This document shows positions 1-64,000 of a DNA stretch of 64,000 nucleotides, piece after piece. The stretch is from a virus (lineage: Duplodnaviria > Caudoviricetes). Position 1 is the first letter of the stretch. Each line of letters begins with the position of its first letter. A program made the translations under genes and the position numbers. Location: the IMG/VR virus record IMGVR_UViG_3300011577_000001; one strand, written 5' to 3'. The notes beneath the pieces were generated by a model. The model saw only the letters and a program-made list of their open reading frames with translations. It was not told where the DNA came from and did not search any database.

Positions 1-364
1 CGCTCGCTTCACGGACTACGGTAGGACGCATTACAATGTCCTCGAGGTAGTCGTTGGTTTCTTCGAAGTCAAACAGCGTGGCAGAACGAGTGAGGTACTC
101 GAGCACACGGAAGGTGACTTGGAAGACTTCGCCGGTGTCTTCGCCGCGGACGTGATAGCCCATGTGACGAAGCTTCTTAAGCATCGCCGCGATGCTGACG
201 TCTTTGATGCGATCGGTCTTGGTGACGAACTTACGCATCTCGGTACGAGTGAACTCGATGGTGATGTCGCTGGTGACGCCCAGCTTGATCAGGAGTTCGA
301 AACGATCGCAGATCAGTTTGTTGATGTGGTCGGCCAGGTCTTTGGTTTTAACAGCTACAGTCAT
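1..364 (-). CDS. hypothetical protein, 3' end runs off the window (MTVAVKTKDLADHINKLICDRF...)
   Basis: Read manually: ATG at 364 after AAGGAAA SD, frame open to base 1, phage-typical codon usage; absent from the ORF track because it is truncated. Confidence 0.7.
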   Translation of the reverse strand, partial: MTVAVKTKDLADHINKLICDRFELLIKLGVTSDITIEFTRTEMRKFVTKTDRIKDVSIAAMLKKLRHMGYHVRGEDTGEVFQVTFRVLEYLTRSATLFDFEETNDYLEDIVMRPTVVREAS

Positions 365-428
365 TCTTACATTTCCTTCTAAGGATTATTCAATTTGGTC
401 CAAGGGTTACTTTCGTAACCCAAGGTTA

Positions 429-701
429 TTACTGCTTGCCTGGGAAGTAGGGATCGAGAATCCAGATTTCTTTCTCGTGCTCGGTACCGATCTGACCGTC
501 TTTCACTTGACGGATTTTGACGTTCGGAACGTAGACCATGCTTTCGCTGACAGTCGGCATATTCCCCTCGACGCCGTAGATAGCGTAAGTGGTGTTCTTG
601 ACGATGGCACCGTAGCCTGCCTCGATCGCTTCGACTTTACTTTGTCCGTTGTTGGAAAGGACTTTCCAGTGATGATCTGGGTTTCTATTTGTATTGCTCA
701 T
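429..701 (-). CDS. hypothetical early protein (90 aa)
   Basis: ORF with AGGAGG SD, directly downstream of the TATATTAC promoter at 768-793. Confidence 0.8.
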   Translation of the reverse strand: MSNTNRNPDHHWKVLSNNGQSKVEAIEAGYGAIVKNTTYAIYGVEGNMPTVSESMVYVPNVKIRQVKDGQIGTEHEKEIWILDPYFPGKQ

Positions 702-767
702 TATTACCTCCTAAGGTACTTAAGTTATCAAAGGAACAATTTAGATTAGTCTAATCTGTTCACCTAG

Positions 768-793
768 GTAATATACACTTGAGATTTCTTTGG
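768..793 (-). promoter_or_regulatory. phiKZ-type early (virion RNAP) promoter
   Basis: Minus strand AAAGAAATCTCAAGTGTATATTAC; TATATTAC is the published phiKZ early promoter core; one of 7 aligned copies. Confidence 0.75.
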
Positions 794-990
794 ATCAGTA
801 TGTTTCTACTTTTCCCCTGTATGTCTCGAGTTTTGTAAATTCGTACATACCTGACCTAGTTAATGAGAGCGATATGATATCGCCTCATGGGGAAATTAAT
901 AACAACACGCAACTAGGATAACGTACCAATGGAAGCGCTAATACGCGATTGCCAAGGAGCACGTCACCAGGGAGCTAAAGGGTGGCGTAA

Positions 991-1359
991 ATGGGCAATC
1001 GCATCGGTACAGTAGCTGTAGATACACCTGCAACAAAATCTCTCTTTGCTGTAAAACCCCTAACGGGATGGCAAACTGATAGTTTGGCTTTGGCGGTTGC
1101 AAGCTCTCTAATGCTTCGACACCCCCTTCGCTACGTGGATTTGAAACACCGCGTCTGTGAACCAGCAACAGAAGCTTTTCGCTTTGTCGAGTCGCCCCTT
1201 GGGCACCACGAAGGAATCGTTCTGTCTATCTTGTCGGGTCCGCATCATCCGTTGCTAAGGCAAGTTTATGCACACACCCGTAATTATGTGAGAGAGTTCC
1301 TCGAACTTTCACAACCGGTGTTCCCGTGGCCAATGGGCATAAAAGCCCAAATGTCCTAG
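991..1359 (+). CDS. hypothetical protein
   Basis: 122-aa ORF ending in a bidirectional hairpin terminator. Confidence 0.55.
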   Translation: MGNRIGTVAVDTPATKSLFAVKPLTGWQTDSLALAVASSLMLRHPLRYVDLKHRVCEPATEAFRFVESPLGHHEGIVLSILSGPHHPLLRQVYAHTRNYVREFLELSQPVFPWPMGIKAQMS

Positions 1360-1410
1360 CAACCTTCTTCGGAGGGTTGCTAGGACAGTCACGGTTCTTT
1401 ATGCCGTCAG
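1336..1410. terminator. bidirectional terminator (16-bp stem, cUUCGg loop) flanked by TATGCC on both strands
   Basis: TGTCCTAGCAACCTTC-TTCG-GAGGGTTGCTAGGACA between convergent genes; GGCATAAAA on the left, TTTATGCCGTC on the right. Confidence 0.8.
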
Positions 1411-1824
1411 CTTCTTTTTAGGGATGCCCGCATGTGGGAACAGTCGCAGGGTAGTTGCGTACCCATAGGTGTTTCCACTGTAACCGTGAGTTTTTGGTAG
1501 ATGTACTTCAAACACAGTAACACCGCATTCCTTGAACTTACGCTCCAGATAGGAGCCCAAGGAGACGATGAGGTCAATCTCTTTGTGTTCTGCGACCGAG
1601 TGTAGGGCGCCGTTCACCTCCATTTGAAAGTATTGCTTCCTGGTTGCAAAACCATCGGCCTTCTTGTTGTAGGAGAAGAATCCTACTGCATCCATTCCCT
1701 GGTGATTGGGAGCTTCGGCTAACAAGATGATTTTGGTATTGTCGGTTAAAGCTAGGCCATCTCTACGCTCCACCGCTGCTTCAATGGTTGCCATCTCTCG
1801 TACTCCATATCCCATTGATGACAA
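1399..1824 (-). CDS. hypothetical protein (true start possibly CTG at 1866)
   Basis: 141-aa ORF; frame stays open to an in-frame CTG at 1866 preceded by GAGGT. Confidence 0.7.
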   Translation of the reverse strand: MSSMGYGVREMATIEAAVERRDGLALTDNTKIILLAEAPNHQGMDAVGFFSYNKKADGFATRKQYFQMEVNGALHSVAEHKEIDLIVSLGSYLERKFKECGVTVFEVHLPKTHGYSGNTYGYATTLRLFPHAGIPKKKLTA

Positions 1825-1935
1825 GAGAAACTCGGGGAGTTTATCTGTTGTGTTAAGTGTTGGCAGTTACACCTCGGTTTTGTTATTGGATGCTTCCTGC
1901 CTAGCGACGCTGAGCACGTCACATGATACGGGGCT

Positions 1936-2442
1936 TTATGCCGTCAGTTGACGTTGAGCCCACAGCGCTTCCTGTTCGCGCTTTGCCGGATCATTGCTAG
2001 GTTCAGTCACATTGAAGGTGATCTGATACAACTTAACAGCGTTGTAGATGGTCGCAGCGGTGACTTCTGGAACTTCGAGTACCTTCATAGCCTCCAACAG
2101 AACCAGATCGGCCTGTGGCCTTGTGATGCGTTTTGGAACGCCGTCTACGGTGATGGACAGGTATTCACAGAGGATGTCGTGAACCACTGCTGCCTGACCG
2201 TAAGCGCCCCATGGTGGAATGATCGACCAGAACGCTCGAGGTACCGAAGCACCATCCGTCAGATAGCCCGCAGGAACGTCGACCCACTGATTGCTACCCT
2301 TAGCCCCAAGGTAGTAGCGAAACCCTTTCATAACGCGCCAGTAGTCCTTACCGAGGCGTTTACTGGCTTCATGGTCGTAGGTAACCATCAGCTCAGCATC
2401 GAACTTTGTAAACCCTAGCAGTTGTGTCATGTTTAGCCCCAT
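1936..2442 (-). CDS. DUF1353-family protein
   Basis: Motifs VPAGYLTDGASVPR...W..IPPWG.Y..AAVVHD typical of DUF1353. Confidence 0.8.
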   Translation of the reverse strand: MGLNMTQLLGFTKFDAELMVTYDHEASKRLGKDYWRVMKGFRYYLGAKGSNQWVDVPAGYLTDGASVPRAFWSIIPPWGAYGQAAVVHDILCEYLSITVDGVPKRITRPQADLVLLEAMKVLEVPEVTAATIYNAVKLYQITFNVTEPSNDPAKREQEALWAQRQLTA

Positions 2443-2570
2443 GCTTTATATAGCTCGTAGCAGCTCCAGCTTACTACGGCCGTGATAAACAAACCATGTC
2501 CCCAATAGAAGCACAAGTCCCGCTTTGTCATTGGAACTTACCTCAGTAAATAAAGACATAAGAATGGGGC

Positions 2571-2597
2571 AAAAAAAAGAGGGCCCGAAGGCCCCCT
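2571..2597 (-). terminator. intrinsic terminator
   Basis: GGGCC-TTCG-GGCCC hairpin plus T8 on minus strand after the 2601-2990 gene. Confidence 0.8.
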
Positions 2598-2600
2598 TGA

Positions 2601-2990
2601 TTAATGAACAGTAGTCGGCGCGTAGAATACACGCTCACCCTGGCGATATTCCTGCAAATGCAGGCGCTTCCAAGGAATCACATTGCCCGCTTCCATTCGC
2701 TCGAGCAGGTCAGGGTTGGTGTTGTGCAGCGAGATCGGATTGCCGTAAGGCTTCAGTGCCTCTACGAGTGCAGGGTCGGTCATGACTTCCAACGACACCT
2801 TACGGCGGTTCTTGACTTCACGGGAAGTCGTGATGCGGTCGATGAGTCCGAGCTGTTGGAACTTGATGTTGAAATACACGTATCCGCCGGACGCCTTCTT
2901 GACAGCCACGTATGGCTGGTTCGGATCGAATGTACCGGTTTCAATACCCACGGGAACTGCCACTTCACGGCGCAGACTAAGCAGGCTCAT
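2601..2990 (-). CDS. hypothetical protein
   Basis: 129-aa ORF overlapping the DHFR stop, followed by a terminator. Confidence 0.75.
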   Translation of the reverse strand: MSLLSLRREVAVPVGIETGTFDPNQPYVAVKKASGGYVYFNIKFQQLGLIDRITTSREVKNRRKVSLEVMTDPALVEALKPYGNPISLHNTNPDLLERMEAGNVIPWKRLHLQEYRQGERVFYAPTTVH

Positions 2991-3561
2991 CTTTTATCAC
3001 CTTTCGTTTCAATACGTTAATGTCGAATTTAGATTCCTGGGCGTGGAAGATACTCTGCCAGTCCAGGGGATTCCATTCGGGAAAATACGTATCGCACTGG
3101 TAAGTCTCAGGGAACTGGGTGATCACCATCTCATCAACCAGATCCTTCTCCAAGACCTCAGCGTAAAGCTGTGCCCCTCCAATGACCACAGGGTTCAGTA
3201 AAGCAACCCCTTGTGCGCGACTCCAATTTTCCCTTACGGCATCGCAAAGCTGGAACGCATGTTCCAGATCACGAGCCACATACAGCCCGAAGCGCAGGTA
3301 GTCCCTGACGTAGTCTTTCCTCGACAGTACGATCAGGGCGCGACCTGGTAGCAACGGTTGTTCTTCACTACTCCACGATTGATCTGTGGGCAGCTTCTTA
3401 CGCTCGATCAGGGAGTCGACGGTTTTACTCCCAGCGATCAAGATCCGACCGTTGGTATACGCAAAGAACCGTTGCAGGTCCTCTGGGCAATGCCACGGTA
3501 ATTCATTGTTGAGTCCGATGCCCCGTTCAGCATCCATCGCCGCAATCAGATTCACTCGCAT
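2977..3561 (-). CDS. folA: dihydrofolate reductase
   Basis: LIAAMD..RGIG..NELPWHCPEDL..F, LPGR, VIGGAQLY, CDTYFP motifs. Confidence 0.93.
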   Translation of the reverse strand: MRVNLIAAMDAERGIGLNNELPWHCPEDLQRFFAYTNGRILIAGSKTVDSLIERKKLPTDQSWSSEEQPLLPGRALIVLSRKDYVRDYLRFGLYVARDLEHAFQLCDAVRENWSRAQGVALLNPVVIGGAQLYAEVLEKDLVDEMVITQFPETYQCDTYFPEWNPLDWQSIFHAQESKFDINVLKRKVIKDEPA

Positions 3562-4219
3562 TCTTCAAAGCCTCGACCTGTTTCTCAGGCGCGTAATAGA
3601 ACGTCGGAGTCTCTTGGTCTTCGGAGACCAGCTCAGTCAGGTACAGTGGTTCGTCCTTCTTGAGTTCAAGACCCCAGTGTTTAGGGCTGCCGCTGTAACC
3701 GTACTTGGCGAACATCAGAATGTCGGCAGTCAGGACTACAGGTTCATGGCGCACCTTGATGTAGTGCTTGCTAGGATCTTCAGCACAGACCTCTATTTCA
3801 TACGGCGTACGAATTTCTTTATACGCATCCCACAGCAGATCCTTACAAATAGCAGTCCAGATTTCCTCTTCATTCTCACGAGCCCAGTGGAAATCTTCGT
3901 GAGTTTCGTAGCGAACGACAACCGGGATTGCTTCTTCTTCATTAATGACAGCCATCCCGCAGAACGCATCACGTTTACCAATCTCGGCAGCAGGCAACGC
4001 GTAGTACAGGTACTCATCAATGAAGAGCATCAGTTCTTTCACGGAATCGGCATGGGTTTTCCGGTCCATGATGGGTTTGAGGATGGCTCGAGCAACGATG
4101 CCCTGAGTTTGTTTACGCTTGGTCATCTTCAAGGCTTTCTTTTGAACTTCCTTGAAACCGTGAAACTTGTTGGTCAGGGCCAGTACCAGCAGGGAATACA
4201 GATCGTCGAACTTTTCCAC
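3527..4219 (-). CDS. hypothetical protein
   Basis: 230-aa ORF, AAGGTAG SD, overlaps DHFR start. Confidence 0.75.
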   Translation of the reverse strand: MEKFDDLYSLLVLALTNKFHGFKEVQKKALKMTKRKQTQGIVARAILKPIMDRKTHADSVKELMLFIDEYLYYALPAAEIGKRDAFCGMAVINEEEAIPVVVRYETHEDFHWARENEEEIWTAICKDLLWDAYKEIRTPYEIEVCAEDPSKHYIKVRHEPVVLTADILMFAKYGYSGSPKHWGLELKKDEPLYLTELVSEDQETPTFYYAPEKQVEALKNASESDCGDGC

Positions 4220-4289
4220 GTTTACTACCTTAATGTCTTAGCTCTTCTTAGAGCAGGGATTAGAAGGGGTTCCGAAGAACCCCGAGGAT

Positions 4290-5273
4290 TTAGATCTTTG
4301 CCAACCAGTGATCACGAGGAACACGAACCGAAGCCGAGTGTTGGTGTCCACCACCACCCAGGCGTTCAGCCAGAATTGCACAATCTACTGCATCCGGGTT
4401 GTCCCGACTAGAATTGAAACGGAACACCCGCGAATCGACCGTGTCAAAGTAGCTGACCACCAAAGGATGATCTTTGGTGTAGCGATCGTTGAGGGCCGAG
4501 TACAACGGCTTTGGAGCGTTGAACATTGGAGCACGGTTGATGTTGATCGCCCGTACGCCTTGTTCCTCATCCCCATCCAGGCAGATGCTGAACTCACGTT
4601 GGGTTTCGCGAGCATACCAATCCAGCAGGTTGTTGTCGCTACGTTCCAACACTTCGCCTGCATCGATCAGGTTCTGTGGAGGTAGCAGCGCCAAAGCTTC
4701 CCACTGGACCAGGTCAGCCTCGGTGTTACCGGTCAGGAACGCCCCACAGGCACGACTGTACTGACGACTACCCGGCACCTTGAAACGCCACAGATCAGCA
4801 TCAGCCGACATCGTGACGATGGTGGGTTCAGGTGCTTCCATACCGTTGAAGAACTTCCAGGCCAGTTGTGCACCCGATTCGTAGATGTCTACGTACAGCT
4901 TGAGGTTTGGCGGACACACCTCGTAAGGCATAGGACCTTCGTACGGTTTGCCCATGTCCTCGGCGATATTGAACGCTTGCTGGGCTGAGCTGGTTTCGCT
5001 GCGCAGATCCGTGTACATCTTCTCGGTGGTCTTGTGGTGGTCGATGACGATCACCAGTTCAGCTACTTTACACAGATCCCTCAACACCGAGATCGGGTAG
5101 GAGAAGTCCAGGATGTACAGGATTTCGCCAGCTTCGATCTTCGGTGGCGCTTCCCCGTACTCTGCCGATACGAAGGTCGCATGAGGGAGGCGTTGACGCG
5201 CTACAAAGGCAGCCGTGATACCATCGACACAATTCCTGTGATAGACGACTGTGGTCTTTTTCGGTTCAGTCAT
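4290..5273 (-). CDS. DHH/DHHA1-family phosphoesterase (NrnB-like)
   Basis: YH..C.DG, ILDFS, IDHHKT, DADLW and GGGGH motifs; start placed at MTEPKK (GGAGGGG SD). Confidence 0.88.
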   Translation of the reverse strand: MTEPKKTTVVYHRNCVDGITAAFVARQRLPHATFVSAEYGEAPPKIEAGEILYILDFSYPISVLRDLCKVAELVIVIDHHKTTEKMYTDLRSETSSAQQAFNIAEDMGKPYEGPMPYEVCPPNLKLYVDIYESGAQLAWKFFNGMEAPEPTIVTMSADADLWRFKVPGSRQYSRACGAFLTGNTEADLVQWEALALLPPQNLIDAGEVLERSDNNLLDWYARETQREFSICLDGDEEQGVRAININRAPMFNAPKPLYSALNDRYTKDHPLVVSYFDTVDSRVFRFNSSRDNPDAVDCAILAERLGGGGHQHSASVRVPRDHWLAKI

Positions 5274-5302
5274 ATCCCCTCCTAGGGATTTAAAGATTGA
5301 TG

Positions 5303-9052
<3,750 letters not shown>

Positions 9053-9064
9053 CTTAGGCATTCC

Positions 9065-9316
9065 TTACTGGTGTGGGTAGTTGTACATGTTGCGGACAGT
9101 GGAGACCTGATGATTCAGTTCCATGCCCAGGTATTGTTGGTGAATCGTTTGGTCAGCTTGGGAAAGCAGACTCAGAGCTTGACAGGCTTCTGTTGCGGTG
9201 TTCGGTGGGAAGAGCATGATAGCTTTCCCAGCTTTGGTGGTGAAACGGGTTTGCGGATAGAGCCTTACCAACAAGTCTACCGCATCTCGTACTTGGTTGG
9301 CGTCAAGCATTGGCAT
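9065..9316 (-). CDS. hypothetical protein
   Basis: 83-aa ORF with AAGGAG SD. Confidence 0.7.
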   Translation of the reverse strand: MPMLDANQVRDAVDLLVRLYPQTRFTTKAGKAIMLFPPNTATEACQALSLLSQADQTIHQQYLGMELNHQVSTVRNMYNYPHQ

Positions 9317-9428
9317 GGATTACTCTCCTTAGAGCAGATGCCATAAGGATGGGAATAAAAGCCCCCATCCTTATTCTTTTTATAGAACAGGTTTATTTAG
9401 GCAATTGATAGCCCAAGGATGTTAGGTT

Positions 9429-10646
9429 TTACTTGCGCAGCTTGGGGTCCCACTGAGTACCCTCGAGAAGGTAGTCCAGTTTCCCTTCGGCTGCTTCTTG
9501 TATTGCTTGTTCTCGATCAGCGACCTCTTCGGGGGTTAGCTCTTCTTCCTGTGCTTTAAGGACAGATTGCTCGTACTCAAGCTGTTCTTCCTTAGAGACT
9601 GGGAGTCCGCGGTCATCCAACAATGTTAGAAAGCCTGGAGAAGAGTGGTCGATTGGTTTGGGTCCAGGTCTCATGCGTTGTTTGATTCTTGCCATCAGTG
9701 CAGAGTCAGAACCCGCTTCAAGGATTTCCTTGATAACCTCAGGGTCTACCGACTCTCCGTTTTCGATTGCTTGGGACAGCTCTTCTTTACCAGCTTGCCA
9801 AGCACCGTCTTCTGGACCCAGCACAGTGATGAGAACGCCTTTATCCACGATCTGACCCTCCAACGGTTTCTCTTTGGGTTCACCCAGATGGTACTCGACA
9901 TTACCCTCACTATCCAGAGACTCACGGATCAGAATCCCGTAGTTCCGACGGTTTAGGTTCTCGTCCAGATCCATGACAGGCGAAACGACTTCACCCTCGA
10001 TTGGAACGTTGCGCTTGGAAAGAGCAGCGACCTTGAAAAGATCGAGCATTCCGTTATCACCCAGCAACCCGGACTTCTGCATGATACGATCTACTTCGCC
10101 GTCAAGGTGCTCGCCTTCAATCGGAGCTGGTTCAGAAGTACCCAGCGCAATACCAAGGAAGTCGATGTCCCGCAGATCGCGCTTAACGCCGTCTGTACCC
10201 ACAGCAAAAGCTGTGACCTTGGGGAGGAACTCGCCACCCTTGATGGTGTGATCGAGAGCGCCTTCTTCGTAATGTCGCAGGCGGTTCAGGGAACCAGGAG
10301 CTGTCATCGGCACCATGCGATCAGGCGGAACCACAGGGATATTCCCGATTGGCTTCGCGAAGATGTCGCTATCGATGTCCACAAAGCGACCGCGCAGCAA
10401 CGCCACTTGGTCGTATTGGCTTTCGCTGATGAGTCCTTGATCCAACCAACCTTTCAGCAGAGGGTCGGGGGTATGGGCTGCACGCTGTTTCTTGATGTAG
10501 GCATCCAGCATCTGGAACTCGCAACGCATGGCGTAGTCGTTGTACCAGAAGTAGAAGTCGTCGATGATCTGCGGAAGGATGTGATCCGGCAGACCAGTCA
10601 TGTTGAAAGGATCGAACTTTGGAATTGCTTGAGCACCGCTTTTCAT
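9429..10646 (-). CDS. hypothetical acidic protein; N-terminal FDPFN motif shared with the upstream gene
   Basis: 405-aa ORF, AAGGAG SD. Confidence 0.8.
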   Translation of the reverse strand: MKSGAQAIPKFDPFNMTGLPDHILPQIIDDFYFWYNDYAMRCEFQMLDAYIKKQRAAHTPDPLLKGWLDQGLISESQYDQVALLRGRFVDIDSDIFAKPIGNIPVVPPDRMVPMTAPGSLNRLRHYEEGALDHTIKGGEFLPKVTAFAVGTDGVKRDLRDIDFLGIALGTSEPAPIEGEHLDGEVDRIMQKSGLLGDNGMLDLFKVAALSKRNVPIEGEVVSPVMDLDENLNRRNYGILIRESLDSEGNVEYHLGEPKEKPLEGQIVDKGVLITVLGPEDGAWQAGKEELSQAIENGESVDPEVIKEILEAGSDSALMARIKQRMRPGPKPIDHSSPGFLTLLDDRGLPVSKEEQLEYEQSVLKAQEEELTPEEVADREQAIQEAAEGKLDYLLEGTQWDPKLRK

Positions 10647-10674
10647 TTTGAGTCTCCTTAGACTTTTAGTTTAG

Positions 10675-11010
10675 TTAGCCGATGATAGCGCCGAAGCGAA
10701 TCTCACCGTCAGTTGCTTGGTTGACCCACGCCTGAACGAACGCTCGCTCTTCAGCCATGAGGTAGTCGTGTACTACTTGTTTCTCGATGTGTTCAGGCAA
10801 ACCCGATTGGTTGAACGGGTCAAAGCCAACCATCACCACACGAGACACAGTGTTGCGCAGAACCTTAGGTTTCTGACGTTTGAAGCGAACACCCTTGATT
10901 TGTGGGAATTCGACACCCTTAGCTTTCAAGGCATCCAACTGTGCCTTGACTACCTTACGGCAAAAGATGGTGGCCTTGTGGTTGAATTCGTCAATGGAAC
11001 GCTGAGACAT
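10675..11010 (-). CDS. hypothetical protein (FDPFN..GLP.HI motif)
   Basis: 111-aa ORF, AGGAG SD. Confidence 0.75.
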   Translation of the reverse strand: MSQRSIDEFNHKATIFCRKVVKAQLDALKAKGVEFPQIKGVRFKRQKPKVLRNTVSRVVMVGFDPFNQSGLPEHIEKQVVHDYLMAEERAFVQAWVNQATDGEIRFGAIIG

Positions 11011-11052
11011 GATGTTCTCCTGGAGTGGGAGGGTTTCCCCTCCCTTAGCGGG

Positions 11053-11499
11053 TTAAAGGTAACGTGGATAAGTTTTACCGATGAACTGATCCAGGAGCAA
11101 GATATCCTTTTGATCTTTCTCGCGATTCAAGGCCATCTTCTGGAACAGCACGCAATCCGGCATGTAAGTACCCACACCATCCCAGTGCCAGCTACGAACA
11201 CCGATAGGCATTGGGTGAACATCCACAAACTCGTTCAACACCACCAGTTCACTACAAGGTTCCCACGGCAACACGTCACGCATACGCTGCGTAACAGTCA
11301 ACTGCTTGACTTCATACTTCCCCGAATGTTTCAGGTGATGATACAGTGCTGGAGGAATATCCAGATCAATATCACCTGTCTCCTCACGAAGACCAAACAA
11401 CAACAGAGAACCACCAGCACTTACCAATGCTTGATCGGCTTTCAGATTGAATTGTTCGAGTACATTGAAATACTCTTCACGGAATTTAGCAAGGTTCAT
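11053..11499 (-). CDS. nucleotidyltransferase, AbiEii/MenT-like (DNA pol beta superfamily)
   Basis: GGSLLLFGLREETGDIDL and K...NREKDQKD motifs. Confidence 0.7.
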   Translation of the reverse strand: MNLAKFREEYFNVLEQFNLKADQALVSAGGSLLLFGLREETGDIDLDIPPALYHHLKHSGKYEVKQLTVTQRMRDVLPWEPCSELVVLNEFVDVHPMPIGVRSWHWDGVGTYMPDCVLFQKMALNREKDQKDILLLDQFIGKTYPRYL

Positions 11500-11540
11500 T
11501 ATTGATCTCCTTAGATCGAAAGGTTAGGTAGCTCACTGGG

Positions 11541-11566
11541 GTAATATATACTTGAAATTCAGTTAA
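11541..11566 (-). promoter_or_regulatory. phiKZ-type early promoter
   Basis: Minus strand AACTGAATTTCAAGTATATATTAC. Confidence 0.75.
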
Positions 11567-11708
11567 TTGCGGTCAGTCTAAAACTACATAACCCCTACCT
11601 CCTATGTCAGTTCCGCGTAGTGTTTTCAAACGTCGTTTTGAGAACCTAATGTTATAGTCACGGACAACTTTAAGTCCTTCGTACAGCCCAAAGTTCAAGG
11701 TTAGAACC

Positions 11709-14216
11709 ATGATTCGAGAGATGATCAAATTCGACGGCACTCGTGAGCCGTTCATTGCAGAAAAGCCTGCGCGCTGGACGCAATGGGGTGCCCGTAAGCT
11801 CGGTAAGCGCGTGGACTGGCCCAGCATTCTCGCCGAAGCAGTAAATGAGTGTCCTCCTGTTCTCTCGACCCTCGAGTTCCAGGAGAAGCTGGTAGACGTG
11901 ACCCTACGCGGTGAGTCGTGGGCACACTACCTGATGGCCGGTCGCCTTTATGCCCCGCTCATCATGAAACAGACCTTTGGTAACGAGGTCCCCACCATCC
12001 GTGAGCTGCACGAAAAGCTGGCGCTGATGGGTTACATGTACCGCCTGGACTACTCGGAAGCTGAATACGCCGAGTGCCAGAAGCTGATCGACCACAAGAA
12101 AGATCAGACCTACCCGCACTTCCGCAGCGAGTACATCTACAAGAAGTACGCCCTGCAAAACCGCATCGGTACTTCGAAGCAAGTCTTCGAAACGCCCCAG
12201 TTCGTTTACATGCGTATGGCGATGGCTCTCTCCGAAGATCAGCCGCGTGACCGCCGCATGCGTGATGTAGCCAAGTTCTACGAGCACCTTTCTGACGCCC
12301 GCATTAACGCCCCGACTCCGAACTACGTGAACCTGGGTACCCCACTGCGCGGCTTCGCTTCTTGCTGCATCTACAGCAACGAAGACACCGCTGCCTCGAT
12401 CGGCATCGGTCTGCACATCGCTTACACCATGACCTACATGTCCGCAGGTTGTGGTACTCACCTGAACACTCGTTCGCTGGGTGAGCCTGTCCGTGGTGGC
12501 ATGATCCGTCACCAGGGCAAACTGCCGTACATCCGTGCTACCAAGGCCATGGTTGAAGCCAACCTGCAAAACGGCCGTGGTGGGGCTGACACGCTGACCT
12601 ACAGCATGTTCGACCCTGAGAACGAAACCCTGCTGCAACTCCAGAACCCGATGTCGACTGCGGACAAGCAGATTCGTGGTATCGACTACTCGGTCACGGT
12701 CAGCAAGTTCATCGCTCGCTTCGCTGGCGCCAAAGGAAAGCTGTTCAAGTTCAACAGCTTCACTGCCCCGGATCTGTACGACGCCTTCTACTCGGCAGAC
12801 TTTGCCAAGTTCGAAGAACTGTACGCCAAGTACGAAGCCGATCCGCTGTTCGTCAAGGACTACTTCAACGCTCGTGAGCTGGTGCTGGTCGCTCTGACCG
12901 AAGCCCTGGAAACTGGTCGCTACTACCTGACCTGGGCTGACGAGATGAATCGTCACACCCCGTTCTACGACGAGATCTTCGCTTCCAACCTGTGCCAAGA
13001 GATCATGCTGCCTCAGCGTGGTTACGCTCACATGCTGGACCTGTACTCGGAAAGTTCGGTCGGCTACATCCGTCTGACCACTACCGATGGCAATCGCATG
13101 GAACTCGAGGCACCGCAGAAGGTCTGGGTGGATCGAGAGATCCCGATGGACTACCCGGTCGGTCGTATCGCACGCCCTGCCATCGCAGCTATCGAGCTGC
13201 AACCAGGTGAATCGTTCCGTACCGTGAAGGACGGTCTGACCTACACCGTTGCTACGGTTGACGAGATCAAGCGCGAACCAGAAGTTGCCATGTGCAACAT
13301 CGGCGGTATCGTACCTGCGAACATCGAGAGCGACGAGCAGTGGGCAGAAGTGGCCTACTACACCCTGCTGATGATCGACATCTGCATTCACAAGGCTGAG
13401 TACGAGTTGCCGCACATCGGCTACACGTCCAAGTCGCGCATGAATGCTGGCGTGGGTCTGATGGGTGTCGCGACCTGGATGGCGAAGAACAACCTCCGGT
13501 ACTCGACCCAGGAAGGCAAGAACGCGCTGTTCCACCTCGACGAAACCCACATGTACCACCTGATCACTCAGTCGATCCAGTTGGGCAAAGAACGTGGTAA
13601 CGCTCCGTGGATGCACCGTACCAAGTGGCCAGAAGGTTACCTGCCGCAAGACAGCGCCAACCAGAACGTCCTGGAACTGGTAACTGTCAAGCCTGCTCGT
13701 GACTGGGCTCCGGTTCGTGCTGCCCTGATCGAAAACGAGGGCATGCGCTTCTCCTGCGTCAACTCCCACATGCCAGGCGAATCCAGCTCGAAAGCTGCTG
13801 GTCAACCAAACGGTCGTTACCCGGTTCGTGACGTGGTCATGACCAAGACCGACAACGGCATCGTATCGCGTTGGGCTGCACCGGAAGGTGACATCTGGGC
13901 TGATCGTTACGAGATCGCCTGGGACCTCGATTACACCCACCAGATCGACAGCTACGCCGTCGGCCAGTACTGGTGTGACCAAGGGATGTCCGCTGACCAA
14001 TGGCGCCGCCTGCCACCAGGTGAAACCGTAGGTTCGGCTGAACTGCTGCAAGGGTTCTTCCGCATGACCAAGTACGGCTTCAAATCCCGTTACTACTACA
14101 ACACGCTGACCACCGCTCCGAAGCGGATGGAAAACGGCGAGATCGTGATGGTCGAAGTGCGCAACACCGACAAGGCCCCAGAAGCCGATTGCGGTGCTGG
14201 TGGTTGCAAGATGTAA
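11709..14216 (+). CDS. nrdA: ribonucleotide reductase class Ia alpha subunit, with an insertion near the active site
   Basis: N-terminal ATP-cone-like IKFDGTREPF, PTP..NLGT, ASCC, SNLCQEI, MPGESSS, KSRYY, C-terminal CxxxxC. Confidence 0.96.
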   Translation: MIREMIKFDGTREPFIAEKPARWTQWGARKLGKRVDWPSILAEAVNECPPVLSTLEFQEKLVDVTLRGESWAHYLMAGRLYAPLIMKQTFGNEVPTIRELHEKLALMGYMYRLDYSEAEYAECQKLIDHKKDQTYPHFRSEYIYKKYALQNRIGTSKQVFETPQFVYMRMAMALSEDQPRDRRMRDVAKFYEHLSDARINAPTPNYVNLGTPLRGFASCCIYSNEDTAASIGIGLHIAYTMTYMSAGCGTHLNTRSLGEPVRGGMIRHQGKLPYIRATKAMVEANLQNGRGGADTLTYSMFDPENETLLQLQNPMSTADKQIRGIDYSVTVSKFIARFAGAKGKLFKFNSFTAPDLYDAFYSADFAKFEELYAKYEADPLFVKDYFNARELVLVALTEALETGRYYLTWADEMNRHTPFYDEIFASNLCQEIMLPQRGYAHMLDLYSESSVGYIRLTTTDGNRMELEAPQKVWVDREIPMDYPVGRIARPAIAAIELQPGESFRTVKDGLTYTVATVDEIKREPEVAMCNIGGIVPANIESDEQWAEVAYYTLLMIDICIHKAEYELPHIGYTSKSRMNAGVGLMGVATWMAKNNLRYSTQEGKNALFHLDETHMYHLITQSIQLGKERGNAPWMHRTKWPEGYLPQDSANQNVLELVTVKPARDWAPVRAALIENEGMRFSCVNSHMPGESSSKAAGQPNGRYPVRDVVMTKTDNGIVSRWAAPEGDIWADRYEIAWDLDYTHQIDSYAVGQYWCDQGMSADQWRRLPPGETVGSAELLQGFFRMTKYGFKSRYYYNTLTTAPKRMENGEIVMVEVRNTDKAPEADCGAGGCKM

Positions 14217-14222
14217 TTGAAA

Positions 14223-14242
14223 GGGGCTCCTTCGGGAGCCCC
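14223..14242 (+). terminator. cUUCGg hairpin between nrdA and nrdB (weak terminator or RNA-stabilising stem)
   Basis: GGGGCTCC-TTCG-GGAGCCCC with no strong U tract. Confidence 0.5.
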
Positions 14243-14272
14243 GACACTTAACGAACATTAGGGTAAAAGGTA

Positions 14273-15442
14273 GTGTCTAAACCAATCATGTTGGAGATGG
14301 GCTTTCCCGCCACTCCACCGGTAATCGATCAGGCGATTTTCAACCTGTACAAAAACGACTACCAGAACACCAGCCTGTTGCTTGGGGAGCCCGGCGGGTT
14401 GTTCGATACGGTCAACAAAAAGTTCCCAGATGTCTGGAAGCTTTACAAGACCATGAAATCGCTGGACTGGGATGAGAACGAAATTCCGTTCACTTCCTGC
14501 AACGCTGAGTTCAAGAACCCACTACTGCGCACCAAAGCGCAGAAGATGATCAAGTCCTTGGCTTGGCAATGGGAAGCTGACTCGGTAGCGTCTCGCAGCA
14601 TCTCGCACATCGTCAGCCTGTTCAACCCAGCTCCTGAGCTGTGGGCAGCCTGGCAGCGTATTTCGGACAACGAAGTGGTTCACGCCGCTACCTACTCCGA
14701 GATCGTTCGTGCTTCGTTCGATAACCCACGTGATGTCCTCGACAAGATCCTCGAGATCACTGAAGCCATGCAGCGCTTGGAATCGGTCTCTCGTGAGATG
14801 GCGTGGATTCGAGAGCGGGGCCTCAAGTTCCAACTAGGCTTGGTTCCAAACGACCAAGAAACCTACAACGCAATCTTCATGTTTGCGTTCGTGATGTTGG
14901 TACTGGAACGTCTTCAATTCATGGCCTCGTTCGCCGTGACCTTCGCGTTGGCGGCAGAAGACCTGTTTATCCCAATCGGGAAGATGGTCCAGAAGATCGC
15001 CCAAGACGAATTCGAAGTGCACACTGCACTCGACTTCACCGTCCTTTATATGGAGATGCAGACCGAGCGTGGGCAGATCGCTTACGAACAACTGCGTCCT
15101 CGTATGAACGCGCTGCTCAACGAAGTCATCCACACCGAAATGAACTGGTCCGATTTCGTCTTTGTTGACGACGAGACTGGCGAGTACGTGGAAGACCTCA
15201 AGTACTGCAACCGCAAGCAGCTCAAGGACTTCGTTCTGTTCAACGCCACGTTCATTGCACGCTCCATGCGTCTGGACATGGAATACCCACAAGTGGAAAA
15301 CCTGCCGCTCCACTACATGAAGACCTGGATGAACATGGGCGATACCCAGCCTTCTCCACAAGAGCAGGCTAACGCTCAGTACAAGGTCAACGTAGTGGTG
15401 CGGGACGACGCAGACGTAGAGTTTGATCTCTCCGGCATCTGA
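14273..15442 (+). CDS. nrdB: ribonucleotide reductase class Ia beta subunit
   Basis: W..DE, DS, NEVVH..TYS, LE.LQF..SF, IAQDEFEVH, SPQE..Y di-iron/tyrosyl motifs. Confidence 0.95.
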   Translation: MSKPIMLEMGFPATPPVIDQAIFNLYKNDYQNTSLLLGEPGGLFDTVNKKFPDVWKLYKTMKSLDWDENEIPFTSCNAEFKNPLLRTKAQKMIKSLAWQWEADSVASRSISHIVSLFNPAPELWAAWQRISDNEVVHAATYSEIVRASFDNPRDVLDKILEITEAMQRLESVSREMAWIRERGLKFQLGLVPNDQETYNAIFMFAFVMLVLERLQFMASFAVTFALAAEDLFIPIGKMVQKIAQDEFEVHTALDFTVLYMEMQTERGQIAYEQLRPRMNALLNEVIHTEMNWSDFVFVDDETGEYVEDLKYCNRKQLKDFVLFNATFIARSMRLDMEYPQVENLPLHYMKTWMNMGDTQPSPQEQANAQYKVNVVVRDDADVEFDLSGI

Positions 15443-15451
15443 GGAATCAAC

Positions 15452-15553
15452 ATGGCTAGTTTCGGCTTAGTGTTGTTGGGCGCAGTTGGTGGTGTGGTAC
15501 TTTGCGGTGTTGTTTTGCTGTACATCGGTTACAAAATGTTCACACGCAGCTAA
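15452..15553 (+). CDS. small membrane protein (33 aa, MASFGLVLLGAVGGVVLCGVVLLYIGYKMFTRS)
   Basis: Read manually: GAGGA SD, one hydrophobic helix; below the ORF-track cutoff. Confidence 0.6.
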   Translation: MASFGLVLLGAVGGVVLCGVVLLYIGYKMFTRS

Positions 15554-15563
15554 AAGGGTTTAT

Positions 15564-15668
15564 ATGGAACATCATGAGTTCGGGACAGCACACTACATCC
15601 TGGTTGTCATGATCGTGGGTATTGTGTTGCTCAAGATCTCTGACTTTTGGAAAGGACGTAAAGAATGA
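15564..15668 (+). CDS. small membrane protein (34 aa, MEHHEFGTAHYILVVMIVGIVLLKISDFWKGRKE)
   Basis: ATG after AAGGG, one TM helix, stop overlaps the next ATG. Confidence 0.6.
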   Translation: MEHHEFGTAHYILVVMIVGIVLLKISDFWKGRKE

Positions 15669-15934
15669 AAATCGGTGAGAACTCATTCGATGTCATTCGT
15701 GGTCTGCGCATCATTCTGGAGTGCAGTCACTATCCCATCCGCCCTGAACACCGTGATGGCGAGATCGTTTTCAAAGACGGTAAGTCTCACTACTTCAGGA
15801 TCATCAACAGCTTGTGTATCCCTGGGGATGTAAAAGAGCTGTTCAACGTACACGGCATTGGTTTGGTGATTGCCAAACAGTTCAGTGCCGAGTCCTGCAA
15901 GTTCTACGGGGACCGTAATGGGTTCCTGACATAA
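15665..15934 (+). CDS. hypothetical protein
   Basis: 89-aa ORF coupled by an ATGA overlap, ends in a terminator. Confidence 0.7.
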   Translation: MKIGENSFDVIRGLRIILECSHYPIRPEHRDGEIVFKDGKSHYFRIINSLCIPGDVKELFNVHGIGLVIAKQFSAESCKFYGDRNGFLT

Positions 15935-15977
15935 AAAAAAAAAAGAAGGGGTGCGAGCCCCTTCTTTTTATGCCGTC
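15929..15977. terminator. bidirectional terminator with TATG flanks
   Basis: GACAT-A12-GAAGGGG..CCCCTTC-TTTTTATGCCGTC between convergent genes. Confidence 0.85.
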
Positions 15978-16616
15978 TTAAAACGGTTGTAGACGCAAAC
16001 AGTGATGGATATAGAGCAGGCGTTCTTCACGCAGCGGGTGGGTGTTCTTCACCGCGATGTTGAAAGCTACGCCTTCAGACAACTCGATTTTCGCGTTGGT
16101 ATGTCGCATGGCCTTCTGGAGGGTGAGGATCAGGTCGAAGCAATCGCGCCTATCGGAAGGTAGTCGCGAGAACCCGTTGTTGACGTCGAGGTACTTCGAA
16201 AGGTTGTTGGCTGCCCAGTGGCGGATAGTCGAATCGTAGTCTGGGTCAGCTACTTCCGGGCGGTCATTGTTCAGGTAGTCGTATGCGTGATTGACCGCAT
16301 CCCACGTAGCACGTTTTGGTAAGATCACGATGTGGTGATCGTGGTCATCGATGTTGTGAAGGAGAGCACCCCGGATGTGGATGCTACGAACCGACAGGAA
16401 CGTTTTATGGCGCCGGATATGGGCATCCAACTCCTTTTGCACTTCTTGTTGGAGGCGCTCAAACGAGTGACCGAACTCGACACCTTCGCCTCGTGGGCGA
16501 CGAGTGAGTTTATTGTAGTGACTGTGGATCTCAGCCAGACGAGCCAGATCCAGTTCATTCAGGACATCACCACCGTCTACAGCCAAGGTGATGTCCACGC
16601 GATTAAAACGAGCCAT
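15978..16616 (-). CDS. hypothetical protein
   Basis: 212-aa ORF, GGAGG SD, coupled to the upstream gene. Confidence 0.75.
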   Translation of the reverse strand: MARFNRVDITLAVDGGDVLNELDLARLAEIHSHYNKLTRRPRGEGVEFGHSFERLQQEVQKELDAHIRRHKTFLSVRSIHIRGALLHNIDDHDHHIVILPKRATWDAVNHAYDYLNNDRPEVADPDYDSTIRHWAANNLSKYLDVNNGFSRLPSDRRDCFDLILTLQKAMRHTNAKIELSEGVAFNIAVKNTHPLREERLLYIHHCLRLQPF

Positions 16617-17134
16617 TAGTTACCCTCCTTAGGGCTAGACATGAATTGAACGTCAGAGTGACCACCAGCGGTCACGGTTGGAACGATGTAGTGTTGCGTG
16701 TGGTGCTTGATGATCGCGTAGCACTGACCTACGTTAGCGGTCATCCCGTGGTACAGCGAATCTGACAGCTTGATGCGATATTTGCGGGAACCGATCAATA
16801 ACAGAGAAGTGGCTGGCTGATGCAGCGGCACCTCTTCGATCTTGTCGTCTCGCAGATAGCCACCGTAGACCACAGTTGCCGGATACAGACCGACAGTCTT
16901 ACGGTTGGTCCGAGACATCACCATCGCTTGGAACTCACCTACGAACTTCTCGTTAGGGTGAGACTGGACGTCGATGACATCGTCCTGCGGTTCTGGTTTG
17001 GGCTTACGCTTTTCATCCAGAACCTTTTGAAGCATTGCGATCTGGGCTTCGAGTCGAGCCTCGGTCCAGTCTTTGTAGTCATGACCACAGGCGCACGGCG
17101 TTTCCCAGCATTTGATGCAGTCAGACATTGCCAT
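16616..17134 (-). CDS. hypothetical protein with N-terminal CxxC-x4-CxC zinc-knuckle-like motif
   Basis: SDCIKCWETPCACGHDYKDW. Confidence 0.75.
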   Translation of the reverse strand: MAMSDCIKCWETPCACGHDYKDWTEARLEAQIAMLQKVLDEKRKPKPEPQDDVIDVQSHPNEKFVGEFQAMVMSRTNRKTVGLYPATVVYGGYLRDDKIEEVPLHQPATSLLLIGSRKYRIKLSDSLYHGMTANVGQCYAIIKHHTQHYIVPTVTAGGHSDVQFMSSPKEGN

Positions 17135-17864
17135 CGGAGGCTTCCTTTTTAATGGTCACCATAACGGTGAAAGATTTGATGTTCTGATCTTCAGACGAGA
17201 ACGAGAGACGCCACTGACCCAGCGTTTGCCGGAAGCGAGTAGCGCTATTGTTGACGGTACAGTAGTACTCCATACCGCAAGCCTTGTAAAGCTTGTGCTT
17301 GTTGAGATTCAACTTGATATTTTGGGGGTTGATATCTCTCGCGTAGGTATGGCGGTCGATACGTACAACTTCAACCTTGGTGACTTCGCAACCTGGGAAC
17401 ATCGTCGACAGGTTGACGCTATCATTGCGCATCACTACTACACGCTTCTTCTTCAGGTAAGGGGCTTTGGTAGTGTGCTTGACTTTCTTCTCGCGATGCG
17501 GTTGGAACCAGAGACCCAATACCTTTTCGCGTTGTTCTTTGTTCAGCTCAACCCGCTCAAGCAGTTTAGGCCAATCGAAGTAAGCGTTTTGGTAGTGGGG
17601 CTTGTTATACGTATCACGAATGTCATCGGGGAAGACGTCCACCTTTGGTGCACCCCAACGAGCCAACACCTGCGGACAGGAAGTAGGACGACGGAAGTAC
17701 ATGATGTGGACCGAGCTGTAGCGATCTGGCGTCAGTCGACACTTTACCAACACGATCACAAACAGGCTAACCCGATTGATGCGCCAGGCTACAATGTCAG
17801 CTTCGCCCATGATGACGCGAGGTTGGGAAGCAGCATGGTCATTATGAGCACGTACTGGAATCAT
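17121..17864 (-). CDS. hypothetical basic protein
   Basis: 247-aa ORF in a tightly overlapping operon. Confidence 0.7.
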   Translation of the reverse strand: MIPVRAHNDHAASQPRVIMGEADIVAWRINRVSLFVIVLVKCRLTPDRYSSVHIMYFRRPTSCPQVLARWGAPKVDVFPDDIRDTYNKPHYQNAYFDWPKLLERVELNKEQREKVLGLWFQPHREKKVKHTTKAPYLKKKRVVVMRNDSVNLSTMFPGCEVTKVEVVRIDRHTYARDINPQNIKLNLNKHKLYKACGMEYYCTVNNSATRFRQTLGQWRLSFSSEDQNIKSFTVMVTIKKEASDGNV

Positions 17865-18223
17865 TTGGCACCTGAGTAACGGAAGTCTGATTTCTTGCCG
17901 CGTTCTTGCAGCAGTTGGATTTCGCGGGAGATGGAGCGACCGGATGGAATCACAGCCATGTAGTAAGTGCCCTCGAAGAGCGTAACCTTAACCACTGTAC
18001 CCGGCATCAGTTTCCACGCTTCGGCATGTTTACGGCTGATGTAGTACATCCGGCCATTCAGCATGACGATGGCAGTTTCCTGAAACTTACTGACTTTGAT
18101 ACCAGCAATCTCACCGCGATCAACTTCACGAGCACCGCGTTGGCGTACCAGATCGAACGGGATGTTCATGGTGGCTTCACGTGGATCGTTTACAGCAGTG
18201 TTACGAACGTGCTTCGAGGACAT
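17861..18223 (-). CDS. hypothetical protein, possible AbrB/MazE-like beta-barrel
   Basis: AAGGAG SD; NGRMYYISRKHAEAWKLMPGTVVKV pattern. Confidence 0.7.
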   Translation of the reverse strand: MSSKHVRNTAVNDPREATMNIPFDLVRQRGAREVDRGEIAGIKVSKFQETAIVMLNGRMYYISRKHAEAWKLMPGTVVKVTLFEGTYYMAVIPSGRSISREIQLLQERGKKSDFRYSGAK

Positions 18224-18249
18224 CTAACAACTCCTTGTAGGGTCTCTTA

Positions 18250-18756
18250 TTATCCCTTCTGAGGGAAACGTTTATTCAGCTCTTCGACAATAGCTGGGAT
18301 GGACATGATGTGGATTGGTGCAGGTCCTTCACGCAATGTATCCGACGCAAGCATTAGTGCCTTGCGGATATCGTTCTCATGGAAATCCATTGAGGCGAAA
18401 AGGGTTTCTTCTGTTTCTACGTAGGCACCCCGAATGCCCACAATACCCTGACCCCAAGGGACCAGTCGCTTGAGCATGCTGCGTTTGCCGTTCTTGTCGC
18501 CGATCGACCATTCTTCAATACGACCGGAATGGGTAATCAGCCAACCACGCAAGGCGCCTTCAAGCAAACCTTCGGACGAATCATCGCCGTCCAGATACGC
18601 CAGCAAGTTAAACGCACAGGGACTCAGCGGGACCAGGAACCCGTGCTTCGAGTACAAGGCATCCGGGTTAATCTGAGTGCGCAGTCCATTGGGGCGGTAA
18701 ATGTCCGAGATGAATGCAATCTCGTTTCCGTTAGTGACAACGAAGTTCTCGTTCAT
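18250..18756 (-). CDS. hypothetical protein, possible inactive Ntn/proteasome-like paralogue
   Basis: ATGA-coupled to the upstream Ntn-like gene; predicted strand/helix pattern parallels it. Confidence 0.6.
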   Translation of the reverse strand: MNENFVVTNGNEIAFISDIYRPNGLRTQINPDALYSKHGFLVPLSPCAFNLLAYLDGDDSSEGLLEGALRGWLITHSGRIEEWSIGDKNGKRSMLKRLVPWGQGIVGIRGAYVETEETLFASMDFHENDIRKALMLASDTLREGPAPIHIMSIPAIVEELNKRFPQKG

Positions 18757-19337
18757 TTGCGGGTCCTGGATTTCTTCTGAGCGGGTACGGTACGTGGGAA
18801 TTTCTTGAGAGTCGTGAGATCGTAGAAGTCACAGCCCAAGCCACACGTGGCGGTTGCTTTGCTGATGCGGTGGATGATCTCAATCGCACCCAAACCTGCC
18901 TTGTGGTAGGCATTGGCGAAATTGATTTCAGAACCGGTAGCATTGAACCGATGGATGTCCTCTGCCCGAACTTCCAGATCTTTCTCTTCGGTACGCCACG
19001 AGATGAACCAGCAGTGCTCTGCTGTTGCGACGTACAGTCGACGAGAGATCCCAGCGGCATAACCGGTCAGGATCATAGCTTCCTCGTCGGTGAACTCCAA
19101 CGGGTTGCCTTCGTCATAGCTCAGGTAAAACGCAGTGAGCCTGGTTGTCAACAAGGTCTTGATCAGACCCATGTCCGCACGGTGCGGATCAGCACCTACT
19201 ACACCGACGACGAAACGTTTCTCGTCCTCGATGAAAAGCTTGTTCCCCACTTCACGATACTCGATGCGAGTACCACAGTTGACCAACATCTGTTTATCGG
19301 CGGCGATTATGCCATCCTTTATTACAACCATCGACAT
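18753..19337 (-). CDS. proteasome beta/HslV-like Ntn-hydrolase fold protein
   Basis: M-S-MVVIKDGIIAADKQ, NKL, VVGVVG, ATGS, TCG motifs match the T1/D17/K33/G47/GSG layout. Confidence 0.65.
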   Translation of the reverse strand: MSMVVIKDGIIAADKQMLVNCGTRIEYREVGNKLFIEDEKRFVVGVVGADPHRADMGLIKTLLTTRLTAFYLSYDEGNPLEFTDEEAMILTGYAAGISRRLYVATAEHCWFISWRTEEKDLEVRAEDIHRFNATGSEINFANAYHKAGLGAIEIIHRISKATATCGLGCDFYDLTTLKKFPRTVPAQKKSRTRK

Positions 19338-19355
19338 TACTTGACTCCCTTGAGT

Positions 19356-19410
19356 GACGGCATAGAGAGTGAGGCTGTGTGGGCCTCACTCCTTGAGCCT
19401 AGCTTATGCC
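19356..19410 (-). terminator. hairpin with TATGCC flanks
   Basis: GAGTGAGGC...GCCTCACTC stem, GACGGCATAG on the left, TTATGCC on the right. Confidence 0.6.
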
Positions 19411-19664
19411 TGAACGCGCTGTTCCAGGCAGCCACGACGACCAGTTTCCTTGGCCGGGGCGTATTGCGGGTGCGCCGAATCTTTCAGGCTACCATCAGCC
19501 AGGAAGTTCAGCTTAGTGCCGACCACGGTATCTTTCGGCAGTTGACCGTCAGCGATCTCGAGTTCGATCAGATCGTTCTTGTCGTTCATGACGGTGAGCT
19601 TGGAACCAGCTACTTTCACGAAGGTCAGGGTGGTGTCTTTTTCCAGGGTTTGAACCAGTTTCAT
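19404..19664 (-). CDS. hypothetical early protein
   Basis: 86-aa ORF, AAAGGAAAG SD, first gene after the promoter at 19715. Confidence 0.75.
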   Translation of the reverse strand: MKLVQTLEKDTTLTFVKVAGSKLTVMNDKNDLIELEIADGQLPKDTVVGTKLNFLADGSLKDSAHPQYAPAKETGRRGCLEQRVQA

Positions 19665-19714
19665 GAACAGCTTTCCTTTTCTAAAAGGTTTTAGGTTGAG
19701 GGCATTGCACCAAG

Positions 19715-19740
19715 GTAATATGTACCTCAGATTCTTTTAA
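19715..19740 (-). promoter_or_regulatory. phiKZ-type early promoter (variant)
   Basis: Minus strand AAAAGAATCTGAGGTACATATTAC. Confidence 0.65.
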
Positions 19741-20612
19741 TTCGACGGGTAGTGTGGCTCACACAAGGTGATAGGATCTTCCTTCGCCAGATCAGGCCGG
19801 TAGTTCCGCTGGATCAACTTGAACTTGAGGATGCGACGGATACCTTTCACTTCCCCGTCGGGGTAGACCATCATTCCTGTGCGTTCAGGGTCGGTGTAAC
19901 GAATGAACACCACCGGGTGAGCGTTACCTTCTTGGATCAGATCTCCATTCTTGAAGTGATCTGCTTTCAAGTACTCGTTGTACTCCCGGATGAGCTTTTC
20001 TTCTTGCTCTTCACGGAAGGACTTGTAGTAAGGATCGGGTTCCCAACTGGCCGACATGTTTGGAACAATGCTAGCCGTCCCGTAAATGGCGTAATAAGTG
20101 AACGCGTAATAATGCGGGATATCCCGAGCCTGTTGATGCAGACCAATGATCTTGAACGGTAGCTCTGGCCAACCTTTATCTTCGGAGTGGCGCAGCTTGT
20201 GGAACACACCAGTCGTGGTCAGGTAGATCGGGTTGTTTGTGTGAGCGCAATTGCCCAAGAACAAACGCTTGCCCCGATACTCTTCCCGGTTTTTATCCAT
20301 CCGGTGGTAGTGCTCTGCCAACTTACGATTGAAGTCGTAGTTGTGAGCAAGCAGGCTATGGTCGCCAGCATCCAGAAACTCCACACGTGCCTTAGAAGGA
20401 ATCTCGGTAGCAAAGTTCCCCTCACGACCCGGCATGAAGTAGTGCATGCGGTTTTCTTTGAAATCGAACTGGGTGATGTAGTAGATCTGATCGCCACCCA
20501 ATTCGGTAATGTCTTGGTGTACTCGAATGCGAACAAAACTGCCACATTCTTTCAACTCACGTACTGCACGCTTTAAGTCGTTCTTAAAGAGCTGATCCCA
20601 CAAAGAGCGCAT
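19737..20612 (-). CDS. hypothetical protein
   Basis: 291-aa ORF, AAGGAAGG SD. Confidence 0.8.
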   Translation of the reverse strand: MRSLWDQLFKNDLKRAVRELKECGSFVRIRVHQDITELGGDQIYYITQFDFKENRMHYFMPGREGNFATEIPSKARVEFLDAGDHSLLAHNYDFNRKLAEHYHRMDKNREEYRGKRLFLGNCAHTNNPIYLTTTGVFHKLRHSEDKGWPELPFKIIGLHQQARDIPHYYAFTYYAIYGTASIVPNMSASWEPDPYYKSFREEQEEKLIREYNEYLKADHFKNGDLIQEGNAHPVVFIRYTDPERTGMMVYPDGEVKGIRRILKFKLIQRNYRPDLAKEDPITLCEPHYPSN

Positions 20613-20658
20613 AAGTTTCCTTCCTTAAGGTGTGGCGGGGGAAAGCCCCCGCCGAAGT

Positions 20659-21249
20659 TTAGAAGAGATTGTAGCGAACACCGTCGATGTCCTTGTAGCA
20701 CGCGTCTACGAGATCATCGAGGATATTCCGAGCCTTCGACAGCGTCTCGCGCTGTTCGGCTTCTATAAGCACCGGGATGTAAGTGTACCGCAACTTGTTC
20801 CCAAAACGTCCAGTGACGTAATGTTCACAAATCCACTTAGGTGCGTACTTCTGCATGTCAAGATGCTGTCCAACCCCACTCCACCACGTGGGGTCTTCAA
20901 ACACTTTGGGGTCTACAGGTACAACCACGTCGATTTTAGGGATACCACGATCCATGTCAATCGGCGCTCGGGTGACTCGCTTACAACTCAAAGGGAGCAA
21001 TTTCTCTCCATTATAAGTGTAGTGAGGTCTGTAAAAGTAGACTCCATTTTGGTACTGGGTCAGAGGTAAGTCTCGTTCTTCGAAGATTGGTGGGTCTTCA
21101 CAATCGAACTCGAACTTGTAGATCGCCTCATTGACCTTAGGTTTGACGTGGTTGTGATAGCGGTACAACGTAAGCTGGGCGTAGTTCCCAAACTCGTAGT
21201 CATCGTCAATTACCGCCATCATGTTGATTGCACCGTAGAGAGTGAGCAT
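20659..21249 (-). CDS. hypothetical protein, paralogue of 21258-21884
   Basis: Shared P....V.VD....WW..Y.PK..C..Y..Y.PV motifs; GAGGTG SD. Confidence 0.8.
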   Translation of the reverse strand: MLTLYGAINMMAVIDDDYEFGNYAQLTLYRYHNHVKPKVNEAIYKFEFDCEDPPIFEERDLPLTQYQNGVYFYRPHYTYNGEKLLPLSCKRVTRAPIDMDRGIPKIDVVVPVDPKVFEDPTWWSGVGQHLDMQKYAPKWICEHYVTGRFGNKLRYTYIPVLIEAEQRETLSKARNILDDLVDACYKDIDGVRYNLF

Positions 21250-21257
21250 AAGTCACC

Positions 21258-21884
21258 TCAGATGTCGAGTAGGCTGACTTCCTGGTTGGTGCCATGGTCC
21301 ATGAAGACTTCTTCCAGTTGGTCGCCCACTTTGGCCAAGCCCTCAACCAGATCCTTAACCACTCGGGTCAGAACGCCTTCGTTGATCGAGACCGGTACGT
21401 AATCAATACGGACCTTGTCGTCACCGACGATGCTGTGCAGGTAGCCCTTACACATGAACTTCGGCTTGTAACGATCGACCAGCGTGGTGATCTCCGCAGA
21501 GTTCCACCAGTACTCAGACTTGAGCAAGTCCTTGTTGTCAACCACAGCCACCATGGTCAGGCGAGGAATGGTTGGGTCGTCGATGTTCGACTTGGCAACC
21601 GTGCGGATTTCCTTCACCAGAACCGGATCACCCCGGAAGGTGTAGAACCCACCGTGTTCGTGCTTGTAGAACCCAGGCTCGAGATCCTCGAAGCGCTTGT
21701 CCCGAGGGTACTCAAGGACTTGCTCTTTGGTCAGATCGAAAGACAGCTCAACCACTTTCTCATCGAGCTGCTGGTAGGTCCGACAAGCCTTGGCGGTATC
21801 ACGCAGGCGCAGGTGCAACTCAGGCTTGGTGAAGATGTGTGCCAGATCATTGAACTGATTGACACACAGGTAGGCCTTGATCAT
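21258..21884 (-). CDS. hypothetical protein, paralogue of 20659-21249
   Basis: Same shared motifs; GGAGG SD. Confidence 0.8.
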   Translation of the reverse strand: MIKAYLCVNQFNDLAHIFTKPELHLRLRDTAKACRTYQQLDEKVVELSFDLTKEQVLEYPRDKRFEDLEPGFYKHEHGGFYTFRGDPVLVKEIRTVAKSNIDDPTIPRLTMVAVVDNKDLLKSEYWWNSAEITTLVDRYKPKFMCKGYLHSIVGDDKVRIDYVPVSINEGVLTRVVKDLVEGLAKVGDQLEEVFMDHGTNQEVSLLDI

Positions 21885-22417
21885 TTCAGCCTCCAGGCAT
21901 AACCGAATTTATGGGCCTTGGCATCGAGCAGGCGAAGCCAAGTGTCGCTGTTGCTCAGGCGCAGAGGAATCAATTCATCGCCGAACATACAGCAAGAGTT
22001 GGTGAAACCGAAGAGCGCTTCACGAGGAATCTTGCGTTCGCGCATCAACGTGGCTAAGGCGCTCTTGTTGTGAGCTTCACGCAATTCACTCAGCGTTCCC
22101 TGTTCTTTAGGGCGAGCAAACCAAGCCTCCAGAGCCGCCCGTTCTTCCTGAGTGATCACCAGCACCATCGCATCGTGGGTGGCGCTGCGAACACGCAGAC
22201 GGTCAGCGAGCTTGCCTGCACGCCAGATGCGCTCGTCTTCCATGCACTCGAAGCTTTCAGGCTCGTACGAGAAGATCAGACCGAAGTCGTAGGTTTGTTC
22301 CAGCGGCAACACACCGGACCACTGCTTGACCGTTTCCAGATCGTCAGTGATGATCCAGTTGATTTCTTTGTGCGCCGAGAAAGGCTTGGGTACTGTCTTG
22401 TTCATTACAGTGCTCAT
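21881..22417 (-). CDS. hypothetical protein
   Basis: Start refined to MSTVMNK (ATGA overlap, GGAGG SD). Confidence 0.75.
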   Translation of the reverse strand: MSTVMNKTVPKPFSAHKEINWIITDDLETVKQWSGVLPLEQTYDFGLIFSYEPESFECMEDERIWRAGKLADRLRVRSATHDAMVLVITQEERAALEAWFARPKEQGTLSELREAHNKSALATLMRERKIPREALFGFTNSCCMFGDELIPLRLSNSDTWLRLLDAKAHKFGYAWRLK

Positions 22418-22980
22418 CGCAGAGCCTCCGGCATGAACAGGTTGTCTTGCGGCACCAGCAGAGGCATGTTCTGACCCCAAGCTTCTGGTTTCAGAGTGAA
22501 GCCGACGTGTTCGACTTGACGAATGACTTTGCCAACCATCGACTTGTCAACCGACAGGCGTTTGGTCTCTGGCGACGAACCGTCGCTACCGAAGCGATAG
22601 TCGATGATGTGTTGAGCCTTGAACACCCCGAGGAATTCAAAGCCAGCACGCGACACCACGATCATCATCGCCGCAGTGATTTCAGCGCTGTAGTTGCGCA
22701 GGTCCATCTGGTTCATGATGGCTGAACGAGACTCCGGGTAACCGAAGTAGCAGTTCATACCTTCCTTCTTGAAGACCACCAGGTTGGTTTCCAGATCCGG
22801 GTGTCGGATGGATTCCAAGAAGTGGCGATCGAAGCCACGGAAGAACACGTCGTCCGCTGCCCAATCGAGGATCACGTTGTTGATGAACTGGTTCGGGTCG
22901 AAAGGTTCCATGCCTTTATAGTCACGGATGTCACCGTGCATCTGGGCAAGTTCAACAACCTTCTGGCTGAGCTTCTGCAT
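22414..22980 (-). CDS. hypothetical early protein
   Basis: 188-aa ORF, GGAG SD, first gene after the promoter at 23043. Confidence 0.8.
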   Translation of the reverse strand: MQKLSQKVVELAQMHGDIRDYKGMEPFDPNQFINNVILDWAADDVFFRGFDRHFLESIRHPDLETNLVVFKKEGMNCYFGYPESRSAIMNQMDLRNYSAEITAAMMIVVSRAGFEFLGVFKAQHIIDYRFGSDGSSPETKRLSVDKSMVGKVIRQVEHVGFTLKPEAWGQNMPLLVPQDNLFMPEALR

Positions 22981-23042
22981 TTACTTCTTCTCCATCTTAG
23001 GAAAGGGGGTTAATGGTACTAACCCTAATAAGTTGCCAGTAG

Positions 23043-23068
23043 ATGATATATCTCTGAGTTCCAGTTGA
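23043..23068 (-). promoter_or_regulatory. phiKZ-type early promoter (TATATCAT variant)
   Basis: Minus strand AACTGGAACTCAGAGATATATCAT, just downstream of a terminator. Confidence 0.6.
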
Positions 23069-23075
23069 ATCGAGC

Positions 23076-23114
23076 AAAAAAAAGAGGGGTAGTTAACCCC
23101 TCCTCTTTATGCCC
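23076..23114 (-). terminator. intrinsic terminator
   Basis: AGAGGGGT...ACCCCTC stem, T8 on minus strand, TTTATGCC on plus strand. Confidence 0.75.
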
Positions 23115-23654
23115 TCAATCGAGGATATCGCTTACCACATCCCCGATATCGTCCAGCACTGAACTACTGGAGGATTGGGTCGAGCTACTGCTGCGCTTCC
23201 GCCAACGGAAGAAGTTTTTGAACCGCTGCCACAATGAGGGCTTGCGGATTTCAGGTTCTGGTGGAGGCATTACGTCATCGATCCTTTTGATCAGTTCTTC
23301 CCCTTTGAGGAAAGTCGTTTCGAAATCCCTGACCAACAACATCGGAGTCAGAGCCATCCCACTGAAAGCCAGTGTCACCGTACAGCCACGCAGAGTTTCA
23401 TTCTCCACGCTAAAGAACATTCTCCAGCCCGTTACGTCACTGTACGCAATGGCTTGGAATTCGATGGGTTTATCAAAGTCCCAGTGCCAGTTCCCAGCTT
23501 TAAGGCCAGGAAAGAAATCTGGAAACCCGTCGTAGAACCCCGCGATCATGTTCACTAGACTCTGCATGTCAGTATGATTGAGTCGGTAAACCCCTACCCT
23601 TTCATACTGACGTGCTAACTCCCGGTTGCTACGTGACCCCTTTATTTTGATCAT
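23115..23654 (-). CDS. hypothetical protein with Ser-rich C-terminus
   Basis: 179-aa ORF. Confidence 0.7.
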   Translation of the reverse strand: MIKIKGSRSNRELARQYERVGVYRLNHTDMQSLVNMIAGFYDGFPDFFPGLKAGNWHWDFDKPIEFQAIAYSDVTGWRMFFSVENETLRGCTVTLAFSGMALTPMLLVRDFETTFLKGEELIKRIDDVMPPPEPEIRKPSLWQRFKNFFRWRKRSSSSTQSSSSSVLDDIGDVVSDILD

Positions 23655-23857
23655 AGGTGTGTGCCCGGTCTAGGTACGAACCAAAGGTAGTAACCTACGG
23701 TGCCAAACAATTCCAATAGGCCCAATGCGACCCAGGTTCCCATGAACCGCTCAAAGCGTCGGAAGACGTACTGGAAGATCCCTTCCCCGACAGGGCGGAA
23801 TACTACCAAACCCAACGTGAGAACCAGATTGAAAGCGCCGAGGTAAAAGATTTCCAT
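23651..23857 (-). CDS. small membrane protein (2 TM)
   Basis: 68-aa hydrophobic ORF, ATGA overlap. Confidence 0.65.
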   Translation of the reverse strand: MEIFYLGAFNLVLTLGLVVFRPVGEGIFQYVFRRFERFMGTWVALGLLELFGTVGYYLWFVPRPGTHL

Positions 23858-23863
23858 GGATAG

Positions 23864-24403
23864 TTATTTCGTTGGAGGTTGCATGATTGCTCCACGCTCG
23901 AAACGACCGCTCTGGCGGCGACGAGAGTAGACCAGTGTTGGTTTGTGGCAGGTGAAACGACCCATGAACTCTCGAACACCCAACTCTTCCCAACGGTACA
24001 GGCGATACTCTGGGTTGAACGCGATCAACTTGTTAAAGCCTCGGTGGTAGATCGTGTCCTTGATGTCCAGTGTGGATTCCCCTTTCGGCGTTTCCAGTAG
24101 CACCAGTTCTGCCGATTGAGTCGGGTCCATCAACAGCTCGATGAAACGATACTCCCGATCCTCACGTACTTCTAAGTGTGGAACGTAGAAGTAGTAGAAG
24201 CAATTGCCATTAGTGGCAAAGCCAGGCGTGCAGTTAGACAACAGACTAGCCCGGAAGTTTTTGTGGCGTGGGGCTTCGACTTGAGTGAACTTCTTGGGGA
24301 AGAACTCATTCTCCACCTTATCGATGATGCGTTGTTCCACACCGTCGAGTTTCAGCACACGTGCTACGTTTTCAAACAGTTGACGTTTCGAGGTCATGCT
24401 CAA
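23864..24403 (-). CDS. hypothetical protein
   Basis: 179-aa ORF, AAGGAG SD. Confidence 0.75.
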   Translation of the reverse strand: MSMTSKRQLFENVARVLKLDGVEQRIIDKVENEFFPKKFTQVEAPRHKNFRASLLSNCTPGFATNGNCFYYFYVPHLEVREDREYRFIELLMDPTQSAELVLLETPKGESTLDIKDTIYHRGFNKLIAFNPEYRLYRWEELGVREFMGRFTCHKPTLVYSRRRQSGRFERGAIMQPPTK

Positions 24404-24422
24404 GGCTCCTTAGCCAATTAGT

Positions 24423-24557
24423 TTAAGCGAAAGCCTGATGCAACGCATAGCTCACGCATGTAAGGATAAACAAAAGGTTGGCGGCGACAAAGGCCACATG
24501 ACGTTGACGATCACTACGGCGCGCGTGGATGCGGTCTACAAGAGGATTAGTCAGCAT
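24423..24557 (-). CDS. small membrane protein (44 aa, MLTNPLVDRI...)
   Basis: 3' part of track ORF 24423-24815; ATG with GGGGAAG SD overlapping the upstream stop. Confidence 0.55.
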   Translation of the reverse strand: MLTNPLVDRIHARRSDRQRHVAFVAANLLFILTCVSYALHQAFA

Positions 24558-24825
24558 CGTTCTTCCCCAGACCGCCTTCAACACACTCAAAGGTACGAAC
24601 TGTGGTGATCGTGATATCGCTACTGCCACCCTGTCCGGCAACGCGAGTTCTAGAGGTCTGGGACCAAACTCCTTCCTTACTGGTGGCCCCATAGCCAAAG
24701 AGACTTTTAGCCGTATACTCGCAAGGTATACCGATCCGACTTTCAACCGGGAAAGTCGTAGTTGATACAGCAACCCCCACTGGGCTAAAAACAGTAGTAG
24801 TGAGAAGTCCGACAAGAATAGACAT
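24547..24825 (-). CDS. hypothetical protein (MSILVGLLTT...)
   Basis: ATG at 24825 with strong AAAGGAAAG SD, inside track ORF 24547-24876. Confidence 0.6.
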   Translation of the reverse strand: MSILVGLLTTTVFSPVGVAVSTTTFPVESRIGIPCEYTAKSLFGYGATSKEGVWSQTSRTRVAGQGGSSDITITTVRTFECVEGGLGKNDAD

Positions 24826-24881
24826 TGTTTCTTTCCTTTCTGAAGGATATAAAAGGCCGCCCCTAAGGGCGACCAAGAGAC

Positions 24882-26045
24882 TTAGTTATCGTGGATACGA
24901 ACACGTACGCCAACGCTGCCGCTTGGGGTCGGTTCAGGCGAGTCGTCAGATGGAGCTTGTGGGCGTTCTGCCGGTGGAAGCTTGCGGACCTCTTCGTAAT
25001 GTTCGATAAGATCATCAATGCGGTGGTTATCGCAAGACAGAGCCTCGCGGATATCCAGCGGACCTACCAAACCAGCGGAGACTGTCTCACTGTAGTAGCT
25101 ATTGGACGAACCGTGCCAACGTAGAGACACAAACCCTTTCGGCGTGGCGAAGCGGTAGTAGGTCCAAGTTTCTGATTTACAGCAGCCTTCTTCGGGATGG
25201 TGCGAGGCTTCTTCAGAAACTACCAGAGGTCGGTCAATCAGATCAAAGAGGTCTCCCTCGATATCGATCAACTTGATGGAGCAGTCACAACCGTAGTCGC
25301 CTTCGGACGCGTTGTGTAGCACAAAGGCATCGCCGGTATTCAGGATGAACACGATTCGCTCAAAGGTATCATCACCTAGATCAATGCGTTGACCGGGTGC
25401 CAGATTGTTGAGACGAACCGTGTTGAAGATGATCTGACCTTCAGTCTTACCAGAGTCCGGGATCAGGACGATTTCGGTGATGGTAGAACCTACCGGCATC
25501 TCGTCGATCATCTTGTACGCGACTTCCTTCGCCATAGCACGGCGCTGTTCGTCAGTGTACGTCGGCTCGTCGTCATCGTCCTCCGCATCCAACAACTCAC
25601 CTTCTTTAGGGGCGATTGCTGGTGCTACAGCGTGTAACGGAGTAGGTTCACCGCCATTATCAGCGATAGTGCGCACAGCGTGACGGAATACTGCCAATTT
25701 ACGACGTACTTCGTCTCTGATATTCAACAAGTCGTCGGGTGTGGTGATACGGTACTTACCGAGTACACCTTCGAGAGCCCGTTCCATCTCGACATCCCAA
25801 CGGCTAGCCATGACCAGTACTACTACCTCAAAAGGTGTAGCAAGACCGAAGGCTTCTGCGACAGAGGGCTCACAGCGACACTCAATGCGGTAGTCACCGT
25901 TCTCTTGGATGATCGCCATGCCTTCATGGCGCATCTCTTTGATACCTTTGTTTGCCAGCACCTGTAACAGTTCGGCGGCGATCTCCTGACCAATGGCCGT
26001 CATCAGCTCGTGGTCACGCATTTTGGCAATCAACTGCTGGTCCAT
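24882..26045 (-). CDS. multidomain hypothetical protein with a conserved phage C-terminal domain (DUF7448-like)
   Basis: C.C.I...DI.GDL.DLI..PL...EE..TWTYY...T.KG.V.LRW.G.SN.YYSE.V motif. Confidence 0.7.
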   Translation of the reverse strand: MDQQLIAKMRDHELMTAIGQEIAAELLQVLANKGIKEMRHEGMAIIQENGDYRIECRCEPSVAEAFGLATPFEVVVLVMASRWDVEMERALEGVLGKYRITTPDDLLNIRDEVRRKLAVFRHAVRTIADNGGEPTPLHAVAPAIAPKEGELLDAEDDDDEPTYTDEQRRAMAKEVAYKMIDEMPVGSTITEIVLIPDSGKTEGQIIFNTVRLNNLAPGQRIDLGDDTFERIVFILNTGDAFVLHNASEGDYGCDCSIKLIDIEGDLFDLIDRPLVVSEEASHHPEEGCCKSETWTYYRFATPKGFVSLRWHGSSNSYYSETVSAGLVGPLDIREALSCDNHRIDDLIEHYEEVRKLPPAERPQAPSDDSPEPTPSGSVGVRVRIHDN

Positions 26046-26098
26046 CTGAGGACTCCTAATAAAGGCATAGCCGGGCTCCCGAAGGAGCCCAAGCTACT

Positions 26099-27418
26099 TT
26101 AAACGATGATGTGCGGGATGAAGCGTTCGTTCTTCCACGACAGGGTCGGGGATTCGAACTCACGGATACACAGGGTGGCCGCAGTCGAGTCGAACATGTC
26201 ATCACGGTCTTCCACAGCGTCAGGCACCATGAACATACCGATGATGAAGTTGTTACGACCTTCTACCTGGCCCGGCGGACAGTACGCTTGATATACGCAG
26301 TCGTCGGTGTAAGGACCTTCGGACTCGTGAACCAGTTCGTTCTCGTCACCGAACACCTTGACGTTGGACGACATGCGACCAACCTTCGGCTTCTGCACGT
26401 AGGACATACCGGAAGCGATGAAGTGCTCAGGCGTGGTGTAGGTAGCCAGAGTTGCTACGTCATCCCACTGGCAACCGTAACCCGCTGGGTCAGATTCACG
26501 CAGGTAGGTGATGTAGGCCCAGATACCTTTGTTCGAAGCGAACCAGCGCCACGCAGGCTCGAGGAAGGTTACGTTGTTGGCCCAGTACTGCCACTCTTTG
26601 TAACCTTGCGGGAAGTTCTCGACCATCTCTTCCCACGGCGACAGTGCGAACACCACGTCCAGACGACGATCACCAATCACCCACGGCTTCTCACGGCAAG
26701 CGTGATCGTAGTCGATGTCGGTGAAGTCGGCGAACAGGGTGGTGTTGTTCTGATTCAGGATCTGAGCCAGCGTTTCGCACGTTGCCATGTCTTCGAAGCT
26801 GTCCTTCTCGAACAGCACACCGACGTAGCCAGGCACCTTGCCCATTTCTTCGAGTTCGTGGATCAGCGTGTGCCAGAACATGTTGAGCTGGTCTTCCTCG
26901 TCACCGGTGAACTGCTTGCACAGCTCGGTTTGGAGGTTGACCGATTCGAACAACATGGTCGGGGTATCGCCGTTGAACTCGTAGATGCCCTTGACAGTTT
27001 CAGTCACGGGATCGAACGCCGCATCGAAACGACCGTACAACGACTGGCGAGCCGAAGTGTGGGTACGGAAGGTGTGCTTCGCGTAGTCGATGAAGAACGG
27101 ATGTTTGCGCAGGAAATCGCAACCCATGAACTCCATGATGGTGCTATGGGATTCATTGAACAGACGACCTACCGCGTCAACCAGTTGAGCGTAAGCGCGC
27201 TCGAAGTGCGTTTCCAGACCCGCGCAGGATTCCTGCTTGATGGTGTAGAAAGGCATCGCCGACTGGTTCTTGAGGAAGTAATCGAAATAATCGGTTACAT
27301 CCTTTTTGAAGACGCCGTCAGAGATAGCACCTTCGCGGTAGAAACCTTGGGACCAAGGCAGCTCTTCAACCATGATTTTGTTCAGGTTGAAGTTAATGGG
27401 TTTCAGAATACATTGCAT
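26099..27418 (-). CDS. glutathionylspermidine-synthase-like ATP-grasp ligase (YgiC/YjfC family)
   Basis: LYGRFD, YEFNGDTPT.L.ES, ED..T, PWE, EPAW...SNKG, YV.KP..GR...NV, YQ.Y, IRE, RFIPH motifs. Confidence 0.9.
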   Translation of the reverse strand: MQCILKPINFNLNKIMVEELPWSQGFYREGAISDGVFKKDVTDYFDYFLKNQSAMPFYTIKQESCAGLETHFERAYAQLVDAVGRLFNESHSTIMEFMGCDFLRKHPFFIDYAKHTFRTHTSARQSLYGRFDAAFDPVTETVKGIYEFNGDTPTMLFESVNLQTELCKQFTGDEEDQLNMFWHTLIHELEEMGKVPGYVGVLFEKDSFEDMATCETLAQILNQNNTTLFADFTDIDYDHACREKPWVIGDRRLDVVFALSPWEEMVENFPQGYKEWQYWANNVTFLEPAWRWFASNKGIWAYITYLRESDPAGYGCQWDDVATLATYTTPEHFIASGMSYVQKPKVGRMSSNVKVFGDENELVHESEGPYTDDCVYQAYCPPGQVEGRNNFIIGMFMVPDAVEDRDDMFDSTAATLCIREFESPTLSWKNERFIPHIIV

Positions 27419-27420
27419 AC

Positions 27421-28029
27421 TTAGCTGCTCGCCGATCCGTGAGAGGCTGCACGTGCACTGCTACCGGACATGACGCCGGTGGAGCGAGAGGACATGACAG
27501 TCGAAGACATCTTCGATTGGAAGTTAGGAGACGAACGGACACTGTTACGTGCCGAGTTCATCATCATGGTGGTGTTCGCCGAACTGACGGAGTTCATGCG
27601 ACGACGACGCTCGTCCTCAGCGTAAGTGCTGGAAGACAGCGGGCGGTGTTGTTGAGCGTAACCAGCCATGCCACCCGGAGACGAAGTCATTGCTTTGGCC
27701 AGCAGGTAGCCTGCCGCCATACCGCCGAGCAATGGCCACATGGTGTCGGAGTTTTGACCGTCTGCGGTCTCCTTCACGATGTGTACTTGCTTCTCGCCCT
27801 TCTCGTTGTAAGAGAAGTAGACGTCTTTGACACTCGGATCTTTCGACTGGAGTTCGGCGAGGGTTTTCTTGCGATCTTCCTCATCGGACGCCAAGGTCTG
27901 ACGGACCTGCTTTTGTGCCTCATCTTCGACGTAAGCACGCTCTTCGTCGGCAGATGGTTGAGCCGGTTCACAGCCAGTCAGCGCAGCGGAAGCCGCGAGG
28001 GCCAGCAGAGTGAGTTTGGATTTATCCAT
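27421..28029 (-). CDS. YgiB/DUF1190-like lipoprotein
   Basis: Lipobox ALTGC; WPLLGGMAAGYLL motif; Ser/Arg/Met-rich tail; 2 nt upstream of the YgiC-like gene. Confidence 0.75.
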   Translation of the reverse strand: MDKSKLTLLALAASAALTGCEPAQPSADEERAYVEDEAQKQVRQTLASDEEDRKKTLAELQSKDPSVKDVYFSYNEKGEKQVHIVKETADGQNSDTMWPLLGGMAAGYLLAKAMTSSPGGMAGYAQQHRPLSSSTYAEDERRRRMNSVSSANTTMMMNSARNSVRSSPNFQSKMSSTVMSSRSTGVMSGSSARAASHGSASS

Positions 28030-28088
28030 GGAACAAAAGCCTTAATAAAAGAAAGAAGGGAAAGGGGACCGAAGTCCCCTCGCAAGGA

Positions 28089-28397
28089 TCAAGTAGCCAT
28101 CGGTGAGAACGAGTCAATGACGATTACTGCTTGTCCTGGCTCTTTCAGCTTCTGGCGAAACGCAGCAAGGAAACCTTGCGCGTCAAACGGCGGGTTGTTG
28201 GCAACCATACCCTTAGCCTGTTCCATTACCATGGCGGTAACTTGAGGCGTAGTGTCGTAGTAGCCAGCAGTGATATCCACCTGCACTTGATTCTTGTGCC
28301 CCGTATTTTCAAACAGATTGAAGACGTTATTGAATTGCTTGCTCAAACGACATTCCCCGAGAAAGTCTTTGATGAAGGTGTTTATAGGTCTTTCCAC
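28089..28397 (-). CDS. hypothetical protein or 5'-truncated gene overlapping the HNH 3' end
   Basis: Phage-like codon usage in the 3' half, followed by a hairpin at 28063-28080; no clear SD. Confidence 0.4.
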   Translation of the reverse strand: MERPINTFIKDFLGECRLSKQFNNVFNLFENTGHKNQVQVDITAGYYDTTPQVTAMVMEQAKGMVANNPPFDAQGFLAAFRQKLKEPGQAVIVIDSFSPMAT

Positions 28398-29079
28398 AAC
28401 GATCTGCCCATTGAGCTAAAGTCATGGTTTCCCCGGCGTGAGTATACTTGATAGGTTCCCTGCTAGCGGACATAATCGGTACGCCTTTGTTAGCGTATAC
28501 ACGACTAGCCACTGTTGCCCTTGGCACTCCGGCTAACTCGGCGATCTCAGTAATGGAACGCATGATACCTGTCCCATCATCGTATCGTACGCTACTACTC
28601 TTATTGTTAGCCTGTTCCTTCATCGTGGCCCAGTGACAATTATCGGGACAGTAGTTCCCGTCATTATCCCTGCGTTCGATGGAGTGGTCAGACGTAGGTC
28701 TCGGCCCCATGTCTTTATAGAAGGTTTCAAACGAATCCAACCATTCAGGACATACCTTGATTCCCCTACCGCCATATCGAGAATAGTTCTTCACCTTCTC
28801 GTTATAGCAACGGTTTACCATGGACTTATAGATGCCATATTCCGACGATCTAGAGAGACCATGTTTCCTCGTCCTCTCCGCAGAAAGTTCTCTCCCTAGA
28901 CAACCGCAACTCTTAGTTCTACCGTCCCTAAGTTTGGCACCATCTACCGATCTCATTTCGCCACAGACACAACGACAGATCCAGTGCGGTGGGGTAGGGG
29001 AGATTTTTTGACAATCCCTCTTTATTACAGTCAGACGACCGTATAATCCGCCTGTTAAATCTACCAGTTTCACGAACAC
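28327..29079 (-). mobile_element. free-standing HNH homing endonuclease
   Basis: DLTG..YGRLTV, W.C.C.CG, KSCGC, YGGRGIKVC.EW..SF..F..DMG.RP, SIERRDNDGNYCPDNCHWAT, two C-terminal HTH-like repeats; appears more AT-rich; directly downstream of thyA. Confidence 0.9.
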
Positions 29080-29089
29080 CCTCCTTTAG

Positions 29090-29122
29090 GGCATAAAAGG
29101 AGGGGTGTGTCCGCACCCCTCG
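29090..29122 (-). terminator. terminator after thyA (hairpin + TTTTATGC)
   Basis: GAGGGGTG...CACCCCTC followed by CTTTTATGCCC on minus strand. Confidence 0.75.
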
Positions 29123-29127
29123 TATAG

Positions 29128-30798
29128 TTAAACTGCGGCTTTAGGGAATTGAATCTTCGCAGCGTATTTATAATTTTCGACCTTCACGTCGTCCATCTTG
29201 AAATCGAAGATGTTGGTGATGTGAGGGTTCAAACGAATGATCGGATTGGAATCCTTGACGGGTTCCTGATCCAGCCACTTGAGCACCGCAGGCCACTGGT
29301 TCTCGTAGATATGGCAATCGCCGCCGGTCCAGGTGAAGGTATCGGTAGCGTGACCAGTTACTTGAGCGACCATGTGGGTCAGGATGGTGTACTGTACAAC
29401 GTTGAACGGATGACCCAGTGGAATGTCGTTACTACGCATGTACAAGTGCGACGACAGCTTACGGGTCGGGACTTTGGCATCGTCCAGGAACTTGAAGAAG
29501 TCGGGGTTGTGCTTGAACTCGGCTTCATGGCGACGATCGTCGTGCATGGTAGCCATTGCCAGCATTTCTTCCGACAGGTGCTCGAAACCAGCAGGCTTGT
29601 GCATACCCAGCCACACCAGGCGCTCCTTGACCGACATCGGCTTGGAGAAGAACTGGCAGAACGTGTGACAAGGACGCAGCGCCATCTCATCCAGCTCAGC
29701 CACGTTCCACGCCGACAGGATAATGCCCCGGTCGTCAGGATTGTTCTTGAGCTGATCAACGAGCTTCTCGATTTGATCGATTTCTCGACGCATCAAGATA
29801 CCACCACTACGAAGCTCGTCAACAGTTTCCCAACCTGCGTCGCGATGCTGCGGGAACTCGACACCATCGTCTTTGATGACTTTCATCTGTTCCCAGTGAC
29901 GCCATTGATGCTGGTAGATCTTCGGCAGTTCGCCAGCAGTCATGTACTGCGTCTCTACGTCAGCCGCATGAGCGTATTGGTAGAAGACGTCGACCAGTGG
30001 TGAGTCGTCAGGGATGGTGTCTACGATCGCACCCAGCAGCGGCAGCAGCCACTTACGGTTGGTAGCACGTTCGTCGTTCACCAGATCCAACAGCGCCGAG
30101 GACAGCTTCGGCTTGGAGGCACCAGCAGCCAGATGACGAATGAACGGAATCAGGCACCCAGCGTCCGCATAAGCGAACAGCATTTCCTGCGGAGTCAGGT
30201 GACGGTATTCGGCCGTACCAGCTTTGACCCAGGAATCCCAGATACCGATCTTGTGCTTCTTGAGGAAGCGCACGTTGGTATCGCCCGACAGCATCCACAG
30301 CAGTTCGCCGATGATGCCGAAGTTCCAGTTGAACTTGGTGGAGATCGATGGTACCTGACCCCCACTGATGTCCACGGCGTAAGACTGCGAGTTGATCGCA
30401 CGGGAACGCACCCCGGTACGAGTCTCACTGTCTACACCTTCTTCCATGATCTTGAGTACCAGATCGCGGACATGGTGGTCAACGGTTTTCGGAGAGCTGA
30501 GTCCGACGACCGCTTTGTGGATGCTGGACGGCGACATGTCGAACTTGTAGTGCTTCAAGCGCCACAGCTTGGCCGAGACCTCAGGACGGAACTCGAATGG
30601 GATACGAGCGTTGTCCAGAGCGCAGATAACGTCACCTACCTGCATCGGATCATTCAGGTCAGCCAACCCGGCCATGTAGTTGCCCGATTCGGACAGCAGT
30701 AACATGCGGTCGTGGAAGCTGTAGAAGTTCAGCGAGTTGTTGTCGTGTTCTTCGATCAGCTTACGGGCAGTGCGCATACGTTCATTCAGATCTTTCAT
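29128..30798 (-). CDS. thyA: thymidylate synthase with N-terminal extension and insertions
   Basis: RTGV, ELLWML.GDTN, IWDSW, Y..QWR, IDQ, SAWN, MALRPCH, YMRSND..LG.PFN, GDCHIYENQ. Confidence 0.95.
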   Translation of the reverse strand: MKDLNERMRTARKLIEEHDNNSLNFYSFHDRMLLLSESGNYMAGLADLNDPMQVGDVICALDNARIPFEFRPEVSAKLWRLKHYKFDMSPSSIHKAVVGLSSPKTVDHHVRDLVLKIMEEGVDSETRTGVRSRAINSQSYAVDISGGQVPSISTKFNWNFGIIGELLWMLSGDTNVRFLKKHKIGIWDSWVKAGTAEYRHLTPQEMLFAYADAGCLIPFIRHLAAGASKPKLSSALLDLVNDERATNRKWLLPLLGAIVDTIPDDSPLVDVFYQYAHAADVETQYMTAGELPKIYQHQWRHWEQMKVIKDDGVEFPQHRDAGWETVDELRSGGILMRREIDQIEKLVDQLKNNPDDRGIILSAWNVAELDEMALRPCHTFCQFFSKPMSVKERLVWLGMHKPAGFEHLSEEMLAMATMHDDRRHEAEFKHNPDFFKFLDDAKVPTRKLSSHLYMRSNDIPLGHPFNVVQYTILTHMVAQVTGHATDTFTWTGGDCHIYENQWPAVLKWLDQEPVKDSNPIIRLNPHITNIFDFKMDDVKVENYKYAAKIQFPKAAV

Positions 30799-30807
30799 TT
30801 TCTGTCC

Positions 30808-31008
30808 TTACAGAACTTTGACCGCAGTGGTACCGCGAATCACGGTTTGACCATGGGTCGGAATGTTATTGTGGTCCATAGCCTTGACGAGTGCTTCCTC
30901 GTAGGTATAGCCATCGGTCTCGAACTTCTGGATTTCCGCCTTCCAGTTGGACTGCTGCTTGAACAGACCCAGGCGCTCTTGAAGAACGAGCTTACGCTTC
31001 TTCTGCAT
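30808..31008 (-). CDS. hypothetical protein
   Basis: 66-aa ORF, GGAG SD, overlaps upstream stop. Confidence 0.6.
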   Translation of the reverse strand: MQKKRKLVLQERLGLFKQQSNWKAEIQKFETDGYTYEEALVKAMDHNNIPTHGQTVIRGTTAVKVL

Positions 31009-31816
31009 ACTTCTTCTCCACGTGTTCGTACAGGAAGTTCAGGGTTTCAAAGAACACTTGACCGAGGTCATTGTATTCAAAGGTAGAGCGTGGTATGTCG
31101 TCAGTGCAGCCAACGACCAGTTCCCATTCCCGGATGTCATGATTCCACGCCAAGCTCCAAGAACAGCCCAGTTCGATACACAGCTTGTAGACTTCCTTAT
31201 AGAAGGAATCAAATGCTGGGTGAGTTGGTCCGTCGAGCTTCGGTAGGCCGGTAGGCTTGGTCAGATTCCAACGGCGAGCATTCAGCCAGACTTCTGGTCG
31301 TGGAGGCAGAGTACCTTGCCAACCCATGGTGTACGGTTTGCTGGTCATGAAGCCCAACATATCGAACACCGGAGTCATCGGGTTGTTACGCTCTACCGCT
31401 TCAACACGGGTGAGGTGAGCGCGCAGTGCGTCCGCCTCAACCGCAGCAAAGCCTTCGTCGTCGTACACCAAGCAGTGTTGTACCGCCTCGATGAAGTCCG
31501 CCATGTAGGAGAAATAGTCCTCGGTACTGGACAACTTGACGATGCCAGTCAGCGTAGGCTTGATATCTTTACCGGAGGCGTAGTGACCCAGCTCGGAGTT
31601 GTTGACAGTCACCGTGAACATACCCAACTGCATGTTCTCTTTGGTGTTGTAGCTACCGGTCACGCGGATCGGGTACGGTGTACCTTTCTTGTCGCACAGG
31701 TCGATCTTGTCGAGATTGTTCGTTTGCCACTCGAACTTCTCCAGACGCTGATCTTTGGACAAGTTGCGCAGCATACCTGGAATGACGGTTCCGATCTGAT
31801 ACATGTTTGCATACAC
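30992..31816 (-). CDS. hypothetical protein; N-terminal half paralogous to 31828-32244
   Basis: 274-aa ORF. Confidence 0.75.
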   Translation of the reverse strand: MYANMYQIGTVIPGMLRNLSKDQRLEKFEWQTNNLDKIDLCDKKGTPYPIRVTGSYNTKENMQLGMFTVTVNNSELGHYASGKDIKPTLTGIVKLSSTEDYFSYMADFIEAVQHCLVYDDEGFAAVEADALRAHLTRVEAVERNNPMTPVFDMLGFMTSKPYTMGWQGTLPPRPEVWLNARRWNLTKPTGLPKLDGPTHPAFDSFYKEVYKLCIELGCSWSLAWNHDIREWELVVGCTDDIPRSTFEYNDLGQVFFETLNFLYEHVEKKYAEEA

Positions 31817-31827
31817 CTTCTGAGGTT

Positions 31828-32244
31828 TTAGAGAACAACGTAAGCGACGGACGAATCGAGGATATGGTCCATCATTGCAGTTTTATGCGTGTGCATATCT
31901 TTCAAGCTTTCGTAGATGAAGCATTCCTGCAAAGCATCCAAGAAAGTTTCGAGCTTGCTGTATACGTCGCCTGGGTCACGGAAGTTACCCACATATACGG
32001 CAGACTCACAACCATCTTCGATCACTTGATCTTTGAGGGTTGGTTTGTAGACATTGATCAAGACAATGATCATGCCGGTGTTCTTTGGACGTGTGAAGGT
32101 CACAGTGATCTCACGAGTCCGCCCTGTTTCCTCATGAACCAGTTCAATGAGGGGACCGAGAGGTTGTACCTGACGGAAGCCTTCAATGTTCTGCATGTGG
32201 TAACGAAGTAATTGGGGGCTCAGGGTTATATCTGGTTTAAACAT
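31828..32244 (-). CDS. hypothetical early protein
   Basis: 138-aa ORF, GAAGGT SD, first gene after the promoter at 32288. Confidence 0.75.
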   Translation of the reverse strand: MFKPDITLSPQLLRYHMQNIEGFRQVQPLGPLIELVHEETGRTREITVTFTRPKNTGMIIVLINVYKPTLKDQVIEDGCESAVYVGNFRDPGDVYSKLETFLDALQECFIYESLKDMHTHKTAMMDHILDSSVAYVVL

Positions 32245-32287
32245 CTTTACCTTCTCAGGAAGAATTGAACGGCATTACTTCAGCTAG

Positions 32288-32313
32288 ATGATATACGCTT
32301 GTAATACTTTTAA
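32288..32313 (-). promoter_or_regulatory. phiKZ-type early promoter (TATATCAT variant)
   Basis: Minus strand AAAAGTATTACAAGCGTATATCAT, just downstream of a terminator. Confidence 0.65.
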
Positions 32314-32317
32314 ATGA

Positions 32318-32347
32318 GGGCATAAAGGCAGGCCCGAAGGCCCACCC
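32318..32347 (-). terminator. terminator (cUUCGg hairpin + TTTATGCC)
   Basis: Minus strand GGTGGGCCTTCGGGCCTGCCTTTATGCCC. Confidence 0.7.
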
Positions 32348-32359
32348 TTACTTTACCGC

Positions 32360-33913
32360 TTAGTCGTTGGACGACGAACCAGAGTCGGAGCTGCTGGAGT
32401 CGGAACCCGCAACGTTGTCGTGTGCGCTGCGCATGTCTGCGTCGCTCACATTCGAACGGTGGACGATCTTGTCGCCAGCCACGTTGTCACCGGTACCCGA
32501 GTGGGACTGGTGCAGGAACGGAGCTTCGTCGATATGTGCGAACTCAGGACGACCACCACGAGGGTACGACGCTGGAGTGTTGAACGACTCGCCAGCAGAA
32601 CCCACTGGAAGTTCAGCCAGTTCTTCTGGATCTTCACCGGAGTCAGGGATGTCGCCATCGTCTTCCTGTTCCAGCTCGCAGCCGTCTTCACCGACCGGGA
32701 TTTCCGGGTCCAGCTCCCGACCATAGCCTTCTTCGACCACTGGATCGCCTTTCAGAGCGTCCCAGCCTTTCAACAGCTCAGCTTTGATCATTTCCACGGT
32801 GGTGACCGGGTCAGGATCGTGGTCATCCAGGGCGATCACGACAACCTTGCGGCCTTCCATCGGGTGTTCGATTACACCGTCGAGGAACACGTTGTCTTCA
32901 CGGGTAACCAGCTTCTCGCCTTCGCCCAGTTTCCACGACAACAGATCGAAGCCGCTGGTTTCCTGGAATGCGTTTGCACGCTCCAGAGTCAGTTCGACCG
33001 GTGGCAGTTTGGCCAGACGTTCAGCACGAGCACGGTACACGGCAGCTTCGTCGACCGGTTCTTCAACCGGGCCACGGGCAGCAGCTTTCGCACGCTCTTC
33101 TTCGATCAGGCGGTGCAGGTGATCGGCGATCATGTACGACCAGCGCTCGAAGTTGAAGCCCGACTCAGGGGACAGGATCTCTTCGAGCGAACGGAAGCCG
33201 ACAGTGATCAGCTCAGCTTCTTTACACACCACGTCGATGTGCGGAGGAATGCCAACGCTGTACACGACGCCCAGGTGCTGCTTGCCGACTTCGTTCATGT
33301 CATCACGAATGAAGCCATCGTGAGTAAACGTGATCGGGGTGGTCTTGGCCAGGTCGGTGAACGACAGACCGTTGAACTCGAACTCTTCGTCCAGTTCGGT
33401 GACGGCGACGGCCAGCAGCGATTCCTTGACGTTGAGGGACATGTTCGGGTAGAAGCACATCTGGTTGGCTTCGGGGTGACCGCCACCGGCCAGCGAGTGG
33501 TTACCGGCCAGGAGTTGTTCACCGACAGCCTTGGTGCGCTGGTAGATGAAGAACTCGATGCAGGCCTTGGCTTCGTTGTAGCGGTGGATCAGGATGTACG
33601 GGATCGGGTGACGGAACAGCGCGCTGCTTTCCAGACGGCTGCGGCGGGTCAGAACCGCGTCCAGCTTGATGCGTTCGAAACGCTCGTCCAGGTGGTCGGT
33701 CAGTGGGTCAGCCAGATACTCGAAGCCCTGGTTCGGGAATTCGGCATCGATGGCGTCACGCCAGAAACCCAGTACCAGACGGTCCTTGGCATTGACTTCT
33801 TCTTCACCACGCGCAGGAGCGGTAGCGAGGCCTTCTTCGGACGGATGAACGTTTGCCTGCTCAGCCGGTTCTACGGCTTCCATACCAGCGTACTGGCTCA
33901 GAACGTTAGACAT
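32360..33913 (-). CDS. NUDIX-family phosphoesterase (YmaB/COG4112-like) with a long acidic C-terminal extension
   Basis: RHPIPYILI, YQR....GE..L.G..S..GGGH, ELDEE, GFI.DD.NEVG..HLG, FE.WS motifs. Confidence 0.8.
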   Translation of the reverse strand: MSNVLSQYAGMEAVEPAEQANVHPSEEGLATAPARGEEEVNAKDRLVLGFWRDAIDAEFPNQGFEYLADPLTDHLDERFERIKLDAVLTRRSRLESSALFRHPIPYILIHRYNEAKACIEFFIYQRTKAVGEQLLAGNHSLAGGGHPEANQMCFYPNMSLNVKESLLAVAVTELDEEFEFNGLSFTDLAKTTPITFTHDGFIRDDMNEVGKQHLGVVYSVGIPPHIDVVCKEAELITVGFRSLEEILSPESGFNFERWSYMIADHLHRLIEEERAKAAARGPVEEPVDEAAVYRARAERLAKLPPVELTLERANAFQETSGFDLLSWKLGEGEKLVTREDNVFLDGVIEHPMEGRKVVVIALDDHDPDPVTTVEMIKAELLKGWDALKGDPVVEEGYGRELDPEIPVGEDGCELEQEDDGDIPDSGEDPEELAELPVGSAGESFNTPASYPRGGRPEFAHIDEAPFLHQSHSGTGDNVAGDKIVHRSNVSDADMRSAHDNVAGSDSSSSDSGSSSND

Positions 33914-33974
33914 GAAGGGTTCCTTTTCAGGTTTACGGTTAGTTCAACAAAGGATCACTCGACCCTGTTAGAAA

Positions 33975-34475
33975 TTACGTGCGGTTACGACGAGCCTCAG
34001 CAACCTTGGCGGAGATGCTGTCAAAGAAGGCAGTCATCTCTTCGTCAGAGACTTCCGGCTTGTAGCCACACATGTCCTTGGCATAGCGGAACATGCCCTC
34101 GATCAACTCACGCATCTTGCGTTCCAGATCAGAAGGGAAGCCACCACGGTATTCGGACGGGGTGTTCAACGACCACTCGACGGGCTTGTTCGGGTCATCG
34201 TAATCGTGGATGGTAATCGACCAGCGATGATTGCTGAACTCGTCACCCACTTTAAAGAGGAACACTACGTTGTTGCAGTCAGCATCACCGTAGTAGTTGT
34301 AGTCATGGAAAGGTTCGTGGTATTGGCGACCGCGGAAGCTGGTGGTCTGGAGTTTCAGGTCACCCCACGGGGTCGGAACCGTCCACAACAGGTCACGAGG
34401 TAGACTAACCTTCTTGAGCCGGTCCAGTTGCTGAGCGTAGAAATGAAGTGCTGCACTGCCTTCTGAGAAAGCCAT
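33975..34475 (-). CDS. hypothetical protein
   Basis: Start refined to MAFSEG (GGAGG SD). Confidence 0.75.
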   Translation of the reverse strand: MAFSEGSAALHFYAQQLDRLKKVSLPRDLLWTVPTPWGDLKLQTTSFRGRQYHEPFHDYNYYGDADCNNVVFLFKVGDEFSNHRWSITIHDYDDPNKPVEWSLNTPSEYRGGFPSDLERKMRELIEGMFRYAKDMCGYKPEVSDEEMTAFFDSISAKVAEARRNRT

Positions 34476-34486
34476 AAAACCTCCGA

Positions 34487-34522
34487 ACATAAAAGGGAGC
34501 CCGAAGGCTCCCTCGTATGCTG
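34487..34522 (-). terminator. terminator after the NAMPT-like gene
   Basis: Minus strand GGGAGCC-TTCG-GGCTCCC-TTTTATG. Confidence 0.8.
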
Positions 34523-34526
34523 TTAC

Positions 34527-36491
34527 TTAGTAGGTAGCACCACCGAGACGGTAGCGGATTTCACCCAGGGAAGTGCGGGTAATGAACTCGCTGTTACGGT
34601 ACACCAGACGCAGTTCGCCCGACGAGGAAGCCAGGGTATCGAACGACAGGTCTTGTTCCTGAGCCAGAACGTAGTCGTCACCGACTTTGTCCACACGCAG
34701 GAAGCCTTTCGCCGACTTCTTGGCAGTCTCGCCTTCGGTGGCTGGCGCTTTGTACAGGTCGATGAGGGTATCGTCGATCTGGATCGCAGTGCCTTTGATA
34801 GCTTGGCCGAAGGTGTCACGGGTGATGTACTGGTAGGTGTAGCTACCGATGCCCAGGACCACGTTGCCGGAAGCGAACTTCTTCTTCGCCAGACGACGCA
34901 TGATCTCTTCGGTACGCTGTACGGTGATCGAGTCGCCGTAGATCAGGCCGATGTGTTCGTCCAGCAGACGGTAGCCTTCCGCAGTAGTGGTGCCACCGAA
35001 GGTATCCCACAGGCATTCCACGGCGCCTTTCTCTTCCGAGGTCAGCTCGTGTTCCTCGATCTTGTAGCCGCACTCGTAGTGACCGGTTGGGTCAGTTTCG
35101 AGTTGGATCTCCATCGACTTGAGGAAGCCGTAGATCATCGGCTTGGTCGGGTCATGGGCATCTTTCGCCAGACGTTCTTCGTTGACCTTACGGGAAGTGG
35201 CGGTCATCGCACGGAACGAAGCTACTACTTGTTCCCCGCCCTTCTCGAGGATCTCGGCGTCGAGTTCGGCCCAGGTACGGTTCGGGTTGCGGTGCAACGC
35301 GTCGGTAGCCTTGAGCAGGCGACCTTCGTGATCGCGGTAGTAGATGTGCTTCTGACGGGGCTTGAGACCCTTGCTACCGGAACCGACCATGAGCTGGTGA
35401 GCTTCGACTTCGGTGAAGATTTCAACACCGCAGATGATCTCAACCGGATCACCCGAGTCAGGACGGATCACCACCTTGGCCAGACCGAGGCTGTCTTTCG
35501 GACGTGACAGGATCACGTCTTTCAGTTCAGGAACGATCTTGGTCACCACACCCCAGAAGTCGAACGAGTCCGACACCAAGGCCACAGCACCGTTCGGGTA
35601 GACTTCGGTGATCAGACGCTTGAAGAAGCGCTTCTCGGCTTCCAGGCGCAGGACCTTGTAGCCTTCTTCGGTAACGCCTTCACCGGCAGCCTTGATCTTC
35701 TCCAGCTCGAAGTGCAGCTCGGACAGGATGTTGGCAGTCGCAACGGCGTGTTCGGTAGCCGGGATGGAGCAGGCCACGAACTCCTTCTCCACGTTCGCAC
35801 CGTAGTAGTCTTCGGCGTAGTCGATCGCAGGGATGGTGTCAGTACCGCAGAAGCTCAGCAGGTGACCGAACGAGCCACGAACGTCTTCAAGGCCGATACC
35901 ACGGAACGAGAAGTCGTGACCTTGAACGTCAACGAACTCTTTCGGAGTACCGGTCATCAGTGCCCAGTGTTTCAGCACGCGACGGTATTCGAAAGCGATG
36001 GTCGAGCAGGTGACGATTTTCCAGATCAACGCCGACATCGAAGTTTCGAGGTAGTTGGTGAACCAGTAGAAGTCGGGGTGGGTGTTGTAGATGGTGTACA
36101 ACGGCACGTTCATGTTGACACGCGCACCCTCCGGCAGGGCCAGTACTTCGATCGGCAGGTAGCCCAGGTCGTGTAGCTTCTCGAAACCGTCGACAGGAAC
36201 CTTGCCTTCACCGAGGTAGTAGTCCATGCGGCGCTTGTAGCGCTTGATGACTTCGTCTTTCGGCTTGGAGAAGAAGCTGCGGTTCCACAGTTCGGTCAGT
36301 TCTTGCAGCACCCCTTGCAGACCAGCCCAGACAACCTTGTGGTCCCAGAACTGCGACTTGGACACCGACTTCTGGAACAGACGGTCAGCACGCGCCGTCA
36401 GGTTACCGTAGGTGAAGTTGGCGCCTTTCGGGAACATTGGGCGATGGCCGACTTTGTAACCGTCGCAAACGTTGGGGGCAAACAATTCCAT
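34527..36491 (-). CDS. nicotinamide phosphoribosyltransferase-like enzyme (probable NARP1 Namat)
   Basis: DGYKVGH..MFP, GHDFSFRG, HL.SF.GTDT, SIPATEH, VSDSFD, VIRPDSGDP, LIYGDSIT, GIGSYTYQ..TRDTFG.A.K, KKSAKG; coupled to the upstream PRS-like gene. Confidence 0.92.
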   Translation of the reverse strand: MELFAPNVCDGYKVGHRPMFPKGANFTYGNLTARADRLFQKSVSKSQFWDHKVVWAGLQGVLQELTELWNRSFFSKPKDEVIKRYKRRMDYYLGEGKVPVDGFEKLHDLGYLPIEVLALPEGARVNMNVPLYTIYNTHPDFYWFTNYLETSMSALIWKIVTCSTIAFEYRRVLKHWALMTGTPKEFVDVQGHDFSFRGIGLEDVRGSFGHLLSFCGTDTIPAIDYAEDYYGANVEKEFVACSIPATEHAVATANILSELHFELEKIKAAGEGVTEEGYKVLRLEAEKRFFKRLITEVYPNGAVALVSDSFDFWGVVTKIVPELKDVILSRPKDSLGLAKVVIRPDSGDPVEIICGVEIFTEVEAHQLMVGSGSKGLKPRQKHIYYRDHEGRLLKATDALHRNPNRTWAELDAEILEKGGEQVVASFRAMTATSRKVNEERLAKDAHDPTKPMIYGFLKSMEIQLETDPTGHYECGYKIEEHELTSEEKGAVECLWDTFGGTTTAEGYRLLDEHIGLIYGDSITVQRTEEIMRRLAKKKFASGNVVLGIGSYTYQYITRDTFGQAIKGTAIQIDDTLIDLYKAPATEGETAKKSAKGFLRVDKVGDDYVLAQEQDLSFDTLASSSGELRLVYRNSEFITRTSLGEIRYRLGGATY

Positions 36492-37384
36492 TACACGAAG
36501 TCCTTAACGTCGAAGAAGTAGTAGGCGTGGTCTTCCACACGGTCTGGTCGGATGTTACCGGACACATTCGGGTGGCAGGAGTTGGTGGTTTTGATGCTAC
36601 GGTACCAGTTACGCAACTCGTCGTAACCTTTGGAGAAGATGCCGTGGGTGATCCACAGACGAACAGCACCGCTCTTCTCTGGAAGTACTTCGTGTTGATC
36701 GGATCGCCAACGCAGGAGCTTGCCGAGTTCCAGGAAGGTGTAGCCGCCATCGCAGATGTCATCAACCACCAACCAGTCGTGTGCCAGATACTCCTGAGGG
36801 AACGGGAGCAGCTTGGTGTCGGTGATCTTGCCGGTCAAGGTGTCGCGCTTCTTGACAGCGTAGACGATGTTAGGACAACGCAGAGCCTTCGCCAGCTCTT
36901 CGACCTTCTTCGCTGCACCTTGGTCAGGAGCCACCAGGACGACTTTGGTCCAGTCGGTGTTCTGATAGGCACGGCGGATGATCTTGTCCAGCGGAACTTG
37001 GATGACGTTCTCAAGCAAGCCCAGCGCTACGTTACTGTGAGAGTCGAGGACAGTCACAGTGTGGTAGTATTGGTCGTTGATGAGGTCAGCCATCACTTTG
37101 ATGCCGAGAGCTTCACCAGCATTCGCCACACGGTCTTGACGAGCGTACGGGATGTAAGGTAGGTAAAGGTCGAGTACTACGTCAGGATTCAGACGACGCA
37201 GTGCATCGGTAGTCAGCAGCAGCTCCATGACATCATCGCCGTTCTTGAGCACGGCAGTCAGACGAATGTGTGGCCAGGAAGCTACAGTGGGATCGACCAG
37301 CGGATGAGTTTCACCACCAGGGAAGCGTTTCGGCTCCAAGGCGATGCAAAGCTCCGGGCGATTTACATTGGTGATCGTGAGCAT
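36491..37384 (-). CDS. ribose-phosphate pyrophosphokinase-like enzyme (probable NARP1 Adps)
   Basis: FPGGE, LPYIPYARQDR, D.HS, VAPDQGA, K.RD, VVDDICDGG.TF, THGIFSKG motifs. Confidence 0.92.
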   Translation of the reverse strand: MLTITNVNRPELCIALEPKRFPGGETHPLVDPTVASWPHIRLTAVLKNGDDVMELLLTTDALRRLNPDVVLDLYLPYIPYARQDRVANAGEALGIKVMADLINDQYYHTVTVLDSHSNVALGLLENVIQVPLDKIIRRAYQNTDWTKVVLVAPDQGAAKKVEELAKALRCPNIVYAVKKRDTLTGKITDTKLLPFPQEYLAHDWLVVDDICDGGYTFLELGKLLRWRSDQHEVLPEKSGAVRLWITHGIFSKGYDELRNWYRSIKTTNSCHPNVSGNIRPDRVEDHAYYFFDVKDFV

Positions 37385-37443
37385 TGACGAGGTTCCTTTC
37401 CCAGGACGGAATGTCCTTTCAATCCATACGACCTCTATGTAAG

Positions 37444-37474
37444 AAAAAAAAAAAGAGGGGGCGAACCCCCTCTT
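37444..37474 (-). terminator. intrinsic terminator upstream of the NARP1-like operon
   Basis: AAGAGGGGG..CCCCCTCTT stem with long T tract on minus strand. Confidence 0.8.
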
Positions 37475-37476
37475 AA

Positions 37477-37722
37477 TTAACCGAAGATCTTCTGCATCAG
37501 CGACCGCTTCTTCGGCACGGGCCGGGAAGCGATAGCGATGGCAGCCAACAGCCCGAGACCAGCAATTGCTACGTTGGCTTGTGCGTTGGTAGCATTGCGC
37601 TCAGTCTTCTGTTCTTCGACTGCAAGTTCCAAACGCGCCAGCTCAGCTTTGCGTTCAGCGATCTTGAGTTCGACAGAAGCCAGTTCTGCGTCTTGTGCGG
37701 TGATCAGTTGTTGCTCGCTCAT
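37477..37722 (-). CDS. small coiled-coil membrane-anchored protein
   Basis: Coiled-coil N-terminus, hydrophobic C-terminal helix. Confidence 0.7.
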   Translation of the reverse strand: MSEQQLITAQDAELASVELKIAERKAELARLELAVEEQKTERNATNAQANVAIAGLGLLAAIAIASRPVPKKRSLMQKIFG

Positions 37723-37886
37723 TTCGACCCCTTGGGCGGACGCCCTTCCATACTACGCCAAGTCTCGTCCAGCTTCTTCATGTGCTTGGCAAGTTCTTCG
37801 TGTTTACCCTCTTCATGAAGCTTCAAGGCTTCTGAGCCCGGCATCATGAGGGTCCCGTCTTTATAACGTACTGCTTTAGTAGCCAT
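37719..37886 (-). CDS. small hypothetical protein (55 aa, MATKAVRYKDGTLMMPGSEALKLHEEGK...)
   Basis: Read manually: GAGGA SD, abuts the upstream stop, ATGA overlap with the next gene. Confidence 0.65.
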   Translation of the reverse strand: MATKAVRYKDGTLMMPGSEALKLHEEGKHEELAKHMKKLDETWRSMEGRPPKGSK

Positions 37887-38300
37887 CTAACGATCCTCGT
37901 CCGACTCGTAGATAACAACACCCAACTGCTGGCGCTCCCAATTGAGCATAGCAATTTTCGAAAAGTCCTTGTCAGGATACATAGCCGTAGCCATGTTCTC
38001 ACAAGCCTCAATCACCTCGGGATTCATCTGCTCACCTTTAGCAGCAAACCCACGACCTTCTCTCAAACAGTTCTTGGCGAAGTCACGCTTCTTCGTCATG
38101 TACTGCTCTTCCAGATAAAGAGCATCGATCTCATGCTCCTTACCCGTCTCGTGCATCTTCCACGCACCCGTACCACCTACACCGATCACACCGACCATCA
38201 GCACAGTGATACCGATATTGCTGGAGTGTTTACGAAGGAAGCCTTTGAACCCTTCCCAGCCAAACGCCAACAAGTAAGCCAAACCAACCAACTTACTCAT
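37887..38300 (-). CDS. hypothetical membrane protein
   Basis: 137-aa ORF with a TM segment. Confidence 0.7.
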   Translation of the reverse strand: MSKLVGLAYLLAFGWEGFKGFLRKHSSNIGITVLMVGVIGVGGTGAWKMHETGKEHEIDALYLEEQYMTKKRDFAKNCLREGRGFAAKGEQMNPEVIEACENMATAMYPDKDFSKIAMLNWERQQLGVVIYESDEDR

Positions 38301-38797
38301 TGCGACACCGCCGGAGCCAGACGTGGTTGAACGTAGCGAGTGTCGTAACCTTCTTCACCCGGCAGCAGGTTCTGCGGGTCAGGATACAACATCTGCCAGA
38401 TACGCAGGTTGGTGCTGCTGCGCTGTTTCAGTTCAGCACAGTAGTTGAACAACATGTGCCCAACGTTGACCGGGTGCATACCTGAACGCATCGGAGTAGG
38501 ATCACCATCCGAACGTTTGACAATGTCGGTACGTACAGACTCTTCGGCTTTGCCTTCTTTGATCCAGGCTTGCGCTTGGTTCTTGAGCATCATGCCCAAG
38601 ATACGGTTGTCGATCACACCGCAGATGAACAGCTCCGGCAGACCGAGGCGATCCAGACCCACGGTGTAGGAGTAGTTCAGACCGTCGCCACCAGCGTGTT
38701 GCGGAACACCCTGAACGCTCAGGATCGCAAACTTGTTGGCAGCGATCGAACGCTTGATGTGACGCTTCACTTGTTTCTTGGTGTCTGCAACTTTCAT
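38297..38797 (-). CDS. DUF4262-like protein
   Basis: YSYTVGL...GLPEL...G and Q..YPD....LP.E.GY...QP.L motifs. Confidence 0.75.
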   Translation of the reverse strand: MKVADTKKQVKRHIKRSIAANKFAILSVQGVPQHAGGDGLNYSYTVGLDRLGLPELFICGVIDNRILGMMLKNQAQAWIKEGKAEESVRTDIVKRSDGDPTPMRSGMHPVNVGHMLFNYCAELKQRSSTNLRIWQMLYPDPQNLLPGEEGYDTRYVQPRLAPAVSQ

Positions 38798-38798
38798 G

Positions 38799-39311
38799 TT
38801 ACTTCCTTTTAATAGGGGTGACAGTGGCGCGAGGGGCTCCGAGGCGATGCGGGATCGGACCCGTGCCTTTCGGAATCTTCATCAGTTTAGCGCGACGCTT
38901 GCGAATCGCTTCGGGAACGTACATGAACAATGCTGGCGCAGAGAAGTCAGGTTGGCCCTGCTTGATCTGTACCAGTACTGCCATCATTTCTTCTTTCGGT
39001 GGGTTCGACCAATCCATCTCGATAGTGCTAGCCGAATCCCAACGGATGCAATTCGGAGCATTGTCGAGCATGAACTTGTCCATACCCTGGTGCTTGATGG
39101 TGCGTTTGATAGCGGCAGCCGTGCTATTCATCGGCCCATCGATGTTGCGGGTTGCGTAGAAGCAGTAGTGATCCAGGTTGTTACCCGAAGCAATCTCGTA
39201 GTACGAGAGGTGACTTTGAATCGGGATGGTCAACAAGAAACAACGAGTACCTACAAACGCATGACTGCGGTTGGTGTGGTACTCTTTTAGCTTACGGACG
39301 ATCAGTGACAT
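38799..39311 (-). CDS. hypothetical protein
   Basis: ORF 38799-39350, likely start MSLIVRK. Confidence 0.65.
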   Translation of the reverse strand: MSLIVRKLKEYHTNRSHAFVGTRCFLLTIPIQSHLSYYEIASGNNLDHYCFYATRNIDGPMNSTAAAIKRTIKHQGMDKFMLDNAPNCIRWDSASTIEMDWSNPPKEEMMAVLVQIKQGQPDFSAPALFMYVPEAIRKRRAKLMKIPKGTGPIPHRLGAPRATVTPIKRK

Positions 39312-39712
39312 TCCTTGTCGCTCCTGAACTGTTCGAGGATCACGAGACACTCAGCTTCGGTTGGTGGGCGCGGAGGCAGGTTCTCAAACATCAAGTACAT
39401 CCCTTCGGTACGCCCACGATTCTTGTACCAACCCACCCACAGACAAGTCGGCTGAGCGTTGATCATCTCATTTTCGTCTTCATACGGCAGCGTCAGGAAG
39501 CCCATCAGGCTGATCGTGCCGAAATGCTGGTTCTCTTCGCACACATGGTTAATGCGGAAGTCGTCGACCTCGCGCTCGAACAGCGACCGAATACGGTTCG
39601 TGGTGACGCACTGCCAGTTGTCACCGGTGAATTCACCATCCCTGAAAGAACACTTGGGATCTGAAGCAAAGTTTGCTGGCTTACCACGGGCTACACAAGC
39701 TTCACAAGTCAT
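39302..39712 (-). CDS. Cys-rich hypothetical protein
   Basis: CxxC...C..F..NWQC...WYK.RGRT. Confidence 0.7.
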   Translation of the reverse strand: MTCEACVARGKPANFASDPKCSFRDGEFTGDNWQCVTTNRIRSLFEREVDDFRINHVCEENQHFGTISLMGFLTLPYEDENEMINAQPTCLWVGWYKNRGRTEGMYLMFENLPPRPPTEAECLVILEQFRSDKECH

Positions 39713-40308
39713 TACGCTGCTCTCTTCAATTCGTTTCCATATTGGTCCACCAGAGCTTGAGCTTTGGCACGACCCTCGTCGGTATAAAGGTTGATGCGTT
39801 TCGGGATACCCGCACGGATCGCCATCTGTAGCGCCATGTTGGTTCCACCTTTAACCACTTCAGTTTTGCCCACTGGTTTAGCCCAGTAGATTATTGCGCG
39901 GACTGGATCATTCAACATGTGTCCATGAATCTGGAACACGTTGCGTGTGTGCATGGCTTTGGCTCCACGCTTACACTTATCCCACGCAGGATGGACTTCT
40001 GATGCCATGCTGTGCGCAGTCTCCCAAGTGGGAAACTTCGTCGCATCGTAAAAGAAGTTCTTAGGGTCGTGGTGGCGACCCCAAACCCCATCCCATGCCA
40101 GATAGATCCTAGCCTTTAAATCGTAGTACCAACGACTTTGGACTGCACCGTCATAAAACGCACGGTCAGCACCCTCAGCATCTCCACTGCTCAAAGCAAA
40201 GCCCTGAGCATAAAGCGCCAGACTAATTTGTCGCATCAACGCCAGAATGTCCTCCGGCGTTTCACGACTCCCCACTCCTGCAAACCACCCCCGGAAGATT
40301 GGTGGCAT
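39712..40308 (-). CDS. stand-alone SLOG / DprA(Smf)-like Rossmann-fold protein
   Basis: FAGVGSRETP, LSSGDAEGAD.AF, HP.W, RN..QI.G, GGT..A motifs. Confidence 0.8.
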   Translation of the reverse strand: MPPIFRGWFAGVGSRETPEDILALMRQISLALYAQGFALSSGDAEGADRAFYDGAVQSRWYYDLKARIYLAWDGVWGRHHDPKNFFYDATKFPTWETAHSMASEVHPAWDKCKRGAKAMHTRNVFQIHGHMLNDPVRAIIYWAKPVGKTEVVKGGTNMALQMAIRAGIPKRINLYTDEGRAKAQALVDQYGNELKRAA

Positions 40309-40312
40309 GTAA

Positions 40313-40612
40313 TCAATCCTCGACTTTGTATTCCAGGTACTTACTCGACGGGATCGGACCCGTTACCTTGAATGCAGCCCAATAGTCCTTGTTGTAACGC
40401 AAGGTCACATGGAAATAGTCATTTACCCGACGCAGCTCAATCTTCTTGAGCGTTTGACCGGGGAGGTGGTAGTTCGCACTGTCCTTGAAGAATTCAATTA
40501 CCTGCGAGAACTCTTCAAAGTAGAACCGCGTATTCGGGTCCAGCGGATGGAACTCTTGACCATCTTGTTTCAGATGGATGAGTCCAAAGGGGGGATATTG
40601 TTCAGGGCGCAT
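40313..40612 (-). CDS. hypothetical protein
   Basis: 99-aa ORF, GAGG SD. Confidence 0.65.
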   Translation of the reverse strand: MRPEQYPPFGLIHLKQDGQEFHPLDPNTRFYFEEFSQVIEFFKDSANYHLPGQTLKKIELRRVNDYFHVTLRYNKDYWAAFKVTGPIPSSKYLEYKVED

Positions 40613-41034
40613 GTGGACTTAACCTCGTCGAGATCCAGATTGATGAGTAACTTGTCGCCATTGATTACCTCCATATGCTCCACGGTATAGACAACGCCAT
40701 TACCGTTTCGAATATAAGGAATCACATAGACATAGATTTGGTTGTACATTTCGAAGACAAAGTCCACGAACATCCGGTTCTCCAAAGTGGACATCTCCAC
40801 AATGATGTTCCCAACCGCATCTTTTTCGTCACCCTCTACATCTTCATTCTCGTAAATCATATCCAAATACAGATTGAACAGACTTGCGATGTTGTTGCGA
40901 TCTAGACGTTCCGGGTTCTGCATTGCAAACGTGCAAACGAAATCAATACAGTACCAGAGGTTGTGCTCAATAGCCCCTGACATGGTTTGCATCAACTCAC
41001 GACAGGGGATTACAAACTTGGCCTCCATAAGCAC
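40570..41034 (-). CDS. hypothetical protein
   Basis: 154-aa ORF. Confidence 0.7.
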   Translation of the reverse strand: MLMEAKFVIPCRELMQTMSGAIEHNLWYCIDFVCTFAMQNPERLDRNNIASLFNLYLDMIYENEDVEGDEKDAVGNIIVEMSTLENRMFVDFVFEMYNQIYVYVIPYIRNGNGVVYTVEHMEVINGDKLLINLDLDEVKSTCALNNIPPLDSSI

Positions 41035-41035
41035 C

Positions 41036-41272
41036 TCACGACATCAGGATGTCCCTGATGAACTGAATGTGGAAAACCAAAGCAAATATTGCAGCGATGA
41101 TCCACAACACAAAAGTACAAAGACCGACGTTCCATGGTTCGTGTCGCCACGACCAACAGATCGCTTTCCAGAACTCTTTTGGGTCATCATCACAACGAGC
41201 ATAGGCGCCGATGTAGAATGCAATATTTAGAGCAATGAAGAGGAGCACGCCGGTAAGAAAGTAACTGATCAT
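41036..41272 (-). CDS. small membrane protein (2 TM)
   Basis: Start refined to MISYF (ATGA overlap). Confidence 0.65.
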   Translation of the reverse strand: MISYFLTGVLLFIALNIAFYIGAYARCDDDPKEFWKAICWSWRHEPWNVGLCTFVLWIIAAIFALVFHIQFIRDILMS

Positions 41273-41514
41273 GGGAAGAACTTCGTGTAGTTGATGTAGG
41301 AGATGATGGGGAACAGGATTGCGTGGAGGACTACCAGACCCATCCAAAGACGGACGATGCTCACCCCACGGTTTTGACGCCAGAGCATTTCGATCTGTGC
41401 CTTCCACTCGGGCCAATCAAAGCCCAGTTCAGCGTGGAAAATACGGAACGAGACAAACAGGAACACGGTAGTCCAAAGGAACACCTTGAAGTAGATTGGC
41501 AACTCAGCAGCCAT
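41269..41514 (-). CDS. small membrane protein (2 TM)
   Basis: 81-aa hydrophobic ORF. Confidence 0.65.
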   Translation of the reverse strand: MAAELPIYFKVFLWTTVFLFVSFRIFHAELGFDWPEWKAQIEMLWRQNRGVSIVRLWMGLVVLHAILFPIISYINYTKFFP

Positions 41515-41565
41515 TTTCTTTTTGCTTCCTCAAGCATAGAAGGGCTCCCGAAGGAGCCCATAAGG

Positions 41566-42048
41566 TTATTTGGCGAAGTCGAACAGACCAATCCAGTACC
41601 AGAACAGACCGATACCGATGCTCACCATGTAGAACGTGTTGTAAGTCTTCTGGTCGACTGTCTTGAAATCACCAATAGCTTCACGCACCGCCCAGAACTG
41701 TTTCCAGCGAGGACGTGGGTGGTAGCTGACGCCTTGCTTCTTGGCAATGAGATAACGGTACCCGCAGGCTAAGAGCAAATACCAGAGACACGACGACACG
41801 GCTGCTGCGGTGAGCGCGCCGCCAGAAAACGCCATACCGAACATCAGACCATGAAGACCGCACCACCACATCAACTCCAGGGTGACTTTGATCAATGCTT
41901 TGTCTTTAAAGCAGGGCCAGCTACCTTTGATAATCTCCAAAGGTTTCCAACCTATAGTTTCGATGCCACTTCTGACAGTCGCGTACACGACAATCACCAG
42001 GGCGATTACAATGCCGCTCAGAACTCCAATTTGTACTGCGTTCATCAC
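41566..42048 (-). CDS. multi-pass membrane protein
   Basis: 160 aa, about 4 hydrophobic segments, AAGGAG SD. Confidence 0.75.
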   Translation of the reverse strand: MMNAVQIGVLSGIVIALVIVVYATVRSGIETIGWKPLEIIKGSWPCFKDKALIKVTLELMWWCGLHGLMFGMAFSGGALTAAAVSSCLWYLLLACGYRYLIAKKQGVSYHPRPRWKQFWAVREAIGDFKTVDQKTYNTFYMVSIGIGLFWYWIGLFDFAK

Positions 42049-42069
42049 ATCTCCTTAGATGTTATTAGA

Positions 42070-43005
42070 TTAGCGGTTACCGCGGTTGTCGCCCGGTTCT
42101 TCATCTTCGTCCACCAGATGTGGACAGTCGTCGAAGTTGAACTTCTCGTGAGGCAGCACTTCCTCTTCCTCATCGCCGTCCATGAAGAGAGGGTAATCCT
42201 CGTCTTTCAAAACCTCAGGGTTCTTGTCGAGATGAGCTGCCACGTGTAAGTGGCGGTACAGCGGTGGAATGAATCGAGCGTAGCGCTTAACGATCTCATC
42301 CCCGAGGTAACGACGGAAGTTCCACGTGAACAGATAGTGGGCCAGTTTCTTAACGGACTCAATACCGGCTTCTTTAAAGCTGATGCCTTTGGCTTTATTC
42401 AGTTGGATGACAGCGTGCCAGAACTGTCCGAAAGCGAGATGGTATTCTTCCCAGCTCATCTTCCGAGGATAATGGTCCACCCCTTCCTGGATGTGTTCGT
42501 TGTTGTAGTCCTTCAACAGGTTCTCCAGAGCGTGCAAACACTCGGTGTTTTCGTTGAAGAAATAGTTACGACCAAACTCGGCACCCATCAAGCCATAGTA
42601 ACCAGCGCCAGTTCGAGACAAGACATTCTTACGTGCCTTCTCCTCCTGTTGCTGTTCCATCATCTTCTCGTGGACTTTGCGTTGCTCCATCACCTCTTTG
42701 AGATTGTGTTCCTTCACCACGCACGACTTGGTAATGTCGGCCGGGCCAGGCCACCCCAAGGCTTGCCAGACCAGCGACAAAGCATCATCGTAGTCAACCT
42801 TAAGGTCTCGCCAAACGTGGTGCAGTAAACGTCCCATGAGGGATTGTGAGATGTACATCTTTCCACGGATTTTATCCAGTATCTCTTCTACCGCAGCCTT
42901 GTCGATGTGGGGCTCTAACACCACGTTGCGAAACTTGGAACGATTTACCTTGTGCGACTTACCCGGACGCAGGTAGTACACTGTTGCATTCTTCTTTGAG
43001 CCCAT
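42070..43005 (-). CDS. hypothetical protein with acidic C-terminus
   Basis: 311-aa ORF, AAGGG SD. Confidence 0.8.
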   Translation of the reverse strand: MGSKKNATVYYLRPGKSHKVNRSKFRNVVLEPHIDKAAVEEILDKIRGKMYISQSLMGRLLHHVWRDLKVDYDDALSLVWQALGWPGPADITKSCVVKEHNLKEVMEQRKVHEKMMEQQQEEKARKNVLSRTGAGYYGLMGAEFGRNYFFNENTECLHALENLLKDYNNEHIQEGVDHYPRKMSWEEYHLAFGQFWHAVIQLNKAKGISFKEAGIESVKKLAHYLFTWNFRRYLGDEIVKRYARFIPPLYRHLHVAAHLDKNPEVLKDEDYPLFMDGDEEEEVLPHEKFNFDDCPHLVDEDEEPGDNRGNR

Positions 43006-43053
43006 GATATTTCCCTTACAGATAGATGCGGGTCCCCGAAGAGACCCTAAATG

Positions 43054-43797
43054 TTACATGCGTGGAACAGTCACGCCGGTTTGACCCTGATACTTCCCAC
43101 CACGGTCTTTGTACGAGGTTTCGCAGGCCTCGTCAGACTCGAGGAACAACATCTGCGCTACGCCTTCGTTTGCGTAGATCTTCGCGGGCAGAGTAGTGGT
43201 GTTGGAGAACTCCAGCGTCACTTGACCTTCCCACTCAGGTTCCAGCGGGGTTACGTTGACGATGATGCCACAACGAGCATACGTCGACTTACCCAGGCAG
43301 ATGGTCAGCACGTTGCGCGGAATGCGGAAGTACTCAACCGTTTGGGCCAACGCGAAGCTGTTCGGCGGGATGATGCAGACGTCGGACTCGATATCGACAA
43401 AAGCACCCTCGTCGAAGTTCTTCGGATCGACAGTGGCCGAATTGATGTTGGTGAACACCTTGAACTTGTTGCCACAGCGAACGTCGTAGCCGTAGGATGA
43501 GGTGCCGTACGAGATCACCGGATCAATGCGATCATTGAGGACCTGGTTCTTGACGTGCTTCTTGCGAACCTGACCGTATTCGAACGGTTCGATCATTGGC
43601 TTGAAGCCCGTAACGATCGGGTCATTATCTTTCAGCCGCACAGCCCAGAAACGAGCCTCGAGGCTTTCGAGTTGCTCACGGGTGTGGGTGATACCTTCCC
43701 ACGCCGGTTCCTTGACTTCACTGGAACCCGGACGCACGTAAAGCAGGTGGGTTGGTGGAATGGACTTACGGCGAATCCAGCGATCGGATTTTATCAA
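43054..43797 (-). CDS. dcd: dCTP deaminase with an N-terminal insertion
   Basis: [61 protein letters not shown]. Confidence 0.95.
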
Positions 43798-44072
43798 TTT
43801 TTAACTCCTTTAGTAAAAGGTCTTCGATTCAGATTGCTGGTAGAGTAATCGACCCACCGGCAGTTTTCTGGAACATAATGGCCGTTGTTACTTTCGCGAT
43901 CAAGTAGATAGCCCTCTGGCTTTTCACCCATATCGAAAAGAAATTCCTGGAATGAGTCTAGCCATTTTTGACAGACCCTGATTCCTCGACCACCGTAATG
44001 TTCATATTCTGGATTGGACGGATTCGTACACCGGTTGATCATGTTAGCCCAAGCCGCGTAAGTAGGCGACAC
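43794..44072 (-). mobile_element. short, possibly truncated HNH endonuclease
   Basis: TY..W..M..RC.NP..Y..YGGRGI.VC..W..SF..F..DMGEKP...LDR..NNG.Y.PENCRW; in-frame THGHS upstream of the annotated start. Confidence 0.8.
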
Positions 44073-44199
44073 TTGGCCGCCAACAGAATGACCATGGGTA
44101 ATGCTTCCGTATTTACGATTATGGTCTTGGAAGTGTACAAGATCTGAGTCTTGTAACCGGTGGTGCGGAAAGCTTCCTTCACCGTGTCAACCAGTTCTT

Positions 44200-44364
44200 C
44201 TACCGTGGTTTCGCTCCCCTTGCAGCAGCCATCTTCTTGTACTTCTCAATCATGGGAAAGAGATTGTTCTTGTGGCGCAGACCTAAGCGTTCACAACGCT
44301 TGACTTTTGCCTCTTCCTTCTTGATAGCTTTCTCAAGCTTTTCCAGTTCATCATCGCCACCCAC
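44200..44364 (-). CDS. small basic coiled-coil protein (54 aa, MGGDDELEKLEKAIKKEE...)
   Basis: Read manually: AGGAG SD + GTG, downstream of the promoter-like motif at 44394. Confidence 0.6.
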   Translation of the reverse strand: MGGDDELEKLEKAIKKEEAKVKRCERLGLRHKNNLFPMIEKYKKMAAARGAKPR

Positions 44365-44393
44365 AAGAATTCTCCTAATGGTATTGCCAGTCT

Positions 44394-44419
44394 ATAATCT
44401 AGATCTGAGATATTTTTTA
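44394..44419 (-). promoter_or_regulatory. degenerate phiKZ-type early promoter
   Basis: Minus strand AAAAATATCTCAGATCTAGATTAT aligns with the other copies. Confidence 0.45.
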
Positions 44420-44508
44420 TTACCGCCTCAAGGGTATGTAAGAAATTATCGTATTGTATGTTGGACCCAAGATTGTCCACCTGCAACGTCCCTTTGAAGA
44501 GAGCGATC

Positions 44509-45042
44509 ATGACTGATTTAACCAAAGCCCCCAACCAGGTCATTATCGACCTGATCAATGCCGACAACGCGCCCCTGGCACTCACCGCCGAACTGGTAAC
44601 CTTCGGTCTTCCGACCGCAGCTACCGGCGAGAACCCGGCCAAAAACACCGAACTGACTGTTTCTGCTGCCGAAGGTAGCGGTTACTCTGGCTCGGTCGTC
44701 GTCACGTACAACCGTATTGCACTGTCGACCATTCCGACTATCGCCGCTGCACCTGCCGAGTTCCAACTCGGTAACGCTACCACCCTCAAGGATCTGATCC
44801 CCGAATTCAATGCCAAGTACGGCGTCAATCTGACCGACGACGATTACGTCGACGCTCCGATCCCGGAATTCACCGGTGAGCTGAACGAAGAGCACACTGT
44901 CCAACTCGTCGCCAAGGCCGACTCGCTGATTTACATCGGCTCCGTCGACATCGTGATCAAGGGTGCTGACATCCCGCTGGCTTCCGTCCTGACCAACACC
45001 GCTCTGAACGGTCTGGTCTACGAAGCACCAGTGGCTCCGTAA
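44509..45042 (+). CDS. putative virion fibre/structural protein, family A (N-module only)
   Basis: LIN..N...LT...F..P..NT..V.A...Y.G.V.V.YNR..L motif shared with its neighbours; high-expression codon bias; own terminator at 45059-45090. Confidence 0.75.
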   Translation: MTDLTKAPNQVIIDLINADNAPLALTAELVTFGLPTAATGENPAKNTELTVSAAEGSGYSGSVVVTYNRIALSTIPTIAAAPAEFQLGNATTLKDLIPEFNAKYGVNLTDDDYVDAPIPEFTGELNEEHTVQLVAKADSLIYIGSVDIVIKGADIPLASVLTNTALNGLVYEAPVAP

Positions 45043-45129
45043 GAAACCCTGACGCTGAGCGGAGGAGGGGCTTCGGCCTCTCCTCCGTTTCTGCTGTTTT
45101 AAAGCACTTCGACTTCCAGGAGTTACACA

Positions 45130-45924
45130 ATGAACCTCTTACCGGGATCGTCCGAAGCTGCGCTGCTCGAACTCGTCAATCAGGCCAACAATCTGGCTCA
45201 ACCCCTCGTCGAAGGGGACTTGTACTTTGGCAAAGTCAAGGCTTTGTCGGGCGGGCTGGTTGAGATCCCTGCTGTAACGATGTATGACAGCGCGTATGAG
45301 GGCTACGTCAAGTTCCGATACCAGCGCCTGAGTCTCGCTAAAGCATTCGGCACTATCCGACCGCAACTGCGCGACATCGGTTACCCCACCCTCCATCAAC
45401 TGTTACCTGTCATCAACAAGAAGCTTGGGATCAATCTCGAGCCTGTTGACGTAGTCGATGTCAAATTCGACTGGTTGGGTAACAACGAACAACTGAACAT
45501 CCAGATCACGGCATCAACTGAGTCCTTGGGCTATGAAGGTTCTTTCATCATTACCTTCACCCGCGTTCGACCCATGTTGAACAAGGTGCTGACTGCCACT
45601 TCGTTGGATGTATTGAAACACCACACCGCTCCAGTGGAAAATAAACTTTCCCTGGCAATGGCAACTTACTCGATCGACTTCACTGACGAGAAGGGTTCGT
45701 TACAAATCTACGCCCCGTACAGTTACTGGTACGACACTGGTAAAACCCGAGCCATGTTGGCTACGTATGGTTTCCCGAACTGGCCTCAAGCACAGATCGG
45801 TACGCTTAAGTGGGGGCTGACCTCCAAGTTCCCAGAAGCGAACCAGAACTTCAAGAACGTAATCATCCATCCTAATCCGAACATCGCGGGTTACACGGGT
45901 GACGCTTACCTCCACTACAACTGA
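45130..45924 (+). CDS. putative virion structural protein, family A (N-module + LHYN C-module)
   Basis: Family motifs; ends G.AYLHYN. Confidence 0.75.
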   Translation: MNLLPGSSEAALLELVNQANNLAQPLVEGDLYFGKVKALSGGLVEIPAVTMYDSAYEGYVKFRYQRLSLAKAFGTIRPQLRDIGYPTLHQLLPVINKKLGINLEPVDVVDVKFDWLGNNEQLNIQITASTESLGYEGSFIITFTRVRPMLNKVLTATSLDVLKHHTAPVENKLSLAMATYSIDFTDEKGSLQIYAPYSYWYDTGKTRAMLATYGFPNWPQAQIGTLKWGLTSKFPEANQNFKNVIIHPNPNIAGYTGDAYLHYN

Positions 45925-45941
45925 TCCTTAGAGGTGTCGTA

Positions 45942-46775
45942 ATGGCTCTTTATAAGACACCGAAGGCTGCGATCATTGGTTCGATCAAAGCGTTGAACGG
46001 TGGCGTGACTCTGATTGAGTCCGAATACGTCTTCGGTAATCCCACTCCAGTAACCCCTGCGAGTGACGGAACCAATACCACCATCCTGATCTCCGCCAAA
46101 GATGCTGCCAGTACCTTTGACGGGTCGGTGACGGTGCGCTACACCCGACTGGATCTGGCAGACCTGCTCAAGCTGGTGCCTGCTAGCTTGGCTCTGGCTC
46201 CAGTCACTACCGTTTGGGAATTCGCCCAAGCGTTCAACAAGACCTATGGCACAGCATTCGAGCAAGGCGACTTGGTTGACGGTCCACTGAACTTGGCGAG
46301 CGGTGTCGGTACTGTGACACTGACTGCTCAGCCTAACTCGTATGGTTGGACCGGCACTGTACAGTTCTCTGTGCAGCCTGGTCGTTTCCAGATGAATCAG
46401 TTGGTGACGGTCACTACCTTGCCGGGTCTGAACTTCCCAGATCCATACGAAGGTAAACCGTTTGGTTGGGCGTATAGCTACTGGCGGAACTTCTCTCCGC
46501 TGGAACCTGTGTTGTCGGCGATCATCTCCGAGTCTGTGGATTGGGAGTCTATTGCCCAGGCACTGACTACCCTGACCAATGACTCCTGGATTACCAATGG
46601 ACAGAACCGCTTCTCGTTGAGTGGGGCGACGTTGGAGTACAACGGTCCGACTACCGGAACTGAACAAGCGAACTCGGACTACGAGAGCGTGATGATCATC
46701 CGTCTGGGTGCTGACTGCTTGGGTTATAGTGGCCGCCTGTTCCTCCACTACACTCCGGCTGAGACCGACATCTAA
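45942..46775 (+). CDS. putative virion structural protein, family A
   Basis: Y.RLDL, GW.G, GRLFLHY motifs. Confidence 0.75.
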   Translation: MALYKTPKAAIIGSIKALNGGVTLIESEYVFGNPTPVTPASDGTNTTILISAKDAASTFDGSVTVRYTRLDLADLLKLVPASLALAPVTTVWEFAQAFNKTYGTAFEQGDLVDGPLNLASGVGTVTLTAQPNSYGWTGTVQFSVQPGRFQMNQLVTVTTLPGLNFPDPYEGKPFGWAYSYWRNFSPLEPVLSAIISESVDWESIAQALTTLTNDSWITNGQNRFSLSGATLEYNGPTTGTEQANSDYESVMIIRLGADCLGYSGRLFLHYTPAETDI

Positions 46776-46785
46776 GAGGTGATCT

Positions 46786-47562
46786 ATGGATTCCAAAGAG
46801 AAACTCTTGGGCCTGATTAACGACCTCAACCAACCACAACGCGAACTCAATGATATCAACGTCAAGTTCACTGGGATCGTACCAGCAGACGAATCGGGTG
46901 CTACTATCCTGACCGTTGCTGGTGTTCCAGGTCGCGGTTACTCAGGTCAAGTTGATCTTACGTACAACCGTCTGAACCTCACTGAGATTTTGGATGGTAA
47001 GACTGTGCGCAGTCCCGATGCCTTAAATCCTGACAGCTTCTTGGAGTTAGTGAACAGTGCCTACAATCTCTTCTTGACCGCTATTGACGTCGGGGAGATC
47101 ACCATTCCAGAGTTGGGTGAAGGTGAGTATGCACAGTTGACTCTGGAAGCCAATGAGGACTCCTTGGGCTTTGTTGGTACAGCCACCGTACGGTTGGAAT
47201 TTGGTAAGTCTTGGTTGGATCAGGTTGTAGGCAATCGGAACCTGAAAGAACTGACGCACCCTATAAAAGTCGACTACCGCATGTCAGCTCGTATGATGAC
47301 GTGGGATAAAGACTTCACCTGTATGCGCGATGCTATTGCGTTGACCAAGACCCGTGAGTATACCGATTGGCCTTCGCTCCAAGCTGCGGCGACCTACATG
47401 GGAATTCCTGGGTGGTCTCCTCATTACCTCGTGGACAAAGCGACTTCGGAAATTCCCGACGCTAACCCCGCATTCGATCGCGTTGTGATTCAGGCGGTTC
47501 ACAACGAGGTCAATCTGTTGGGTCCGATCTACCTCCACTACAACGTCCTCGAAGAGATCTAG
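46786..47562 (+). CDS. putative virion structural protein, family A
   Basis: YNRLNL, SLGFVG, GPIYLHYN motifs. Confidence 0.75.
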   Translation: MDSKEKLLGLINDLNQPQRELNDINVKFTGIVPADESGATILTVAGVPGRGYSGQVDLTYNRLNLTEILDGKTVRSPDALNPDSFLELVNSAYNLFLTAIDVGEITIPELGEGEYAQLTLEANEDSLGFVGTATVRLEFGKSWLDQVVGNRNLKELTHPIKVDYRMSARMMTWDKDFTCMRDAIALTKTREYTDWPSLQAAATYMGIPGWSPHYLVDKATSEIPDANPAFDRVVIQAVHNEVNLLGPIYLHYNVLEEI

Positions 47563-47564
47563 TA

Positions 47565-48521
47565 ATGGCCATTTATAAGTTTCCTCCGAAACAAGAGGTT
47601 TACGACCTCATCAACCAGGCGAACCCTGGTTTGACCAAACCGTTGACGGCAACCAACTGTGTGTTGGCTAACCCAGTAGTCATCGCTGGTGCGGTATACC
47701 CCGCGTCGAACTCCTCGATCGTGGTTTCGCCAGCTCCAGGTAACTCGGACTACATCGGCAAACAAACGCTGAAGTACAACCGTCGTGACCTCTCCAAGAT
47801 GTTCCGTGGTATCACAGTCTCGGTGAAGAAATACGCGACTCGTGCTCCAACTGCTGGTAACCAACTGGCCTTCACCATTTACGAACTGTTACCAGACATC
47901 AACCGTCTGTACGGTCTGAACCTGACCGAAGATGATGTCAACACTGGTAACATCCTGCGTGGTAACACACTGGAAGGTGGTCAATACACCACCACCGTGA
48001 CGGTCACCACCAAAGCAACCTCTTTGGGTTACATCGGTTCCTTTGCTCTGAAGTGGTTGAACACCCCACAAAGCTTAGTGGACATGATCACCAGTCTGGA
48101 CCTGGATGGTCGCAAGTATCCTGGTGGTAACCTGTTCGATGAGACCCACCTGCCGATTCTGTCGGGTGAGGCCTATCGTCTGGACTTCTCTCAGACATTC
48201 ATCAACGCGGGTTACACTCCTCCGATCTTTGCAAAAGCAACCATCGGGCTGAACACTACTTGGGGTAACGTCTACGCCGCCGTTGCTGCTGCAATCAACG
48301 CGGCTTCTGGTGGTCGTACGTTCCTGAAAGGTTACGTGTCTGGTGAGAACTACAAAACTCACCCAGGCACCGTGTTGGGTATGACTCACCAGTGTATGGC
48401 TCTGCCCGCACCGGACTTCCCCGAATTGAACAGCCGGTTCTACAACCGCTGCTTGGTTGTCTTCGTCCCAGAAGACTGCCCATGGGCACAGGGTAACCTG
48501 TACCTGCACTTCAACGTCTGA
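47565..48521 (+). CDS. putative virion structural protein, family A
   Basis: YNRRDL, SLGYIG, GNLYLHFN motifs. Confidence 0.75.
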   Translation: MAIYKFPPKQEVYDLINQANPGLTKPLTATNCVLANPVVIAGAVYPASNSSIVVSPAPGNSDYIGKQTLKYNRRDLSKMFRGITVSVKKYATRAPTAGNQLAFTIYELLPDINRLYGLNLTEDDVNTGNILRGNTLEGGQYTTTVTVTTKATSLGYIGSFALKWLNTPQSLVDMITSLDLDGRKYPGGNLFDETHLPILSGEAYRLDFSQTFINAGYTPPIFAKATIGLNTTWGNVYAAVAAAINAASGGRTFLKGYVSGENYKTHPGTVLGMTHQCMALPAPDFPELNSRFYNRCLVVFVPEDCPWAQGNLYLHFNV

Positions 48522-48531
48522 GGACTAGGTC

Positions 48532-49413
48532 ATGTCTAACTACATGCAGCAATCGAAGACCAGTCTTCTGAACTACCTGAACGCCAAGAACGCAACCACG
48601 TTCAAGATGACTGACCTGGTGTTCAGTGCTCCACAAGTTATCAACGGTACGTGGCGCGGGGTCGCTAACCCGCACAACACTGCGGTCCGGGTGTCCGCTG
48701 ACCCATCCAGTATCTTCCAAGGTACGGTAGTGGTCACCTACGATCGTCTCGACCTCGCGTCGATCATCAAGGTGGGTGGTTTCATCATTCGTGCTGACCA
48801 CCCGGACAGCGCTCACGATCTGTTGGACGGTTTAGCGACCTACAACGGACTGAACTTCACTGTCGACGATATCGAAGACAGCCCTGTGACTGACAACGGT
48901 AACGGTACTTACACTGTAACCCTGACCGCTAAGGCAGGCTCTTACGGTTGGATGGGTAGCGTCCTGATCGAGAACTTCGGCCAAGGTGGTGCTCCTCTGG
49001 ACCGTGTACTGTCCGGCAGCGACATGCCTGGTCTGAACTACCCGACGTCTTCGGATGGTGACGTGTACGGTGCTCTGTACCTGTACTCCTACGACTTCAC
49101 CGACTACTTCGACCTGATGATGGATCTGGAAGAAGGGGTACCGTTGACAGCTCAACAGGCTACCGATTTGGCGGCCGCTATCAACGCACTGGACGTCTCG
49201 ACTGGTGCGGGTGCGTGGAACGCCTCGTCTGAACAGGCTGCGTGGTCGCTGCAAGGTGCTGTACCGTTCCTCAACGGTCTCAACACTCCTGATCTGCTGA
49301 CTAACTCCAGCTACAAATACGCTCTGCTGTTGGATCTGCGTCCAGGTGTCACCATGCCGAAAGGTCGGTTGGCCCTACACTACAACGATCCGATTGATAG
49401 CGGTTCCGTTTAA
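48532..49413 (+). CDS. putative virion structural protein, family A
   Basis: YDRLDL, SYGWMG, GRLALHYN motifs. Confidence 0.75.
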   Translation: MSNYMQQSKTSLLNYLNAKNATTFKMTDLVFSAPQVINGTWRGVANPHNTAVRVSADPSSIFQGTVVVTYDRLDLASIIKVGGFIIRADHPDSAHDLLDGLATYNGLNFTVDDIEDSPVTDNGNGTYTVTLTAKAGSYGWMGSVLIENFGQGGAPLDRVLSGSDMPGLNYPTSSDGDVYGALYLYSYDFTDYFDLMMDLEEGVPLTAQQATDLAAAINALDVSTGAGAWNASSEQAAWSLQGAVPFLNGLNTPDLLTNSSYKYALLLDLRPGVTMPKGRLALHYNDPIDSGSV

Positions 49414-49447
49414 CACGTGGGCCTTCGGGCCCTTTTAGGAGATCCCT

Positions 49448-50479
49448 ATGTTAAGGGCTGCTATTGGTTTCGAGCACTGTCCACGTAACGTTGTGGACAC
49501 GTGGATGGCCCAATCTGGTTGGGCAGTTACACGCCACCCTATCTACCCCACTTACGGTAAAGGGTTGATCGTTGACAACGATGGATGGATCACAGTACCG
49601 GATGGGGTTGCTCCTGGGTCTGACTCCTACATTCACATTGACCTGCGTCCGCTGATGGACAGCTCCAGCAAAGCCACGTTGATTGCATTCGGTTATCGGG
49701 CTAAGTTGAAGAAGGCTGGCACCATTCCGGGTTTGGGTAACCTGTGTCTGTGGGGTTCCAACCCGAGCAACGCTGCCTCACACGCACTGGCTACTTTTGC
49801 CAACCTATTCCCAGCGGGTTCAGCAGAGGGTGCCGAGTGCTATGTTGAGATTGTGTTCGATTTGGTTTCGACCTATCGCTACACTTATGTCAACGGTGTG
49901 ATGTTGGGTAGTACGATCTACAACGGACTCAACACTGCGTTCATCAAAGCGGGCGACTTCGGTATCTACTGGTCCCCATGCAATGCAAACAACGCAGGCT
50001 ACGTTGCCATTCGTGACATCTGGGTGACAGACGATCTACCAGGCGATGGTATGACCGGTCGCTTGGGTGACATGAAAGTGCGCCCACTCTCGTTGGCTTC
50101 GGCTATTGGTAACGGTTGGTCTGCCTCTGACGGTGGTTCCCTGTTGGCTGCTTTGACTGCACCTGTCGACAAAGTTAACCCGGCGGTGATCGATTCGGCT
50201 ATTGGCGCCAGTCCACTGGACCTCAAGTTCACGTCGTCTATCCCGAGCAACGAAGTCGTGGCTGGGGTACAACTGATACTCAACTCCAAAGGCAGCAACA
50301 ACACTGCGGTGGCTGATGTTGAAATGGAGCGTAGTGGTGTCGTTACGCCAAAACGTCGAGTCCAGTTGGACACCGTTCTGAAAGGCCGTTCGATGCGTTC
50401 TTGGCCCGTGGCTCCTGACGGTGGTCGTTGGACAAATCAGAAGCTGGCTGAGACCACGGTTAAAATCTACCCAGAGTAA
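49448..50479 (+). CDS. putative fibre head / receptor-binding protein, family B (beta-sandwich, ConA/LamG-like)
   Basis: GFEH, YVEI.FD, YVNG, DIWV.D..GRLG..V, APDGG.WT...L motifs shared with 52342 and 53411. Confidence 0.6.
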   Translation: MLRAAIGFEHCPRNVVDTWMAQSGWAVTRHPIYPTYGKGLIVDNDGWITVPDGVAPGSDSYIHIDLRPLMDSSSKATLIAFGYRAKLKKAGTIPGLGNLCLWGSNPSNAASHALATFANLFPAGSAEGAECYVEIVFDLVSTYRYTYVNGVMLGSTIYNGLNTAFIKAGDFGIYWSPCNANNAGYVAIRDIWVTDDLPGDGMTGRLGDMKVRPLSLASAIGNGWSASDGGSLLAALTAPVDKVNPAVIDSAIGASPLDLKFTSSIPSNEVVAGVQLILNSKGSNNTAVADVEMERSGVVTPKRRVQLDTVLKGRSMRSWPVAPDGGRWTNQKLAETTVKIYPE

Positions 50480-50485
50480 AAGTCA

Positions 50486-51490
50486 ATGACCACTATCCGT
50501 AGCCTTCCAGCTTACGCGTTGAGTCGGTCGACCGGACGGGTGCAAGCACGCAACGCCTTTGGTTATGCTCTCATAGATACCAACGGTAAGCTGCTGCGCC
50601 CAGCCGCTGATACTGACTACCGCAAACCTGAGACTCAGTTGCTCAGAGAACTGGTTATCCGCGCCAACCCTGACGCGGCTTCCACCCTCGATTCCGGTCA
50701 GGTTGTCTATGAGACCCCGACCGCAATCCAATACGTCCGTGGTGATGAATCCAACACCACTATCGTGGCCAAGGCAGCACCGAACGCTTTGGATGTGGTC
50801 GGACGACAAACGCTTCGTTATCGTCGGATCGATCTGAGCAAGCTGTTCCGTTACCAGACCATCGAGCTGACTCGCTACAGTAACTCGAACACTTTGCCTT
50901 GGGCTGAGGTTCAGGAACTGTTGCTTAAGCAACACGGCATCAACATCTCGACTGACACCTTTACTGCTGCCAGTCTTACCGCCAACACCGTCGCAACCTT
51001 TACTGCGAAAGCTACGTCCCTGTGTTACATTGGGTCGATTCAAGTGGTGTGGCGTAAAGGTCGTCGTGAAATCAGTGAGATGTTCACCACTGCAACCTTA
51101 GATGGTCGTACGTGGCCGGAAGGTCTGATTCAGTTTGGCGATAACTACAAACCGCAAGGTGAGTACATCGCTTACGACTTCGACTTCACCGACCTGATGG
51201 GTTCATCCTTCACCAGTTGGGGGAACGGAACCATTACGAACAGTGTAAGCGAGCTGGACAAACTAGCCAACGCATTGAAACTCGCCGCACCTCAGTTCAA
51301 CTGGAACAGTGGTCAGGCCTCCGTCGAAAACGTTGGTGGCACTGCGGGTCTGATGTTCAACCGTTACGCCTTACCGAACGCCGTTGCACCAGAAGCTAAC
51401 GGAGCGTTGTATAACCGTGTAGCGATTCTGACCCCGGTACTTGGGGACACATGGTTCTACGGTCGTCTTCTGTTCCACTACAAGGTGTAA
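50486..51490 (+). CDS. putative virion structural protein, family A, with 2 N-terminal strand repeats
   Basis: YRRIDL, SLCYIG, GRLLFHY motifs; IRSLPAYAL and ARNAFGYAL repeats. Confidence 0.75.
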   Translation: MTTIRSLPAYALSRSTGRVQARNAFGYALIDTNGKLLRPAADTDYRKPETQLLRELVIRANPDAASTLDSGQVVYETPTAIQYVRGDESNTTIVAKAAPNALDVVGRQTLRYRRIDLSKLFRYQTIELTRYSNSNTLPWAEVQELLLKQHGINISTDTFTAASLTANTVATFTAKATSLCYIGSIQVVWRKGRREISEMFTTATLDGRTWPEGLIQFGDNYKPQGEYIAYDFDFTDLMGSSFTSWGNGTITNSVSELDKLANALKLAAPQFNWNSGQASVENVGGTAGLMFNRYALPNAVAPEANGALYNRVAILTPVLGDTWFYGRLLFHYKV

Positions 51491-51494
51491 GCCC

Positions 51495-51986
51495 ATGTCT
51501 ATTTACAACGATTCAAGTTTGGACGTGTTGGCGTGGTTCAACAAGAAGGCCGGCACCAAGTTCACTCGGGACGACGTGATCTTCAGTAAACCTATCGTCA
51601 ACACAGATGCTGGTGCTACGCTGAACTCCAAGATCCGTGTCACCATGTCGCGGACCAACACCACACACAAAGGGACCATCGTAGTCGCTTACAACCGACT
51701 GACTTTGGCCAACATCGCGAACTATCCGAGACCGAAGTATCCTCCCCAGGCTGCGCTCGGAAGCTCCGTCTACGACCTGTTGCCGAAGCTGCGTAACACT
51801 TACGGTATCTGGTTGACTCGAGATGACATCGAAGAGACTTTCGTGACAGACGACGGCGCTTATGGTCGGGTGTTGCTCAAAGCCAAGGCAGATTCAGTAG
51901 GTTGGATTGGCGAATACACCTTGGTACTTTCTTCGAAGATCCCGCTGGCTGATCTGTTCAAAACCAAATCTATTAACTGGAGTTAA
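51495..51986 (+). CDS. family A protein, N-module only
   Basis: Start MSIYND; YNRLTL, SVGWIG motifs; stop in frame with the next gene. Confidence 0.75.
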   Translation: MSIYNDSSLDVLAWFNKKAGTKFTRDDVIFSKPIVNTDAGATLNSKIRVTMSRTNTTHKGTIVVAYNRLTLANIANYPRPKYPPQAALGSSVYDLLPKLRNTYGIWLTRDDIEETFVTDDGAYGRVLLKAKADSVGWIGEYTLVLSSKIPLADLFKTKSINWS

Positions 51987-51989
51987 GAC

Positions 51990-52340
51990 ATGCCTATCGT
52001 CGATCCGTACTGGGCAAATTACACCTTCCGTCTGGCTCTGACTGGCTACGATGACGTTCTGTCTGAATTTAAGACAGGCGACATCATCACTCCAGAGAGT
52101 GGCGAGTTGCTGGCGCTGGCGCTGAACGAGAAGGACAAGAAGGAAGGTAAAGGTCTGTGGCACAGTGAAGTTGAACTTCCCGAGTGGTCGTTGAACGGTT
52201 GCTTCGTGTTCTTCCACGGGGACAACCACCCAGACCTGCCAACTAAAGGTAACATGCAGAAGGTCCTGATCCTGGACTTCCCGGAAGACTCCGTGAAGCC
52301 TGTCGGTCGTCTGTTCTTCACTTACAACGTGGGAGGTTGA
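51990..52340 (+). CDS. family A protein, C-module only
   Basis: Aligns with the C-half of 48532-49413 (W...WSL.G...G.N.PDL.T..L.LD...P.GRL...YN). Confidence 0.75.
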   Translation: MPIVDPYWANYTFRLALTGYDDVLSEFKTGDIITPESGELLALALNEKDKKEGKGLWHSEVELPEWSLNGCFVFFHGDNHPDLPTKGNMQKVLILDFPEDSVKPVGRLFFTYNVGG

Positions 52341-52341
52341 G

Positions 52342-53400
52342 ATGGCTCTTCGCGATATTGAACCTTTCCTGAACATCGTAGGGCGGTACACGGCTACCCT
52401 CGCCCAGCAATACTCTGCTGAGTTGGCAGCCTACAACGTCCCATATCGAGTTTATGGTGGTGATGCCTACGGTTACGGACGTGTGACCGAACTGTATCAA
52501 GAAGACGGTTGGATGGTCTTGAGCAGCGGCGGCCCTGTTACTAATGGACGGTGTTTGTGTGTGGGACGCAGCCTCCAGTCGATGGGCATCAACGTGACTG
52601 ACGATACAGTTGCGTTTGGTGGTGCTCGTATGAAATTCGGTCGCTCTGTTCCGAACGTAGCAATGACCACGCAAATGGGTTCAGCGCTGAACTTGTTATT
52701 GACTTCCAACTTCCCGCAAGGTGCAGCGGTCAATACCGAGTACTACGTTGAGTGGTGTATCGACATGCCTAACAGCTTGTTCCGTGCACGCGTTGACGGC
52801 ATCGAGGTTCCTTCTGTTGCCCTCAGTACCACGATCAAGAACAACCTCAAATCGGGTGCTAACCTGTTGATGTGGGGTTCTTACAACACCGGTGTTACTT
52901 CGGCGTTGGATATCTACCTCAAGGACGGTTACGTTCTCGAGAAGACACCCGATGGTCTGATGTCTGGTTGGTTAGGTCCGCAAAGCGTTAAGGTGTTGCC
53001 GGTTAGTGAATTCATCGGGCCTTGGACTACCAGTGGCAGTAGTCCAAAAGACGTTCTAAACTCGCCGATGCCGACATCAGCAGACCGCCTGACTCCTTTG
53101 GTGTCTTCTGACAATGATGCTACAGAAGCCACGCTGAAGTTCGATACCTCTCAGATCACTGGTTTGATCAAAGGTGTCTCGGTCAACGTGATGATGCAGA
53201 AGCTACAGGGCCGTGTGGGCAACCTCGAATCGACCATCACAGCAGGTGGGGTTGAAAGCGCTAAGACGACCATTGTTCCAGTTAACACCATGGCGATGTA
53301 TACCCAACAGGTACTCTCGGCTAAAGCACCAAATGGTGGGGCGTGGACGATTGAAAGTCTGGCCGGGGCAACCCTCAAACTCAAACCAGTAAGTAGTTAA
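52342..53400 (+). CDS. putative fibre head protein, family B
   Basis: EYYVEW.ID, RVDG, D.YV...GWLGP..V, APNGGAWT...L motifs. Confidence 0.6.
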   Translation: MALRDIEPFLNIVGRYTATLAQQYSAELAAYNVPYRVYGGDAYGYGRVTELYQEDGWMVLSSGGPVTNGRCLCVGRSLQSMGINVTDDTVAFGGARMKFGRSVPNVAMTTQMGSALNLLLTSNFPQGAAVNTEYYVEWCIDMPNSLFRARVDGIEVPSVALSTTIKNNLKSGANLLMWGSYNTGVTSALDIYLKDGYVLEKTPDGLMSGWLGPQSVKVLPVSEFIGPWTTSGSSPKDVLNSPMPTSADRLTPLVSSDNDATEATLKFDTSQITGLIKGVSVNVMMQKLQGRVGNLESTITAGGVESAKTTIVPVNTMAMYTQQVLSAKAPNGGAWTIESLAGATLKLKPVSS

Positions 53401-53410
53401 GGAGGCTAAC

Positions 53411-54517
53411 ATGGTCAAAGATGTAAGACCCATTGGGGTCGAACACCTCTCCGAGAGCTTCCTAGAGCCTCGCGCTGGGTGTGGGTTGTTCCCGCTCAAT
53501 TGGAACATGTACACTGTTAAGCAAAGCGTTCACCAACTGGTGTCGCTCTTCAAGAAAGACAATCAGATGCGCTTCGGTATGATGGCTCTGGGTACCACTG
53601 GGTCTGCTGAGGGGATGGTGCAGATCCCCATGGGTAACCTATTCGCTAACCGGACCGACATTGCCAAGGCGGTCATCGGCTTCCGCTGGAAACCAGGTAA
53701 CCGTGGGGCTTCGATCGCTGTACCGTTTGGTGTCTTATTGAACAGGGTCACATCCGAAGGTGGATATAGTCCCGATACCACGATACTATCCGTTGCGGCT
53801 GCCCAGACGGAGTGCTACTTCGAGATCGAGATCATTCCTTATAACGGTGTTGCTGGTTACGGCTTCTTCATTTATAAGGACGGTGAACTACAGTCCACTG
53901 TCGCTATGAGTGGCTGGTTCACACGTGCTCAGATGCCTACCATTCAGTTCACCATCGGTATTGGCGCTTCGGCATTGGCCAACCAGGTTAGCGGCTGGGC
54001 ACAAGGTGACTACCTGTTCTCCATGGAAGACATCTACGTTGCATGGTCTACCGAGCAAACTGACAACTTGCGCCTGGGTCCGATCCGGGTTAAGCGCTTG
54101 CCAGTTTCCCAAGTGACACTGAATGACTGGACGCCACAAGGTGGGAAGTCGGCAGTCGACATCCTGAACCTTGCTAGCAACAGTCTGGATACTCGCACTG
54201 ATTACTTGGCTAGTGATCCCGCTAACACTGTGGTTAAGTGTAAGTTGGATTTGAGTGGCCTGAAGACAGCCGATCGGGTACTGGCGGTGGGCGCCTCCAC
54301 TTCTGCTTGGCGTGACGGAGCCACTACAGGTAACTTGTCCACTCGTTGGGAACACACCGATGGACAAGGGGCGGCCGTATCTTACAGTCCGACCTCGTCT
54401 ACCTACTTGAACCAGTTCGATGTTCCTCTCCAGACTCTGATCACGACCCCAGGTGGTGCAGCTCTCACCAAAGCCTCCATGGCCGCACTGGAGCTGGTGG
54501 TCACTCCTAGCGCGTAG
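53411..54517 (+). CDS. putative fibre head protein, family B
   Basis: GVEH, ECYFEIEI, YKDG, DIYV...RLGP..V, TPGGAALT motifs. Confidence 0.6.
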   Translation: MVKDVRPIGVEHLSESFLEPRAGCGLFPLNWNMYTVKQSVHQLVSLFKKDNQMRFGMMALGTTGSAEGMVQIPMGNLFANRTDIAKAVIGFRWKPGNRGASIAVPFGVLLNRVTSEGGYSPDTTILSVAAAQTECYFEIEIIPYNGVAGYGFFIYKDGELQSTVAMSGWFTRAQMPTIQFTIGIGASALANQVSGWAQGDYLFSMEDIYVAWSTEQTDNLRLGPIRVKRLPVSQVTLNDWTPQGGKSAVDILNLASNSLDTRTDYLASDPANTVVKCKLDLSGLKTADRVLAVGASTSAWRDGATTGNLSTRWEHTDGQGAAVSYSPTSSTYLNQFDVPLQTLITTPGGAALTKASMAALELVVTPSA

Positions 54518-54524
54518 GTGAACT

Positions 54525-55277
54525 ATGTCATTCAATCTTCGTAACGCCCCAACGTACGCGGCGCTTGCGTCAGAGCAGAAGCTGAACTTACGTAACGCTC
54601 CTGTCTACGCTATTGTCGGCGACCCGCCAGGGGTGCAGCTTCGTTCTACCAGCATGTTTGTGTTGGAAGAACAAAAGTCTGCTTTCAACGTACGAAAGAT
54701 CTCAGCATTCGTTCTCGAAGCTGTTATCCCAGCCTCGTTGTTCACCAGCCTCAACGGTTTGGAAACCCTGCGCGCGGCCATCAAGAAAGAGTTAGGCATT
54801 GCTGTCAATGATGCGCTGGCCACCTTCGGGAACCCAGTGACCGTCTCCGGTACTTACAACACCGCTGTGACATTGACAGCTACTCCCGACACTGACTACG
54901 AGGGTACTGTATCTATCCAGTACAACCGATTCAAACTTGCAGAAGCGTTTAAAGGAAAGGACACTTCGCAGGTCATCGGTGCAGCCACAACGATCCACGG
55001 TCGTCTGGCAACCATCAACTCATTCTTTGGTTTGAAATTAGAACCTCGGGATGTGGTGGATAAAGTACTGTTACCAGATGCTCCAGGCTTTACGCTGGTG
55101 GTCGCTAGTACTAGCTACCTGTACCAACCCGGCACCACGATGCGCATCGGTGTTGAAAACGCTAATGACCTTAGCATTCAGATCGAAGTGGATCAGATGA
55201 ACGGCTTCTCGGTCACTACTGATCTGGAAGACTGGATTCAAGTTTCTGCAATGAAAGGATTCGAACCAGCGACTTGA
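54525..55277 (+). CDS. family A protein with 4 N-terminal strand repeats and a duplicated C-terminal tail motif
   Basis: LRNAPTYAA, LRNAPVYAI, LRSTSMFVL, VRKISAFVL; YNRF.L; DL...I.V..M.GF twice. Confidence 0.75.
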   Translation: MSFNLRNAPTYAALASEQKLNLRNAPVYAIVGDPPGVQLRSTSMFVLEEQKSAFNVRKISAFVLEAVIPASLFTSLNGLETLRAAIKKELGIAVNDALATFGNPVTVSGTYNTAVTLTATPDTDYEGTVSIQYNRFKLAEAFKGKDTSQVIGAATTIHGRLATINSFFGLKLEPRDVVDKVLLPDAPGFTLVVASTSYLYQPGTTMRIGVENANDLSIQIEVDQMNGFSVTTDLEDWIQVSAMKGFEPAT

Positions 55278-55312
55278 CGGCATAGAGGGAGGCCGCAGCC
55301 TCCCCTTATGCT
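55276..55312. terminator. bidirectional terminator with TATGC on both strands
   Basis: GACGGCATAG-AGGGAGGC..GCCTCCCC-TTATGC between convergent genes. Confidence 0.75.
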
Positions 55313-55761
55313 CAGAGCTTACGGATGGTGAGATCCACACCGCCGAGATAAACCCAGCTTCCGTCGATCGCCAGCAATTGCAGCGTCTTACTTTCACCCG
55401 AGGCTGTCGGCAACACTGCGCCGTCTTCGAACTTGAGATCGCTTGCGATCAGCTTGTAACGATCAGCAATCAAATCGATGATGCTTTGCAGCGTGTCACC
55501 GGCTTGCAGGGTGTAGGTAGTCGACTTGACGATTTCTTCGATATACAGACGACGGTAGTTCAGTGTCTGCGTGCCGTAGAATTCGTTGTTCAGAGTTGCT
55601 TCAACCGTGAGGGACGAGTTCTTCACGGTGATGTCGCCGCTGGTGTCGATCTGGAGCAGGTCCTTGAGGACGAAATCATCGAGAGTAAACGACGTGCCGT
55701 TGGTCTCGTTGATCTGGTTGATGACGTTCTGAAGCGGGCTTAAAGTGTGATCAACTAGCAC
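55312..55761 (-). CDS. family A protein (N-module), inverted orientation
   Basis: INETNGT.FT.DD, NS.L.VEA, FYG.Q.L.YRRL, SWVYLG motifs; GTG start after AGGAG. Confidence 0.7.
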   Translation of the reverse strand: MLVDHTLSPLQNVINQINETNGTSFTLDDFVLKDLLQIDTSGDITVKNSSLTVEATLNNEFYGTQTLNYRRLYIEEIVKSTTYTLQAGDTLQSIIDLIADRYKLIASDLKFEDGAVLPTASGESKTLQLLAIDGSWVYLGGVDLTIRKL

Positions 55762-55867
55762 GTTGATAACTCCTGTTGTAGTAGGGACGTCTATAACGAT
55801 AGGTGCTCGGCGACGTATCATTTGACGGGTTCACTCCCACCCACTTTCTAAAGCAGGCGTCTTTGCC

Positions 55868-56398
55868 ATGTACCACATTGGAATGAAATCAGTAGAGCAG
55901 TTACTCGCTCTGCTTAACGACACCAATGGCTTGTCGTTAACACTCGATGACATCCAGTTCAGTACTCCGACTGTGCTGACCCCAGAGTCTCAGGTAGGCG
56001 ACGACAATCCTGCCAATACAGAGATTCTGATTGTAGCCAAACCTAATCGCAAGCCGATTGGTGAGGTAACGGTTCGTTACGATCGGATTGATCTGGCTGA
56101 CTTTGCAACCCTTCGAGATCCCACCGAGATCGAAGTAATTCTCCCAATGACCCACGCAAAGTTATTGGATGCATTCAACACCCATTATGGTTCCGCGCTG
56201 GAACTAGCGGACATTGATGTCACCACCGACATCCCTGAAAACATCGAAGAAGAGACCTTCGTTGAGCTGGTAGCCTCTACGGGCTCGCTGGCTTATCGCG
56301 GGAGCATACTGCTTACGGTGATCCCAGGGACGATCAAACTCAGCAACGTGATCGTTGTACGGGCTCTCAGTGGTCTTGAGTACATGGGTCGACCTTAA
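55868..56398 (+). CDS. family A protein (N-module)
   Basis: LNDTNGL.LT.DD, NT.I...A, YDRIDL, SLAYRG motifs. Confidence 0.75.
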   Translation: MYHIGMKSVEQLLALLNDTNGLSLTLDDIQFSTPTVLTPESQVGDDNPANTEILIVAKPNRKPIGEVTVRYDRIDLADFATLRDPTEIEVILPMTHAKLLDAFNTHYGSALELADIDVTTDIPENIEEETFVELVASTGSLAYRGSILLTVIPGTIKLSNVIVVRALSGLEYMGRP

Positions 56399-56500
56399 TG
56401 AGAGGGGCTTCGGCCCCTCTCATGCCGAACTTTATATGTAAATTTTAATATCTTATGAGTAGGGCATACGCCTTACTCAGTTTTCCTTGTGGAGATCCCC

Positions 56501-57007
56501 ATGAAAATCAATGTCGCTAAATCCGGTGCCGAGAACATTCTGGACCTGGTTCTGGACGCCAACCCTGGTCTGACGCTGACCGCTGCCCAATTCACCCTGG
56601 GTAACCCAAGCGCTTTCGTGGGTACTGGTGGCCGTAACACCCAAGTCACCCTGACCGCCGTTGAAGGCGAGGGCAAGACTGGTTCCAAAACCATCGACTA
56701 CACCCGTCTGAACCCTGTTACCGGCCCGAACGCCGGTCAAGCAGTGACTGGTGTGGAAACTGCTCTGGACGCCACCGACGTACAAGTCAAGGCTGCTCTG
56801 GTTGCTCTGTTCGGTCTGGTTGCTGCCGACGTTACCGTTGCTGACCTGGTTCTGCCAGTCGACGCCGATACCGACGGTTCCATCACCCTGGCCGCTGCCG
56901 CCAACAGCCTGCTGTACGTTGGCTCCACCTCCGTCGTGCTGAAAGCGCCGGTTGAAGACCTGAGCGGTATCGAAGGTCAGATGAACGGTTTCGAACCTGA
57001 AGCCTAA
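56501..57007 (+). CDS. family A protein (N-module), probably abundant
   Basis: NPGLTLT, RNTQVTLTA, YTRL, SLLYVG, QMNGFEP motifs; extreme codon bias. Confidence 0.75.
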   Translation: MKINVAKSGAENILDLVLDANPGLTLTAAQFTLGNPSAFVGTGGRNTQVTLTAVEGEGKTGSKTIDYTRLNPVTGPNAGQAVTGVETALDATDVQVKAALVALFGLVAADVTVADLVLPVDADTDGSITLAAAANSLLYVGSTSVVLKAPVEDLSGIEGQMNGFEPEA

Positions 57008-57010
57008 GTA

Positions 57011-57052
57011 GTCGGCATATTGGGAGGCCTTCGGGCCTCCCTTTATGCTGTC
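57011..57052. terminator. bidirectional terminator with TATGC on both strands
   Basis: GTCGGCATA-TTGGGAGGCC-TTCG-GGCCTCCC-TTTATGCTG. Confidence 0.8.
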
Positions 57053-57054
57053 TG

Positions 57055-57699
57055 TTACAGGAAGTACAACTCGAGGTGCTCTTTCACACGCTCGATGTTT
57101 TCTTGCCACGGGAGTTCTGCATCGAGATGTAAGCACTCTTGAGCGGTGTAATCCAGACGCTCCTGGAAACCGCGCCAGACCGCTTTGTGGTAATCCATAC
57201 CTTTGAGTTCAATGCGGTCTTTCGCACGTTCGGAGTCTTTCTGACGCTTCATGGCGATCTCAGGATCGATGTCGAGGAAGACCACCAGATCAGGACGGAA
57301 GCCCTTCAATGCGATCTTCTCAACCGCGAGGTACTCTTCTTCGGAAACAGCGCCGAAGGTAGCCACGCATTGCATCGCCCAGGACGAGTCAACGAAGCGG
57401 TCACTCAGGACCACACTACCGAGTTCCATCTGAGGTTTAATCAGTTCTTCGGTGTGCTGAACGCGTGCCGACATGAAGCCGAACAGTTCTGCCAACGGGT
57501 TGAACTTCTCTTCGCGACGTTTGATCAGAACTTCACGGATCTCTTCTGCCAGCGGAGTACCGCCCGGTTCACGGGTTTCCACCACTTCGTTGGAGATGCG
57601 GGTCCGCAGCCACTTAGCGACTTCTTTACGCATGGTGGTCTTGCCGCAGAAGTCGGGGCCTTCGAAAGCCACGAAGAACGGTTTAACTTGATTGCTCAT
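57055..57699 (-). CDS. tmk: thymidylate (dTMP) kinase
   Basis: FEGPDFCGKTT P-loop, TREPGGT, SDRF.DSS.A.Q, PDL..FLD motifs. Confidence 0.93.
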   Translation of the reverse strand: MSNQVKPFFVAFEGPDFCGKTTMRKEVAKWLRTRISNEVVETREPGGTPLAEEIREVLIKRREEKFNPLAELFGFMSARVQHTEELIKPQMELGSVVLSDRFVDSSWAMQCVATFGAVSEEEYLAVEKIALKGFRPDLVVFLDIDPEIAMKRQKDSERAKDRIELKGMDYHKAVWRGFQERLDYTAQECLHLDAELPWQENIERVKEHLELYFL

Positions 57700-59041
57700 T
57701 ATCCGGTTCCAGGAACAGGGTCAGGGACGTATTACTCACATACCGTCGAGCAGTCGAACCTGTACCCTTTAAGTGAATGTAGTCTTGAGTCATCGTGACT
57801 ACGCCAAACAGCTCCTTAGTCTCACCACCTGCTTCGTACAAGTAACGCACTGGCATCCCAGGGTAAATCAAACTGCCCCGAGAGTTCTCCCACTTGACCT
57901 GCACAGGCTGGCCTTTGCGAGAAGAGATCTTGGACAACGCAGACATCAAGTTGCTCGAGATCTTGTCAGCCGCTTGCACGACATGGTTTAACCCGTTCTT
58001 GGCTTCTTCGAACAACACCTCGGTAACGTTCCGCCCTCGCGAAAGGGTAGTGACGTTCTCGATGGTTTCCCCAAAGCTGTCGAAGATACTCTTGGCATCT
58101 GTGAAACGAATGCCGTTACCCTCACCCACTTGACGAGCGTTAGACGCATCCACCGAACGAGTCGAACCAGTGGCCAAGATGATCAACTGGTTTGCTGTCT
58201 GACGGAACGTGCGCTCGATCTCTGGGAAGCGGTTCTCAGGGACGTTAATCACTGTCAAACCGCTAGGGGTATCTTCGAAGCGTTGGGTGTTAAAGAGAGG
58301 CCATACATACCAAGAGCCTTGGTGTAGATAAAAACCGATCTCACTGTTGTAGATGCCGCCACACTTGTCTTGAATGTAGCTAGGTAGAGCCACTAACGGA
58401 GTCCCGTGTGGAATGACCACGTGAGCCCGCTTCTCAGTGTTATCGGCTGGCACCATGTCAATGGCCTCGATGCTCAGTCCCCGCTCCAAGGGCATCTTGT
58501 TGGACTGGTCTGCAAGCATGGCCTGTAAAACCTGCCACGGAGTGGCTTGCTTGAACACCCCACCCACCGTACAACCACGCAGCCATTCAGTCACGTTGTC
58601 GATCAACTGGAACTGGACTTTCATGATGTCGCCCAGGTCCCCCATCTGCACGGAATCCAACAGAGGAGACGCACCCTCTTTCGAGTGGTCACGTACGTCC
58701 ATCAAGATTGCTGTATAGATGAGGGTTTCTACCTGAGCGTTAGCAGAGACGGTGTCTGACACCTCCCCGATGTATTGGCGCTGGATTACTGCCTTGAGGT
58801 TGTTCCTGTGAGGGAACAGCTTCTGGGTGTATGTCCCTGCACCAAACACCACTTCCATCACGATCGAGTCAGCGTAGCTTTGGGTGAAATCTCGCACGAT
58901 ATCCACAGACATGAACTTCAGTGGGGCGATAGTGCTACCGTCAGGTAACTGGAACCACACTTCGTACAAGTAATGGACATCCTTCGCACCTTCCTTGGTG
59001 ATCTTGGAGATCTCATTCATTAACGTGCTTTTCTCGATCAT
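57683..59041 (-). CDS. putative virion protein, possibly baseplate-hub-like
   Basis: 452 aa; V.WENS...LIYPGMPV pattern resembles hub proteins; resemblance to phiKZ-like structural genes recalled, not searched. Confidence 0.5.
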   Translation of the reverse strand: MIEKSTLMNEISKITKEGAKDVHYLYEVWFQLPDGSTIAPLKFMSVDIVRDFTQSYADSIVMEVVFGAGTYTQKLFPHRNNLKAVIQRQYIGEVSDTVSANAQVETLIYTAILMDVRDHSKEGASPLLDSVQMGDLGDIMKVQFQLIDNVTEWLRGCTVGGVFKQATPWQVLQAMLADQSNKMPLERGLSIEAIDMVPADNTEKRAHVVIPHGTPLVALPSYIQDKCGGIYNSEIGFYLHQGSWYVWPLFNTQRFEDTPSGLTVINVPENRFPEIERTFRQTANQLIILATGSTRSVDASNARQVGEGNGIRFTDAKSIFDSFGETIENVTTLSRGRNVTEVLFEEAKNGLNHVVQAADKISSNLMSALSKISSRKGQPVQVKWENSRGSLIYPGMPVRYLYEAGGETKELFGVVTMTQDYIHLKGTGSTARRYVSNTSLTLFLEPDNEQSS

Positions 59042-59610
59042 ACCTGAGCGCCTCGACGGATCAATTGGTCAGCCAGACCTTCTACCATCATTGAGTGCTC
59101 CATCGGGATGTTCTGTTGCACTTCGGCCGGGGTGGTCATGTCACGACGTACCGCGCGACGGCTGAGGCGATCCAGACTACGGAACAGACGTGAGGTACTA
59201 ACTTCGGTCTGCACATGCTGACGAGCCATCGGATAGATCAACGCTGCGAACTCTTCCAGAATCCGCAGGTCGTTCACCGGTACTTGGTCACGCAGACCAG
59301 GGTCGCGGTTGACTTCGTCTTGCCAGTCGTTAATGTGTTCCAAGATCCATCCATAGATCTGTTTGGATTCATCCGGGTTGACGAGAGCGATTGATGCACC
59401 TTGCTCAGCGTAGCCTGCCATCTGGTGAACGGTTAAGTTCACCTTCACCAAGTTCTGGTAGGCGGCAGCATCCACGTCAGAGTCGCCCGAGGAGTACAGT
59501 CCAAACTTCTGAACATACTCCTGCGAGTAAAGGTACATCTGTGGGATCAGACATTCCACGAAGTAGTGGAAGATCTTGTAGGCTGCGGTGTGATGCTTTT
59601 GTTCTAACAT
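59038..59610 (-). CDS. hypothetical protein in a putative structural operon
   Basis: 190-aa ORF, overlapping both neighbours. Confidence 0.75.
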   Translation of the reverse strand: MLEQKHHTAAYKIFHYFVECLIPQMYLYSQEYVQKFGLYSSGDSDVDAAAYQNLVKVNLTVHQMAGYAEQGASIALVNPDESKQIYGWILEHINDWQDEVNRDPGLRDQVPVNDLRILEEFAALIYPMARQHVQTEVSTSRLFRSLDRLSRRAVRRDMTTPAEVQQNIPMEHSMMVEGLADQLIRRGAQV

Positions 59611-61013
59611 CAGTAATCCCTCAAGCCGACCTTGATCAGGATCATCAACATCGGAACGTAGTAGAACCGTTCCAGGTTAGACCAGTTCTTGGAGGTACGC
59701 ACCAAGTACAACAGCACGGTCTTGTCGATGGCTTCGCCTTGCAACATGTCCCACAGCAGTTTCTCGAGCTTGGAGAACCCCTCAGGATTGTTCTCGTAGA
59801 ACGCATCCGACAACACGTAGTAGTCGTTCTTATACACTCGATGGATATCTGGGAGAGCAGCTACCCCTACAGCTTCCTCAGAGGCCGTATGGAAGCCTTT
59901 CATCTCTCCCTGCACCAACACACGCCGCAGGTCATTAAAACGCGTCTTACCGCCTAATAGACGCCCTGGAACCAACGGGTCGTTGTATTGCTCCTGACCA
60001 TCAACATGGATCAGGCTAGAACGCTCCGTAGGGAACACTACCTGTTGTACGCCACTGTAGTAGATACCGTCGAACAGAGGACTTTCATCAAACTGTCGGT
60101 ACGACACTACGCCTGCCGTTTGGAAGCACAGGTCCAACATGTCAGCGTCACCAGCAATCAGACAAGTCCAAAGGTTGTTCTCTTTGTACCGGATCGAGCG
60201 GTCAGTGTTGAGCGCTTTGATCTTCATGATGGTGTTGTTGTCGGAGTTGTCCAACGTCGACAGGAAAGCCGTTACAAAGAACGGATCGTAGGTAGGGGTC
60301 GGAATCCCATCCACGTCCTGATCGGGAAGGATCAACGTCGCGTACTCGGTGTTGTAGAAATCCACCAAGTACTGGTTGAGCAACTTCTTGTAACCCCGGT
60401 TCAACTCAGCGATCTGTTCAAACTCGCTGGTAGCGATCACAGGGTTCTGACCGTAGTAGATAAAGTCACGAACAAACGTCGTATCCTTCACCACTTTGCG
60501 TGCAAGGTCATCCTTGTACTGCTTGGTCAGGTAATCACGCATAGCGTAGTCAATAGCGTAGACTGCGTCTTTGAACACCGCTTTCTTTTCGGAGCGAATG
60601 ACCGTAAACACGCCCACCTGACCATCACCAACATCGGCCAAGAAGATGTCGCCTTGGTTCGGCTTGGTACCGCCATACACGGTAGCGGAACCAGTGATGA
60701 TCGTGTTACGGTCAGCGTCTTGCTGCTGGTACGACAGTGGGGTGGTGACTTTCAGTTCCAAGTGACGAATCAGCTTGTACTGTTGGTAGATCGGCTTTTG
60801 CGTCAGTTGCAGGTCAGAGGTTTCGTTGTCCAGGTCGAGTACTTGGTTGTAGTAATCGACAGTCCAGCTAGCACCTTCAACGTGGGTCAGCAGAGCAGTT
60901 TGCGGAATATACCGAGAGTCCACCACCTGATTGCGAACTTCGGGCGCCACGGCAATCGGTTCAACCGGAACCGCCTTCGGTGGCAAACCCTGTTTGGAGT
61001 CTAAGATTGGCAT
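59610..61013 (-). CDS. putative virion structural protein
   Basis: 467 aa, operon context; EG..W.VDYY.Q, PN.GD.F.AD.GDG, YDPF motifs recalled from phiKZ-like virion proteins. Confidence 0.55.
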   Translation of the reverse strand: MPILDSKQGLPPKAVPVEPIAVAPEVRNQVVDSRYIPQTALLTHVEGASWTVDYYNQVLDLDNETSDLQLTQKPIYQQYKLIRHLELKVTTPLSYQQQDADRNTIITGSATVYGGTKPNQGDIFLADVGDGQVGVFTVIRSEKKAVFKDAVYAIDYAMRDYLTKQYKDDLARKVVKDTTFVRDFIYYGQNPVIATSEFEQIAELNRGYKKLLNQYLVDFYNTEYATLILPDQDVDGIPTPTYDPFFVTAFLSTLDNSDNNTIMKIKALNTDRSIRYKENNLWTCLIAGDADMLDLCFQTAGVVSYRQFDESPLFDGIYYSGVQQVVFPTERSSLIHVDGQEQYNDPLVPGRLLGGKTRFNDLRRVLVQGEMKGFHTASEEAVGVAALPDIHRVYKNDYYVLSDAFYENNPEGFSKLEKLLWDMLQGEAIDKTVLLYLVRTSKNWSNLERFYYVPMLMILIKVGLRDY

Positions 61014-62515
61014 TAGGGTTTTCCTCTCTTAGCGATGATACCGGTAACGCCTACCGTGTACATCCGACGTACTTGGGATTCCTGCTTCTTGTTGATCAAG
61101 TCTTTCAGCCAATCGATTGGGAAGACACCACCGATCAGAGGAGGCAGGGGTTTCTTGCGCGGGTACAGAGTCTTGATGACTTCAATGCAGAACTCACCGT
61201 CCTTGCGCAAACGATCAATCGCATCAGGACTGAGTACCGAGAGGTCAGTGACGATGCCGAACCGCATGTGGTACATATAGCGAGGGTTCATGTCCAGTGA
61301 ACAGGTCAAGTTCCCATCTGCATCCATCAGCACCGTACCGTCTGGCATCGGCTTACCCCAACGGTAGAGACCGAAGTGGAAGATCGAGTTATACAGACTG
61401 TTGATGTACGGCCATTCCTTCTTGAGGAAGTTGAGTGTAGCAGGACTGAATTCAAAGTCGCCCAGCTCGTGGATATTGAACAACTCGCCACGGTCCTCAC
61501 CAATGCCCACCAGAACGTCTAGCATGCTCGCTGTGCGTGAGTGATGCCATTCAGGCAACCAGTCATCGAATGCAGGGATACGGTTCCCTAAGAGCGGCTG
61601 AGAGCGTTCCTTGTAGAGGTTGGTAAATTGATCGTAGAAATAACGATCGTTTGCAGGACGACGTGCACGCTTGATCAACTCGTACACCGAGTATTCACTG
61701 CGGTACTTGACGTCGATCAGTTGGTTGTGGATTGCCACAGGGTAATGGAATTGCACACCCACTACTTTGTCGTACTGGAACGTGTAATCGAATCCAGTCT
61801 CCCACGGTGCACCATCGCCAGCCTTTGAACCTTTGTCGGGCTGGGCCACGAAGTTAAACCCACCAACGATCCCCACTTGCTTCTCAGTGATCGCCATGAT
61901 GGGTTGAGTACCTGCTTGGGTAGTCAGTTGGGTTGCACGACCAGTGATGTGATCCTTAACCCACTTCCCTAACTCCTCACCGTAACCCTCCACCCGTTCA
62001 CGCATCTCGAAGATCTCGTGGAGGATGATCGCTACAACGTCAGGGACCGGATAGTGGTAGTCCATCTCGTGAAGGATTTCCACACGACCTTGAGAACTGC
62101 GTACCCGGAATTCATCCCGCCACCGTTCAGCCATGGTCCGGTCTGGAGCACGGTAACGGAAGCTGATGGTTACTTCACACTGAACGTAGATGGGTTTGAC
62201 ATACACGTCCAGCTTTTGGTCGTAGAAAATAAAAGGTACGTTAGGCCGCTTCACTGCCGATGACAGTGTGCGGTCTTCAATGTACTGTTCGTCTGCTTCG
62301 ATGTTGATACGACCATTGAACGGGAACTTGTTTTGAATCCCGTTAGTCGTCATCGTAGAGCCTGGTTGGAATTGAGACTCGGCTGCTCCGAAGAACTCAA
62401 AACCCGTATCCTCAGGAAGCCTCATGATGCCAATGAGCTGTTTCGCTACCTGGACAATAGCTGGACGGGTAATAGAGTTATACGTCTCTGGTAGTTCAAC
62501 GACAATATTGGGCAT
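61013..62515 (-). CDS. putative virion structural protein
   Basis: Start MPNIVV (GGAG SD); TATG upstream; heads the 4-gene operon. Confidence 0.55.
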   Translation of the reverse strand: MPNIVVELPETYNSITRPAIVQVAKQLIGIMRLPEDTGFEFFGAAESQFQPGSTMTTNGIQNKFPFNGRINIEADEQYIEDRTLSSAVKRPNVPFIFYDQKLDVYVKPIYVQCEVTISFRYRAPDRTMAERWRDEFRVRSSQGRVEILHEMDYHYPVPDVVAIILHEIFEMRERVEGYGEELGKWVKDHITGRATQLTTQAGTQPIMAITEKQVGIVGGFNFVAQPDKGSKAGDGAPWETGFDYTFQYDKVVGVQFHYPVAIHNQLIDVKYRSEYSVYELIKRARRPANDRYFYDQFTNLYKERSQPLLGNRIPAFDDWLPEWHHSRTASMLDVLVGIGEDRGELFNIHELGDFEFSPATLNFLKKEWPYINSLYNSIFHFGLYRWGKPMPDGTVLMDADGNLTCSLDMNPRYMYHMRFGIVTDLSVLSPDAIDRLRKDGEFCIEVIKTLYPRKKPLPPLIGGVFPIDWLKDLINKKQESQVRRMYTVGVTGIIAKRGKP

Positions 62516-62707
62516 GTCGGGTCTCCAGTGTAAGATCATAGGATACCCGTAACTAACAGCATAAGGACCAGCCTTATAGGCTGGCTATATTGGGAATAAA
62601 GAGCCCCTAGACAACAGCGGTGTTTTAAGGGCATTTGATACGGCTGGGTAGTACAAAAATACCAAAAAAAAACACCCCTGTACAAGCGGGTGTTTCTTGT
62701 GCCGCAC

Positions 62708-63187
62708 TTACTCGTTCACGAAGCCACGATTGAACGCGGCGTCGGGTTGACCGGACATGTTGCGGATGACCATGTCGAACAGCATCGGGGTCTGTTGGTT
62801 CGCACCGAACTGACCAGCGGTGCAGGCCGGGATGACCAGGACTTTACCAGAACCGTGCGGCACGATGCCGAAGAACGACACCTGAACCATGCCGAACGAC
62901 TGGTAGTTCAGGTTGTTGATGTGCGGGCGCGGGTGCATGTAGCCTGGCTGAGCTTCACCCATTGGATCGGCGTCCCGATGACCGAGCGGATCGAGGAACA
63001 GGGTGTAGCCTTTGCTTTCTTGCAGGTCAGCAGCGAAGAGCGGATCGTGCTTGCCGATGGCCTCGACAACGCGTTCGAAGGAGGTGATCAACAAACGCTT
63101 GTCGAAGATCACACCGTTAACCAGGTTGGCCATCGGGATAACGTGGAAGAACGGTCGTTTGGTTTGGTCTTGCTGTTCCATTTGCAT
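62708..63187 (-). CDS. hypothetical early protein
   Basis: 159-aa ORF, biased codon usage. Confidence 0.75.
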   Translation of the reverse strand: MQMEQQDQTKRPFFHVIPMANLVNGVIFDKRLLITSFERVVEAIGKHDPLFAADLQESKGYTLFLDPLGHRDADPMGEAQPGYMHPRPHINNLNYQSFGMVQVSFFGIVPHGSGKVLVIPACTAGQFGANQQTPMLFDMVIRNMSGQPDAAFNRGFVNE

Positions 63188-63219
63188 ACTCTCTTGAGTT
63201 GAAGGTTTGACGGAGGGTG

Positions 63220-63531
63220 TTACTTAGCAGGGTGGTTCGGTGGAACGCCGACCTTGTAGGTGCGAATCCAGTTACGAACCTTGAAGAACTGATACCAGCC
63301 AACGATGTAGTTGACGATGATCAGAGGGATCAGCGCCAGCGCACCGAAGTGACCAGCGAGGATCAGAAACAGTGCAGTGCCAACCGTGAACTTGTAACGG
63401 TGAGGACAGCTCACGACGAGGAACTTCAGGGCACGGTCATCGTTCTTCTTCTCGAACAGGTAGATACCACGCAAGGTGATATAGAACCCAGAGACCAGAA
63501 CGAAGTACGCGAAGATGGTAAATGCAGTCAT
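63220..63531 (-). CDS. early membrane protein
   Basis: Start refined to MTAFT (AAGGGAG SD); 2-3 TM segments; first gene after the promoter at 63588. Confidence 0.75.
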   Translation of the reverse strand: MTAFTIFAYFVLVSGFYITLRGIYLFEKKNDDRALKFLVVSCPHRYKFTVGTALFLILAGHFGALALIPLIIVNYIVGWYQFFKVRNWIRTYKVGVPPNHPAK

Positions 63532-63587
63532 GGTTAAACTCCCTTGAGCTTTGAGATTAGAAGGTTTGGTACCAGTGTTACACCAGA

Positions 63588-63613
63588 GTAATATACATCT
63601 GAAATCTTTTTCA
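63588..63613 (-). promoter_or_regulatory. phiKZ-type early promoter
   Basis: Minus strand AAAAAGATTTCAGATGTATATTAC. Confidence 0.75.
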
Positions 63614-63625
63614 TTCCAGTTTACA

Positions 63626-63661
63626 GGCGGCATAAAAGCCCGCCCCGAAGGACGGGCTTTT
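63626..63661 (-). terminator. terminator (cUUCGg hairpin + TTTTATGCCG)
   Basis: Minus strand AAAAGCCCGTCC-TTCG-GGGCGGGCTTTTATGCCG. Confidence 0.8.
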
Positions 63662-63693
63662 ACTCAGACGACTGAATCAGTCGACTTCAAGAA

Positions 63694-64000
63694 TTACTTC
63701 TTGTCGCCGTCTTTCTTCTTGTCATCTTTCTTTTCGCTCTTGCCAGCGGCAGCGATGGAACGCTCCACCAGAGCCAGAGCCGAACGAACGGCGCTGAAGC
63801 CAGCGTTGTTCACTTGCAGCAGCGGACGGGTCAGGTCCTTGGTGGCTTTACGCAGACCGCGGTTGACGGTAGCGTTCGACCAGGCCTTGCCCAGCTTGCC
63901 TTGTTCGGCGGCGTTGACGAACTTCTCGGTGGTCTGAACAGCCTTCTCGCGAGCGGCGTTCAGCTTGTCCATGTAGGAACCTTTGGCCAGCAGGGTTTCC
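63694..64000 (-). CDS. 3' end of a highly expressed gene, possibly an internal head protein
   Basis: Frame open to the window edge; amphipathic helical C-terminus reminiscent of phiKZ internal-head paralogues (recall only). Confidence 0.5.
   Translation of the reverse strand, partial: ETLLAKGSYMDKLNAAREKAVQTTEKFVNAAEQGKLGKAWSNATVNRGLRKATKDLTRPLLQVNNAGFSAVRSALALVERSIAAAGKSEKKDDKKKDGDKK

Follow-up and report, generated by a model that had tools for sequence, protein, structure and literature searches.

Two fibre genes in the 64,000-nucleotide window, the whole stretch of jumbo phage DNA that we started from, carry N-terminal arrays of a 9-residue repeat, and we consider it likely that each repeat acts as a docking strand that mounts one monomer of a lectin-like protein on the fibre. 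The proteins involved fall into two families. Family A is, by profile comparison, Pfam DUF7941 (PF25613), a chimallivirus fibre module resembling PhiKZ gp127, and family B comprises predicted lectin-like proteins. The fibre gene A7 directly follows one family B gene, and A9 directly follows two. The features of this region are as follows.

49448..50479, + strand: B1, predicted lectin-like head protein, 343 aa (AlphaFold2 and Foldseek).
50486..51490, + strand: A7, full-length DUF7941 fibre protein, 334 aa, with a predicted 43-residue N-terminal docking extension (PF25613; E value, 5.5e-35).
50495..50521, + strand: A7 repeat 1, residues 4 to 12 (motif match and orthologue alignment).
50546..50572, + strand: A7 repeat 2, residues 21 to 29 (motif match and orthologue alignment).
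51495..51986, + strand: DUF7941 N-terminal domain-only gene, 163 aa (PF25613 positions 1 to 166).
51990..52340, + strand: stand-alone DUF7941 C-terminal domain gene, 116 aa (35% identity to residues 177 to 285 of the paralogue at 48532).
52342..53400, + strand: B2, predicted lectin-like head protein, 352 aa (27% identity to B1; E value, 1e-13).
53411..54517, + strand: B3, predicted lectin-like head protein, 368 aa (paralogue of B2; E value, 5e-5).
54525..55277, + strand: A9, DUF7941 N-terminal domain plus linker, 250 aa (PF25613; E value, 6e-20; residues 83 to 234; 72.2 bits).
54537..54716, + strand: four A9 repeats in two pairs with a 17-residue period (motif match and orthologue alignment).

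The genome contained 14 PF25613 matches, and neighboring DUF7941 paralogues scored up to 184 bits (curated cutoff, 27 bits). The match in A7 (121.6 bits) begins at residue 44, and a profile of A7 orthologues matched PhiKZ gp127 (9xqd_0, PHIKZ127) over residues 98 to 333 with an E value of 1e-5. A7 is in frame with B1, the gap between them being a TAA plus two codons. A9 is without the DUF7941 C-terminal domain and has a predicted N-terminal docking extension of ∼70 residues. The gene at 51495 is the first half of a conserved split paralogue, with one in-frame TAA within the PF25613 match in a whole-genome search, and the L013 orthologue of the gene at 51990 sits elsewhere in the array. A scan of the region for promoters and terminators found sites no more numerous than in shuffled sequence, so we make no claim of an operon. 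Proteins of the DUF7941 family assemble head to tail into filaments, for which a role as host-recognition fibres has been proposed (bioRxiv 10.64898/2026.04.21.720040; PMC13250141). Goslar gp22 oligomerizes head to tail into filaments, and DUF7941 subunits bind each other by docking a disordered linker on the N-terminal domain of the next subunit (bioRxiv 10.64898/2026.04.21.720040).

The repeats follow the pattern [LIVA]R....[YF][AV][LIA]. A7 has two copies (IRSLPAYAL and ARNAFGYAL), and A9 has four (LRNAPTYAA, LRNAPVYAI, LRSTSMFVL, and VRKISAFVL), at residues 5 to 13, 22 to 30, 39 to 47, and 56 to 64. The original prediction had described the A9 repeats as two distinct pairs, and the sequences and coordinates match that description, with two copies of LRNAPxYAx followed by two of xRxxSxFVL. 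It had not mentioned the period, which is exactly 17 residues in both A7 and A9. Across 977 six-frame ORFs of at least 60 aa in the 240-kb genome, the motif matched 12 times, and half of these matches (6/12) were the A7 and A9 repeats. When a relaxed motif was combined with a periodicity filter, N-terminal arrays were found across the 240-kb genome only in A7 and A9, as had been claimed for the two family A genes that follow B genes; the sole other match to the relaxed motif lay in a 114-aa minus-strand ORF with a 21-residue spacing. A word-indexed search with A9 residues 1 to 72 returned close orthologues only and is uninformative on repeats outside the B context.

The repeats were kept in all A7 and A9 orthologues, at 64 to 78% identity, and persisted where the orthologues fall to about 25 to 30% identity. 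At the DNA level, the repeat units shared 33 to 49% nucleotide identity, with identical residues encoded mostly by different codons, and Tandem Repeats Finder reported no match in the repeat DNA. This divergence indicates that the likeness of the repeats is maintained at the protein level and does not stem from recent duplication. The A9 pairs evolve in concert, with within-genome pair identities of 0.73 and 0.65 versus 0.29 between pairs; repeats at the same position across genomes had identities of 0.48 to 0.63. Recent duplication or gene conversion as the cause of the pair similarity was ruled out by the differing codons and the lack of a tandem repeat in the DNA.

The same association was found in related phages. 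Across 17 loci, all 32 DUF7941 genes directly after B genes carried repeats (29 by the tight motif and 3 as visible variants), compared with 0 of 162 other DUF7941 genes, and repeat number tracked B gene number, as originally proposed (Spearman rho, 0.82 across 34 cases); because these cases are phylogenetically related, there were fewer independent events than the split and the correlation suggest. Repeats and B genes were also lost together. In L013, L016, L017, L029, L030, L035, and L040, there is no B1-type gene, and the A7 orthologues are without repeats, starting instead at a conserved TDYRKP motif. L038 is about 70 to 75% identical to L030, yet it has both a B1-type gene and repeats.

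The lectin-like character attributed to family B in the original prediction was upheld for B1 by AlphaFold2 and Foldseek, which identified a ConA-like lectin domain. Modeled alone, B1 reached a pLDDT of 93.9, with a ConA-like jelly roll at residues 1 to ∼205 and a CBM-like beta-sandwich at residues ∼206 to 343. Foldseek matched the B1 model to legume lectins, TtX122, and BoNT Hcn domains with a probability of 1.00, and VIA-align aligned the N-terminal jelly roll of family B with solved ConA-like folds at Z scores of 10 to 13.7 over model residues 1 to ∼200. The jelly roll also resembles the phage receptor-binding domains 8zdo_a and 9n6a_A. The C-terminal sandwich of B1 is predicted from the models to hold the strand-acceptor site. 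A model of a fusion relative that includes the donated strand aligned with the CBM35-type structures 3zm8_A (Z score, 10.1; 119 residues aligned, 205 to 358) and 4qhx_A (Z score, 10.0; 205 to 359); middling Z scores of this kind are frequent, and each range marks only its outermost aligned residues.

Family B comprises 848 clusters at 50% identity and is without a Pfam model. A Pfam scan gave no match for B1, B2, or B3, and Laminin_G_3 (PF13385) matched 1 of 128 family members weakly (E value, 0.0019); long B forms have additional Laminin_G_3 domains. A megablast search of the region against GenBank phages gave no match, and in a tblastn search with B1, B2, and an L019 B protein against 50,697 GenBank phage records, B homologues were confined to Burkholderia phage FLC9. 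In the tree of family B, B2 and B3 each fall in a distinct clade, that of B3 being well supported. The automatic cluster name "FscB" was discarded, as only unrelated papers were found under that name.

Docking was modeled with two copies of B1 and A7 residues 1 to 48. The ipSAE values were 0.81, 0.83, and 0.79, and the best of three controls scored 0.00. In calibration, 58 of 80 solved complexes and 2 of 110 mismatched pairs had reached the pass mark; these counts apply only roughly here because the prediction used custom alignments and three chains. The runs shared at least 89% of their contacts, with a partner pLDDT of about 70. It is important to note that ipSAE is the model's own confidence and that extended peptides are easily laid on sandwich edges, yet all controls scored 0.00.

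Each repeat docked in the predicted complex (ipSAE, 0.81), as had been anticipated for B with repeat peptides. Repeat 1 was placed on B1 copy 2 and repeat 2 on B1 copy 1, against the same B1 residues; A7 residues 4 and 21, which are equivalent repeat positions, both touched B1 residues 248 and 280. The peptide ran antiparallel to B1 strand 274 to 280, and the predicted B1 interface comprised residues 206 to 216, 236 to 240, 245 to 261, 265 to 289, and 307 to 343 plus the N-terminal strand. Conservation was higher at interface residues than elsewhere in B (P = 9e-5), but the difference was not significant within the C-terminal domain alone (P = 0.135), so that interface conservation argues only weakly for docking. 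The models thus predict strand docking at a stoichiometry of one repeat to one B monomer. Of the original proposal of two sites per receptor-binding type, the two sites for B1 appear in the model, and each site takes a single B1 monomer.

Natural fusions of B, repeat, and DUF7941 point the same way. The metagenomic phage L018 encodes two such proteins (612 and 499 aa), both with a single repeat for each B. In an AlphaFold2 model of the fusion fragment P0075:1-366, a distant homologue, the repeat forms a DSSP strand at residues 347 to 359 (pLDDT, about 89 to 93) and docks in cis on the B domain, which is the only pairing partner available to it there. The claim that a repeat is a beta-strand of the B sandwich therefore agrees with the predicted complex and with the fusion model, but its corollary, that folding depends on the strand, does not fare as well: B1 alone, expected to show a sandwich missing a strand, was predicted with confidence. 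The acceptor fold may therefore be complete, and the repeat could simply augment a sheet edge of B without completing its fold.

In PhiKZ/Goslar-type jumbo phages, flexible fibres built of DUF7941 proteins hang from the peripheral baseplate. In the reading that we favor, with one repeat per B monomer, each repeat would form a beta-strand antiparallel to residues 274 to 280 in the C-terminal CBM-like sandwich of one B monomer, with the conserved RLGPxxVKxLP segment of family B on its other flank, and this docking would tether a single B monomer to the fibre at each repeat. A7 would then carry two B1 monomers, and A9 would carry four monomers, probably two each of B2 and B3, and the ConA-like domains would serve as multivalent carbohydrate-binding heads in host recognition. 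We infer that the B proteins are virion components that bind host sugars and that the A9 repeat pairs are divided between B2 and B3. A further step, in which each repeat type is specific to a B paralogue and the order and number of repeats form a sequence-encoded code that sets the identity, order, and number of the displayed lectin heads through strand complementation of the CBM-like domain, is possible but less likely than not.

A stricter version, in which every B needs a pair of repeats (either two strands for each B monomer or exactly two sites for each B gene), the number of repeats is twice the number of upstream B genes, and the docking code is hard-wired, appears unlikely. The rule of two repeats per B gene in the original prediction does describe this locus, where one B gene precedes two repeats and two B genes precede four in two distinct pairs, and it describes 18 of 34 cases, including the distant lineage L019, with the rank correlation given above. 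The rest depart from it, with one repeat after one B gene (7 cases), three after two (4 cases), five after two, one after two, three after one, four after four, and eight after six, the last in Burkholderia phage FLC9. Moreover, the predicted complex has one repeat per B1 copy, and L018 and its natural fusions have one repeat per B. We rejected the 2:1 rule as a general law on the count of the 34 cases.

It is also improbable that B is an assembly chaperone or a temporary cap, released later as in donor-strand exchange. Such a role would fit the docking predictions equally, the B gene sits just before its would-be client, and pilus chaperones are generally known to use strand complementation. 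However, the ConA-like domain resembles sugar-binding modules and phage receptor-binding domains, the long B forms add Laminin_G_3 domains, the B-repeat-DUF7941 fusions are permanent and covalent, and the B paralogues are diverse and expanded, as is usual for receptor-binding proteins.

Alternatively, the repeats might dock a baseplate protein or the N-terminal domains of other DUF7941 subunits, where the fibre would branch, with adjacency to B genes reflecting only shared regulation. Docking of the DUF7941 linker on the next subunit is known, but the linker motif of the paralogues (L..L.G[LF]..) is unlike the repeat motif, repeats are gained and lost with B genes and fused to B in L018, and both the complex and the cis-fold models put the strand on B, with controls at 0.00; we consider this explanation very unlikely. 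That the repeats are chance or a neutral low-complexity expansion with no binding role, for which only the small size of the motif speaks, is already contradicted by the conservation data and has almost no probability, given the strict 17-residue period, the conservation in distant orthologues despite diverged DNA, and the repeat-free state of the other 162 paralogues.

The A proteins belong to the same family as the chimallivirus DUF7941 fibres (Goslar gp22/gp23 and PhiKZ gp126/gp127) and here form a large paralogue array. Some chimallivirus members have carbohydrate-binding modules, with a proposed role in host recognition at the peripheral baseplate (bioRxiv 10.64898/2026.04.21.720040; PMC13250141). 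In Goslar, the DUF7941 module carries sugar-binding or hydrolase domains as C-terminal fusions, whereas here separate lectin-like proteins are predicted to sit noncovalently on N-terminal tandem strands, and in L018 they are fused N-terminally. Two structural papers on DUF7941 fibres mention neither the repeats nor family B (bioRxiv 10.64898/2026.04.21.720040; PMC13250141).

The predicted docking resembles that of chaperone-usher pili (Fim and Pap), in which an N-terminal extension gives a beta-strand to the sandwich of another subunit, and the natural B-repeat fusions resemble engineered self-complemented pilins. In contrast to pili, several donor strands lie in tandem on one scaffold, the acceptor is the CBM-like sandwich of a two-domain lectin rather than an Ig-like pilin and has a confident predicted fold even when the strand is absent, and the setting is viral, within a phage structural gene array. 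The arrangement is also reminiscent of the cellulosome scaffoldin, where tandem docking sites, which can differ in type, recruit carbohydrate-active modules. However, docking in the cellulosome relies on folded cohesin domains and the Ca-dependent dockerins that they bind, while the docking sites here are 9-residue strands at a 17-residue spacing with no relation in sequence or fold, and cohesin and dockerin Pfam domains had no match in the A or B proteins. In CBA120 TSP1-4, G7C gp63.1/gp66, and lactococcal BppU-BppL, a single adaptor bears several receptor-binding proteins, and the genes are clustered; mounting in such branched complexes involves the N-terminal region of the partner and folded trimeric adaptor domains. 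Here, the prediction is instead a monomeric linear strand array on a polymerizing fibre subunit, with one monomeric head per strand.

Together, the sequence comparisons and models suggest tandem-strand mounting of host-binding lectin heads, which has not been described before for phages; in PhiKZ/Goslar-type jumbo phages, the DUF7941 "fibre cloud" itself was first described in 2026. Family B, an uncharacterized family of 848 clusters, now has a predicted fold and partner, and searches of metagenomic jumbo phages for adaptor proteins can make use of the 9-residue motif. The locus offers a concrete proposal for host recognition, in which each of the short tandem strands on particular fibre subunits recruits one free-standing lectin-like protein. 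If correct, this would account for the lectin genes interleaved with fibre genes and would allow heads to be swapped or multiplied without reengineering of the fibre, as the gains, losses, and fusions among relatives would illustrate, and strand complementation, known from bacterial pili, would extend to virus assembly. Should the repeats also prove to be a code, no assembly system of the donor-strand type would have been described in a virus before it, and it would give chimallivirus-like jumbo phages a cellulosome-like, evolvable plug-in scaffold for host-range modules.

The viral contig that holds the window is 240,392 bp long and an estimated 87% complete. From 44.5 to 57 kb, the window carries an array of paralogous genes, all on the same strand. 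These belong to DUF7941 (PF25613; phrog_1037, "virion structural protein"), here called family A, which had 14 matches in the whole genome. Three genes of a second family, B, which are paralogues of one another, interrupt the array, and two family A genes, A7 and A9, directly follow them.

Family B genes and the family A genes that follow them (window coordinates; all on the strand of the array).
49448-50479, B1, interrupts the array; no Pfam family
50486-51490, A7, after B1; DUF7941 match starts only at residue 44
52342-53400, B2, interrupts the array; no Pfam family
53411-54517, B3, interrupts the array; no Pfam family
54525-55277, A9, after B2 and B3; DUF7941 match starts at about residue 74-83

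The DUF7941 module mediates head-to-tail oligomerization, by which Goslar gp22 forms filaments; in some members, a sugar-binding or hydrolase domain is attached at the C terminus, and a "fiber cloud" anchored on the peripheral baseplate has been proposed for these proteins (10.64898/2026.04.21.720040). PhiKZ gp127 is located on the outer baseplate, where the gp139 band ends (PMC13250141), and the profile of A7 orthologues matched its chain 9xqd_0 (E value, 1e-5).

Motif and periodicity scans confirmed the N-terminal repeats originally described. They start at residues 4 and 21 of A7 and residues 5, 22, 39, and 56 of A9, a strict period of 17 residues. The motif, [LIVA]R....[YF][AV][LIA], occurred 12 times in the 977 six-frame ORFs of at least 60 amino acids in the 240-kb genome, and 6 of these occurrences were the A7 and A9 repeats; a relaxed, periodicity-aware scan of the genome found no N-terminal array besides those two. 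At the DNA level, the units were only 33 to 49% identical, shared residues were mostly encoded by different codons, and Tandem Repeats Finder detected no tandem repeat in this DNA. This divergence indicates that the similarity of the peptides has been kept by selection. Among A9 orthologues, the two repeats of a pair from one genome were more alike (identity, 0.73 for one pair and 0.65 for the other) than repeats at the same position in different genomes (0.48 to 0.63), and identity to the other pair was 0.29; at the sequence level, this fits a single partner for both members of a pair.

Close relatives (64 to 78% identity) showed full synteny and kept the repeats. We extended the comparison to 17 loci from more distant genomes, in which A and B genes were identified by HMMs and which were drawn from a representative search, one metagenome scan, and Burkholderia phage FLC9, the sole cultured relative. 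In these loci, repeats were present on all 32 DUF7941 genes directly after a B gene (29 by the tight motif and 3 as visible variants) and on 0 of 162 other DUF7941 genes. Seven loci (L013, L016, L017, L029, L030, L035, and L040) lacked a B1-type gene, and their A7 orthologues began directly at the conserved TDYRKP motif. Locus L038 had the B gene as well as two repeats, although its flanking protein and A7 orthologue are ∼70 to 75% identical to those of L030. By gene content, then, B genes and repeats co-vary in presence and absence. In one locus (L018), two proteins (612 and 499 amino acids) are natural fusions that join B to DUF7941 through a single repeat; this locus also has a B gene that stands alone, and the A gene after it carries one repeat. 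Because B1 and A7 share a reading frame and are separated by TAA and two codons, such fusions are one mutation away in the window.

The original prediction held that each upstream B gene is matched by two repeats. Across 34 cases, many of them orthologous and hence not independent, repeat count correlated with the number of immediately upstream B genes (Spearman, 0.82).

Number of immediately upstream B genes and number of repeats.
2 B genes, 4 repeats: 10 cases
1 B gene, 2 repeats: 8 cases
1 B gene, 1 repeat: 7 cases
2 B genes, 3 repeats: 4 cases
2 B genes, 5 repeats: 1 case
2 B genes, 1 repeat: 1 case
1 B gene, 3 repeats: 1 case
4 B genes, 4 repeats: 1 case
6 B genes, 8 repeats: 1 case

The ratio was exactly 2 in only 18 of the 34. 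The rule thus applies to this genome and to a frequent state among the cases but fails as a general law. In FLC9, gp310 has eight exact 17-residue units and is preceded by six B-like genes.

Family B is a large family that has neither a name nor a Pfam model. A profile search with it gave 848 clusters at an E value of ≤1e-3, mostly stand-alone proteins of 330 to 390 amino acids; 128 sampled members had no convincing Pfam match. AlphaFold2 modeled B1 from a 128-sequence alignment (pLDDT, 93.9; pTM, 0.91) as an all-beta protein of two domains. Structure comparison of the model placed the N-terminal domain among the ConA-like lectin/glucanase jelly rolls, with matches to legume lectins, TtX122, sialidase lectin domains, and two mycobacteriophage receptor-binding or baseplate domains; the C-terminal domain is modeled as a beta-sandwich. 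Extended forms occurred in two more distant phages, FLC9 (gp314 to gp316 and gp310) and L019 (10001-11713, 12823-14166, and 15308-16531), where a B-like domain or a repeat-bearing DUF7941 protein continues into a long C-terminal region that contains Laminin_G_3 (ConA-like) domains. Extra lectin modules have been added to both heads and adaptors in these two phages.

We predicted the complex of two B1 copies (128-row alignment) with A7 residues 1 to 48 (7-row alignment). Three runs gave ipSAE values of 0.81, 0.83, and 0.79, and the best of three controls gave 0.00; in the tool's calibration, which is only rough for this design, 58 of 80 solved complexes reached its pass mark, as did 2 of 110 mismatched pairs. 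At least 89% of contacts were common to the runs, and partner pLDDT was ∼70. In the predicted complex, repeat 2 lies on one B1 copy and repeat 1 on the other, and both copies engage through the same C-terminal-domain residues (206-216, 236-240, 245-261, 265-289, and 307-343) plus the N-terminal strand. The equivalent A7 positions 4 and 21 each contact B1 residues 248 and 280. Since contacts move from B1 residue 280 to 274 as the peptide runs from 21 to 28, the peptide would be antiparallel to strand 274-280, with the conserved RLGPxxVKxLP segment (B1 206-214) on its other side. Interface residues were more conserved than the remaining residues of the whole B protein (P = 9e-5); within the C-terminal domain alone, they were not significantly so (P = 0.135).

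As an independent check, a different predictor was applied to a B domain ∼30% identical to B1, in residues 1 to 366 of the natural fusion protein P0075, a fragment comprising the B domain, a 6- to 7-residue linker, one repeat, and nothing further. AlphaFold2 (pLDDT, 90.9) placed the repeat as a DSSP strand at 347-359 (pLDDT, ∼89 to 93), which, given the content of the fragment, implies pairing in cis with the B domain. Residues 205 to 359, including the donated strand, aligned to CBM35-type sandwiches (Z, ∼10). Docking of a strand into the C-terminal sandwich of B is borne out in these predictions. The confident prediction of lone B1, in turn, gives no support to strict donor-strand complementation, in which the acceptor would be incomplete without the strand.

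Other features of the array were also observed. A single in-frame TAA divides one DUF7941 paralogue into two genes (51495-51986 and 51990-52340) exactly where the N-terminal domain gives way to the linker and C-terminal domain, so that the N-domain gene encodes 163 amino acids and the C-domain gene 116. Every relative keeps the split, FLC9 among them (gp318 and gp317), and L013 has its C-domain gene at another place in the array, which marks it as a real separate gene and not a readthrough artifact. N-domain-only paralogues (∼170 to 180 amino acids) are found at 44458-45042, 55312-55821 (minus strand), 55868-56398, and 56489-57007. At their C termini, these and A9 have short tails with G[FL] (e.g., ..MNGFEPEA and ..KGFEPAT) that look like the linker which, in the model for Goslar, docks onto the following subunit, and the N-domain-only proteins may be fiber chain terminators or branch pieces.

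In relatives, the array is flanked by head-tail joining genes (PF24214/PF24215) and, just upstream, by a Peptidase_S80 gene (L002, 4015-4764; L006, 3557-4366; L007, 3952-4761), a member of the PhiKZ gp175-type prohead protease family. These flanks support placing the array in a module of structural genes of the PhiKZ-like (chimallivirus) type. In one relative only (L004, 3212-3844), a gene for a GIY-YIG/I-TevI-like homing endonuclease is inserted upstream of the array, and in the window a 92-amino-acid ORF just upstream (43794-44072, minus strand) was judged by eye a putative HNH-type endonuclease remnant. The near-complete relative L006 (GCA_024105335.1; contig JAHLJO010000090.1; 241,743 bp), in which B1 was called truncated (212 amino acids), sits in an assembly labeled Streptomyces sp. 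CHB9.2. The G+C content of the window, ∼52%, is far below that typical of Streptomyces, so this contig more probably represents a phage that infects a different soil bacterium and was sequenced along with the assembly than one that infects Streptomyces.

The best-supported model is one repeat per B monomer. A7 would be an adaptor for two B1 monomers and A9 an adaptor for four, in the simplest case two each of B2 and B3, with the lectin domains facing outward as host-binding heads on DUF7941 fibers. This model agrees with the core of the original prediction, a strand entering the C-terminal sandwich of B, and alters its counting rule. It is less likely that the B proteins are transient assembly chaperones, and likewise less likely that the repeats dock onto other DUF7941 subunits. 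Neither 10.64898/2026.04.21.720040 nor PMC13250141 mentions N-terminal repeats or stand-alone lectin partners, and a full-text literature search for phage receptor-binding proteins that use a donor-strand mechanism found nothing. Strand complementation and the attachment of receptor-binding proteins as modules are already known kinds of mechanism, of which the arrangement here is a variant, and it would be of substantial interest if binding is confirmed.
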